This document shows, piece after piece, positions 1 to 17,346 of a stretch of DNA of 17,346 bases. The first letter of the stretch is position 1; every line of letters begins with the position of its first letter. The DNA comes from a virus. Where the stretch lies: the UHGV virus genome UHGV-1699866; one strand, given 5' to 3'. A model generated the notes under the pieces. That model was not told where the DNA came from. It searched no databases and saw only the letters and a list, made by a program, of their open reading frames with translations. The position numbers and the translations under genes are program-made.

Positions 1-82
1 ATTATACATTCACGTTGCCAGAGGATATTTTAAAAGGGGAACTGAGAGCTCTAAATTTAAATATAAACAACGAATTATCTCC

Positions 83-772
83 TTAACGTACGTTTTCGTT
101 CCATTGGCCCTCAAACCCCTTTAACTCCTCCTGAGCACGTTTTACTGCAAGAACATTTTTCCGTGCTTCAGCCAACGCATTTTTATAGCTGTTAATTTTA
201 TCAATACGTTGTTTTTCTAATGCCCGGTTAAGTTCCTCCTGCTGTTTTTTCACTTGCTGAACATTTGCTCTGGCTAAAGCCAAAGCCGTTCTGTAGCGGT
301 TAACCTGCTCAACGCTACGGGCCTGAGCCTCACGATTACGATCAATGCTGGCTTTAAGCTCTTTCTCTCTTGAGGCCAAAGCTCTGGCAGATGTATCAGC
401 TCCCTGATAGGCAGACTTTAAAGCGGCCAGTTCTTCACGCTGAGAACGTAGTGATGCTCGTAAATTTGATGAATGTGTTTTTGCCTTCTCAAAGTCACGA
501 AGCATCGCTCTGGTTGGATTGGCCGTGTTTTTTATTTGCTTCTGTAACTCTTCAACGCGAGCGGCAGCTTTATGATATTCGAGGGCAGTCTGTCCAACCT
601 TTACTTTTACAGATTGTAGCTTTTGAATTTCCCCATGTTCTTTCGTTAATCCAGCAAGCTCTGCATTTAATTTAGCAACAGCCTGATTAGCTGTAGTAAA
701 ACTTTTGGGGAGAGAGGCGGCAACTTTGCCGCCAATTTCAAAAGCCAGCTTAAAGTTCTTATTGCTGGCCAT
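83..772 (-). CDS. Coiled-coil protein at the tape-measure position; probable N-terminal fragment of a tail tape measure protein (229 aa)
   Basis: Directly downstream of the chaperone pair; A/K/E/Q/R-rich heptad-like sequence typical of tape-measure N-termini; far shorter than expected for a sheath of 487 aa. Confidence 0.4.
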   Translation of the reverse strand: MASNKNFKLAFEIGGKVAASLPKSFTTANQAVAKLNAELAGLTKEHGEIQKLQSVKVKVGQTALEYHKAAARVEELQKQIKNTANPTRAMLRDFEKAKTHSSNLRASLRSQREELAALKSAYQGADTSARALASREKELKASIDRNREAQARSVEQVNRYRTALALARANVQQVKKQQEELNRALEKQRIDKINSYKNALAEARKNVLAVKRAQEELKGFEGQWNENVR

Positions 773-777
773 TAGTA

Positions 778-960
778 TTAATCCTCATTAAACACGTCAA
801 TCCATGCGACGATTCGCCTCAACCGAAGCGAAAGCCAGTAGGATATAGGTGTTGATTGAGATGATTGAGATAGAGAACTCGCGGCCCTCATTATTTGCTT
901 ATCAATAGGTTTTTGCTCATCAAAACCTACGAGAGCAAAAAATTCTGTACCTTTTGACAA
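778..960 (-). CDS. Frameshift extension of the tail assembly chaperone (lambda GT-like / P2 E+E'-like); likely expressed only as a -1 fusion
   Basis: No ATG (track start is TTG); overlaps the 3' end of ORF 927..1208 in the -1 frame; a slippery heptamer lies in the overlap. Confidence 0.45.
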   Translation of the reverse strand: MSKGTEFFALVGFDEQKPIDKQIMRAASSLSQSSQSTPISYWLSLRLRRIVAWIDVFNED

Positions 961-1208
961 ACTTTAACAAAGTCTTTCGCTGGTAATCCATTCAGATACT
1001 CTATTGGACGACCAATACAGCGAGCAGCCAAGGCTGCATGGACTTTATTATCAAGTGATGTTTGAACTGAAACATGCCCTTGAGATTGCAGTAAGTCCGA
1101 TACCTCTAAAATATCACTGCCTTTTAGGTTGTCTAAATCAAGGTTGAGTTCAGTCACCGGCTCAAAGTCTTCAAAACGATATTCTTTACTTAATTTAACG
1201 GTTTCCAT
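927..1208 (-). CDS. Tail assembly chaperone (upstream ORF of the frameshift pair)
   Basis: Small acidic protein between tube and tape-measure genes; conserved position of G/GT-type chaperones. Confidence 0.55.
   Translation of the reverse strand: METVKLSKEYRFEDFEPVTELNLDLDNLKGSDILEVSDLLQSQGHVSVQTSLDNKVHAALAARCIGRPIEYLNGLPAKDFVKVCQKVQNFLLS
936..942 (-). promoter_or_regulatory. Candidate -1 programmed ribosomal frameshift site T_TTT_TTG
   Basis: Minus-strand codons AAT TTT TTG CTC TCG TAG end the 93-aa ORF; a -1 slip on TTTTTTG enters the frame encoding ...FFALVGFDEQ... of ORF 778..960. Confidence 0.5.
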
Positions 1209-1217
1209 TTTGTCACC

Positions 1218-1739
1218 TTATAAACCTAAATCATCACGAACGCTTTTTAATATATCTTCACCATCAAAGATACAAATAAAGTTCAACTTATCAATTTCCA
1301 GGACTTCTTTTCCATCAATAAATAATTTGATATAGAGAACTTCAAATTCATTCTCTGAATCAGTAGCCTTTGCCACCTGTAGCGAACCTAAATCCAGTTT
1401 TTTAGGGTTTAGCTTCATTGAAGCCCGAATAGGAACCGTTTTATATTTTCCTGTTCCTGCATCATAAACCTGCTGGCTACCGCGAAAATCTACCTGATGC
1501 GATGAGGATAGAAATAATTTTGTACCAGCAGAGGTCAGAGTTCGCCATTTAAGAGAGACAGTCATTGGTTTGAAATGCCCCAGCGTTCCGCTCTCAAGCT
1601 CTCCAGCGATACCTGCACCACTAACAGTTTCTGTCATCATCTCAATTGATGGCAGCTTTGCGTCAGCAACACCGATAATACGGTTTCCTTCACCGTATAC
1701 TGTAAAGTTAATAAGTCTCTCAGGAATTTGATTGCTCAA
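1218..1739 (-). CDS. Tail tube protein (contractile tail)
   Basis: 173-aa ORF immediately downstream of the sheath gene, the conserved tube position and size in Mu/P2-like tails. Confidence 0.6.
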   Translation of the reverse strand: MSNQIPERLINFTVYGEGNRIIGVADAKLPSIEMMTETVSGAGIAGELESGTLGHFKPMTVSLKWRTLTSAGTKLFLSSSHQVDFRGSQQVYDAGTGKYKTVPIRASMKLNPKKLDLGSLQVAKATDSENEFEVLYIKLFIDGKEVLEIDKLNFICIFDGEDILKSVRDDLGL

Positions 1740-1755
1740 AGCAACCTCCTATTAT

Positions 1756-3219
1756 TTATTCAGAAAACAAGTTCAGCAGATAATCAGGATTATATTCCAT
1801 GACGAACTCTATATCTCTGGCAGGTGAGAATGGTGTCATTTTTACATGGAATTTAACAATCCCGTCCATCAATGACGTAATCGTGTTTTCAGACTGATCA
1901 AAGGTAACAACACCACCTGCAATATCCTGATTACCAGTGAGGCCGTTAAGCCAAATATTCGCACTAGTAACAATCGATTCAATTAATCGACGGTTTGCAG
2001 GATTGTCTATTTTTGACCAATGCGAAAGAATTAACGTATTACCCACCCAGTTAAACATACGTCGGCAAACACGAAATGCGTCTTTGGGGTCTGTAGATGT
2101 TGGATAAATAGCATTACGGTTTCCCCATGATTTCCAACCATCAAAATTAAGGCTTGTTACAATCCCCTGTCCATTTAAGTAGTTTGCCTGGCTAATGTTA
2201 AGCCATACCTCACTGCCATCTTTACGTACAGCACCGTCCATCTGTAGTTTTATATTTGACGGAGAACGTGATGGAATATCACCATACTGACTATCCAGCA
2301 AGCATGTTGCTGCCGCTAAATGGGTTGAGTGATGGTAAATATTGTCACCAAGTTTCACCATCGGCCAGCACACTGTCTGGTTAGCTGCCATATGATTATT
2401 GTTCTGCTTCCATTCAGGAACAGCAGAATAATCACTGATAGTAGATTTATCAGTCGGCGCATCGGTGATAGCTTCTGCTTTGAACAATTCACTAATCAGC
2501 GCAGCTTTAGCCGCCATTAGCTGGCCAACTTCACTATCAGAACTAAATCCAGGCGCAATCACTTGTCCTGGAACTAGTTTGAAGCGGGGATAAACATCCG
2601 ACAGTAACTCAAGCCCCGTATTCGCTTTAGTGTTGGAATCCACACCACCAATAATATCGTTTTTAGTTACAGCCCCGGGATCAAGATGCGTATAACTAAC
2701 CTTAAGAGTGGCGTCTTTTTCAGTAATTTTTCCTCCGCTAATAGCGGTAATGACCGTATAGCCATTATCATCCAGCGCCAGTACATAATCTGTATCAACC
2801 GTTAACCCTGGAGAATCACCATCTGCTTTTTTCACAACAACAGATTTATATAAGACACCATCGTTAGAGAGCGTACCTTTCCCGCCAGAAAGTTTTACTA
2901 CCTCATCAGTTACGTCTTTCTTATGCTTTGCTGGATCAAGCACATTGATAAATACAACTGGCGCAACACCATATATTCCAAATGCGACTTTAATTACTTC
3001 GCTTAAAGTATATTTCTCGAAGTTTGTGCTATATCCTATTTTAGATACGGCCTCTGCGTATGTATAAGCAATGATAGGTTTATTTACCGCTGAGGCTGGA
3101 TCTTCTAACTGATTAACAGGAGTTGTACCAAATGCGACAATCAACCCAGCACTAACTTGTACTGGAGGAGTTATAGATGTAGCCAGCTCAGATATATAAA
3201 TACCGTGGCGATATCCCAT
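1756..3219 (-). CDS. Tail sheath protein
   Basis: 487 aa; size, position upstream of tube, and overall sequence character consistent with myovirus sheath proteins (Mu gpL-like). Confidence 0.8.
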   Translation of the reverse strand: MGYRHGIYISELATSITPPVQVSAGLIVAFGTTPVNQLEDPASAVNKPIIAYTYAEAVSKIGYSTNFEKYTLSEVIKVAFGIYGVAPVVFINVLDPAKHKKDVTDEVVKLSGGKGTLSNDGVLYKSVVVKKADGDSPGLTVDTDYVLALDDNGYTVITAISGGKITEKDATLKVSYTHLDPGAVTKNDIIGGVDSNTKANTGLELLSDVYPRFKLVPGQVIAPGFSSDSEVGQLMAAKAALISELFKAEAITDAPTDKSTISDYSAVPEWKQNNNHMAANQTVCWPMVKLGDNIYHHSTHLAAATCLLDSQYGDIPSRSPSNIKLQMDGAVRKDGSEVWLNISQANYLNGQGIVTSLNFDGWKSWGNRNAIYPTSTDPKDAFRVCRRMFNWVGNTLILSHWSKIDNPANRRLIESIVTSANIWLNGLTGNQDIAGGVVTFDQSENTITSLMDGIVKFHVKMTPFSPARDIEFVMEYNPDYLLNLFSE

Positions 3220-3509
3220 TATTTAATCTCCATGATAGAAGAAGAAACTCTAGAGTACATTACATACTCGACACTGGTTTTATCAGAAAGTCTTTTTTCT
3301 GCATCTGAAAAATCACTGGTTGCCACAAACAAACACTTTGCACCAGGAATATGTGATATTAATTTTTCACACTCTGGAGATAAGCCATTCTTAAATAGTT
3401 TATGCTTCAAAATTGAGAGTTGAGGGATTGTTGGCCCTATATATACAAATGTTTGAGCAACATCTTCCTTCTTTTCTATATCTTCTTTACTACTTTTCTT
3501 ATTAGCCAT
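3219..3509 (-). CDS. Small Lys-rich hypothetical protein (96 aa), markedly AT-rich gene
   Basis: AGGAG 9 nt upstream of ATG; stop overlaps the sheath ATG (TAATG); local GC clearly below the flanking genes (about one third in a 60-nt sample counted by hand). Confidence 0.45.
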   Translation of the reverse strand: MANKKSSKEDIEKKEDVAQTFVYIGPTIPQLSILKHKLFKNGLSPECEKLISHIPGAKCLFVATSDFSDAEKRLSDKTSVEYVMYSRVSSSIMEIK

Positions 3510-3995
3510 TTAGATAAACTCCTGAGACTGAATATTCTGAGGCTTTAATACTAGCCACGTTCCAGTTGCTTCCGTTATCCAATATGGATATGGTTGATCA
3601 TCAAACATTCGCCATCTGATATCACCCTGAAAGAGAAATTTCTCTTCAAGTAAAGGCTTCTCCTGAAAATGAAACATCATCCTTTCAAGAAGAGCCATTA
3701 CCCATTCATATCCAGTATGGTCCTCACAAAAACCACCTAGAAGAAACTTAACCTTAACTTCATCCGTTTCAGGCTGCATTCCTCCTTCCGTGGGCCTGAT
3801 AATCACATGAGGAAATTCTGGCGGTTTATCTGGAGATGGTTGTGATTTAGGAGGCAAGTACCCTTTAAATATTGTTGGAACAAACAATTTAATATCGCTG
3901 TCTGTTTCATCATAAGGAGGCCCCTGCACTAATAAATCATGGAAAACCTCATGTTCCAACCGATTTTTTATTGCATCTATCAAAAGATTAATCAA
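3510..3995 (-). CDS. Hypothetical virion protein (neck / tail-completion by position)
   Basis: 161-aa ORF between head-completion genes and the sheath; coupled to neighbours by overlapping stop/start. Confidence 0.4.
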   Translation of the reverse strand: MINLLIDAIKNRLEHEVFHDLLVQGPPYDETDSDIKLFVPTIFKGYLPPKSQPSPDKPPEFPHVIIRPTEGGMQPETDEVKVKFLLGGFCEDHTGYEWVMALLERMMFHFQEKPLLEEKFLFQGDIRWRMFDDQPYPYWITEATGTWLVLKPQNIQSQEFI

Positions 3996-4336
3996 ATCGG
4001 CATTCCTCTGTTAGTATTAACAGTGAGAGTTATTTCCAATACACCAACATTATCTGATACTTCATCAACAATATAATTTTTACCGTTGATTTTCATTGAC
4101 TGGTCTTTGACAGGGAGAACAGGAAAATCTTTTCTTGAAACAAATAATATTATTTGCCCCTGATTTATTCCCTCTGCAAACTCAGCATATGAGCGTTTAT
4201 TCCGCTCATGAATAAGGTCTGTATCAATAACGGCAAGGATATCCTTGCCGTCTATGTTATATGTATCGGCAAACTCTTTTTCATTGAGGAATATTGCAGA
4301 AATATCTTGCGCTATAACCTCTTTGAAGGAGTTCAT
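3992..4336 (-). CDS. Putative head-tail adaptor / head closure protein (lambda FII-like by size and position)
   Basis: 114 aa, located after the capsid gene and a small ORF; ATGA-type overlap with the upstream gene. Confidence 0.4.
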   Translation of the reverse strand: MNSFKEVIAQDISAIFLNEKEFADTYNIDGKDILAVIDTDLIHERNKRSYAEFAEGINQGQIILFVSRKDFPVLPVKDQSMKINGKNYIVDEVSDNVGVLEITLTVNTNRGMPI

Positions 4337-4728
4337 TACTTCTTATTACCTTTTTTTTGCGTTGATTTTTTCGCATTACTGGTATCAGAAGTAGCTACAG
4401 ATTCAGATGAATCATCAGCAACCATTTCCTCATTGCCGCCATCATCCTCAAACTCAACCTCGAATACACAGCTACCCGCCTCCGTTCGCGTAATCAACCC
4501 CGCGTCCACAGCATCATTAACAGCAGATGCGTATCCATGCTCAAAAGCTAACTTAGCAGCATCATAGCCCCCAGCCGATGCCAAATCACCATCCTCTTCG
4601 GTGGCAATAGCATGTCCTGACGCAATCAGTTCGGCAATTCTGGAGTTATCCATTAGCCCATTAAGCAAACGGCCCGCTTTTAGCGAGCCGTGGCTTATCG
4701 TATCAATGTTTTTAATCAGTCTGGCCAT
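4336..4728 (-). CDS. Hypothetical head-associated protein (130 aa), acidic with Lys-rich C-terminal tail
   Basis: Immediately downstream of the major capsid gene (lambda Fi position); no motif recognised. Confidence 0.4.
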   Translation of the reverse strand: MARLIKNIDTISHGSLKAGRLLNGLMDNSRIAELIASGHAIATEEDGDLASAGGYDAAKLAFEHGYASAVNDAVDAGLITRTEAGSCVFEVEFEDDGGNEEMVADDSSESVATSDTSNAKKSTQKKGNKK

Positions 4729-5772
4729 TTAAACCACCTTAGCCACCAGATAGGCATCAGCCACACCAGGATTAGGCAGTGGAGATGACTTCATGGCAAC
4801 ATAACGGCCAGCCGGCTTACGAGTTACCCAAGTGTCTGGAACTCGTGGTGACTCAACAATCGTTAGAGTCTTTTCGGCGTCATCTACAAGCTCTACAGCA
4901 CCATACAGCATCGTTCCTCGACCAGGAGAGCCAAAGAGGATCTTATCTTCCGGTACTAATGGTTCAGGTTTTCCTGTTTTATCATTGCGAATAAGTTCGT
5001 CGTAACCATAAAAATCGACACCTTCAAGATTGCCATAATGAGTTACGCCTTCTTCTAACTCTTTAGGCTCAATATACCCAAGCTCTTTTCGGCGATTATC
5101 AAGATATTTAGTTACTGCTTCATTTTTAACGAAGGCATCAACAACTTTTGCGCCCATTACGGCAACACGAGGTGTAAAACCTGAAGTTAGTGATACCCGA
5201 CGTTTCCAGTTGCGAACATTGACTAACGGATCTGATTTTGCTGCACTCCATAAATCATCACCTGTCAGTTCAAGATATGGTTTATCTCCTTCCTCTTCAG
5301 GCCAAAAATAAACTGTGTCATCCACTCCTTCACCAACAATATCAACCTGCCCCGTAAACAAGACTTGTGCACACATCCATTCTTCACGGCGGTTAACCAT
5401 TTCATCAAGCTCAAGCAAATCTTTACCTAATTGCTCGGCGGCTCGTTCTGCTGGCGATTTTGCGTTGTAAATATTCTCACCCGGAAGCCTGTTTAAAAGC
5501 AGCTCGGCTGTTGTTACCAAATCAGGTGCAACAAGTGGTGGCTCCAGAGTTCTCGTTACAAAGCCGCGTCGCTCAACGGTTTTTGAGCCAAAACCTTTAC
5601 CAACAAACGGAGCCATAGTACGGCCACCGCGAACAAAATCCAGATCAACTTTCTTTGTATTAAAGGTCTGAACACCAGGAAAAAAGGTACGAAGAAGAAA
5701 ACGACGAGCCTTGAAATTCTGAATAACAGGCTCAAGCATCGTACGTCGTTCAAAAATATCAATATTCGGCAT
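4729..5772 (-). CDS. Major capsid protein, lambda gpE family
   Basis: 347 aa (lambda gpE is 341 aa); recognisable similarity to gpE segments, e.g. LNRLPGE vs LRRLPDE and C-terminal RVPDTWVTRKPAGRYVAMKSSPLPNP vs RYPKNWVTTGDPAREFTMIQSAPLML. Confidence 0.8.
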   Translation of the reverse strand: MPNIDIFERRTMLEPVIQNFKARRFLLRTFFPGVQTFNTKKVDLDFVRGGRTMAPFVGKGFGSKTVERRGFVTRTLEPPLVAPDLVTTAELLLNRLPGENIYNAKSPAERAAEQLGKDLLELDEMVNRREEWMCAQVLFTGQVDIVGEGVDDTVYFWPEEEGDKPYLELTGDDLWSAAKSDPLVNVRNWKRRVSLTSGFTPRVAVMGAKVVDAFVKNEAVTKYLDNRRKELGYIEPKELEEGVTHYGNLEGVDFYGYDELIRNDKTGKPEPLVPEDKILFGSPGRGTMLYGAVELVDDAEKTLTIVESPRVPDTWVTRKPAGRYVAMKSSPLPNPGVADAYLVAKVV

Positions 5773-5792
5773 AAAAATACGACCTCTTTATA

Positions 5793-6176
5793 TTATGCAG
5801 ATGGATTTTGTTGTGCGGTATTAAGGAATATTCCAACCTTCCGGCAAGCCAGATATACATCGGCAACTTTTGCTGATTCAGGAAGGATAACCGCATGTGC
5901 ATTGAACATTCCGGTCAGCCATGCTGTTCCGACTTGCGCTGAATCAGTCGCATCAATATTGTGTTGAGCGATACAATACGGTTCTTTTGCCTCCCCTTCA
6001 CCAGAGAGATTTATTGGCGCCACAGTGACAACATTTGTTGTCTGATCAATACTGACAAAAGCAAGTAACTCACCCCGTTTTACTTTACCGCTGGCAAGTT
6101 TAATACTTGCTGGAATTGCTGGCATACCACCAGAAATAATCAGATTATCTGGTTCAAATGAAAAAGACTCTCGCAT
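5793..6176 (-). CDS. Putative head decoration protein (lambda D position)
   Basis: 127-aa ORF between protease/scaffold and capsid genes; assignment by position and size only. Confidence 0.45.
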   Translation of the reverse strand: MRESFSFEPDNLIISGGMPAIPASIKLASGKVKRGELLAFVSIDQTTNVVTVAPINLSGEGEAKEPYCIAQHNIDATDSAQVGTAWLTGMFNAHAVILPESAKVADVYLACRKVGIFLNTAQQNPSA

Positions 6177-6185
6177 AAACTCACC

Positions 6186-7274
6186 TTAATTTTTATCGCG
6201 GTTTTTAAATACTGACCCAATAACATTTTTTACTGCTTCAGCCTGTTTGTTGCCGTTGTTTTCTGGTTGATTAACATCAACTGAATCATTCACCTCACTT
6301 GCGTCTTCTTGCCGTTGATTAAGAAAGTTTTTGTTACGCGCTCGCTCTGCATTCATAATTTCCAAAGCAAGTTCAGCCGCAGAAACTCCTGTTTTGAATT
6401 TTGCATTCTTAACCAGGTCGTCATGACCAGGAATCACGCTATTCTCGATTGTTTCAATGCGCTCGCGTTCTGATTTAACGCCCTCGTCTTTACCAGCATT
6501 AAAAACCTGATTGTATAATTCTGGATATTTATTTTTTAATTCATCAAGAGTCACAATATCGTCCTCATTTTGTTCATTTGATTCAGTAGATAACTCATTT
6601 TTATTTTGCGGCAACTTTGCGAGTGAATCAGGTAATTTTGAAAACCTTGATGCTTCAAAAGTTATTCCATTAAGCGAAAGCATCCCTTCCTTTATAGAAG
6701 CGGATAAGCGTATTGGTTTTTCAACTTCGTCAGCAAATCCAAGCTCTACAGCCTCTTCTGCATTTAGCCATGTTTCCTGATCCATTAGTTCAATTAATTT
6801 ATCCTCAGAAAGCCCTGTTTTCTCCTTATATGCAGATAAAATACTATTGCGTATCTTATCCATCATCTCAGCAATATCACGCAATTCATCCGCATCGCCA
6901 GCAGCAAATATCCACGGATTATGGATCATCATCATAGCATTAGATGGGATAATAATTTTATCACCCGCCATTGCAATAATAGTTGCAGCCGATGCAGCAA
7001 TCCCGTCGATATAAACCGTAATATTCGCCTTATGACGCTTTAATGATGAAAGAATAGCTTGAGCAGTAAAAACAGAACCACCATAACTATTAATTTTTAC
7101 GTTGATAGTATTTGATGAAATATCCTTTAATTTATTAACTATGTCAGAAGAAGAAACCTCATCAAATTCACCAATATACCCGTAAATTAAAAGTTCAGCC
7201 GGAGAGTCATCTTCACCCGTGCTATTTTTTATTTCCCACCAATTAGGCATCATCAGTCTCCATATTTTGTTCAT
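6186..7274 (-). CDS. Head maturation protease (ClpP/S49-like serine protease) with C-terminal scaffold-like domain
   Basis: ClpP-like motifs GIAASAATIIAMAGD (catalytic Ser) and MMMIHNPW (His); C-terminal half is charged, low-complexity and coiled-coil-like, as in the lambda C/Nu3 arrangement. Confidence 0.75.
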   Translation of the reverse strand: MNKIWRLMMPNWWEIKNSTGEDDSPAELLIYGYIGEFDEVSSSDIVNKLKDISSNTINVKINSYGGSVFTAQAILSSLKRHKANITVYIDGIAASAATIIAMAGDKIIIPSNAMMMIHNPWIFAAGDADELRDIAEMMDKIRNSILSAYKEKTGLSEDKLIELMDQETWLNAEEAVELGFADEVEKPIRLSASIKEGMLSLNGITFEASRFSKLPDSLAKLPQNKNELSTESNEQNEDDIVTLDELKNKYPELYNQVFNAGKDEGVKSERERIETIENSVIPGHDDLVKNAKFKTGVSAAELALEIMNAERARNKNFLNQRQEDASEVNDSVDVNQPENNGNKQAEAVKNVIGSVFKNRDKN

Positions 7275-8817
7275 TTACCTCAGAAACAGGAGGTGTAATA
7301 AGCCCCAACTCACGGCGAGCATTCTCTTCTCTGCCACAGATTTGTGCGGTTTCTTCCCAGTTAAGACCTGACATTTCAGCCGCTTCTTTTTCACGGGTAG
7401 AGAATGTTTCCTCAACACGCAGTTTTGCAGCTTTGACTTCTTTAAGGGGATCTAATTGGCCTTGTGATGGGCCATACCATTGAGCGCCACTCCATGCAGC
7501 GCGATATTCAGGCCCATAAAAAAAACCAGGGGCAATAACACGACCTTTAGCAACGGCTTCGGCCAACCATTCCTCATAGATCGGTTGGCAAAATGACTGA
7601 ACCATCCAGTCACGTCGCATACGGAACATTTTCCAGGCTTCAAGTAATGCGGCCCTGCTTGCGCTATAACTTGCTGTAAAATGCTTTACCAAGAGTTCGT
7701 AAGGGAGTTCTAAAGCAGCCCCAATTTGACGGCATATGGCGACAACAAAACCATCAAATGCCGTATTTGGTCGCCCGGGATTTGCTGTATCTATCGACTC
7801 ACCTTCACCCAAACTTACTATGGAGCCATTCCCCATTTCTTGGGTGTTATTATCATGGTTATCGATCTGCTCGTACTGAGGGATACCCGATTCACCGACT
7901 GGCCCATCAGGAGCGTCTGTTTTAATAAAGACAGTAAACATCCCTGACACAACCGCAGCAACCAATTCAGCATCGGTGTATCGTCCTAACTGCTTCAATG
8001 CTTCAATTACAGGAGCAAGGACAGGAACGCCACGGCGTTGCCCAGGCCTTTCAAAATCCTGCATGACATGCAGAATATTTCTTCTTCCTGTTTTACTCCC
8101 ATATGCGGGAATACGTTCCCACTTGCGGGTTACAAAACCAGAAGTCCCGGCTGGGTGATGTTTTGCAACCCAGTACGCCACAGGCTCGCTAAATTCACCA
8201 ACCTCTACGCCACCGTAAAGATTTGGTATAAAACGATCCTCTGGATTGCAAACACGATCACCTTCAATTAAATAGACGCACAAATCATATATAACACCCT
8301 TACGCTTAATAACTGGTAGCGCAGCAAATATATCGCCAGATGTTAACGCAGATATTTGGACCAATGATTGCAATTGTCCAAAAGTACACATTCTTGATGC
8401 ATCACAATTTGGAGAATCAGCCCATAATCTAAACTCACGCTCAACATGCTTTTCCCATGCTCGCGCTTCTTCCTGCGTCATCCCCAAGAAATCGGCATCA
8501 ATGTTCGCATTTAGTTTTAAACCGGAACCAACAACGTTTGTCCTGATAGTTTTTATTGCGCCAACAGATAGCGGGTTTCCCATGAAGAGATCACGAGAAC
8601 GCTCACGCAATTTATCTATATTTTTAACAATATCATCATCAGGAGAACCAGCTTTACTAAACCAACCCCTTAATGATTTTTTATGAGTGCTTGCACCATG
8701 ACGTGAATATCCAAGGTTATTAATACCTTCAAGTGCTTCTAACCGTTTTCTTGCCAAAGCTCGATTTAATGCCCTCTGAGGTGAAAACGGCGCAATAACT
8801 CGATCAAGAATATTCAT
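7243..8817 (-). CDS. Portal protein (lambda gpB family)
   Basis: 524 aa (lambda gpB is 533 aa); lies between the W-like gene and the protease; 32-nt overlap with the protease gene. Confidence 0.8.
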   Translation of the reverse strand: MNILDRVIAPFSPQRALNRALARKRLEALEGINNLGYSRHGASTHKKSLRGWFSKAGSPDDDIVKNIDKLRERSRDLFMGNPLSVGAIKTIRTNVVGSGLKLNANIDADFLGMTQEEARAWEKHVEREFRLWADSPNCDASRMCTFGQLQSLVQISALTSGDIFAALPVIKRKGVIYDLCVYLIEGDRVCNPEDRFIPNLYGGVEVGEFSEPVAYWVAKHHPAGTSGFVTRKWERIPAYGSKTGRRNILHVMQDFERPGQRRGVPVLAPVIEALKQLGRYTDAELVAAVVSGMFTVFIKTDAPDGPVGESGIPQYEQIDNHDNNTQEMGNGSIVSLGEGESIDTANPGRPNTAFDGFVVAICRQIGAALELPYELLVKHFTASYSASRAALLEAWKMFRMRRDWMVQSFCQPIYEEWLAEAVAKGRVIAPGFFYGPEYRAAWSGAQWYGPSQGQLDPLKEVKAAKLRVEETFSTREKEAAEMSGLNWEETAQICGREENARRELGLITPPVSEVNEQNMETDDA

Positions 8818-9053
8818 AAATCTCTTATCACCACTCGTTTAATTCGTGGGCCTCGGCGTACACCTGCTGATAATCTTTCTACTTCATTACGCCAGTAATC
8901 CATCTCTTTTCTGACTTCTGATAAATCCGCACGAGTTAACTGCCGCGTACCAAATTTATATGACTGACCGCCAATAGCAATAGCGCGATATGCTTCCCGC
9001 CAGACAGATAACATCTCTCTGGCTTCAGTCAGAGAAAATGCTTCATTGTTCAT
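8814..9053 (-). CDS. Head completion / head-tail joining protein, lambda gpW family
   Basis: 79 aa between terminase large subunit and portal; C-terminal ...GVRRGPRIKR resembles the gpW ...QRRRGPAGF region. Confidence 0.6.
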   Translation of the reverse strand: MNNEAFSLTEAREMLSVWREAYRAIAIGGQSYKFGTRQLTRADLSEVRKEMDYWRNEVERLSAGVRRGPRIKRVVIRDL

Positions 9054-9064
9054 TTATATTTCCT

Positions 9065-10921
9065 CTATATGGTTACGCCTTTACTTATAACTCTACGGCG
9101 TCTTCTACGTATACCTGACGAGTTCTGCACATACACATTACCTCGCATTTCCTGTTCGGCAAGCCAGTTAAAATTAGGGTTCAGAATTTCCATCGCGGCA
9201 GTTGCATAGTTACGGCAATCAAGAGGCTCGTTACGCTCGTAGACTTTCACCCACTTTTCTTTTGTCTGCCCATTTTTATATTCAAATATTTTTTTCTCTG
9301 ATAATAATCCTTTAAAGTATTCGGTATCATATCCTCTGTCAGAATCTAATGGGAAATGCATATAACCAGGACCAGGATCATGTAGTTTAATTCTTGCCAT
9401 GATGGTCCCTTTACCATCATCAACCCCCAAATTAAACAACATAGCACCCACACGGTTATTATTACTTGGCTTTCCTATAAATGGTAAACCTACCCCACCA
9501 CGCCCCCTGATAGAGTATATTCGCCTTGATTCTCTCGGCTTAGTAAAGCGATATACCTCTGTCGTAAAATGCCCACCAGAGTCAATACAAACGGAAGAAA
9601 TCTGTAATTTTCGACCGTCACGGAATGACCAGCTACGGAGTAAGTATTCATCAAGTTGTTTCCAGACAACATCTTGTGCGGGATCACCTGGGAATATTTT
9701 ATATTCTATCCCCCATGACTCCTTACCTTTTCCCCAACCGACCAATTCACAAACTAAATACGTGTCCTGTACGTCAACACCAGCACTTAACAATAAAACA
9801 TCATCTGGTAAAAACTCTTCAAACCTTATTCTGCGTTGCAACAAGTATTCAGGATCGATATCGTCTTTAGCATCCTCTTTCCATGGCTCACCCAGCTTAA
9901 GGTTAATAAACTCCATTAATCCATTTTTATCGCGGTTTCTGGTTGCTTCCGTAAATTCTTCAACCAGCTCTGACAATGCAACCCACGGGGAGTAAAGACT
10001 GTTAATATGAAAACCAACAATACCTTTAACTCCAGTATGTTCAGCTATCCATACCCCCTTCGCCAACCAATCAACGTCTGGTTTACCAGATCCGCGCATA
10101 ATCCCGCCGCACTCACAGCACTCATATCTGGCCGTTTCCGGTAACGCCTCACCTGAATCGCTCTTATCCCATCTGACTTGCGACCATTTCATCACCTGCA
10201 TGGTGCCACAACATGGGCAAGGAACATGGTAGTAACGCTGATCGGAGAGCTTAAACCACTTGTGGATTTTGCTTGTTTCCTCCAAAACAGGAGTAGAAAC
10301 AAAAACTTTCTTACGATTATGAAAGTTGGTAGTACGCTGAATACCTAGTTTTAGTGGGTCGCCCTCCTGCGTCACACCGTAACGATCAATCTCATCAGCT
10401 AACAGTATTCGAATTGGCCTGGATGCAAGACCTGCTGGGGAATTAGCACCAACAAGTGCTATATATCCACCAGCGTAATGCTTCATACGTATAGTCGTGC
10501 TGGACTTTTTGGCTGCACCGCGCCCCTCTTTCCCTTCATGCAGCTTGTGTTTCAAACCAGGGGAATATTTGAACGTCGGATCAATACGCTCTTTTGAAAA
10601 AGCCTCAGCCGCCTCTACCGTTGGATAAATCATCAACTGAGGAGATGGCTCCTGATCTGCAAAGTAACCCATAACATTTAGCTGTAATTCGGATTTACCA
10701 ATTTGCGAGCTACATTGCATCACTACTGTTTCTGTATCAGCGTCACCAATAACATCCATTGGTTCACGCAAATATGGCACTCGGCTTGTACGCCACGGCC
10801 CTGGCTCTGGAGACGTTCCCGGCGCTACATGACGATACTTATCAGCCCATTCGGAAACAGTTAGCCGTGATTTAGGGCGAAGCGCACGGAAAAAAGCGGT
10901 GCTCCATACTGTTTCGCCCAT
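9065..10921 (-). CDS. Terminase large subunit, lambda gpA family
   Basis: 618 aa; Walker-A-like QCSSQIGKSE; VPCPCCG (cf. lambda VACPHCG), CIDSGG (cf. CWDTGG) and NEPLDC (cf. NEALDC). Confidence 0.85.
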   Translation of the reverse strand: MGETVWSTAFFRALRPKSRLTVSEWADKYRHVAPGTSPEPGPWRTSRVPYLREPMDVIGDADTETVVMQCSSQIGKSELQLNVMGYFADQEPSPQLMIYPTVEAAEAFSKERIDPTFKYSPGLKHKLHEGKEGRGAAKKSSTTIRMKHYAGGYIALVGANSPAGLASRPIRILLADEIDRYGVTQEGDPLKLGIQRTTNFHNRKKVFVSTPVLEETSKIHKWFKLSDQRYYHVPCPCCGTMQVMKWSQVRWDKSDSGEALPETARYECCECGGIMRGSGKPDVDWLAKGVWIAEHTGVKGIVGFHINSLYSPWVALSELVEEFTEATRNRDKNGLMEFINLKLGEPWKEDAKDDIDPEYLLQRRIRFEEFLPDDVLLLSAGVDVQDTYLVCELVGWGKGKESWGIEYKIFPGDPAQDVVWKQLDEYLLRSWSFRDGRKLQISSVCIDSGGHFTTEVYRFTKPRESRRIYSIRGRGGVGLPFIGKPSNNNRVGAMLFNLGVDDGKGTIMARIKLHDPGPGYMHFPLDSDRGYDTEYFKGLLSEKKIFEYKNGQTKEKWVKVYERNEPLDCRNYATAAMEILNPNFNWLAEQEMRGNVYVQNSSGIRRRRRRVISKGVTI

Positions 10922-10926
10922 GAGGT

Positions 10927-11478
10927 TTATTCTTCCTGCTTAATAAATCGGGATTCCTGGAGCGCCTGAAGCGCAAAATTAATCTCGTCTTCAATAATGC
11001 GCTCGATCTCCCTGGCTGTTTTGCCTTCACAACGGGGAGCTGCTCTTGGAGCAATACTAAATAAGCGGCTACGCAATTCATTAGCTGCCAGAAATGCATC
11101 ATCCCTGACCGCATCTTTAGCGATGAGAGAGCCTTCCTTTTCTTCAAATTCAAGGCGTTTCAGCTTTGCCTGATAAATTTTTTCTGCGGTCTTAGCCTTG
11201 TTGAATTGCACCGCAACACCGGAAGTACCACCAGCTAATCCGGCATCATCAGCGGGTAACTCTGGTTGTTCCGAAGATATCCCATGCCCTCTTTTTCCAT
11301 TTTCAGCAGATACCTCACGACCAACCTGTCGGCTCGCTTCATAAGCCGCACTGGCTTTATCAAAATCCAGCTTGCCGCTTTTCAGCACTGGAATGCGACC
11401 GGAACGACAGAGCTTCGTAACCATTGCCGGAGAAATACCTTTCCGGCGGGCAAACTCTGACTTACTGACGATGGCCAT
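10927..11478 (-). CDS. Terminase small subunit (Nu1-like, N-terminal helix-turn-helix)
   Basis: Helix-turn-helix SKSEFARRKGISPAMVTKLCRSGRIPV near the N-terminus; directly upstream of the large subunit; ATG at 11478-11476 overlaps the upstream stop (TAATG). Track start at 11487 is TTG. Confidence 0.55.
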   Translation of the reverse strand: MAIVSKSEFARRKGISPAMVTKLCRSGRIPVLKSGKLDFDKASAAYEASRQVGREVSAENGKRGHGISSEQPELPADDAGLAGGTSGVAVQFNKAKTAEKIYQAKLKRLEFEEKEGSLIAKDAVRDDAFLAANELRSRLFSIAPRAAPRCEGKTAREIERIIEDEINFALQALQESRFIKQEE

Positions 11479-12068
11479 TACTTGCAACCATTAGCAAGAT
11501 ACTGAACAAATCCCTCATGCGTTTCATGCGCGTCGTGGTACTGACGATAAACATCCAGCAACAATGCAATTTCCATATCCGTCGCGGGAATACGTTCTTT
11601 ATCAATAGCCAGGTACTTAATTTGAACAACAGGGGAAGAATTATCGTCTTCTTCCTGCGGCTGTTCATCGCTTAACATTTCGTCAAGCTCTGCATCATTA
11701 AACCCAAGCAGATCAATATCAAAATCATCATCCATTAACTCTTTGACTTCTTCGGCCAGAAGCTGCATATCCCAGCCAGCATTTAAGGCCAGCTTGTTAT
11801 CTGCAATCCTGTAAGCCTTCTTCTGTTTTTCAGAAAGGTTACTCAACCGAATCGCCGGAACTTTATCCATTTCCAGAATTTCGGCTGCTGCAAGCCGCCC
11901 ATGCCCCGCAATCAGTTCATTCTTTTCATCGATCAGCACAGGATTAGTGAAACCGAACTCACGGATACTGTTCACCAACTGTTCAACTTGCTCATCTGAA
12001 TGAGTCCGTGAATTTTTGGCATATCTGAGCAACTTACCGACTGGTAAATATTCGATTTTTAGAGCCAT
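11478..12068 (-). CDS. ParB-like nuclease (ParB/Srx N-terminal) domain protein, paralog 1
   Basis: ParB-N signature ...NPVLIDEKNELIAGHGRLAAA...; translationally coupled to the small terminase gene. Confidence 0.7.
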   Translation of the reverse strand: MALKIEYLPVGKLLRYAKNSRTHSDEQVEQLVNSIREFGFTNPVLIDEKNELIAGHGRLAAAEILEMDKVPAIRLSNLSEKQKKAYRIADNKLALNAGWDMQLLAEEVKELMDDDFDIDLLGFNDAELDEMLSDEQPQEEDDNSSPVVQIKYLAIDKERIPATDMEIALLLDVYRQYHDAHETHEGFVQYLANGCK

Positions 12069-12624
12069 TTTTTAACCGCCATAACACAACAGGTTAAAGA
12101 AAACTGTTTAACTTATTGATACTAAAAGAGAAAAATGACGATCTTTTTACTCATGAAAAATCACACAAACCAGCATAATTATCTGATTTTATTAAGTTTT
12201 TATAAGTAAAAAGGATCTTGCGATGGTGTTTTGGTTAAAAGATTGGATGTATTTGCATGATTTATAACGATTTTTATCAGAACAACATCACATTGGTTAA
12301 AGATCTGCGCGTATCTTGATGATCTAAAAGAAAATTTTCCACTTTCTTTTTACCAGCACAAATACAGAAAAAATCACGTTTTCCCGATATTTTTCAATGA
12401 GATGAGTAAATTTCTTTTACCGCAACTTTTAACCTAACTTTTTTCACGTTTAGCTAGCCGAATATCGGGGTTCGAATGACCCGCATCCAACGCTTTTGTC
12501 CAGAAGGACCCAATTCTGCCGGACGATGAAACGATGCTCGTGCTCCCCCACAGACAGCCAGCGAGCGACGCTACAGAACACAGTGAATACACTCTGCATA
12601 ACAACACCATCAACCACACGATGA
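12069..12624. promoter_or_regulatory. 556-bp non-coding region: GC-rich block (about 12435-12620) plus AT-rich block (about 12069-12434) with iterated motifs; candidate cos/pac and promoter region
   Basis: Only sizeable gap in a dense operon; sits immediately upstream of the ParB-like/terminase genes; contains GGTTAAA x5, a duplicated about 45-bp unit and four GATC sites. Confidence 0.4.
12348..12465. repeat. Imperfect direct repeat (two units, about 67-70 bp apart) of form TTTTACC-GCA-C ... TCACGTTT ... CCGA(A)TAT
   Basis: Unit A about 12348-12390 (TCACGTTT at 12374-12381), unit B about 12415-12465 (TCACGTTT at 12444-12451); read directly from the sequence. Confidence 0.5.
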
Positions 12625-13344
12625 TTAACGAGAGAAGGTCTTGGAAAGAATGTCATCAATAGCCTTTGTGACTTCATCAGCAAACGCATCCTCACCAGCA
12701 CGCAGCGCCACGCCATGCCAATCAAGACGCTGCGAATAGTTAGGTTGCTGGATAAACGTAAGGATCAACGTAGGACGCCGCCCAACGCGCTGCCAGACGC
12801 CTGGTTGAAGCGGGTTACTTGTACCAGGTCGAACAACAAAAAACTCCGTAGGCTTGCCCTGACGGCGATTTTGATGCGCATCTCGCTGAACTCTTAGGCC
12901 AGATAAGACCTGCTGTAATTGCCCCCGCGAAATATTCCCGTATTTGTCCAGCTTTGCGCCGGGACCAGGAGCAATCTGCCAGCCGTTAGGCAAATATCCA
13001 CCAGCCCTTAGCGCCCCTTCTGAGCGTTTGTACTGTCGTTGGCCACCTTCGATTTGCGGAGTCAACGTTACAGGGGCTGGCGTTCCTCCCCATTCACGAG
13101 CATACACAATGGCTGTAGGATCACTCTTCTTTGCGGCCAAAACGTAAGTAGAGTTCTGAATCCACGGCGTGGGCCTGTCAAATACCCGATTAATTTCATT
13201 CTTAATCGCAGCCTGAGAAGCCTTTGCCGTTCTGGTTGCCGCAAGCGCCATTGCGAACGGCAATTCGCGTTCTTCAAGGCGCTGGAGTTGTCGTTGAATA
13301 TCCTGAGAAGAAAAATCCATCTTTATCTCAATTCTGTCAGCCAC
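12625..13344 (-). CDS. Hypothetical protein (239 aa), function unknown; third gene of the ParB-methyltransferase cassette
   Basis: GTG start with strong RBS (TAGGAGG, 5-nt spacer), 16 nt after the upstream stop; Gly/Pro/Arg/Gln-rich; GC visibly higher than the structural genes. Confidence 0.6.
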   Translation of the reverse strand: MADRIEIKMDFSSQDIQRQLQRLEERELPFAMALAATRTAKASQAAIKNEINRVFDRPTPWIQNSTYVLAAKKSDPTAIVYAREWGGTPAPVTLTPQIEGGQRQYKRSEGALRAGGYLPNGWQIAPGPGAKLDKYGNISRGQLQQVLSGLRVQRDAHQNRRQGKPTEFFVVRPGTSNPLQPGVWQRVGRRPTLILTFIQQPNYSQRLDWHGVALRAGEDAFADEVTKAIDDILSKTFSR

Positions 13345-13360
13345 CAGCGCCTCCTACACA

Positions 13361-14734
13361 CTACTTAATCAACGGCCGGAAAGCCGCCAGCACATCATCA
13401 GATCGTCCGATTGTTGAACCACCAGGCAACGGCAACTCAAACTCAAAACGAACAGCTTTCTCCAGACTCGCCCAACTAAGGGAATCATCGTTAATGACGT
13501 GCAAATACCAGCTCTTACAGTTGAATATTGACCGCTTAATCCTGAAACCATGTACACGACACAACTGCTTCACTTCCTCATCAGAGTGAAACTTCTGGTA
13601 AAACCAGTGCCCCTTCCGGTACAACGCGGTAAAACCGTCATGATCAATAAAATAAAGCCGGCTTTTGGAACTCGCCGCTTGTGTTTGCTTCAGGACTGTT
13701 TCCAGTTCTCCACGGCTACGGCCAGAAAAGAATATTGACCCACCAGCTTTACACAGGCCTTTCAGAACCGTCAGAACGGACCATTCAGCCTCGACACTAT
13801 CGACCGAGTTCAAAACGCTATCGCAAATCACGTAGTCGTAACGCCCTCGCGTTTTTAAGTCGTCCACCAGCGTATCAATCATCCGGTTTGTTGCGGCCCT
13901 ATCCAGAGTGTTTCCAGCGCCCTTACGGCGGAAAAGCTCGAGATCATGCAGGTTATATCCCTTTGCCCTGAGCATTCGCGCGTAGTCTCCCTGCCCCGAA
14001 CCAAAATCAATTCCTCTTGGCGTCTTGGCAATGATCGGGAGGATCAACGACTCATACAGATTTGATTTCAGGCTGCCACCATTACGCAACCGCATAAGCT
14101 GCGCATACGTCTGGATGTATGTTGTTTTCTCCAGATGAGAATACTCAAATACACCATAAGTTTTATTCAGATAACTTTGGTATTTTTCCTTCTCAACATC
14201 AGGGATCACAAACACCGTTAGCGGTGTGCGCGTCATTTTCGCTGCTAATGCATACTGAGCACAGTGAATAACCTCACCAGACTGAGTAGCAACACAACCA
14301 CCCCACGGACCATACTTGATAACCAGTTCCGCTATGTTCTTTCGAACATATGCCATTTTCGCGCGCATATTGCCTGAGATCTGGCTTGCCGATACCTGAA
14401 CAAAACCATGCTTATCTTCCAGACCGGACACCCTGCAACGCTCATCTCCGCTATCAAAATCCGTTCCGTTATGCAGTTGGTTAAACCGTACTTCGTCGTA
14501 TACCGTCGTTTCACAGGGCAACACATACACCGCAGCACGCGTTATTCCCAACTTACGTAGCGCCTTCGTCCTTTGGTGTCCCGCCACCAGCAAATCGCCG
14601 CGCACTATCAATGGCTTCACAAGCCCCAGCTCCCTGACGCTTTCCGCCAGCCTCGCAAGATCATCCTCACCGATAAAACGCGGGTTATATTCCGCGCCGC
14701 GTAGGTGCGTTATGTCGTAATTGAGGTGAAGCAT
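13361..14734 (-). CDS. Fusion protein: N-terminal ParB/Srx-like domain plus C-terminal class-I SAM-dependent methyltransferase domain
   Basis: N-terminus YNPR...LVKPLIVRGDLLVAGHQRTKALRKLG (ParB-N); C-terminal half has SAM motif I GIDFGSGQGD and YDYVICDSVLNSV; ATG at 14734-14732 overlaps the upstream stop (TGATG). Confidence 0.7.
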   Translation of the reverse strand: MLHLNYDITHLRGAEYNPRFIGEDDLARLAESVRELGLVKPLIVRGDLLVAGHQRTKALRKLGITRAAVYVLPCETTVYDEVRFNQLHNGTDFDSGDERCRVSGLEDKHGFVQVSASQISGNMRAKMAYVRKNIAELVIKYGPWGGCVATQSGEVIHCAQYALAAKMTRTPLTVFVIPDVEKEKYQSYLNKTYGVFEYSHLEKTTYIQTYAQLMRLRNGGSLKSNLYESLILPIIAKTPRGIDFGSGQGDYARMLRAKGYNLHDLELFRRKGAGNTLDRAATNRMIDTLVDDLKTRGRYDYVICDSVLNSVDSVEAEWSVLTVLKGLCKAGGSIFFSGRSRGELETVLKQTQAASSKSRLYFIDHDGFTALYRKGHWFYQKFHSDEEVKQLCRVHGFRIKRSIFNCKSWYLHVINDDSLSWASLEKAVRFEFELPLPGGSTIGRSDDVLAAFRPLIK

Positions 14735-15357
14735 CAGCACACCTCCCCAGCCAGCAATGCGGATACAAATCCGATATAGCTGCCATTATCATCAACATAA
14801 CGAGACACCGCGCAGTCAAAACGATCCGCTTCCTCATCCGTTGCCGGGATTTTATGACCTCCAAATGACAGGTACTGAACTTTTACGCCTGATTTGGCCT
14901 CATCCTTCTCAAATGGGATATCCATACCCTCTGTGTCATCGTAGACTGCCGCACTCAATAAGTTATCCAGTTCGCGCTGAGTAAAACCAATTGAGTCCAG
15001 AGCAAAATCATCGGCCGCAAGATCTGCAAGCTCCGCGCTTAACAACTCTTCATCCCAACCAGCATTCAGCGGAATACGGTTGTCGGCCAGACGATATGCC
15101 TTCTTCTGATTCTCCGTTAGCCCAGCCAGAACAATGCAGGGAACATCATCCATCCCCAACTGAGTGGCCGCAGCAATTCGACCATGACCAGCAATTACAA
15201 CGTTGTTCTCGTCTATCAGGATCGGATTAGTCCATCCGTACTCCTGTATGCTGGCAACAATCTGATCTACCTGCTCCACGGAGTGTGTGCGAGCGTTCTT
15301 TTCATAACCAATCAACACAGAAAGTGGTAAAGAAACCACATTAAGATGTTTTGTCAT
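14734..15357 (-). CDS. ParB-like nuclease (ParB/Srx N-terminal) domain protein, paralog 2
   Basis: ...NPILIDENNVVIAGHGRIAAA...; about half of the first ~125 aligned residues identical to the 196-aa paralog by eye (not computed). Confidence 0.7.
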   Translation of the reverse strand: MTKHLNVVSLPLSVLIGYEKNARTHSVEQVDQIVASIQEYGWTNPILIDENNVVIAGHGRIAAATQLGMDDVPCIVLAGLTENQKKAYRLADNRIPLNAGWDEELLSAELADLAADDFALDSIGFTQRELDNLLSAAVYDDTEGMDIPFEKDEAKSGVKVQYLSFGGHKIPATDEEADRFDCAVSRYVDDNGSYIGFVSALLAGEVC

Positions 15358-15486
15358 GCCGTTTATCCGCTAAAATCCCCTCGCTTGTGCAAGCAAGTGG
15401 GCCTCGGTTTGTATCCACGGCACCCTGTGGGTATGAATGACTGTCGTCAGGTCGCAACTGACGGCGGTCGCCCACCTTCCAGTAAT

Positions 15487-15528
15487 AAAAAAGCCACCAG
15501 CATTAACTCCACAGCGAGCAGGAGTTAA
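15487..15528 (-). terminator. Possible intrinsic terminator downstream of the 136-aa gene
   Basis: Perfect 8-bp inverted repeat TTAACTCC / GGAGTTAA (15503-15510 and 15521-15528) with 10-nt loop; T6 run on the transcript lies 10 nt after the stem, which is not canonical. Confidence 0.3.
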
Positions 15529-15591
15529 TGAGGCAGCTTTGGTTTGCGCATTATCGCAGCCCCTGATTAGCACAAGAGCTGCTGTAATGCG

Positions 15592-16002
15592 TTACGCAGG
15601 GATCAAACAGATGTGGCCGTTATTTACCTCAATACGGGAATATTCCGGCTTACCATCCACGATTCCGGTAATGACAAGTTCGCCATCAGGCGACCATTCT
15701 TCTTTGTCGTCTTCAAGTACCGCGCCTTCTGGCAAATCAATACAGGCAAAAACAGGGCAGCCAGGATGACGTTTATCCTCCATCGCAATCAGCATCGACT
15801 CACCGAACCACTCTGTGGTAGCACGGCCATCAGCCGCCTGATAGTGAATCAGATACTGGTTTTCGCCATTTGCATACTGAGCACGGGCTTGAACTTCTCC
15901 CCACTCTTCACTGATACGCATTGTTACCAGTTGGGATAATTCAAACTTAAACGGAACAGACTCTGCACCAATGGCAATCGGTTTATCTTCTTTCTTTTCC
16001 AT
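15592..16002 (-). CDS. Hypothetical cargo protein (136 aa from ATG at 16002)
   Basis: AGGTGA 5 nt upstream of the ATG at 16002-16000; the track's longer ORF (start 16071) would run through the upstream terminator hairpin, so the internal start is preferred. Confidence 0.55.
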   Translation of the reverse strand: MEKKEDKPIAIGAESVPFKFELSQLVTMRISEEWGEVQARAQYANGENQYLIHYQAADGRATTEWFGESMLIAMEDKRHPGCPVFACIDLPEGAVLEDDKEEWSPDGELVITGIVDGKPEYSRIEVNNGHICLIPA

Positions 16003-16013
16003 AACATCACCTG

Positions 16014-16043
16014 AAAATAAAAAGCCCCGCGACACCGCGAGGC
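16014..16043 (-). terminator. Rho-independent terminator
   Basis: Transcript GCCUCGCG-GUGU-CGCGGGGC followed by UUUUUAUUUU (8-bp stem with one G-U pair); lies between the 50-aa ORF stop and the 136-aa gene RBS. Confidence 0.65.
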
Positions 16044-16051
16044 TGTAAGAG

Positions 16052-16204
16052 TTACTTTCGATATAAATCAAGGCGCATTTGCTCCCGCTTAAGCCGAAAA
16101 GCCCTCTGCGCCACTAAGATGCGCCACAGGACACCAGCGATAACCACCAGCGAGATACAAAAACACACGGCCACAACCATCAGAAAAATGCCAACACCAT
16201 TCAT
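16052..16204 (-). CDS. Small membrane protein (50 aa): one hydrophobic helix and a basic C-terminal tail
   Basis: MNGVGIFLMVVAVCFCISLVVIAGVLWRILVAQRAFRLKREQMRLDLYRK; ATG overlaps the upstream stop (ATGA); below the 60-aa cutoff of the ORF track. Confidence 0.45.
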   Translation of the reverse strand: MNGVGIFLMVVAVCFCISLVVIAGVLWRILVAQRAFRLKREQMRLDLYRK

Positions 16205-16401
16205 GAAACTATCCATTCTTCAATGAATATCTCCAGTAATGTCAAGAGATACGCCGTCCCCAGCGCGGTTCCTACCGATATAGCTAAGACAAACCTCAAA
16301 GATAACGAGGTGTCTTTCGCTTTTCTCCAGACGTAAGCGCCAGCTAGAAATACCAACAAATCTCTTATTGGAAGCGGAAACCAGAACAAATCACTCGGCA
16401 T
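16201..16401 (-). CDS. Small membrane protein (about 66 aa from ATG 16401; two predicted hydrophobic segments)
   Basis: MPSDLFWFPLPIRDLLVFLAGAYVW...VLAISVGTALGTAYLLTLL...; overlaps the end of the 99-aa gene and is coupled to the 50-aa ORF. Confidence 0.45.
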   Translation of the reverse strand: MPSDLFWFPLPIRDLLVFLAGAYVWRKAKDTSLSLRFVLAISVGTALGTAYLLTLLEIFIEEWIVS

Positions 16402-16690
16402 AAGCACGATCATCTTCCGCTGCTGATTTACATGCCGCAGTTACTGATATATTGATAACCGGTGCGCTAATCGTGATGGACGACGCTGTCGGTTGACGCG
16501 ATATAACTGAACGATGGCTATCAATGAAGTCCACAATCTCATTCAGGCACTCTTTAGCTGCCTCATCGTGACTTTTTCCGTATGCTTCATGGAGGACTTT
16601 CATCCTCATCATTGCTCCGTCACATATAGTCGAAAGCGCGTAAAGCACATCACTAACCGCCATTTCTTTTTTGGTGCTTGTCGAAGGCAT
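16391..16690 (-). CDS. Hypothetical soluble protein (99 aa), first gene of a coupled three-gene unit
   Basis: AGGAGA 7 nt upstream of the ATG; immediately downstream of a terminator. Confidence 0.5.
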   Translation of the reverse strand: MPSTSTKKEMAVSDVLYALSTICDGAMMRMKVLHEAYGKSHDEAAKECLNEIVDFIDSHRSVISRQPTASSITISAPVINISVTAACKSAAEDDRAYAE

Positions 16691-16715
16691 CCCATGTTCT
16701 CCTTTGTCTGGATGT

Positions 16716-16741
16716 AAAAAAGCCCCGGCAATTGCCGAGGC
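16716..16741 (-). terminator. Rho-independent terminator
   Basis: Transcript GCCUCGGCAAUUGCCGGGGC (stem with one G-U pair) followed by UUUUUU; shares the GCCUCG...CGGGGC-U-run architecture with the terminator at 16014-16043. Confidence 0.65.
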
Positions 16742-16764
16742 TCGTTGTTCGTTATCGTTACGGT

Positions 16765-16962
16765 TTAATGCTCGCGTCGTCCGGCGACAACTTCGGATTT
16801 GTATTTCAGGTCGCCCAGCAAGAATTGCAGTTTAAGCATCTTTGCCGCCGTGTAGTTTCCTGATTCCACAACCTCTTTCATGAGGTCATAAACGGCCGCA
16901 ACATCATCAGCCAGGAACTATTTGCGTTGCTGCTCAGTCGCACGTTTGAAGGAAATACGCAT
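16765..16962 (-). pseudogene. Small ORF interrupted by an in-frame amber codon (14 codons, TAG at 16918-16920, 50 further codons); possible nonsense-disrupted 65-aa gene
   Basis: ATG at 16962-16960 overlaps the stop of the 89-aa gene (TGATG); MRISFKRATEQQRK-TAG-FLADDVAAVYDLMKEVVESGNYTAAKMLKLQFLLGDLKYKSEVVAGRREH. Confidence 0.3.
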
Positions 16963-17231
16963 CACTCATCATCTCCTGCCGCACATACAACCTCACAAAA
17001 AACATCAGCGGAATGTTTCTTTTTGAATGAATGGCGCTCAAAACCGCACTCAATATCAGGCGCAAAAACATCCACCACATACGGTCTTTCAGAATGTTTG
17101 TTTTCCCAACGATAAACCGTAGTGACGTTGAAATGTTTTAACGCTTCACGGAACTCAACGCTGCCCGTCAGGTTTTTTGAGGTCAGGTATTGCAGGAGGT
17201 TTTTTACTACTTCACGGTCTTGTACTTTCAT
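16962..17231 (-). CDS. Hypothetical protein (89 aa), Cys-containing C-terminus
   Basis: GGAG upstream of the ATG; coupled to the downstream small ORF; no motif recognised. Confidence 0.45.
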   Translation of the reverse strand: MKVQDREVVKNLLQYLTSKNLTGSVEFREALKHFNVTTVYRWENKHSERPYVVDVFAPDIECGFERHSFKKKHSADVFCEVVCAAGDDE

Positions 17232-17281
17232 CGGGTTATCTCCGGTTTAACCAGGGCGGGTATCGCTCGGTTTCGGGTATA

Positions 17282-17310
17282 ACCATAGGAAATTTTTTCC
17301 CACCTGTAAA
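17282..17310 (-). promoter_or_regulatory. Candidate sigma70-type promoter (TTTACA, 17-nt spacer, TATGGT) upstream of the 89-aa gene
   Basis: Minus-strand -35 TTTACA (plus 17305-17310) and -10 TATGGT (plus 17282-17287); AT-rich context, so pattern match only. Confidence 0.3.
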
Positions 17311-17346
17311 GCACTTTTTATATAAATCTATAATTATATAATTCTA

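What the first reader, a model, noticed from the sequence alone, without database searches (positions are those of the whole stretch)
11478..15357. Three ParB-N domains in about 4 kb: two ParB-like paralogs flank the methyltransferase cassette and the non-coding region
The 196-aa protein (coupled to the small terminase gene) and the 207-aa protein (coupled to the methyltransferase fusion) are clear paralogs, sharing for example KN-RTHS-EQV, TNP-LIDE, IAGHGR-AAA and QKKAYR-ADN...LNAGWD. The fusion protein carries a third, more divergent ParB-N domain. The layout looks like a duplication of the terminase-proximal ParB gene that captured or seeded a new operon, with the cos-like region in between. 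Paralogous DNA-binding modules on both sides of a repeat-bearing region suggest they may recognise the iterated motifs there.
Basis: seen in the sequence. Interest (0 to 1): 0.5.

Follow-up and report, generated by a model that had tools for sequence, protein, structure and literature searches.

The report
Two phage ParB-like genes flanking cos
An E. coli phage-plasmid has two related small ParB-like proteins on either side of its DNA-packaging (cos) site, one paired with the terminase and one with an unusual methyltransferase. They are not a local duplication or plasmid-partition proteins, but members of a large phage family that usually sits next to DNA-modifying and DNA-packaging enzymes.

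Summary
ParB1 (196 aa, 11478-12068) and ParB2 (207 aa, 14734-15357) are 48% identical (E 5e-62). The 459-aa protein carries a third ParB-N domain fused to a class I SAM methyltransferase.

- The window comes from a ~47.7-kb E. coli phage-plasmid, and the non-coding gap does hold cos. It has an invariant GGGTCATTCGAACCCC block at the ends of Yersinia phage records, then nine GGTWAAA-type repeats.
- The two ParBs are not sisters. Each groups with outside relatives (bootstrap 92-99%).
- ParB2 plus the fusion is a two-gene module found in eight or more phyla, nearly always just upstream of terminase genes. It is swapped in or out on otherwise 97.7%-identical backbones.
- ParB1 is a core gene overlapping TerS.
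- Both small ParBs are very acidic (pI 4.3-4.5) and lack an HTH, so they are poor candidates for reading the repeats. The basic N-terminus of TerS fits better.

Relatives of these ParBs are fused to, or sit beside, DNA-modification enzymes. The closest known analogue is the ParB activator of phage thymine dioxygenases. My best reading is that they are accessory subunits, possibly NTP-binding, for the methyltransferase (ParB2) and the terminase (ParB1). This mechanism is inferred, not shown. Moderate interest.

The parts
14734..15357 (-). ParB2: a 207-aa small ParB/Srx-fold protein (N-terminal NTP-binding-type domain, acidic helical segment, linker, small C-terminal domain). It is the cognate partner gene of the methyltransferase fusion.
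   Evidence: phrog_620 E 4e-74. 48% identical to ParB1. Its stop overlaps the fusion start. A full-length small ParB lies immediately upstream of the fusion gene in at least 31 of 34 loci from diverse phyla. pI 4.30.
13361..14740 (-). ParB-N + conserved middle domain + class I SAM methyltransferase fusion (459 aa from the GTG; the probable ATG start at 14734 gives 457 aa). ParB-N is about aa 1-95 (roughly 14456-14740). The middle domain is about aa 96-205. The methyltransferase is about aa 206-459 (roughly 13364-14125).
12625..13344 (-). p239: a basic 239-aa protein of unknown function and the last gene before cos. It is a core gene of this phage group.
   Evidence: phrog_1924 E 2.8e-97. No Pfam or PDB match. 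Present directly upstream of cos in all relatives. Homologues are the last gene at the right end of Pseudomonas phages F10, MD8 and JBD68. pI 10.1.
12467..12482 (.). Candidate cosN: GGGTCATTCGAACCCC (read on the minus strand), with dyad symmetry GGGT/ACCC. The probable 12-nt cohesive end GGTCATTCGAAC is at 12470-12481.
   Evidence: Three Yersinia phage records, 99% identical to the window, begin or end exactly here, and their start points differ by this 12-mer. The block is the only strictly conserved non-coding stretch across relatives, including the divergent L061, which differs at one position. Coordinates.
12069..12469 (.). AT-rich cosB-like region (33% GC) with nine copies of RGTWAAARR (core GGTWAAA). 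Copies start at 12069(-), 12092(+), 12143(-), 12205(+), 12233(+), 12295(+), 12346(-), 12413(-) and 12426(-).
   Evidence: Nine copies observed against 0.14 expected in composition-matched shuffles; none of 2000 shuffles reached the observed count. The motif changes to GGTTAACAA/TTGTTAACC, about 10 copies, in the divergent relative L061. GC content.
11478..12068 (-). ParB1: a 196-aa small ParB/Srx-fold protein with the same architecture as ParB2. It is a core gene and its stop overlaps the TerS start.
10927..11487 (-). Small terminase subunit (probable ATG at 11478). Its N-terminal 60 aa are strongly basic and HTH-like.
   Evidence: phrog_57 E 7.4e-42, with weak HTH matches to Cox-like and AbiEi_4 families. 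N-terminal 60 aa have net charge +7 and pI 10.4.
9065..10921 (-). Large terminase subunit, lambda gpA type.
   Evidence: GpA_ATPase E 7.1e-76 and GpA_nuclease E 1.1e-84.

Best explanation
The window is the packaging end of a ~47.7-kb circular E. coli phage-plasmid with a myovirus tail and a lambda-type terminase. In transcription order the layout is ParB2, ParB-N/SAM-methyltransferase fusion, p239, cosN, a repeat array (cosB-like), ParB1, TerS, TerL.

Shown or strongly supported:
- ParB1 and ParB2 belong to one very large family of small, acidic, HTH-less phage ParB/Srx-fold proteins. Each has an N-terminal NTP-pocket domain, an acidic helical segment, a disordered linker and a ~45-aa C-terminal domain.
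- They did not arise by a local duplication.
- ParB2 is the cognate partner of the fusion protein, in a mobile two-gene module that phages of many phyla carry just upstream of their terminase genes.
- ParB1 is a core gene of this phage lineage and overlaps TerS.

Inferred mechanism:
- The small ParBs are accessory or activator subunits, possibly NTP-binding, for basic enzymes that act on DNA. This mirrors ParB176, which switches on the phage thymine dioxygenase 5mYOX176 on double-stranded DNA.
- ParB2 would enable the fusion methyltransferase to modify newly made phage DNA late in infection, just before packaging.
- ParB1 would do an analogous job for terminase at cos.
- The GGTWAAA repeats are most likely read by the basic HTH N-terminus of TerS, as with the lambda cosB R sites, not by the ParBs themselves.
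For: Identity of the element:
- 100% match to plasmid pMB9698_3, which carries RepA, ParA, tail and head genes.

cos:
- Phage record ends fall at an invariant palindromic block.
- The repeats are significant.

Not sisters:
- NJ bootstrap is 92-99% for ParB1+P0122 and 98-99% for the ParB2 clade with P0121/L061.
- The N-terminal module is 55-62% identical to many unrelated members.

Module:
- The same full layout occurs in the divergent L061, whose TerL is 77% identical.
- ParB plus fusion lies upstream of Terminase_2-type or GpA-type terminases in unrelated phages.
- There are 43 genome loci in eight or more phyla. At least 31 of 34 have a full-length small ParB directly upstream.
- At least 18 of 27 first large downstream ORFs are TerL.

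Accessory nature of the cassette:
- L011 and L013 are 97.7% identical from the p239 start onward and unrelated upstream.
- L008 keeps only the last ~95 nt of the fusion gene.

Terminase linkage of the family:
- About 26 of 33 first large ORFs downstream of family members are TerL, of four Pfam types (summed family counts).

DNA-modification linkage:
- Immediate downstream genes include N6_N4 methyltransferase, C5 methyltransferase, Mom, TET-associated glycosyltransferase, PAPS reductase and radical SAM.
- All 19 long family ORFs are ParB-DPPY methyltransferase fusions.
- PADLOC MTase_II matches the small ParBs at E 2e-40 and 3e-37.

Architecture and charge:
- pI is 4.2-5.1 for 25 small ParBs, against a median of 8.85 for 46 fusions.

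NTP pocket:
- Family-invariant N19, R21, G39, G55-H56-x-R58 and N91 (S34 nearly invariant) sit at the positions of the ParB phosphate- and base-binding residues (PMC13229309).

Precedents:
- ParB-dependent 5mYOX, with the same NBD-helices-linker-CTD architecture and no DNA-binding domain. Terminases co-occur in 19% of those clusters (PMC13229309).
- ParB-CTPase/Methyltransf_23 fusions are enriched in phages, and SAM-methyltransferase fusions bind ATP (PMC12704722).
Against: - No experiment here shows a ParB2-fusion or ParB1-TerS interaction, NTP binding, or any DNA modification.
- The methyltransferase domain has no DPPY/NPPY or C5 motifs. Its nearest solved folds are small-molecule and tRNA methyltransferases, so DNA as the substrate is an inference from gene context.
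- In the 5mYOX system, mutating the NTP-pocket residues did not abolish activation, so an NTP switch is unproven even for the analogue.
- Deep branches of the family tree are unresolved (bootstrap below 30%), so a very ancient duplication within an ancestral phage cannot be excluded.
- ParB-N domains fused to methyltransferases have been reported to nick DNA (PMC5512222), which favours a nuclease reading for ParB1.
- The cos assignment rests on database record ends, and those records are flagged circular. It is not based on mapped termini.
Confidence: 0.55

Rival explanations
1. ParB2 arose by duplication of the terminase-proximal parB1 within this phage and seeded the methyltransferase operon. 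Both paralogues are DNA-binding proteins that recognise the iterated motifs in the cos region.
For: - 48% identity over full length, with the same architecture.
- The repeats are real and lie between the two genes.
- The deep nodes of the family tree are unresolved.
Against: - Each protein has closer relatives elsewhere, with bootstrap support of 92-99%.
- ParB2 is closer to fusion-associated ParBs of other prophages (54-56%) than to ParB1 (47%).
- The ParB-plus-fusion pair is conserved in eight or more phyla.
- The cassette is a swapped module on 97.7%-identical backbones.
- Relatives without ParB2 keep the repeats.
- Both proteins are strongly acidic and have no detected HTH.
Confidence: 0.07
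2. They are plasmid-partition ParB proteins, as annotated in some GenBank records ('chromosome (plasmid) partitioning protein'). The repeats would serve as parS centromere sites for the prophage-plasmid.
For: - The element is maintained as a plasmid and encodes a ParA.
- The ParB-N fold is present.
- A repeat array lies nearby.
Against: - TIGR00180 scores 40 and 30 bits against a cut-off of 58.
- The ParA gene lies ~14-17 kb away and has its own small downstream partner.
- The family sits next to terminases of four types, often as the first gene of linear viral contigs.
- The N-terminal module is shared with DNA methyltransferase fusions.
Confidence: 0.04
3. ParB1, and perhaps ParB2, is a ParB-type nuclease or nickase. 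It would assist terminase in cos cleavage or maturation, as HNH proteins do in HK97-like phages, or degrade competing DNA.
For: - ParB-N domains fused to adenine methylases and other ParB/Srx proteins have been reported to nick or cut DNA (PMC5512222).
- ParB1 overlaps TerS, and the family is tightly linked to terminases of four types.
- The canonical GERR box is replaced by an invariant GHGR.
Against: - GpA-type TerL has its own nuclease domain.
- The same family is just as often paired with DNA-modification enzymes.
- The acidic charge makes unaided DNA binding unlikely.
- No nuclease assay exists for this family.
Confidence: 0.17
4. The fusion methyltransferase does not act on DNA. With ParB2 it methylates RNA (for example tRNA), a nucleotide or small molecule, or a protein such as a packaging or capsid component. 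Its position next to terminase reflects late timing only.
For: - The closest solved folds are small-molecule and tRNA methyltransferases such as Trm9, METTL6 and a toxoflavin N-methyltransferase.
- No DNA-methyltransferase catalytic motifs are present in the sequence.
- The ParB/Srx fold also occurs in kinases and sulfiredoxin.
Against: - Small ParBs of this family are otherwise fused to, or sit next to, bona fide DNA-modifying enzymes.
- The fusion is basic, pI 9.1.
- The experimentally tested ParB-partner precedent acts on DNA (PMC13229309).
Confidence: 0.17

Closest known systems
ParB activators of phage thymine dioxygenases (ParB176 with 5mYOX176; O'Toole et al., PNAS 2026, PMC13229309)
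   Same: - A small phage ParB with an N-terminal NTP-type domain, a short helical segment, a disordered linker and a C-terminal domain, and no DNA-binding domain.
- It is encoded next to a DNA-acting enzyme, shows cognate specificity, and the clusters often lie near terminases.
- The pocket residues correspond: N14/R16/S29/R56 in ParB176 and N19/R21/S34/R58 in ParB1.
   Different: - The partner here is a SAM methyltransferase that carries its own ParB-N domain (ParB2), or the small terminase (ParB1), not a TET/JBP dioxygenase.
- No activity data exist.
- Sequence relatedness to ParB176 could not be tested, because its sequence is not held.
ParB-N / DPPY (N6/N4) DNA methyltransferase fusions of phages and plasmids (phrog_498; PADLOC MTase_II; B. 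cereus Bce_0392)
   Same: The first ~135-150 aa of ParB1 and ParB2 match the N-terminal module of these fusions at 45-60% identity, including the ADN...LNAGWD helical segment. These fusions are also often the first gene before terminase.
   Different: ParB1 and ParB2 end in a ~45-aa C-terminal domain instead of a methyltransferase. The fusion in this window uses a different, more divergent ParB-N and a Methyltransf_23 class I domain without DPPY.
ParB-CTPase fold / Methyltransf_23 fusions catalogued by Kaljevic et al. (PNAS 2025, PMC12704722)
   Same: The same domain pair, PF02195 + PF13489, was reported as enriched in phages and prophages. Bacterial SAM-methyltransferase fusions in that study bound ATP.
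   Different: That survey does not mention terminase at all (0 occurrences). In the sections read it does not describe the small-ParB partner gene or the conserved middle domain either. No function has been assigned.
Canonical partition ParB (Spo0J, P1 ParB, KorB, Noc)
   Same: ParB/Srx N-terminal fold with a conserved arginine in the GxxR box and the N-x-R motif.
   Different: - No HTH DNA-binding domain and no ParA-binding motif.
- Not next to parA.
- GERR is replaced by GHGR.
- Strongly acidic.
- TIGR00180 scores below its cut-off.
Lambda cos (cosN plus cosB R sites bound by gpNu1) with a gpA terminase
   Same: GpA-type TerL. A small terminase with a basic HTH N-terminus. A symmetric nicking-site candidate with a 12-nt end, followed by iterated short motifs between cosN and the terminase genes.
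   Different: An extra ParB gene lies between cosB and TerS. The sequences are unrelated to lambda cos. The termini have not been mapped experimentally.

Membership tests
ParB/Srx superfamily (Pfam PF02195 ParB_N) | A significant match to the PF02195 profile | tested here: met
   ParB1 scores 33.7 bits (cut-off 26.3). ParB2 scores 23.9 and the fusion 24.3, just below the cut-off at E 3-4e-5. All three match ParB PHROGs and solved Spo0J, Noc or ParB chains.
ParB/Srx superfamily (Pfam PF02195 ParB_N) | The ParB/Srx alpha+beta fold | tested here: met
ParB/Srx superfamily (Pfam PF02195 ParB_N) | A conserved arginine in the GxxR box plus the upstream N/Q-x-R phosphate-binding motif | tested here: met
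   ParB1 has N19-x-R21 and G55-H56-G57-R58, invariant across 25 family members. The fusion has N19-P-R21 and G54-H55-Q56-R57, invariant across 46 members.
Partition ParB (type Ia, TIGR00180) | A central HTH DNA-binding domain | tested here: not met
Partition ParB (type Ia, TIGR00180) | Encoded in an operon with parA | tested here: not met
   The only ParA gene of the plasmid lies ~14-17 kb away and has its own 82-aa downstream gene. Family members are adjacent to terminases instead.
Partition ParB (type Ia, TIGR00180) | CTP-dependent loading at parS and spreading | not testable with these tools
   This needs biochemistry or ChIP.
ParB-dependent phage DNA-modification systems (5mYOX/ParB type) | A small ParB with NBD, short helical segment, linker and CTD, and no DNA-binding domain | tested here: met
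   ParB1 AlphaFold model: NBD 1-93, helices 101-132, low-confidence linker ~133-150, CTD 151-192. Architecture as described in PMC13229309.
ParB-dependent phage DNA-modification systems (5mYOX/ParB type) | The adjacent partner is a TET/JBP-type dioxygenase | tested here: not met
   The partners here are a SAM methyltransferase fusion and TerS. Other family members do sit next to TET-associated glycosyltransferase, Mom, C5 and N6/N4 methyltransferases.
ParB-dependent phage DNA-modification systems (5mYOX/ParB type) | The partner enzyme needs the ParB for activity on double-stranded DNA | not testable with these tools
   This needs co-expression and nucleoside analysis.
N6/N4 DNA methyltransferases fused to ParB-N | A (D/N)PP(Y/F) catalytic motif and a PF01555 domain | tested here: not met
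   None of the three proteins has a PF01555 hit or a DPPY motif. By contrast, 19 long relatives have an invariant DPPY.
ParB-CTPase / Methyltransf_23 fusion proteins of phages | PF02195 N-terminal to PF13489 in a single polypeptide | tested here: met
   PF13489 at 31.9 bits (cut-off 27) over aa 233-400, and PF02195 over aa 9-70. The architecture is conserved in 715 homologues.
Lambda-like cos packaging system | A gpA-type large terminase | tested here: met
   GpA_ATPase E 7.1e-76 and GpA_nuclease E 1.1e-84.
Lambda-like cos packaging system | Defined cohesive termini at a conserved site | tested here: inconclusive
   Record ends of three Yersinia phages fall at the invariant GGGTCATTCGAACCCC block and are offset by 12 nt. 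The termini were not physically mapped, and the records are flagged circular.

The most novel reading that the evidence does not exclude
ParB-fold proteins could act as NTP-gated adaptors that couple genome modification and genome packaging in tailed phages. ParB2 would engage the fusion protein's own ParB-N domain, as a heterotypic version of ParB N-domain engagement, to load a non-canonical methyltransferase onto DNA and install a modification not yet described. ParB1 would do the same for the small terminase at cos. That would be the first ParB-type nucleotide switch in a viral packaging motor, and it would explain why this family sits in front of terminases of four unrelated types across many phyla.
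Probability: 0.15. Interest if true: 0.75.

Novelty: new variant of a known kind. Interest (0 to 1): 0.4.

Why it matters
- Thousands of phage genes are labelled 'ParB-like partition protein' or 'ParB-like nuclease' with no known role. The profile search found 43,580 cluster representatives for this family.
- This locus puts two members side by side with different partners, a methyltransferase fusion and a small terminase, on an E. coli element that can be manipulated genetically. That makes partner specificity directly testable.
- If ParB2 activates the fusion, the ParB-activator principle shown for thymine dioxygenases would extend to methyltransferases, and might reveal a new nucleic-acid modification.
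- If ParB1 works with terminase, it adds a component to cos-type packaging.
- On the practical side, the result corrects misleading 'partition' annotations and gives a candidate cos site for a widespread family of clinical E. coli phage-plasmids. The ParB1-TerS segment was found in 72 of 5,426 complete genomes.

Tried and rejected
- **Possible fourth ParB domain.** The middle domain of the fusion (aa ~100-200) repeats the strand-helix-strand-strand-helix-strand-helix order of ParB-N in the model. However, hhalign against ParB-N profiles gave probability below 4%. A profile search of PDB sequences and a Pfam scan found nothing. It remains an unverified lead.
- **L024 as a natural TerS swap.** TerS there is only 49% identical, with the same ParB1 and repeats, which looked like a way to tell which protein reads the repeats. 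The gene turned out to be broken by frameshifts, so it is uninformative.
- **Context of P0122.** The viral-contig scan for P0122, the nearest outside relative of ParB1, found no locus, so its context is unknown.
- **ParB176 sequence.** The supplements of PMC13229309 are not held, so ParB176 could not be aligned with ParB1 or ParB2.
- **First tree attempt.** The Biopython attempt timed out. I replaced it with my own NJ plus bootstrap script. No maximum-likelihood tree was possible.
- **Literature.** Searches for a tested function of terminase-proximal ParB genes found only annotation-level mentions.
- **p239.** No Pfam, NCBIfam or PDB-sequence match.
- **Promoters.** The sigma-70 scan found nothing on the coding strand in the non-coding region. 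This fits late, activator-dependent transcription but is not informative.
- **Partition function.** Considered and rejected; see the rival explanations.

Full report
**What the window is.** All long ORFs lie on the minus strand. The 5-kb stretch around the finding is 100% identical to circular ~47-50 kb E. coli plasmids such as pMB9698_3. It is 99% identical to Escherichia phage vB_EcoM-613R2 and to three Yersinia phages. The plasmid record carries RepA, a ParA, toxin-antitoxin genes, lysis genes, a contractile tail and a lambda-type head and packaging module, so it is a phage-plasmid. In transcription order the region reads:
- ParB2 (15357..14734)
- ParB-N/methyltransferase fusion (14740..13361)
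- p239 (13344..12625)
- a 556-nt non-coding gap (12624..12069)
- ParB1 (12068..11478)
- TerS (11487..10927)
- gpA-type TerL (10921..9065)

**Checking the observation.** ParB1 and ParB2 align end to end at 48% identity (E 5e-62), and all the quoted motifs are present. The fusion's N-terminus is a weaker but real ParB-N domain:
- 28-33% identity to the small ParBs over 50-74 aa
- Pfam E 3e-5, just under the gathering score
- phrog_620 E 2e-14
- matches to solved Spo0J/ParB chains

The ParB2 stop overlaps the fusion start (TGATG) and the ParB1 stop overlaps the TerS start (TAATG).

**The non-coding region is cos.**
- The three Yersinia phage records end or start inside the gap, and their start points differ by exactly GGTCATTCGAAC.
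- Aligning the gap from eight relatives shows one strictly conserved block, GGGTCATTCG(A/T)ACCCCG. It has dyad symmetry and persists even in a relative whose TerL is only 77% identical.
- In window coordinates the block is 12467-12482 and the 12-mer is 12470-12481.
- Between it and parB1 lies a 33%-GC stretch with nine RGTWAAARR copies, against 0.14 expected. None of 2000 composition-matched shuffles reached that count.
- In the divergent relative L061 the iterated motif is instead GGTTAACAA/TTGTTAACC, about ten copies. That is the behaviour expected of protein-binding sites co-evolving with their binder.
- One copy lies in a ~100-nt stretch that is absent from the Yersinia phage vB_YpM_44 record, so that copy appears dispensable.

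**Are the two ParBs a local duplication?** No.
- A profile of the pair finds 43,580 cluster representatives (3,975 at E of 1e-30 or better).
- The N-terminal ~135 aa is 55-62% identical to many unrelated members, so the 57% seen between ParB1 and ParB2 in that part is not special.
- In NJ trees of full-length members, ParB1 orthologues group with an outside representative, P0122 (92% and 99% bootstrap). ParB2 orthologues group with P0121/L061 (99% and 98%). The two clades are never sisters, although deeper nodes are unresolved.
- Outside its own clade, ParB2 is closest to the small ParBs that accompany fusion genes in other enterobacterial prophages (54-56%). ParB1 is only 47%.
- Most relatives (ParB1 79-86% identical) have p239-cos-ParB1-TerS-TerL but no ParB2 or fusion.
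- L011 and L013 are 97.7% identical from the first bases of p239 onward and unrelated upstream. L008 keeps only the last ~95 nt of the fusion gene.
- The full two-ParB layout is also found in the divergent L061.
- In complete E. coli genomes the cassette accompanies the ParB1-TerS backbone in 66-71 of 72 cases.

ParB1 is therefore a core gene. ParB2 plus the fusion is an old, exchangeable accessory module.

**The ParB-plus-fusion module.**
- The fusion family (phrog_5475) has 715 detected homologues of constant length and architecture.
- Look-ups and a genome scan show it in Enterobacterales, Alphaproteobacteria, Myxococcales, Bacillota, Planctomycetes, Chloroflexi, Chlorobi, Bacteroidia and Kiritimatiellae.
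- In at least 31 of 34 loci a full-length small ParB lies directly upstream, often overlapping. Some lineages have two or three small ParBs, or two or three tandem fusion genes, so several ParB-N domains within a few kb is a recurring feature of these cassettes.
- In at least 18 of 27 loci the first large downstream ORF is a large terminase of GpA, Terminase_3 or Terminase_6 type. Examples are L099 (an E. coli lambdoid prophage with Terminase_2) and L101 (GpA).

**The small-ParB family in general.**
- In distant viral contigs, about 26 of 33 first large ORFs downstream of a family member are large terminases of four Pfam families (summed family counts). The ParB gene is often the first gene of the contig or phage record.
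- The gene immediately downstream is a small terminase in some cases. In others it is a DNA-modification enzyme: N6/N4 methyltransferase, C5 methyltransferase, Mom, TET-associated glycosyltransferase, PAPS reductase or radical SAM.
- All 19 long family ORFs are ParB-DPPY DNA methyltransferase fusions.
- PADLOC's type II methyltransferase model matches ParB1 and ParB2 over its first ~157 positions.

**Structure and chemistry.**
- ParB1 (pLDDT 90) has a ParB/Srx domain (1-93), helices (101-132), a low-confidence linker and a small beta-beta-alpha-alpha C-terminal domain (151-192).
- Family-invariant residues (N19, R21, G39, G55-H56-x-R58, D90-N91; S34 nearly invariant) sit at the positions of the ParB phosphate- and base-binding residues. 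The catalytic Glu of GERR is replaced by His.
- ParB1 and ParB2 are strongly acidic (pI 4.54 and 4.30, net charge -19 and -20), as are all 25 family members examined (pI 4.2-5.1).
- By contrast the fusion (pI 9.1, family median 8.85), p239 (pI 10.1) and the first 60 aa of TerS (net +7) are basic.

**Comparison with what is known.**
- Kaljevic et al. (PMC12704722) catalogued ParB-CTPase/Methyltransf_23 fusions as phage-enriched and found that SAM-methyltransferase fusions bind ATP. The paper never mentions terminase, and the sections I read do not describe the partner ParB.
- O'Toole et al. (PMC13229309) showed that small phage ParBs with exactly this NBD-helices-linker-CTD architecture, and no DNA-binding domain, are required activators of a subclass of thymine dioxygenases on double-stranded DNA. 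They show cognate specificity, and terminases co-occur in 19% of such clusters.
- ParB-N fused to an adenine methylase has been reported to nick DNA (PMC5512222).

**Mechanism I commit to.**
- Shown: the family membership, the module structure, the stop-start overlaps and the cos context.
- Inferred: ParB2 is the activator or loading subunit of the fusion methyltransferase, which modifies phage nucleic acid, most likely DNA, late in infection before packaging.
- Inferred: ParB1 plays the analogous accessory role for terminase at cos.
- Inferred: the repeats are TerS sites.
- The plasmid-partition reading is rejected. There is no HTH, ParA is distant with its own partner, and family members occur next to terminases in many phage genomes and viral contigs.
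- A nuclease role for ParB1 and a non-DNA substrate for the methyltransferase remain live rivals.

**Verdict.** The locus is an instructive variant of a recently recognised kind, ParB-fold partners of phage DNA-acting enzymes. Interest is moderate.

Noticed in passing
window 12625-13344 (minus strand): p239 (basic, pI 10.1, no Pfam or PDB match, PHROG 'minor tail protein') is always the last gene before cos in this phage group. Its homologues are also the last gene at the right genome end of Pseudomonas phages F10, MD8, JBD68 and LPPA36. Weak homologues precede the ParB gene in L029 and L035. It may have a cos-proximal or early-injection role rather than being a tail protein.
   Followed up: partly
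window 13361-14740, fusion aa ~100-200: In the AlphaFold model, the conserved middle domain of the fusion repeats the secondary-structure order of a ParB-N domain. Its invariant motifs are EVRFNQLHNGTDxD, GPWGG and H159/Q162/Y163. It could be a fourth, degenerate ParB/Srx-like unit, but profile comparisons were not significant.
   Followed up: partly
L003 (Yersinia phage vB_YpM_44) versus window ~12240-12345: This phage record lacks about 100 nt of the AT-rich repeat region, including one TTTAACC repeat copy. That part of the array therefore appears dispensable.
   Followed up: no
L117, L119, L122, L125, L126 (Chloroflexales); L112, L121, L123 (Planctomycetes and others); L137, L138 (Bacteroidaceae): Some lineages carry two or three tandem paralogues of the ParB-N/methyltransferase fusion, or two or three small ParB genes in a row before it. 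The ParB module has expanded repeatedly.
   Followed up: no
L024 6580-7140: The small terminase gene of this relative is interrupted by several frameshifts, while its neighbours are intact. This is either a decaying prophage or sequencing error.
   Followed up: partly
L099/L100 5997-6233: In an E. coli lambdoid prophage, an Acb2/Tad1-type anti-CBASS gene sits directly upstream of the ParB-fusion pair. This is a hint that the slot before terminase collects counter-defence genes.
   Followed up: no
L097/L098 (Bradyrhizobium) 5690-15404: Here the ParB and fusion genes are separated by an opposite-strand ORF and no terminase gene was called in the ~15-kb locus. GGACT/AIG2, Amidoligase_2 and an N6_Mtase-like gene lie nearby, so this is a different, possibly modification-related, context.
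   Followed up: no
window 16023-16044 (minus strand): A strong terminator-like hairpin (9 bp stem, 7 GC pairs, T-run) lies just upstream of the likely true start of the 159-aa ORF (phrog_1935). It may mark the start of the transcription unit that contains ParB2 and the fusion.
   Followed up: no
L001 (plasmid pMB9698_3) 35449-36036, just beyond the window's high-coordinate end: The element also encodes an MT-A70 family methyltransferase about 2 kb upstream of ParB2, so it carries at least two methyltransferases near the packaging end.
   Followed up: no

Follow-up and report, generated by a model that had tools for sequence, protein, structure and literature searches.

The stretch of DNA analysed here (the window, 17,346 nt) was 100% identical to the circular plasmid pMB9698_3, which carries genes for RepA, ParA and lysis together with a head module of the lambda type and a tail of the P2 type, and judged by its sequence the window is part of a ~47.7-kb circular E. 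coli phage-plasmid. The family was found in 72 of 5,426 complete E. coli genomes, among them that of the quality-control strain ATCC 25922, and near-identical phages plaque on Yersinia pestis EV76. All the genes of the window are carried by the minus strand, in the order intergenic gap, ParB-like gene, TerS, lambda gpA-type TerL and lambda-type portal. The gap (12069-12624, 556 bp) is the exact space between the ORFs 11478-12068 (minus strand) and 12625-13344 (minus strand), and according to the ORF list it is the longest intergenic gap in the window, in agreement with the original prediction, which had singled it out as the one long gap in a tightly packed operon. Its position between the p239 gene and the ParB-like gene is conserved in ~20 relatives. 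A packaging site was annotated in no record of this phage-plasmid family among the collections searched, and literature searches with the family, the names of the Yersinia phages and the cohesive-end 12-mer described below found no paper relevant to the element. Positions in the region are also given as cos bp, which run along the minus strand, bp 1 being window position 12481 and bp n window position 12482 minus n. The genes and the non-coding DNA concerned are as follows.

9065-10921, minus strand: TerL of the lambda gpA type, predicted to nick cosN and to translocate DNA (Pfam GpA_ATPase, E = 7.1e-76; GpA_nuclease, E = 1.1e-84)
10927-11478, minus strand: TerS, 183 aa, with a predicted N-terminal winged-helix-like HTH, the predicted S-site binder (PHROG 57, E = 7e-42)
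11478-12068, minus strand: 196-aa protein with a ParB/Srx N-terminal domain, its gene lying between cosB and terS (Pfam ParB_N, E = 3.8e-8, confined to residues 15-86; PHROG 620)
12069-12624, minus strand: the whole intergenic (cos) region (ORF list and conservation in relatives)
12512-12624, minus strand: variable non-coding spacer from the p239 stop codon to cosQ, poorly conserved and with indels of non-triplet length among relatives; none of its small ORFs had a PHROG match

The window TerL was ~28% identical to the lambda-like and N15 TerL proteins. For TerS, we obtained a weak, sub-threshold match to HTH_17, and an AF2 single-sequence model that was confident for residues 1-50 only (pLDDT ~88), where it forms a strand-helix-helix-wing arrangement. 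When TerS was aligned to gpNu1 and to N15 gp1 by hhalign the probability was 6% (E = 0.006), with the HTH segments collinear; a Foldseek search of the PDB with the model returned only non-significant MerR/Xis-type matches, gpNu1 not being listed, and a sequence search of the PDB returned noise only. For the ParB-like protein, the PDB matches were confined to ParB/Noc N-domains, and no HTH DNA-binding domain was detected.

The gap is strongly enriched in a short repeated word. GGTTAAA occurs at all the positions originally reported (12092, 12233 and 12295 on the plus strand, and as TTTAACC at 12071 and 12428), giving five copies against 0.17 expected, a number reached in 0 of 5000 dinucleotide-preserving shuffles; the remaining 16.8 kb of the window hold just 2 copies. 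The longer form TTGGTTAAA(A)GAT is likewise present twice, at 12231 and 12293, as had been noticed. When the pattern was broadened to GGT(T)AAA(A)(A)G, the gap held 6 sites and the rest of the plasmid (47.2 kb) 22; this 23-fold higher density makes the gap the densest cluster of the plasmid, and no other AT-rich window contains more than 2. Moreover, the motif family proved larger than first listed, with GGTAAAAG at 12421-12414, GGTAAAAAG at 12354-12346 and variants of GTAAAAAG at 12213-12206 and 12150-12143.

The composition of the gap had been described as a GC-rich block followed by an AT-rich block. The shift is present (0.53 GC in 12470-12624 and 0.30 in 12069-12469, with a window mean of 0.44), but the first block is merely mildly GC-rich. 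The claimed cluster of GATC sites and direct repeat of about 45 bp did not rise above chance: four GATC sites exist but 1.66 are expected (p = 0.07), and the repeat amounts to the common octamer TCACGTTT plus CCGA, with 26 of 50 aligned columns identical, a score equalled by 2.4% of shuffles and a second copy that is unconserved in relatives. An Rfam scan of 11900-12800 (E <= 1) gave zero matches, and the only perfect palindrome of at least 10 nt in the gap is GAAAATTTTC. The low GC content of the second block, the repeated short words, the four GATC sites and the IHF-like sites described below are features that a replication origin, lytic or plasmid, could also show, with the words as iterons and the AT-rich DNA as the unwinding region. 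We consider this reading highly improbable, since the RepA gene lies ~24 kb away on the plasmid, no DnaA box was found in the gap, the site word clusters nowhere else on the plasmid, GATC is unenriched and 2 of the 4 GATC sites fall in a 90-bp stretch missing from the viable phage vB_YpM_44, and the evidence from genome ends, cosQ and the R3 position, presented in the following paragraphs, is all packaging-specific.

The alignment of relatives showed that the best-conserved part of the gap is a block around 12454-12516, in which two elements of a lambda-type cos site can be recognised.

12505-12511, minus strand: cosQ-like heptamer GGGTCCT at cos bp -30 to -24, predicted to signal the termination of packaging (spacing, uniqueness, relatives)
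12470-12481, minus strand: cosN cohesive end GGTCATTCGAAC (cos bp 1-12; record ends 12 nt apart, most conserved block of the gap)

The position of the cohesive end comes from three virion-derived Yersinia phage genomes (vB_YpM_39, vB_YpM_41 and vB_YpM_44), which are 98-99% identical to the window over the region. The records of vB_YpM_39 and vB_YpM_41 begin at 12481 with GGTCATTCGAAC and end with GGATGCG, while that of vB_YpM_44 begins at 12469 with CCCGATG and ends with GGTCATTCGAAC; the two cut points are thus exactly 12 nt apart and lie within the best-conserved block, in records that are flagged circular and whose manner of choosing the start is undocumented. The nicks would then fall at 12482|12481 (minus strand) and 12470|12469 (plus strand). 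An end at the equivalent place was seen in two contigs of distant relatives: JBJEVY010000029.1 (L036) begins at GGTTGCGCGAAC|CCC, the equivalent of bp 1, and in CAAGIL010000179.1 (L030) an Illumina adapter tail, GCTCTTCCGATCT, is joined to GGTAGGCGCGGC|CCCGA, again at the equivalent of bp 1. The Yersinia records by themselves fit either polarity of the overhang, but a left end that keeps the 12-mer after end repair, as in these two contigs, fits a filled-in 5' overhang. The cohesive ends of lambda, N15 and the Serratia phage vB_SspM_BZS1 are all 5', and by these contigs and by analogy with other gpA-type terminases the end in the window is probably 5'-protruding as well. When the cos core was searched in viral contigs, 27 matches were obtained. 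None ended at cos, and nearly all came from isolate genomes, as copies in prophages or plasmids; a 14-mer search for the right end of CAAGIL010000179.1 was far too unspecific, with more than 120 random matches.

The flanks of the nicks, GCG|GGT and C|CCCGA, are conserved across relatives and the interior of the 12-mer is variable, which is the pattern described for lambda-like cosN (PMC4669245). In lambda-like cosN, 5'-CG-3' flanks both nick positions (PMC4669245); here the left flank (...GCG|GG) has CG, and the right flank (...AAC|CCCG) has CC, within a CCCG that the phage-plasmid family conserves. Compared with the lambda-like cohesive end GGGCGGCGACCT, GGTCATTCGAAC matches at 3 of 12 positions. 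In its presumed working the element resembles lambda cos, but by its 12-mer it falls outside the narrow lambda-like sticky-end group of Feiss et al.

These ends also bear on whether the gap could be a pac site for headful packaging, with the array of repeated words as the pac recognition region, an option raised in the original prediction and one that would fit a gap which adjoins the terminase genes and carries iterated sites. We give this almost no credence: TerL is of the gpA type, whose characterised relatives make 12-nt cohesive ends, the ends seen independently in records and contigs are not permuted but lie at two fixed positions separated by 12 nt, and the cosQ heptamer stands at the spacing found in lambda.

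This spacing was measured. From the end of GGGTCCT to the top-strand nick there are 23 nt in the window, in lambda (NC_001416) and in N15 (AF064539), GGGTCCT at 48473-48479 being what we take to be lambda cosQ. The heptamer is kept at an identical offset in two relatives whose TerL proteins are 50% and 61% identical to that of the window (L032 and L033, respectively). Counting both strands, the window holds one copy of it, and the plasmid holds one copy of the full signature; a given 7-mer would fall at a fixed offset by chance with a probability of ~6e-5. In lambda, cosQ is a highly conserved 7-bp site, included in the fragment bp 48446-182. By analogy, GGGTCCT would act in the termination of packaging in this phage too.

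Downstream of cosN, in the AT-rich part of the gap, the repeated words line up as an array of candidate binding sites (S1 to S8). They are listed with the corresponding words in the relatives, including L023, whose TerS is 56% identical to that of the window, and the L009 group.

12454-12457, minus strand: conserved CTAG (cos bp 25-28) in the interval corresponding to lambda I2; offset kept in all relatives, including those with TerL ~50-60% identical
12426-12434, minus strand: S1, GGTTAAAAG (cos bp 48-56), R3-equivalent and predicted principal TerS site; invariant in 12 of 12 aligned relatives
12414-12421, minus strand: S2, GGTAAAAG (cos bp 61-68); position conserved, L023 reading GTTAACAA at bp 63
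12346-12354, minus strand: S3, GGTAAAAAG (cos bp 128-136); GGTTAACAA at bp 130 in L023
12295-12302, plus strand: S4, GGTTAAAG, inverted (cos bp 180-187); within the 90 bp (cos bp 139-228) missing from vB_YpM_44
12233-12241, plus strand: S5, GGTTAAAAG, inverted (cos bp 241-249); TTGTTAACC at bp 258 in L023
12206-12213, plus strand: S6, variant GTAAAAAG, inverted (cos bp 269-276); outer part of a 31-nt imperfect inverted repeat
12176-12188, minus strand: IHF-consensus-like AATCAGATAATTA (cos bp 294-306) between S6 and S7; 1 mismatch to WATCAANNNNTTR, with AAAATCAG..ATTA conserved in relatives
12143-12150, minus strand: S7, variant GTAAAAAG (cos bp 332-339); conserved as GGGTAAAAAG in the L009 group
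12109-12121, minus strand: IHF consensus TATCAATAAGTTA (cos bp 361-373) between the opposed S7 and S8; perfect match to WATCAANNNNTTR
12092-12099, plus strand: S8, GGTTAAAG, inverted (cos bp 383-390); position conserved, with CGGTAAAAG in the L009 group and GGTTAACAA in L023
12071-12077, minus strand: GGTTAAA over the ribosome-binding region of the ParB-like gene (cos bp 405-411); unconserved in relatives and probably no functional site

Read in this way, cosB is ~400 bp of AT-rich sequence with at least eight GGT(T)AAA(A)G sites, of which the first three are direct (bp 48, 61 and 128) and the rest mostly inverted. The first of them, S1 at bp 48-56, corresponds in position to the N15 R3 site, which lies at bp 48-59 and has been described as 'positioned similarly to R3-lambda' (PMC4669245). 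S4 is dispensable, as vB_YpM_44 is viable without cos bp 139-228. Two IHF-consensus sites are found among the distal cosB sites, and by analogy with lambda IHF may have a role there; the perfect consensus has just 3 matches in the 17.3-kb window and is also perfect at the cos bp 361-373 position in L020 and L023. Both IHF-type sites are far from cosN, and the IHF consensus is absent between S1-S3 and S4.

The comparison with L023 indicated that the sites change together. At 11 matching positions this relative has sites that are all GTTAAC-type words, GGTTAACAA at bp 48 (the S1 position) included, with zero window-type words. Its TerS differs at the start of the predicted recognition helix, and its ParB-like protein (66% identical) has diverged along with the sites too, so that this co-variation does not separate TerS from the ParB-like protein. 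By analogy with lambda we infer that TerS is the protein that binds the cosB sites. Another relative, L021 (TerS 49% identical, gap unchanged), was considered as a natural experiment and rejected because its terS gene is frameshifted.

Since this cosB is about three times as long as that of lambda and a ParB-like gene intervenes before terS, a different protein, or a promoter, could be what the distal sites (bp 240-390) serve. One such proposal is that the array, or its distal part (cos bp ~240-390), is bound not by TerS but by the ParB/Srx protein or one of its two paralogs, as a parS-like loading site for an accessory packaging or DNA-modification factor at cos. In its favour, the array is immediately followed by the start of the ParB-like gene, a 3.3-kb stretch encodes three ParB_N proteins, and in distant relatives as well the terminase module comes with ParB-like genes. 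The L023 protein diverged together with the sites, and the array is far longer than lambda cosB. We nevertheless regard this as rather unlikely. The match of the protein to ParB is limited to the N-terminal domain (residues 15-86), no HTH was detected in the protein, and the sites are asymmetric words rather than parS palindromes: as originally stated, canonical parS is absent, the best match to TGTTNCACGTGAAACA in the gap having 4 mismatches. Moreover, the position of S1 coincides with that of R3 in lambda and N15, the ParB-like gene is missing between cos and terS in four relatives (L032, L033, L029 and L034), where cos is followed directly by terS, and the partition cassette of the plasmid, ParA with a small partner, is 16 kb from the gap. 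The suggestion of a ParB-binding array in the original prediction finds no positive support: the palindrome is missing, the ParB-like proteins match the ParB N-terminal domain only, the cassette is distant, and the cos of distant relatives lacks a neighbouring ParB gene.

A composite cosB, which we hold to be improbable, would combine the two: TerS would read the three proximal sites, and the ParB/Srx-domain protein would load at the distal inverted sites and then cooperate with terminase in cos recognition, in end protection or in methylation of DNA during packaging. In that arrangement the ParB/Srx protein might be a nucleotide-dependent clamp, or a nuclease or modification factor, working with the upstream ParB-methyltransferase fusion. 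If it were true, a ParB-family protein would be an integral, site-specific component of the cos machine, which lies outside the lambda paradigm.

Alternatively, cos bp ~260-413 could, besides being part of cos, form a regulated promoter/operator for the ParB-like gene, terS and terL, with the inverted GTAAAAAG pair and the IHF sites as operator or architectural elements. We regard this as unlikely. In its favour, the 31-nt imperfect inverted repeat (12143-12173 and 12183-12213) brackets the conserved IHF-like site, 40 bp separate the perfect IHF consensus from the ATG of the ParB-like gene downstream, and the segment is conserved in relatives and retained in the vB_YpM_44 deletion variant. Scans of the region, however, found neither sigma-70-like promoters, of which 2.1 were expected in shuffles, nor intrinsic terminators, leaving the upstream operon without one, and the P2-type TGT-N12-ACA activator site was not found in the gap. 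The late promoter suggested in the original prediction gains no support from these scans, which do not count decisively against it either. From the lysis cassette on, all genes share one orientation, as they do in lambda, whose late transcription passes through cos. The words of the segment are members of the S1-S3 family, and in L023 they have changed along with S1-S3.

Taken with the defined ends, the cosQ spacing and the array, these comparisons make it very probable that the gap is the lambda-type cos site, with a three-part layout, of a temperate myovirus kept as a ~47.7-kb circular plasmid. The original suggestion of a lambda-type arrangement, with GC-richer cosN followed by AT-rich cosB carrying iterated sites upstream of the terminase genes, is thus strongly supported and can be made exact to the base, with cosQ at 12511-12505, cosN at 12481-12470 and cosB from ~12434 downwards.

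Lambda cos, with its order cosQ-cosN-cosB, the cosB elements R3, I1, R2 and R1 and the gpNu1/gpA terminase, is the closest point of reference. Shared with it are the gpA-type TerL, the lambda-type portal, the 12-bp nick stagger, GGGTCCT 23 nt upstream of the top-strand nick, a first repeat site ~48 bp in, CG directly 5' of the left nick and a sticky end beginning with GG. In each, moreover, repeat sites are found in either orientation, and cos lies upstream of the terminase genes within a co-oriented late block. Lambda has an IHF site between opposed R sites; the perfect consensus between S7 and S8 recalls it, though at a distance from cosN. The two differ in other respects. Beyond the sticky end (3/12 match) and the CC instead of CG after the right nick, the window cosB is ~400 bp with at least eight sites versus ~120 bp with 3 in lambda, its word GGT(T)AAAAG bears no relation to the R sequences of lambda, and a ParB-like gene stands between cosB and terS. 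By sequence, no homology of TerS to gpNu1 could be detected, TerL is only ~28% identical, the tail is contractile and of the P2 type, and the prophage is a plasmid.

N15 resembles the window element in being a temperate plasmid-prophage with a gpA-type terminase, an equal cosQ spacing and a critical proximal site (bp 48-59 in N15 versus bp 48-56 for the predicted one of the window). Its remote inverted site copies (rR2) have a non-essential role (PMC4669245), and are comparable to the dispensable S4 of the window. Unlike the window element, N15 is a linear plasmid with a protelomerase, a siphovirus tail and a nearly lambda sticky end, and its cosB is simple, with two sites, one of them inside the terS gene, and no intervening ParB-like gene. 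The third comparison, made by cohesive ends and TerL only, was with vB_SspM_BZS1, a myovirus with a gpA-type TerL 37.5% identical to that of the window; PhageTerm identified 12-nt 5' cohesive ends in this phage, and its 12-bp cos, GCATTGCGCGCC, was confirmed by PCR and sequencing (PMC7556043). Unlike the window phage, the temperate BZS1 integrates into the chromosome, and its sticky-end sequence is another one. Finally, as in ParB-parS systems, a cluster of short repeats adjoins a gene for a protein with a ParB N-terminal domain; unlike in those systems, palindromic parS is absent, an HTH was not detected and ParA is not adjacent.

If the analogy with lambda holds, TerS would, after induction, bind the S sites via its N-terminal winged HTH, with S1 at the R3 position critical and the distal sites accessory, and TerS on these sites would anchor TerL for the nicking of cosN. 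The gpA-type TerL would then introduce two nicks with a 12-bp stagger, generating the sticky end GGTCATTCGAAC, and packaging would run in the direction of falling window coordinates, where the ParB-like gene, terS and terL lie. The terminating cut would be directed by the cosQ and cosN of the next cos, and after injection the 12-nt ends would anneal and be ligated, regenerating the plasmid.

In all probability the element is of a well-understood kind, a lambda-like cos, newly located to the base in this phage-plasmid family and set apart within that kind by its unusually long cosB and by the ParB-like gene inserted between cosB and terS; the understanding of the cos packaging mechanism is unaltered by it. 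Knowing cos at base level tells where the virion DNA begins and ends, and helps to orient and compare the genomes of the family. In addition, a ~450-bp cos fragment should render any plasmid transducible by the phage, a point of relevance to cosmid-like tools and to how resistance genes spread. The cos core was present as a single copy in each of the 72 E. coli genomes matching the surrounding 2-kb region, and since it occurs only once per genome no cos-bearing satellites are evident among them.

At ~28% TerL identity, the heptamer of lambda cosQ is still present at its 23-bp spacing, while the sticky end and the cosB words have wholly changed. Feiss and colleagues reported that natural variation of cosQ is not apparent among lambda-like phages (PMC4669245); in the wider family analysed here, the natural cosQ variants AGGTACT and GGTTCCT occur.

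Every long ORF of the window lies on the minus strand, and the 2-kb stretch around the 556-bp non-coding gap (12069-12624) is 100% identical to pMB9698_3, a 47,715-bp circular plasmid of E. coli strain 4973. Single-copy matches of at least 95% identity to this stretch were present in 72 of 5,426 complete E. coli genomes, carried nearly always by plasmids of ~47-50 kb, with ATCC 25922 among the carriers. Since pMB9698_3 unites RepA, a ParA cassette and toxin-antitoxin genes with a lysis cassette, a lambda-type head and packaging module and a P2-type contractile tail on one replicon, it is a phage-plasmid. Over the gap region vB_YpM_39, _41 and _44, three phages obtained on Yersinia pestis EV76, are 98-99% identical to the window. 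In coding-strand order, the genes are:

14734-15357, minus strand: ParB/Srx protein, 207 aa
13361-14740, minus strand: ParB-methyltransferase fusion, 459 aa, with a SAM methyltransferase
12625-13344, minus strand: p239, followed by the gap
11478-12068, minus strand: ParB/Srx (ParB-like) protein, 196 aa
next, minus strand: TerS (PHROG 57, E = 7e-42)
next, minus strand: TerL (Pfam GpA_ATPase and GpA_nuclease, E about 1e-76 and 1e-84)
next, minus strand: DUF6148 protein, then a lambda-family portal

The family matched by p239, PHROG 1924 (E = 3e-97), is labelled 'minor tail protein', a label that looks unreliable for a gene lying upstream of cos amid ParB and methyltransferase genes and without a Pfam match.

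That the gap works like the cos site of lambda is solidly supported, the two having in common a gpA-type TerL, a 12-bp stagger, the cosQ spacing and a site at the R3 position. Both vB_YpM_39 and _41 have records that run from GGTCATTCGAACCCCG... to ...TTGGATGCG, and that of vB_YpM_44 runs from CCCGATG... to ...GGATGCGGGTCATTCGAAC. These cut points are exactly 12 nt apart, bracketing GGTCATTCGAAC (window 12481-12470), and both fall within an invariant core, 400 bp away from any gene start; such an offset would arise from opening each record at one of the two nicks of a 12-nt cohesive end. While the Yersinia records alone fit either polarity, contigs from two distant relatives (TerL ~58% identical) suggest a 5' overhang. 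JBJEVY010000029.1 starts at GGTTGCGCGAAC/CCCAGA (slashes mark nicks), and in CAAGIL010000179.1 a terminal GCTCTTCCGATCT, which we take to be the 3' tail of an Illumina adapter, is joined to GGTAGGCGCGGC/CCCGAT. The left end keeps the 12-mer after end repair, as a filled-in 5' overhang would, whereas a 3' overhang would be trimmed. In CAAGIL010000179.1, a public MAG/UViG contig (IMGVR_UViG_3300045988_118791), the untrimmed remnant (positions 1-13 of loci L030 and L037; GCTCTTCCGATCT, AGATCGGAAGAGC) was joined by ligation to the physical terminus of the phage DNA; it is contamination of the record, yet informative on the terminus. A genome-length metagenome contig, OJJP01000130.1 (48,228 bp), ends 17 nt beyond the 12-mer, at cos bp +29 (bp 1 being window 12481); an end so near cosN is unlikely as a random break and is weakly suggestive.

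The heptamer GGGTCCT, reportedly the exact sequence of lambda cosQ (48473-48479; Wieczorek and Feiss 2001), occurs once in the 17.3-kb window (12511-12505), its last base 23 nt ahead of the inferred top-strand nick. It ends 23 nt short of the genome end in the lambda record, and the distance in N15 is also 23 nt after subtraction of the 12-mer repeated at the record's right end. The signature GGGTCCT-N21-CGGG-N10-C has a single occurrence in the plasmid. Relatives L032 and L033 (TerL 50% and 61% identical) read GGGTCCT-N23-/GGTACTCGCGAC/CCCGAA and GGGTCCT-N23-/GGTCGGACGAGC/CCCGAA, with the nick flanks GCG/GGT and C/CCCGA constant and the interior of the 12-mer variable. Feiss and colleagues describe this pattern for lambda-like phages: the 7-bp cosQ is highly conserved, as are the base pairs at the nicks, and positions 7-12 vary (PMC4669245). 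According to the same paper, those phages show no apparent natural variation in cosQ; at the same 23-nt offset we observed AGGTACT in L023 (3264-3270) and L034 (~4250-4256), which are unrelated to each other, and GGTTCCT in L029 (4250-4256).

The order p239, gap, ParB-like gene, TerS, TerL is kept in about 20 relatives (TerL 77-91% identical) with gaps of about 510-660 bp, except in L024 (1570-3860), where ~1.7 kb of additional DNA separates p239 from cos and the gap measures 2,268 bp. Alignment of the gaps showed much variation and many indels directly behind the p239 stop codon, and the best-conserved block, TTTGGGTCCTTCTGG..AAAGCGTTG.ATGCGGGTCATTCGAACCCCGA...CTAGCT...AAAAGTTAGGTTAAAAGT (window ~12516-12425), is a core also present in 13 additional metagenome contigs. 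A CTAG sits at exactly cos bp 25-28 (window 12454-12457), in the interval corresponding to lambda I2, in every relative down to a TerL identity of ~50% (L023, L029, L030, L032, L033, L034 and L036 included). In the close relative L021 the TerS gene (4424-4963) is frameshifted at two places, by pseudogenisation or sequencing error.

Downstream of the nicks, the putative cosB and the start of the next gene comprise the following elements, numbered along the minus strand:

bp 48-56, direct: site 1, GGTTAAAAG, invariant in all relatives
bp 61-68, direct: site 2
bp 128-136, direct: site 3
bp 180-187, 241-249, 269-276 (variant) and 383-390: inverted sites
bp 294-306: IHF-like site with 1 mismatch, conserved
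bp 332-339, direct: variant site
bp 361-373: perfect IHF consensus, between an oppositely oriented site pair
bp 414: ATG of the ParB-like gene

The position of site 1 is that of R3, which in N15 occupies bp 48-59, 'positioned similarly to R3-lambda' (PMC4669245). The original prediction had placed the gap and its motifs correctly, among them five GGTTAAA copies (plus orientation at 12092, 12233 and 12295; minus at 12071-12077 and 12428-12434), against 0.17 expected in 556 bp, a count reached in 0/5000 dinucleotide-preserving shuffles; the remaining 16.8 kb of the window holds only 2. For GGT(T)AAA(A)(A)G, with 6 sites in the gap versus 22 in the remaining 47.2 kb, no part of the plasmid is as rich in sites as the gap, other AT-rich windows having at most 2. 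Other proposed features fared less well: the four GATC sites were not enriched (1.66 expected, p = 0.07), and the '45-bp direct repeat' came down to a shared octamer plus CCGA (26/50 columns identical, a score reached by 2.4% of shuffles) that is not kept among relatives. The AT-rich block is real (0.30 GC; window mean 0.44), the 'GC-rich' one (0.53) only relatively so. The conserved IHF-like site is enclosed by an imperfect inverted repeat of 31 nt (window 12143-12213; 74% complementary, 9-nt spacer) that carries GATC at each outer end; this repeat may act as an operator or as an architectural element for TerS/IHF.

Viable vB_YpM_44 (OR545055.1, positions 1-325) lacks 90 bp (cos bp 139-228, window 12254-12343) and with them the fourth site (S4) and two GATCs (12302 and 12321), so that this stretch of the array, S4 and both GATCs included, and the S3-S5 spacing are dispensable; lambda R1 and N15 rR2 are likewise accessory (PMC4669245). 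In relative L023 window-type words are absent from the interval, which instead carries 11 sites of GTTAAC type, positioned to match those of the window (48, 63, 130, 183, 258 and onwards), with only 4 GTTAAC in the remaining 11.3 kb of the locus. Such a concerted change across a whole set of sites is the mark of a sequence-specific binding protein that evolves together with the sites it recognises.

The natural candidate is TerS, which matches the small-terminase family and whose AF2 model has a confident N-terminus (strand-helix-helix-wing, pLDDT about 88). In L023 TerS is 56% identical, and its predicted recognition helix begins differently, SPAM to SRPA. The window's TerS and gpNu1 have collinear HTH segments (VSKSEFARRKGISPAMVTKLCRSGRIPV versus VNKKQLADIFGASIRTIQNWQEQGMPV), but neither hhalign (probability 6%) nor Foldseek with the model (non-significant MerR/Xis-type matches only) established homology to gpNu1. 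The ParB-like protein may bind the distal sites, and the L023 co-variation is compatible with this because that protein has diverged in L023 as well; however, its only detected domain is the ParB N-terminal one, and its gene is missing between cos and terS in L032, L033, L029 and L034, where terS begins about 70-170 bp after cosN. ParB/Srx N-terminal-domain genes accompany the terminase module at varying positions: three in the window, one of them fused to the SAM methyltransferase, one upstream of terS in L035 (1564-2325), and one just downstream of terL in L029 and L034 (~6879-7300).

Other readings of the gap were judged unlikely: a partition site (no parS, HTH-bearing ParB or nearby ParA), a replication origin (repA distant, no DnaA boxes), a pac site (gpA-type TerL, fixed ends) and an RNA element (no Rfam match). 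A second function of the distal 150 bp as promoter or operator is possible, although motif scans did not indicate one.

Unlike in lambda, cosB here has many sites spread over about 400 bp and is separated from terS by a ParB-like gene; with 3 of 12 positions identical, the sticky ends do not qualify as 'lambda-like' in the narrow sense. Serratia phage BZS1, which has the same terminase type, carries 12-nt 5' cohesive ends by PhageTerm, its 12-bp cos being confirmed by PCR and sequencing (PMC7556043), so such sites occur in temperate myoviruses. As the records of the searched collections carry no cos annotation and our literature search found no paper on it, this is a new cos site of an already known type; its mechanism is unsurprising, and its location is useful for a clinically widespread phage-plasmid family. 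The MAGs holding L035, L036 and L037 (TerL ~57% identical) are labelled Anaerovoracaceae, Candidatus Spyradenecus and Rikenellaceae, taxa so different that these host assignments are doubtful. Carriage by the quality-control strain ATCC 25922 (NZ_CP009073.1, NZ_CP037450.1, NZ_CP117232.1, NZ_CP158444.1), together with near-identical phages from the Y. pestis vaccine strain EV76 (OR545053-55), implies a host range across genera.

Follow-up and report, generated by a model that had tools for sequence, protein, structure and literature searches.

The stretch of DNA analysed here, referred to as the window, is a 17.3-kb part (17,346 nucleotides) of an E. coli phage-plasmid of around 47 kb. Three genes lie on its minus strand at the coordinates given by the initial annotation: ParB207 (14734-15357), coding for a small stand-alone ParB/Srx-like protein of 207 aa; a gene for a fusion enzyme of 457 aa plus stop (13361-14734); and p239 (12625-13344), coding for 239 aa and placed as the last gene ahead of a cos-like spacer. 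The junctions were also as described there, in such a way that the stop of ParB207 and the start of the fusion have one base in common (TGATG), and a 16-nt gap with a strong ribosome-binding site, AGGAGG, precedes the GTG start of p239, which is conserved in its homologs. The fusion protein is counted as 457 aa from its ATG, a 459-aa ORF from a GTG being only the longest frame. More than 700 full-length homologs of the fusion and 106 homologs of p239 were found, supporting that these are genuine genes and not chance ORFs, and the trio is intact in 60 of the 62 matching plasmids.

The AT-rich spacer that follows (12069-12624; 556 bp, 36.5% GC) separates the cassette from three further minus-strand genes: ParB196 (11478-12068), a paralog of ParB207; TerS (10927-11478), of 183 aa from its ATG, assigned from PHROG 57 (E 7e-42), RefSeq gene limits and its junction; and a TerL of the lambda GpA type (9065-10921; Pfam GpA_ATPase 7e-76, GpA_nuclease 1e-84). 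All five copies of GGTTAAAR in the window fall at 12070-12434, three Yersinia phage genome records break at around 12470-12482, and in one other locus, L137, a contig ends 49 nt from a p239 homolog, so the spacer is probably a cos/cosB region, as judged from these sequence features. On the other side of the cassette, around 120 nt upstream of the start of ParB207, a terminator-like hairpin followed by a U-run was detected on the minus strand (15481-15540), with an RNA fold of -44 kcal/mol and a z-score of -4.4 (0 of 200 shuffles were as stable). A sigma-70 promoter scan of the minus strand ahead of the cassette found none. The plasmid also carries an orthodox MT-A70 methyltransferase 2 kb upstream. 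The cassette has a GC content of 49.7% and a GC3 of 0.46-0.53, against 41.4% and 0.25-0.40 in the head and tail genes; this is the excess from which a separate acquisition of the operon had been suggested. GC is raised also in TerS (48%) and in the genes upstream (46.8%), so that the cassette itself is not the compositional boundary.

The fusion protein consists of a ParB/Srx domain, a degenerate ParB-like domain, a class-I SAM methyltransferase and C-terminal helices (AF2 model, pLDDT 89.5). It matches PHROG 5475 at E 6e-265, a family that carries no functional annotation, and its homologs are 45-60% identical across phyla; among 20 sequences that are 45-69% identical, around 100 residues are invariant, motif I of the methyltransferase and its acidic residue for ribose binding being among them. 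Domain 1 (aa 1-98; 14441-14734, minus strand) is an intact ParB/Srx domain of the NTP-binding type, with the box II motif AGHQRT (GHQR), in which R55 is invariant. It scores slightly below the Pfam ParB_N cut-off (24.3 versus 26.3 bits), and hhalign against the small-ParB family gave E 6e-22. Domain 2 (aa 99-232; 14039-14440, minus strand) reads IHCAQY at the box II position, so the arginine has been lost, and shows the invariant motifs FNQLHNGTD, GxWGG and H..QYA. Its ParB likeness is convincing only against the profile of the small-ParB family (hhalign probability 91.9%, E 7e-7, with 93 columns in register) and not against domain 1, since the direct comparison of both domains gave weak matches (E 0.12 with 20 sequences; E 0.002 and probability 12.7% with a larger alignment). 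In the AF2 model, the order of secondary structures in domain 2 repeats that of domain 1.

Domain 3 (aa 233-415; 13490-14038, minus strand) is the class-I SAM methyltransferase, with DFGSGQGD as motif I (GSGQG at residue 245), the acidic residue E266, and a Pfam Methyltransf_23 (PF13489) score of 31.9 bits against a cut-off of 27. Both the N-terminal ParB/Srx domain with its GHQRTKA box and the SAM fold with GIDFGSGQGD had been read from the sequence at the outset, and the motifs and profile matches bear this out. Regular-expression searches of the fusion found neither the catalytic motif (D/N/S)PP(Y/F/W) nor PCQ or ENV, in agreement with the initial annotation; PF01555 did not match, and the methyltransferase domain has no invariant cysteine. 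These data support that, as far as motifs can tell, the enzyme does not belong with the orthodox DNA methylases of the amino or C5 type. Its invariant residues include R269, R270, D305, N309, S310, D312, R339, R373, W377, Q380 and H383, and a set of five invariant arginines together with W377, Q380 and H383 would fit an anionic or nucleobase substrate. Among 1.84 billion proteins, the clade of this domain is limited to 392 cluster representatives; with few exceptions these have the fusion architecture, and that set contains almost no stand-alone relatives. Foldseek with domain 3 gave a probability of 1.00 to many class-I methyltransferases, and the PDB matches were generic small-molecule and tRNA methyltransferases; a structural search for the substrate thus returned generic class-I enzymes alone and did not narrow it.

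The nearness of the fold to small-molecule and tRNA enzymes, together with the missing DNA-methylase motifs, would suit a counter-defence that does not act on DNA, in which the ParB/Srx part binds an NTP, an immune signalling nucleotide or RNA, and the methyltransferase alters or inactivates that target, or else adds methyl groups to a protein of the host or the phage. NTP binding is a general property of the ParB/Srx fold, one study reports that a ParB/SAM-methyltransferase fusion bound ATP (PMC12704722), and in one E. coli prophage the genes lie beside a gene of the Acb2/Tad1-type sponges. Nevertheless, neighbours differ from locus to locus, and all characterised or annotated partners of the small-ParB family act on DNA, so we regard this explanation as rather unlikely.

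ParB207 presents an N-terminal domain of the NTP-binding type, a helical segment, an acidic linker and a conserved C-terminal domain, and neither its sequence nor its profile matches include an HTH. It belongs to PHROG 620 (E 4e-74) and scores 23.9 bits with Pfam ParB_N, just under the cut-off of 26.3, which ParB196 exceeds with 33.7 bits (PHROG 620, E 5e-75). Both proteins are 48% identical over their full length and share GHGR as the box II GxxR motif, and the stop of ParB196 overlaps the start of TerS by one base (TAATG). Over its first 150 residues or so, ParB207 corresponds to the ParB module found in N6/N4 DNA methylases of phages, and stand-alone homologs of its family are coupled to TAGT DNA glycosyltransferases just before the terminase in vB_EcoS-673R7 and Lactobacillus phage c5. 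By its domain layout, a small protein with N- and C-terminal domains, lacking a DNA-binding domain and encoded beside an enzyme, ParB207 would form with the fusion a ParB-activated modification pair, and we predict that it serves the enzyme encoded downstream as partner or activator. A ParB N-terminal domain in the proteins of a plasmid prophage could also be taken to indicate centromere-binding proteins of the phage-plasmid. Such a partition role is effectively refuted: the HTH and the canonical ParB architecture are missing; TIGR00180, with its cut-off of 58.45 bits, is matched by the N-terminal domain only, at 29.8 (ParB207), 16.4 and 40.1 bits; a ParA of the plasmid itself, with a small partner gene, lies around 13 kb away; and the same two genes occur in integrated prophages of many phyla.

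The conservation of the ParB207-fusion pair was studied in 77 dereplicated loci, which cover at least eight phyla (Proteobacteria, Bacillota, Planctomycetota, Chloroflexota, Myxococcota, Chlorobiota, Bacteroidota and Melainabacteria). Of the 62 testable loci, 53 have a small ParB gene immediately upstream of the fusion on the same strand, with an overlap in 42 of these 53, and 7 more have one within 4 kb. This agrees with the tight coupling first proposed, and supports that both genes form a widespread two-gene phage module and a tightly coupled functional pair. Complete E. coli genomes carry it in 74 of 5,426 cases (around 1.4%). In at least 34 of 57 loci, a TerL gene from one of three unrelated families is found no more than 3 kb downstream of the pair (median 1.1 kb), and TerS is often the next gene after the pair. 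An E. coli lambdoid prophage carries the pair on the strand of the late operon, with the lysis genes on one side and TerS on the other. The cassette had been described as inserted next to the packaging genes; rather, the pair keeps this position across phyla. Two loci have Amidoligase_2/GGACT neighbours; these lie on the opposite strand and are for this reason taken as independent accessory genes.

A position directly ahead of TerS/TerL in most loci raises the question of a packaging accessory, whose ParB-type proteins would bind or nick DNA near cos or pac and aid the terminase, as HNH proteins do with HK97-type terminases, while the methyltransferase marks or regulates the packaging site. 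Dam methylation controls pac cleavage in P1; here, the cassette abuts the cos-like spacer, and the paralog ParB196 is joined to TerS by its one-base overlap. Also the ParB domain of the Bacillus ParB-methylase Bce_0392 nicks DNA (PMC5512222). However, the TerL genes that accompany the pair belong to three unrelated families and the TerS genes to at least two, which speaks against a cofactor tied to a particular terminase; a nuclease is already part of GpA-type terminases; p239 and the 556-bp spacer stand between the pair and TerS; and many phages with the same terminase types do without the pair. We therefore consider a packaging role distinctly unlikely.

The same region, from the lysis and accessory genes to the terminase, is rich in morons, and ParB/Srx domains are known from defence systems such as Dnd and GmrSD (PMC5512222), as would be expected if the genes were a host-protective defence or superinfection-exclusion cassette of the prophage, a role that the initial annotation had also listed. 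PADLOC-DB v2 shows no such signature: its only match was a partial one, between the ParB region and a type II methylase model, with no effector matched. Neither a nuclease nor a toxin is linked to the genes, which lie on the late-operon strand, coupled to structural genes and behind a strong terminator-like hairpin, and not as a lysogenic-conversion unit, so that a defence function is very improbable.

The third gene of the cassette has a different history. p239 is found with the pair only among closely related enterobacterial phage-plasmids, to a limit of around 60% identity, and all other lineages have the pair without it; elsewhere its family lies directly before TerS and a GpA-type TerL, with no ParB pair nearby. 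The initial annotation had proposed a three-gene cassette and, as its counter-case, three genes that never travel together; co-inheritance was found within one lineage and not beyond it. We conclude that p239 is not part of the pair module and belongs with the GpA-terminase module, as a conserved gene directly ahead of cos/TerS in phages with this type of terminase. The protein, at first described as having no motif that could be placed, gives a PHROG 1924 match (E 3e-97), and its fold is recognisable as an enlarged version of the HK97-gp10 (neck Ne1/tail-component) fold; it had no match in Pfam (PF04883 included), NCBIfam, PDB sequences or PADLOC-DB v2. The closest known systems to it are the HK97 gp10 family and neck Ne1 (PF04883; SaPI1/80alpha neck, PDB 9mu2 chain P), from which it differs in being around twice as long, in lacking a Pfam or PDB sequence match, and in being encoded before cos/TerS and not among the head-tail connector genes. 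Most likely, p239 is a neck or tail-completion protein of the virion. No similarity was found to the 161-aa virion protein of the connector cluster, of which it might have been a paralog.

Another protein, c2, is often encoded after the fusion, in around half of the family's loci, and is absent from the whole plasmid here, leaving the minimal functional unit uncertain. It had no Pfam or PHROG match, and its only PDB match, to the repeats of polyubiquitin, was spurious, at 3 bits per repeat. A relationship between p239 and c2 was also discarded, as hhalign gave nothing.

In order to place the pair among known systems, four were compared. ParB-fused N6/N4 DNA methyltransferases (PHROG 498; PF02195+PF01555), such as Bacillus Bce_0392 and Verrucomicrobia phage P8625 gp03, are phage-borne and often lie just before the terminase, and their ParB/Srx module is homologous to ParB207 and ParB196 (40-58% identity over around 135 residues). 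The fusion differs from them in its Methyltransf_23-type domain lacking (D/N/S)PP(Y/F), its two ParB-type domains and the separate small ParB upstream. In the 5mYOX176/ParB176 thymine dioxygenase (O'Toole et al., PNAS 2026, PMC13229309), a small ParB stands beside a post-replicative DNA-modifying enzyme, as ParB207 does; that enzyme is an Fe(II)/2-oxoglutarate dioxygenase without a ParB domain of its own, and the dependence of the fusion on ParB207 is predicted by analogy. The ParB and TAGT (TET-associated glycosyltransferase, PF20691) pairs of Escherichia phage vB_EcoS-673R7 and Lactobacillus phage c5 (ORF1/ORF2) have a homologous small ParB overlapping the start of the enzyme gene and lie between cos or the lysis genes and TerS/TerL, but there the partner is a glycosyltransferase without ParB domains. 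Finally, the combination of a ParB-CTPase fold with Methyltransf_23 (PF13489) was catalogued by Kaljevic et al. (PNAS 2025, PMC12704722), the likeness being one of Pfam domains. The available text of that paper reports these fusions as enriched in phages and prophages, suggests an anti-defence role and tests bacterial and phage constructs for NTP binding; it assigns no function, and describes neither a second degenerate ParB domain nor a small-ParB neighbour nor adjacency to the terminase. A literature search by protein accessions found no mention of the proteins, and the term 'ParB-methyltransferase' was used once, in an unrelated sense.

Taking the pair and p239 together, we hold with moderate confidence that the pair is a ParB-assisted DNA modification module and p239 a separate virion protein of HK97-gp10 fold. 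The pair would be expressed with the late genes and would act on phage dsDNA after its replication, when packaging is imminent or under way. Its ParB-type domains would bring the methyltransferase to duplex DNA, keep it there or activate it, perhaps depending on an NTP, and the enzyme would move a methyl group from SAM to the DNA. The likely benefit would be that progeny DNA is shielded from restriction by the host or from other immunity directed at DNA; a packaging mark is a less likely one. Of the roles suggested at the outset, DNA modification or anti-restriction is the best-supported, given that small-ParB partners act on DNA and that there is the precedent of the thymine dioxygenase. In that precedent, a phage ParB with a nucleotide-binding domain, a linker and a C-terminal domain, and no DNA-binding domain, is required by its cognate dioxygenase on dsDNA, and the ParBs of these pathways co-occur with terminases (PMC13229309). 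An earlier proposal had ParB proteins directing DNA-modification machinery during packaging (PMC8256090).

Several points count against a ParB-assisted DNA modification. The methyltransferase domain lacks every known motif of DNA amino- and C5-methyltransferases, and its fold is nearest to small-molecule and tRNA methyltransferases, so a DNA substrate is proposed by analogy only. The characterised dioxygenase has no ParB domain, and the fusion already has two, so that its need for a third ParB is unexplained; mutations in the NTP pocket did not eliminate activation in PMC13229309, which makes NTP gating uncertain even for the precedent; and the plasmid's MT-A70 methyltransferase is already at hand. 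A bolder form of the DNA-modification reading, which we consider distinctly unlikely, is that the fusion is the NTP-gated, ParB-tethered catalytic subunit of a new DNA-modifying class, working with the small ParB, and sets on phage dsDNA at packaging a methyl mark other than m6A, m4C or m5C (for example, at another base position or on the backbone), so conferring resistance to restriction and to DNA-sensing immunity in phages of many phyla.

ParB-type proteins have been recognised only in 2025-2026 as general nucleotide-binding modules and, in phages, as activators of DNA-modifying enzymes. The pair is a large, strongly conserved and uncharacterised branch of this theme, with an architecture catalogued in 2025 and a methyltransferase domain unlike any known DNA methylase, and setting p239 apart from it avoids a misleading three-gene model. 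As the E. coli phage-plasmid is genetically tractable, the question is directly testable. If the substrate is DNA, phage epigenetics and anti-restriction would gain a new class of enzyme and perhaps also a new mark, and the pair would provide a second, chemically different test case of how ParB proteins aid enzymes on duplex DNA; if the substrate is not DNA, it would represent a new kind of phage counter-defence.

The three minus-strand open reading frames that the initial annotation had joined in one cassette were found as described: a 207-aa small ParB-like protein (ParB207, 14734-15357), a 457-aa fusion counted from its ATG (13361-14734), and a 239-aa protein with a GTG start (p239, 12625-13344). 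The minus strand carries every gene of the window. The junctions were also confirmed, in such a way that the ParB207 stop and the fusion ATG have one base in common (TGATG), and 16 nt separate the fusion stop from the GTG of p239, which has an AGGAGG ahead of it. The fusion contains the GHQR and GSGQG motifs attributed to it, and a search of its sequence for (D/N/S)PP(Y/F), PCQ and ENV detected none of them, as had been stated. With Pfam, Methyltransf_23 exceeded the cut-off and ParB_N was slightly under it, whereas in PHROGs the fusion matched family 5475, annotated as function unknown (E 6e-265), ParB207 matched family 620, and p239 matched family 1924 ("minor tail protein", E 3e-97).

Homologs of the fusion are full length, 45-60% identical, share around 100 invariant residues, and range from Enterobacterales to Bradyrhizobium, gut Alphaproteobacteria, Bacillota and others. 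The AlphaFold model of the fusion was confident (pLDDT 89.5), and in it the strand-helix order of residues 1-90 recurs at residues 110-190. Profile comparison matched residues 99-232 in register to the small-ParB family (probability 91.9%, E 7e-7), with IHCAQY at the position where the small ParBs have GHGR. Based on this repeated order and the profile match, a second ParB-like domain was recognized, so that the fusion consists of an intact ParB/Srx domain, a degenerate ParB-like domain lacking the arginine, a class-I methyltransferase and a short helical tail. When the methyltransferase domain alone was searched exhaustively, 392 cluster representatives were found in 1.84 billion proteins, nearly all with the domain at residues ~240-460 of a protein of ~460 aa; therefore, this clade is essentially confined to the ParB-ParB-methyltransferase architecture. 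At four Chloroflexota loci (L016, L017, L021 and L022), two to three fusion paralogs are arranged in tandem, with 39-42% identity to the protein of the window. A Foldseek search of the fusion against the PDB returned methyltransferases of a generic kind, acting on small molecules or tRNA. This fold, together with the absence of DNA-methylase motifs, would favor a substrate other than DNA, for example a nucleotide, RNA or protein, an alternative that we regard as unlikely.

The conservation of the gene arrangement was studied at loci with genes for relatives, 41 of them genomic and 80 viral, which were dereplicated at 85% identity into 77 clusters. A small ParB207-like gene was found directly upstream of the fusion and on the same strand in 53 of the 62 testable clusters, overlapping it in 42 of these 53, and seven further clusters had such a gene within 4 kb. 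In at least 34 of 57 clusters, the fusion was followed, no more than 3 kb away (median 1.1 kb), by a large terminase subunit (TerL) from one of three unrelated families, and genes for the small subunit (TerS), belonging to at least two families, often come right after the fusion. The anatomy, pairing and position of the two genes were in this way observed directly. By contrast, p239 homologs were present only at close relatives of the window (7 loci in 2 clusters), so the pairing of ParB207 and the fusion stands whereas the joint inheritance of all three genes holds only within this lineage.

Other genes were detected around the pair. A family of around 146 aa (c2), with invariant residues W, K, H-C, G, Y.C.V, N.H and C-R-N, adjoins the fusion on either strand in 30 of 67 dereplicated clusters (for example, L005:11382-11819 and L007:7216-7656), and it occurs at about 70 loci besides these two; c2 had no match in Pfam, PHROG or PDB, and is absent from plasmid NZ_CP103471.1. 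In an E. coli lambdoid prophage (L047:7997-8233), the interval from the lysis genes to TerS includes, 167 nt upstream of the pair, a gene with an Acb2/Tad1-hairpin domain, of the anti-CBASS/anti-Thoeris sponge family. In a Bradyrhizobium prophage and a metagenomic phage (L048:10936-18196 and L049:10381-11973), the stretch from the fusion to the terminase genes contains, on the opposite strand, genes for Amidoligase_2 and GGACT/AIG2 (gamma-glutamyl cyclotransferase-like) proteins. Around ten viral contigs of ~17-58 kb (L063, L072, L074, L076, L091, L094, L095, L113, L119 and L121) have a fusion starting less than ~2 kb from the contig end, consistent with those phages having the pair at the terminus of their genome or at the boundary of the prophage.

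Regarding p239, its named matches in a viral structure library were tail component, HK97 gp10 family or Neck Ne1 proteins. Distant homologs (29-41% identity) were found directly upstream of TerS and a GpA-type TerL at five independent loci without the ParB pair, and one more is located 49 nt from a contig end. Because of these fold matches and gene neighborhoods, p239 was assigned to the GpA-type packaging and head module, most likely as a virion neck or tail-completion protein, and the three-gene module of the initial annotation is replaced by a pair followed by an unrelated gene of structural type. At L138:4666-5744, a gene of the p239 family stands between a holin gene (Phage_holin_3_5), whose end it overlaps, and the genes for TerS and a GpA-type TerL, which come after it. 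A purely structural role does not account for the fixed position of this family before cos/TerS or for its polar invariant motifs (DRPTP, GG.R..K..E and YGN).

The region is 100% identical to a circular 47.7-kb E. coli plasmid, pMB9698_3 (NZ_CP103471.1), and 99.3-99.4% identical to Escherichia phage vB_EcoM-613R2 and three Yersinia phages. pMB9698_3 is a phage-plasmid, since it encodes RepA and ParA and also a lambda-type head, a contractile tail of the P2 type and a GpA-type terminase. Of 5,426 complete E. coli genomes, 74 contain the region, which is plasmid-borne in 78 of 81 places, and the three-gene stretch is complete in 60 of the 62 matching PLSDB plasmids (~46-52 kb). On NZ_CP103471.1, an orthodox MT-A70 family methyltransferase (35449-36036) is located about 2 kb upstream of ParB207, just past the right end of the window, beside a tRNA gene (Ile in RefSeq, Met in the Yersinia phage record). 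The higher GC content claimed for the cassette was confirmed relative to the head and tail genes (49.7% versus 41.4%), but this step is not specific to it, since raised values were also obtained for TerS (48%) and for the genes upstream (46.8%).

Downstream of p239 there is an AT-rich spacer of 556 bp (12069-12624, 36.5% GC). The window has five copies of GGTTAAAR, in both orientations, and all of them are in this spacer (12070-12434), where the genome records of the three Yersinia phages also have their start and end (~12470-12482). Due to both features, the spacer is probably a cos/cosB region, with the repeats as putative TerS-binding (or ParB196-binding) sites, in which case the three genes would be the last at one end of the virion DNA. 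Past it come a second ParB-like gene (ParB196, 11478-12068, minus strand), 48% identical to ParB207 over its full length, TerS and the GpA-type TerL. The ParB196 stop and the TerS start overlap by one base (TAATG, 11476-11480), the same type of junction as that of ParB207 and the fusion, suggesting that the coupling of small ParBs may extend beyond a single DNA-acting partner. This coupling, and the vicinity of the pair to terminase genes, could point to an accessory role in packaging, but the terminases that accompany the pair belong to three unrelated families, which weakens this explanation to the point that we consider it quite improbable. On the other side, around 120 nt upstream of ParB207, a long, strong terminator-like hairpin followed by a U-run (15481-15540, minus strand; -44 kcal/mol, z-score -4.4) is a possible intrinsic terminator, through which late transcription would have to pass; a sigma-70-like promoter was not detected beyond it.

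Over their first ~150 residues, ParB207 and ParB196 correspond to the ParB module found in adenine DNA methylases of phages. Stand-alone homologs are encoded in Escherichia phage vB_EcoS-673R7 and Lactobacillus phage c5, where their genes run into the start of a TAGT DNA glycosyltransferase gene, just before the terminase. For action on dsDNA, one thymine dioxygenase needs its cognate small phage ParB, which combines a nucleotide-binding domain with a linker and a C-terminal domain and lacks a DNA-binding domain, and ParBs, glycosyltransferases and terminases occur together in such DNA-modification pathways (O'Toole et al., PNAS 2026, PMC13229309). ParB-Methyltransf_23 fusions are described by Kaljevic et al. 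(PNAS 2025, PMC12704722) as phage-enriched, of unknown function and "perhaps anti-defense", and ATP binding is reported there for a ParB/SAM-methyltransferase fusion. On the basis of this adenine-methylase module, the TAGT pairs, the ParB-dependent dioxygenase and the catalogued fusions, we propose that ParB207 and the fusion could form a DNA modification (methylation) module that is expressed late, assisted by ParB and active after replication, a reading to which we give about an even chance and in which we infer the DNA substrate, the activation mechanism and the benefit. A defence cassette fits the data poorly and seems very unlikely, and a function in plasmid partition, also in poor agreement with them, is hardly credible.

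The fusion family and this combination of domains had database entries already, and were included in a 2025 catalogue. A literature search for these proteins returned no paper mentioning them, and no description was found there of the second degenerate ParB domain, of the near-obligatory small-ParB partner, or of the conserved position of the pair before terminases of differing families. The pair would extend the ParB-assisted DNA-modifying enzymes of phages, and is directly testable in E. coli.

Follow-up and report, generated by a model that had tools for sequence, protein, structure and literature searches.

A fast-evolving accessory gene module with small membrane proteins in the late arm of an enterobacterial phage-plasmid

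Comparison of a 17,346-nt stretch of the virus genome UHGV-1699866 (the window) with its relatives marked three overlapping genes, here termed A, B, and C, as fast-evolving accessory cargo and a diversity hotspot of a phage-plasmid lineage. A-B-C is a non-essential module, and its distribution identifies A plus C as the conserved core, with B being optional. The window region was 100% identical to circular E. coli plasmids of 47 to 50 kb and 99% identical to the Yersinia phage vB_YpM_39, and E. coli ATCC 25922 harbors a copy at 98% identity. The element, ~47 kb in size, of myovirus type, and found in Enterobacteriaceae, is a phage-plasmid, 70 of the 71 places at which it occurred in complete E. 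coli genomes being on plasmids; its lineage is common in clinical E. coli. Literature searches with the phage and plasmid names returned no functional information. Element records encoded holins, a GH108 endolysin, an Rz-like spanin, and ParB-like proteins, and their terminase shared ~28% identity with lambda gpA.

All genes of the window were carried on the minus strand. Plasmid NZ_CP064105.1 (L001), which is near-identical to the window, supplied the sequence upstream of it, and the combined gene order was as follows: a terminator, two holin genes, endolysin, spanin, a tRNA, and an MT-A70 methyltransferase; then a promoter-like site, an 89-aa gene, a 65-aa gene, terminator T1, A, B, C, and terminator T2; and, after T2, gene D, two ParB-like genes and later the terminase, which is followed in the window by an extended series of other large ORFs in the same orientation. 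The lysis cassette, comprising two annotated holin-family genes, the GH108 endolysin, and the Rz-like spanin (PHROG 1026), lay ~3 kb upstream of A-B-C, the tRNA, the methyltransferase, and two other genes being located in between. The features referred to below are:

16765..17310, minus strand: upstream unit, with a promoter-like site at 17310-17282 that has an AT-rich upstream stretch, the 89-aa gene, and the 65-aa gene
17231-16962, minus strand: 89-aa gene
16962-16765, minus strand: 65-aa gene
16714..16743, minus strand: T1, intrinsic terminator directly upstream of A (stem 16743-16720, U-tract to ~16714)
16698..16704, minus strand: Shine-Dalgarno sequence of A, AAGGAGA, 7 to 8 nt before ATG 16690, read from the sequence
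16391..16690, minus strand: gene A, 99 aa, soluble protein
16201..16407, minus strand: gene B, 68 aa from GTG 16407, two predicted membrane helices
16052..16204, minus strand: gene C, 50 aa, start ATG 16204 in an ATGA overlap with the stop TGA of B
16014..16044, minus strand: T2, intrinsic terminator after C (stem 16044-16023, U-tract to ~16014)
15592..16002, minus strand: gene D, 136 aa, PHROG 1935, downstream neighbor

The three ORFs and both terminators were confirmed at the places given by a prior sequence-only reading of this DNA, as was its description of the genes as tightly coupled. B (from GTG 16407) overlaps A by 17 nt, and C overlaps B by ATGA. The GGAGA of the A Shine-Dalgarno sequence was kept across all lineages. 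For B, alternative in-frame starts exist at ATG 16413 (70 aa) and ATG 16401 (66 aa); GTG 16407 is the most likely and best-supported start, because it lies 6 nt after the Shine-Dalgarno sequence GGAAG and because the same GTG starts B in variants with a 151-aa A, where A ends just before this GTG and no other start is available. The C start at ATG 16204 aligned with the MDYV start of its orthologues, and an upstream ATG at 16216 would make C 54 aa. Translational coupling of A-B-C is thus real, given the conserved B start and a C ATG that both overlaps the B TGA and aligns with the starts of distant orthologues. B was unannotated in RefSeq/PGAP and GenBank phage records (window 16201-16413, minus strand) but is listed by other depositors as a hypothetical protein, with its two most frequent sequence forms on 940 and at least 1000 contigs; its absence from RefSeq records is an annotation gap. 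The practical value of this work as things stand lies in correcting that annotation and in a corrected picture of the terminators that punctuate the late arm.

Diverged relatives were recovered by using the neighboring ParB gene as an anchor, together with a match to a Salmonella plasmid, which yielded four further lineages; a scan of genome contigs with ParB returned only unrelated, distant ParB genes. These Salmonella/Citrobacter-type relatives of the phage-plasmid hold diverged orthologues of A, B, and C. Both A and C were present at the same place in all four diverged relatives with the module, namely L010 (A 251 aa, C 55 aa), L021 (A 123 aa, C 50 aa), L050 (A 97 aa, C 50 aa), and L022 (A ~246 aa, C 50 aa). 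B (67 aa) was found in L022 and was missing from L010, L021, and L050, so that conservation of the trio as a unit, proposed earlier as a check, held for A and C only. B of the window and its L022 orthologue were 40 to 47% identical, depending on the alignment, and shared their length and hydrophobic pattern while synonymous sites were saturated. C was 29 to 47% identical between lineages, with dN below dS at depth, and residues F7, L8, R40, and E41 were invariant across the orthologues of L010, L021, L022, and L050. This retention of length, hydrophobic pattern, and motifs at saturated synonymous sites identifies B and C, alongside A, as genuine protein-coding genes. That B and/or C are conserved frames that go untranslated, leaving A as the sole functional gene, is extremely improbable in our estimate: PGAP does not call B, and dN/dS within E. 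coli is not clearly below 1, but the frames have been kept at 30 to 47% identity and their start contexts are conserved as well.

The accessory nature of the cargo, already proposed from the sequence-only reading, was borne out by rates of change, A, B, and C diverging faster than the flanking ParB, D, and 89-aa genes. Between lineages, amino acid identity was 79 to 81% for ParB, 49 to 70% for the 89-aa protein, and ~50% for D, compared with 21 to 26% for the N-terminal hairpin domain of A. In E. coli, ParB was at least 99% identical in 69 of 70 records and the B-C segment in 22 of 69, the segment being found in 69 genomes versus 70 with the ParB gene of the element. Within-E. coli dN/dS ranged from 0.2 to above 1, values that are noisy because divergence is too low. 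Recombination breakpoints were located in A, downstream of the hairpin, and within the 3' end of C. In the phage vB_YpM_41, a 1-nt deletion (TGTGGCGC to TGT-GCGC; L003 2359-2534) frameshifts C and leaves a 33-aa, helix-only product. The same truncation seems to be present in vB_YpM_44, whose matches were identical in form. Both are plaque-isolated phages with the host recorded as Yersinia pestis; unless the deletion reflects a sequencing error, plaque growth does not require C.

To assign function, A, B, C, D, and their orthologues were scanned against Pfam, PHROGs, PADLOC, and NCBIfam, none of which gave a named function. A matched two uncharacterized phage protein families, phrog_8319 over its full length (2.5e-66) and phrog_14707 over residues 1-65 (1.6e-40). 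PADLOC-DB gave zero matches for A, B, C, or D at E values up to 1, no holin family in Pfam, PHROG, or NCBIfam matched B, C, or their orthologues, and a PDB sequence search returned nothing. Foldseek comparison of the A hairpin model with viral and PDB libraries gave no match below E = 0.6, the hairpin being generic. The prior view that no nameable family applies was thus matched by the Pfam, PHROGs, PADLOC, NCBIfam, PDB, and fold searches alike, and searches for homology to a characterized lysis or housekeeping family likewise found none. When A, C, and the 251-aa A of Salmonella type were used as queries, word-indexed searches of 5.8 billion proteins retrieved only this lineage, and an exhaustive search, in which a profile of 23 A-family sequences was scored against every one of 1.84 billion representative proteins, retrieved 10 relatives. 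As far as these searches reach, the A family is restricted to this phage-plasmid lineage.

Consistent with the earlier description of one soluble and two small membrane proteins, A had no hydrophobic segment, B had two helices, and C had one. Residues 11-63 of A form a confident antiparallel two-helix hairpin (AlphaFold, pLDDT 92 to 94 over residues 11-60), and residues 64-99 a low-confidence tail with the beta-prone motif SITISAPVINISV. Across the family, the hairpin was constant and the remaining parts were shuffled: some members carry a helical insert, some a ~70-residue domain that is winged-helix-like on a weak, sub-threshold match only, and many have a beta-prone SITI.AP.ITI-type motif at their C-terminal end; in one distant protein, this motif is located at the N terminus. 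A of the window is the minimal form, consisting of hairpin and motif and lacking the ~70-residue domain. The AlphaFold model of the 251-aa form (pLDDT 44.7) was too poor for use. B comprises two moderately hydrophobic helices around the basic loop RKAKDTSLSLR (4 K/R) and has an acidic end; its predicted topology is N-out/C-out. C comprises a 22-residue, strongly hydrophobic helix (hydropathy >3) followed by the basic tail RILVAQRAFRLKREQMRLDLYRK, whose 23 residues include 8 K/R and 2 D/E and which, by the positive-inside rule, is predicted to be cytoplasmic. B has no cysteine, and the cysteines of C lie mid-helix without a lipobox. A spanin role was considered and rejected on the grounds that there is no lipobox cysteine and no long periplasmic coiled coil (the C tail being 23 residues), and that a separate Rz-like gene exists.

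T1 (10 bp, ~-18.8 kcal/mol for a 32-nt fold, U6) and T2 (9 bp, ~-16.6, U5) were the two strongest terminator-like sites on the gene strand of the whole 17-kb window. They share AGCCYCG..CGGGGCT, which occurred nowhere else in the window and was expected 0 times in 200 shuffles. To call them near-identical, as the sequence-only reading did, was an overstatement, given that 15 of the 22 hairpin positions match: the two have their U-tract and both stem ends in common, G-U wobble included, and the top of the stem is swapped GC/CG. Similarly, its claim that terminators bracket the unit stands for the window and fails as a general description, T2 not being constant among variants. T2 was absent from the L003/L005 variant and, judging from the same C end and extended D, probably also from L006. 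In the Salmonella-type relatives L010, L021, and L022, a terminator of different sequence replaces it. In the L003/L005 variant group, ~290 nt in place of T2 extend D at its N terminus. Across the A-B-C region, T1 together with the Shine-Dalgarno sequence and start of A was the only stretch conserved as DNA in the Salmonella/Citrobacter-type relatives. Neither T1, T2, nor the conserved non-coding element of these relatives matched an Rfam family.

This non-coding element of ~260 nt, found in relatives only and absent from the window, is flanked on one side by an additional terminator that follows the 65-aa gene and on the other by T1 (L007 1158-1489; L010 3715-4050; L022 3053-3381; L021 3297-3601; L050 ~440-790). 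It was 76 to 91% identical across lineages, while the adjoining A was only about 25% identical in protein. RNAalifold folded it into a long hairpin, but with only 1 compensatory pair in 5 sequences; it had no consensus promoter and, as noted, no Rfam family, and its layout recalls the lambda PR'-6S-tR' arrangement or a put-type leader. The window appears to have arisen by a deletion here between two terminators, each ending in CGGGGCTTTTTT. In the window, the 65-aa gene also carries a premature amber codon at 16920-16918 (GAG to TAG, codon 15), leaving a 38-aa remnant ORF; the gene is intact in L001.

A consensus scan found no sigma-70-like promoter in the 26-nt gap between T1 and A or inside the unit; the scan was simple, and activator-dependent promoters are possible. 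Because a promoter-like site precedes the 89-aa gene and none was seen between T1 and A, T1 is likely the terminator of the upstream, promoter-bearing 89-aa/65-aa pair. The layout of terminator, Shine-Dalgarno sequence, and ATG is shared by the holin gene, A, and D, the last of which has its Shine-Dalgarno sequence and ATG immediately after T2, such that terminators punctuate the whole arm. Outside the window, at L001 2764-2791, a strong terminator (GAAGCCCTGCC..GGCGGGGCTTTTTTTT) is located directly before the Shine-Dalgarno sequence and ATG of the first holin gene. In lambda, a terminator directly before the lysis genes is the tR' arrangement, and Q provides terminator-resistant late transcription. 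By analogy, the terminator before the holin gene suggests that this arm may also be transcribed late in a terminator-resistant manner; no Q-like antiterminator was recognized among the five genes upstream of the holin gene. A-B-C would then be silent or very weakly expressed in the lysogen and made late. T2, on the other hand, fits expression in the lysogen, as it would be useful only if ordinary, non-antiterminated transcription crosses A-B-C.

The proposal that A-B-C is moron-type cargo therefore survives in part. The genes are accessory and fast-evolving, include small membrane proteins, and belong to no nameable family, but most of the features of a self-contained moron were missing: no promoter was detected immediately upstream, GC content was ordinary (A 0.463, B 0.437, and C 0.473, against 0.437 for the window and 0.43 to 0.49 for neighbors), presence was near-universal, and T1 likely belongs to the genes ahead. 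There was no insertion between genes that are adjacent in relatives, only B showing presence and absence, and the occurrence in 69 of 70 E. coli genomes and of A and C at the same place in four diverged relatives argues against a sporadic insertion. Like phage morons in the Hendrix/Juhala sense (HK97 gp15, lambda bor, lom), A-B-C is small, non-essential late-arm cargo with small membrane proteins followed by a terminator, here the 3' intrinsic terminator T2 of the window. Unlike them, it has no detected promoter and typical GC, and it occupies the same place in essentially all relatives. A-B-C is thus of a kind familiar in phage genomes, and evidence that its mechanism is unusual is thin.

Other known systems offered partial parallels. 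In lambda RexA/RexB, a cytoplasmic protein is likewise encoded beside a small membrane protein, and the variable soluble partner could be a sensor; there was, however, no sequence similarity to A-B-C by PADLOC or Pfam, RexB has four helices and RexA 279 aa, and lysogens express rexAB from the immunity region, whereas A-B-C sits behind a terminator in the late arm. Regulators of lysis timing (the phage 21 S21 pinholin, T4 RI/RIII, P1 Lyd) resemble B, C, and A in size and layout, A-B-C shares strand and arm with the lysis cassette, and A-like genes abut lysis genes in two distant phages. Yet no homology to these regulators was found, the module is ~3 kb from an apparently complete lysis cassette, and B, with its predicted N-out/C-out arrangement, is unlike the S21 pinholin in topology. 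C is a small membrane protein with a charged C-terminal tail, as holins are, a feature that is generic, and it is not encoded beside the endolysin. With two holin-family genes, an endolysin, and an Rz-like spanin in the element, a lysis role is not required of A-B-C.

We infer the A-C contact, the membrane topologies, the timing of expression, and the biological role as follows. The A hairpin would be a scaffold, probably for dimerization, that carries interchangeable C-terminal modules, these being a short beta-prone tail in the window and, in other variants, a helical insert and/or a possibly winged-helix-like domain. C would be a single-pass inner-membrane protein with its basic tail facing the cytoplasm, B an optional two-helix partner packing beside C in the bilayer, and A would dock, by its hairpin or its tail, on the cytoplasmic tail helix of C. 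Docking would allow the variable modules of A to act at the inner membrane. Given a strong terminator ahead and no promoter of its own, A-B-C would most likely be made only when RNA polymerase reads through T1, either in terminator-resistant late transcription coming from the lysis cassette or through low-level leak of the upstream promoter. The most likely role would be a late membrane function, for example tuning of lysis timing or blocking of an incoming phage, rather than that of a toxin expressed in the lysogen; toxin, exclusion, and abortive-infection roles are nevertheless possible. Taken as a whole chain, a membrane-tethered A-B-C module with A docked on C, produced from read-through late transcripts and acting late at the inner membrane, is our preferred reading, held tentatively and at somewhat less than even confidence. 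Should a role in lysis timing or phage exclusion prove true, a very small modular system would be added to the phage membrane effectors, along with a tractable example of how domains are exchanged on a hairpin.

A soluble protein paired with small membrane proteins would also suit a conflict module expressed in the lysogen, in which A is a sensor with swappable recognition modules and C, with or without B, depolarizes the cell or blocks DNA entry, resulting in superinfection exclusion or abortive infection as for lambda RexA/RexB or HK97 gp15. Rapid divergence and domain swapping of A are expected of an arms-race recognition component, T2 ends the unit in the window, and the truncated C of the plaque-isolated phages indicates a unit dispensable for plaque growth. 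We nonetheless consider such a module rather unlikely, as no promoter separates A from a strong T1, PADLOC found no matches, GC is ordinary, the unit is near-universal in the lineage instead of patchy, and the 99-aa A of the window lacks the larger putative recognition domain. That the genes form an undescribed two- or three-component phage-plasmid conflict system, whereby a dimeric A hairpin with exchangeable recognition modules gates the single-pass C and so excludes or aborts rival phages, appears decidedly unlikely.

Gene neighborhood raises a different prospect, that the A family is an accessory of packaging or DNA handling that works with D and the ParB-like proteins upstream of the terminase, with C as a mere anchor. 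A-B-C does precede D, the ParB-like genes, and a lambda-gpA-type terminase, and A-related genes adjoin a small terminase in one distant contig (L048) and a D homologue in another (L053). A of the window, however, has no winged-helix-like domain, the assignment of that domain is itself sub-threshold, C is truncated in viable phages, and we know of no role for membrane partners in packaging, all of which makes this explanation improbable. An addiction toxin is more doubtful still: C would be hok-like, its translation coupled to the upstream frames, and would kill cells that lose the prophage-plasmid. The likeness to hok/mok/sok consists of a ~50-aa single-helix protein with a charged tail, a start whose coupling to an overlapping frame upstream mirrors that of hok to mok, and a plasmid replicon, the element living as a plasmid in 70 of its 71 E. 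coli places. Unlike that system, A-B-C comprises three protein genes placed behind a terminator in a phage late arm, C showed no similarity to known type I toxins, and a search for an antisense RNA gene over C gave no convincing promoter or terminator and no Rfam match. Just one promoter-like site was seen on the plus strand (15911-15940); it is located within D, ~100 nt past C, and is followed by neither a U-tract nor a plus-strand terminator.

D may be part of the same functional neighborhood as the preferred membrane-tethered A-B-C module. Among variants, D varies at both ends (87, 136, or 237 aa, including L003 2551-3264) and is thus another mosaic gene; in L008, a different protein, annotated DUF2513, occupies its position. 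Two contigs of distant phages with lambda-like head genes, L048 and L053, encode proteins whose similarity to the longer A forms concerns the C-terminal part of these. On L048, the A-related gene sits after the spanins and immediately upstream of the small terminase, and its start is overlapped by ATGA with an ORF of 45 aa that encodes a single helix and a basic tail; this ORF and C were not detectably homologous (hhalign probability 0.8%). On L053, a holin-containing cluster precedes the A-related gene, and a clear homologue of D directly follows it. These contigs support an association of A-type proteins with small membrane proteins, D, and the lysis-terminase junction, a shared function not being thereby established.

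DNA conservation extended to the most distant relative in the 234 nt that separate D from the first ParB-like gene (15358-15591, minus strand): in L023, whose ParB shares only 59% identity, 146 nt of this gap align at 75%. Within the gap, a perfect 10-bp inverted repeat, CATTAACTCC/GGAGTTAATG, precedes GGCTTTTTTATT. The gap may serve as a promoter/operator or a terminator, or it may have a part in packaging. In L048 and L053, many frames translate to GPRAH or ARGPT owing to a repeated GC-rich palindrome (e.g., AAGTGGGCCCGCGGGCCCACTT) scattered between genes, apparently a REP-like host element.
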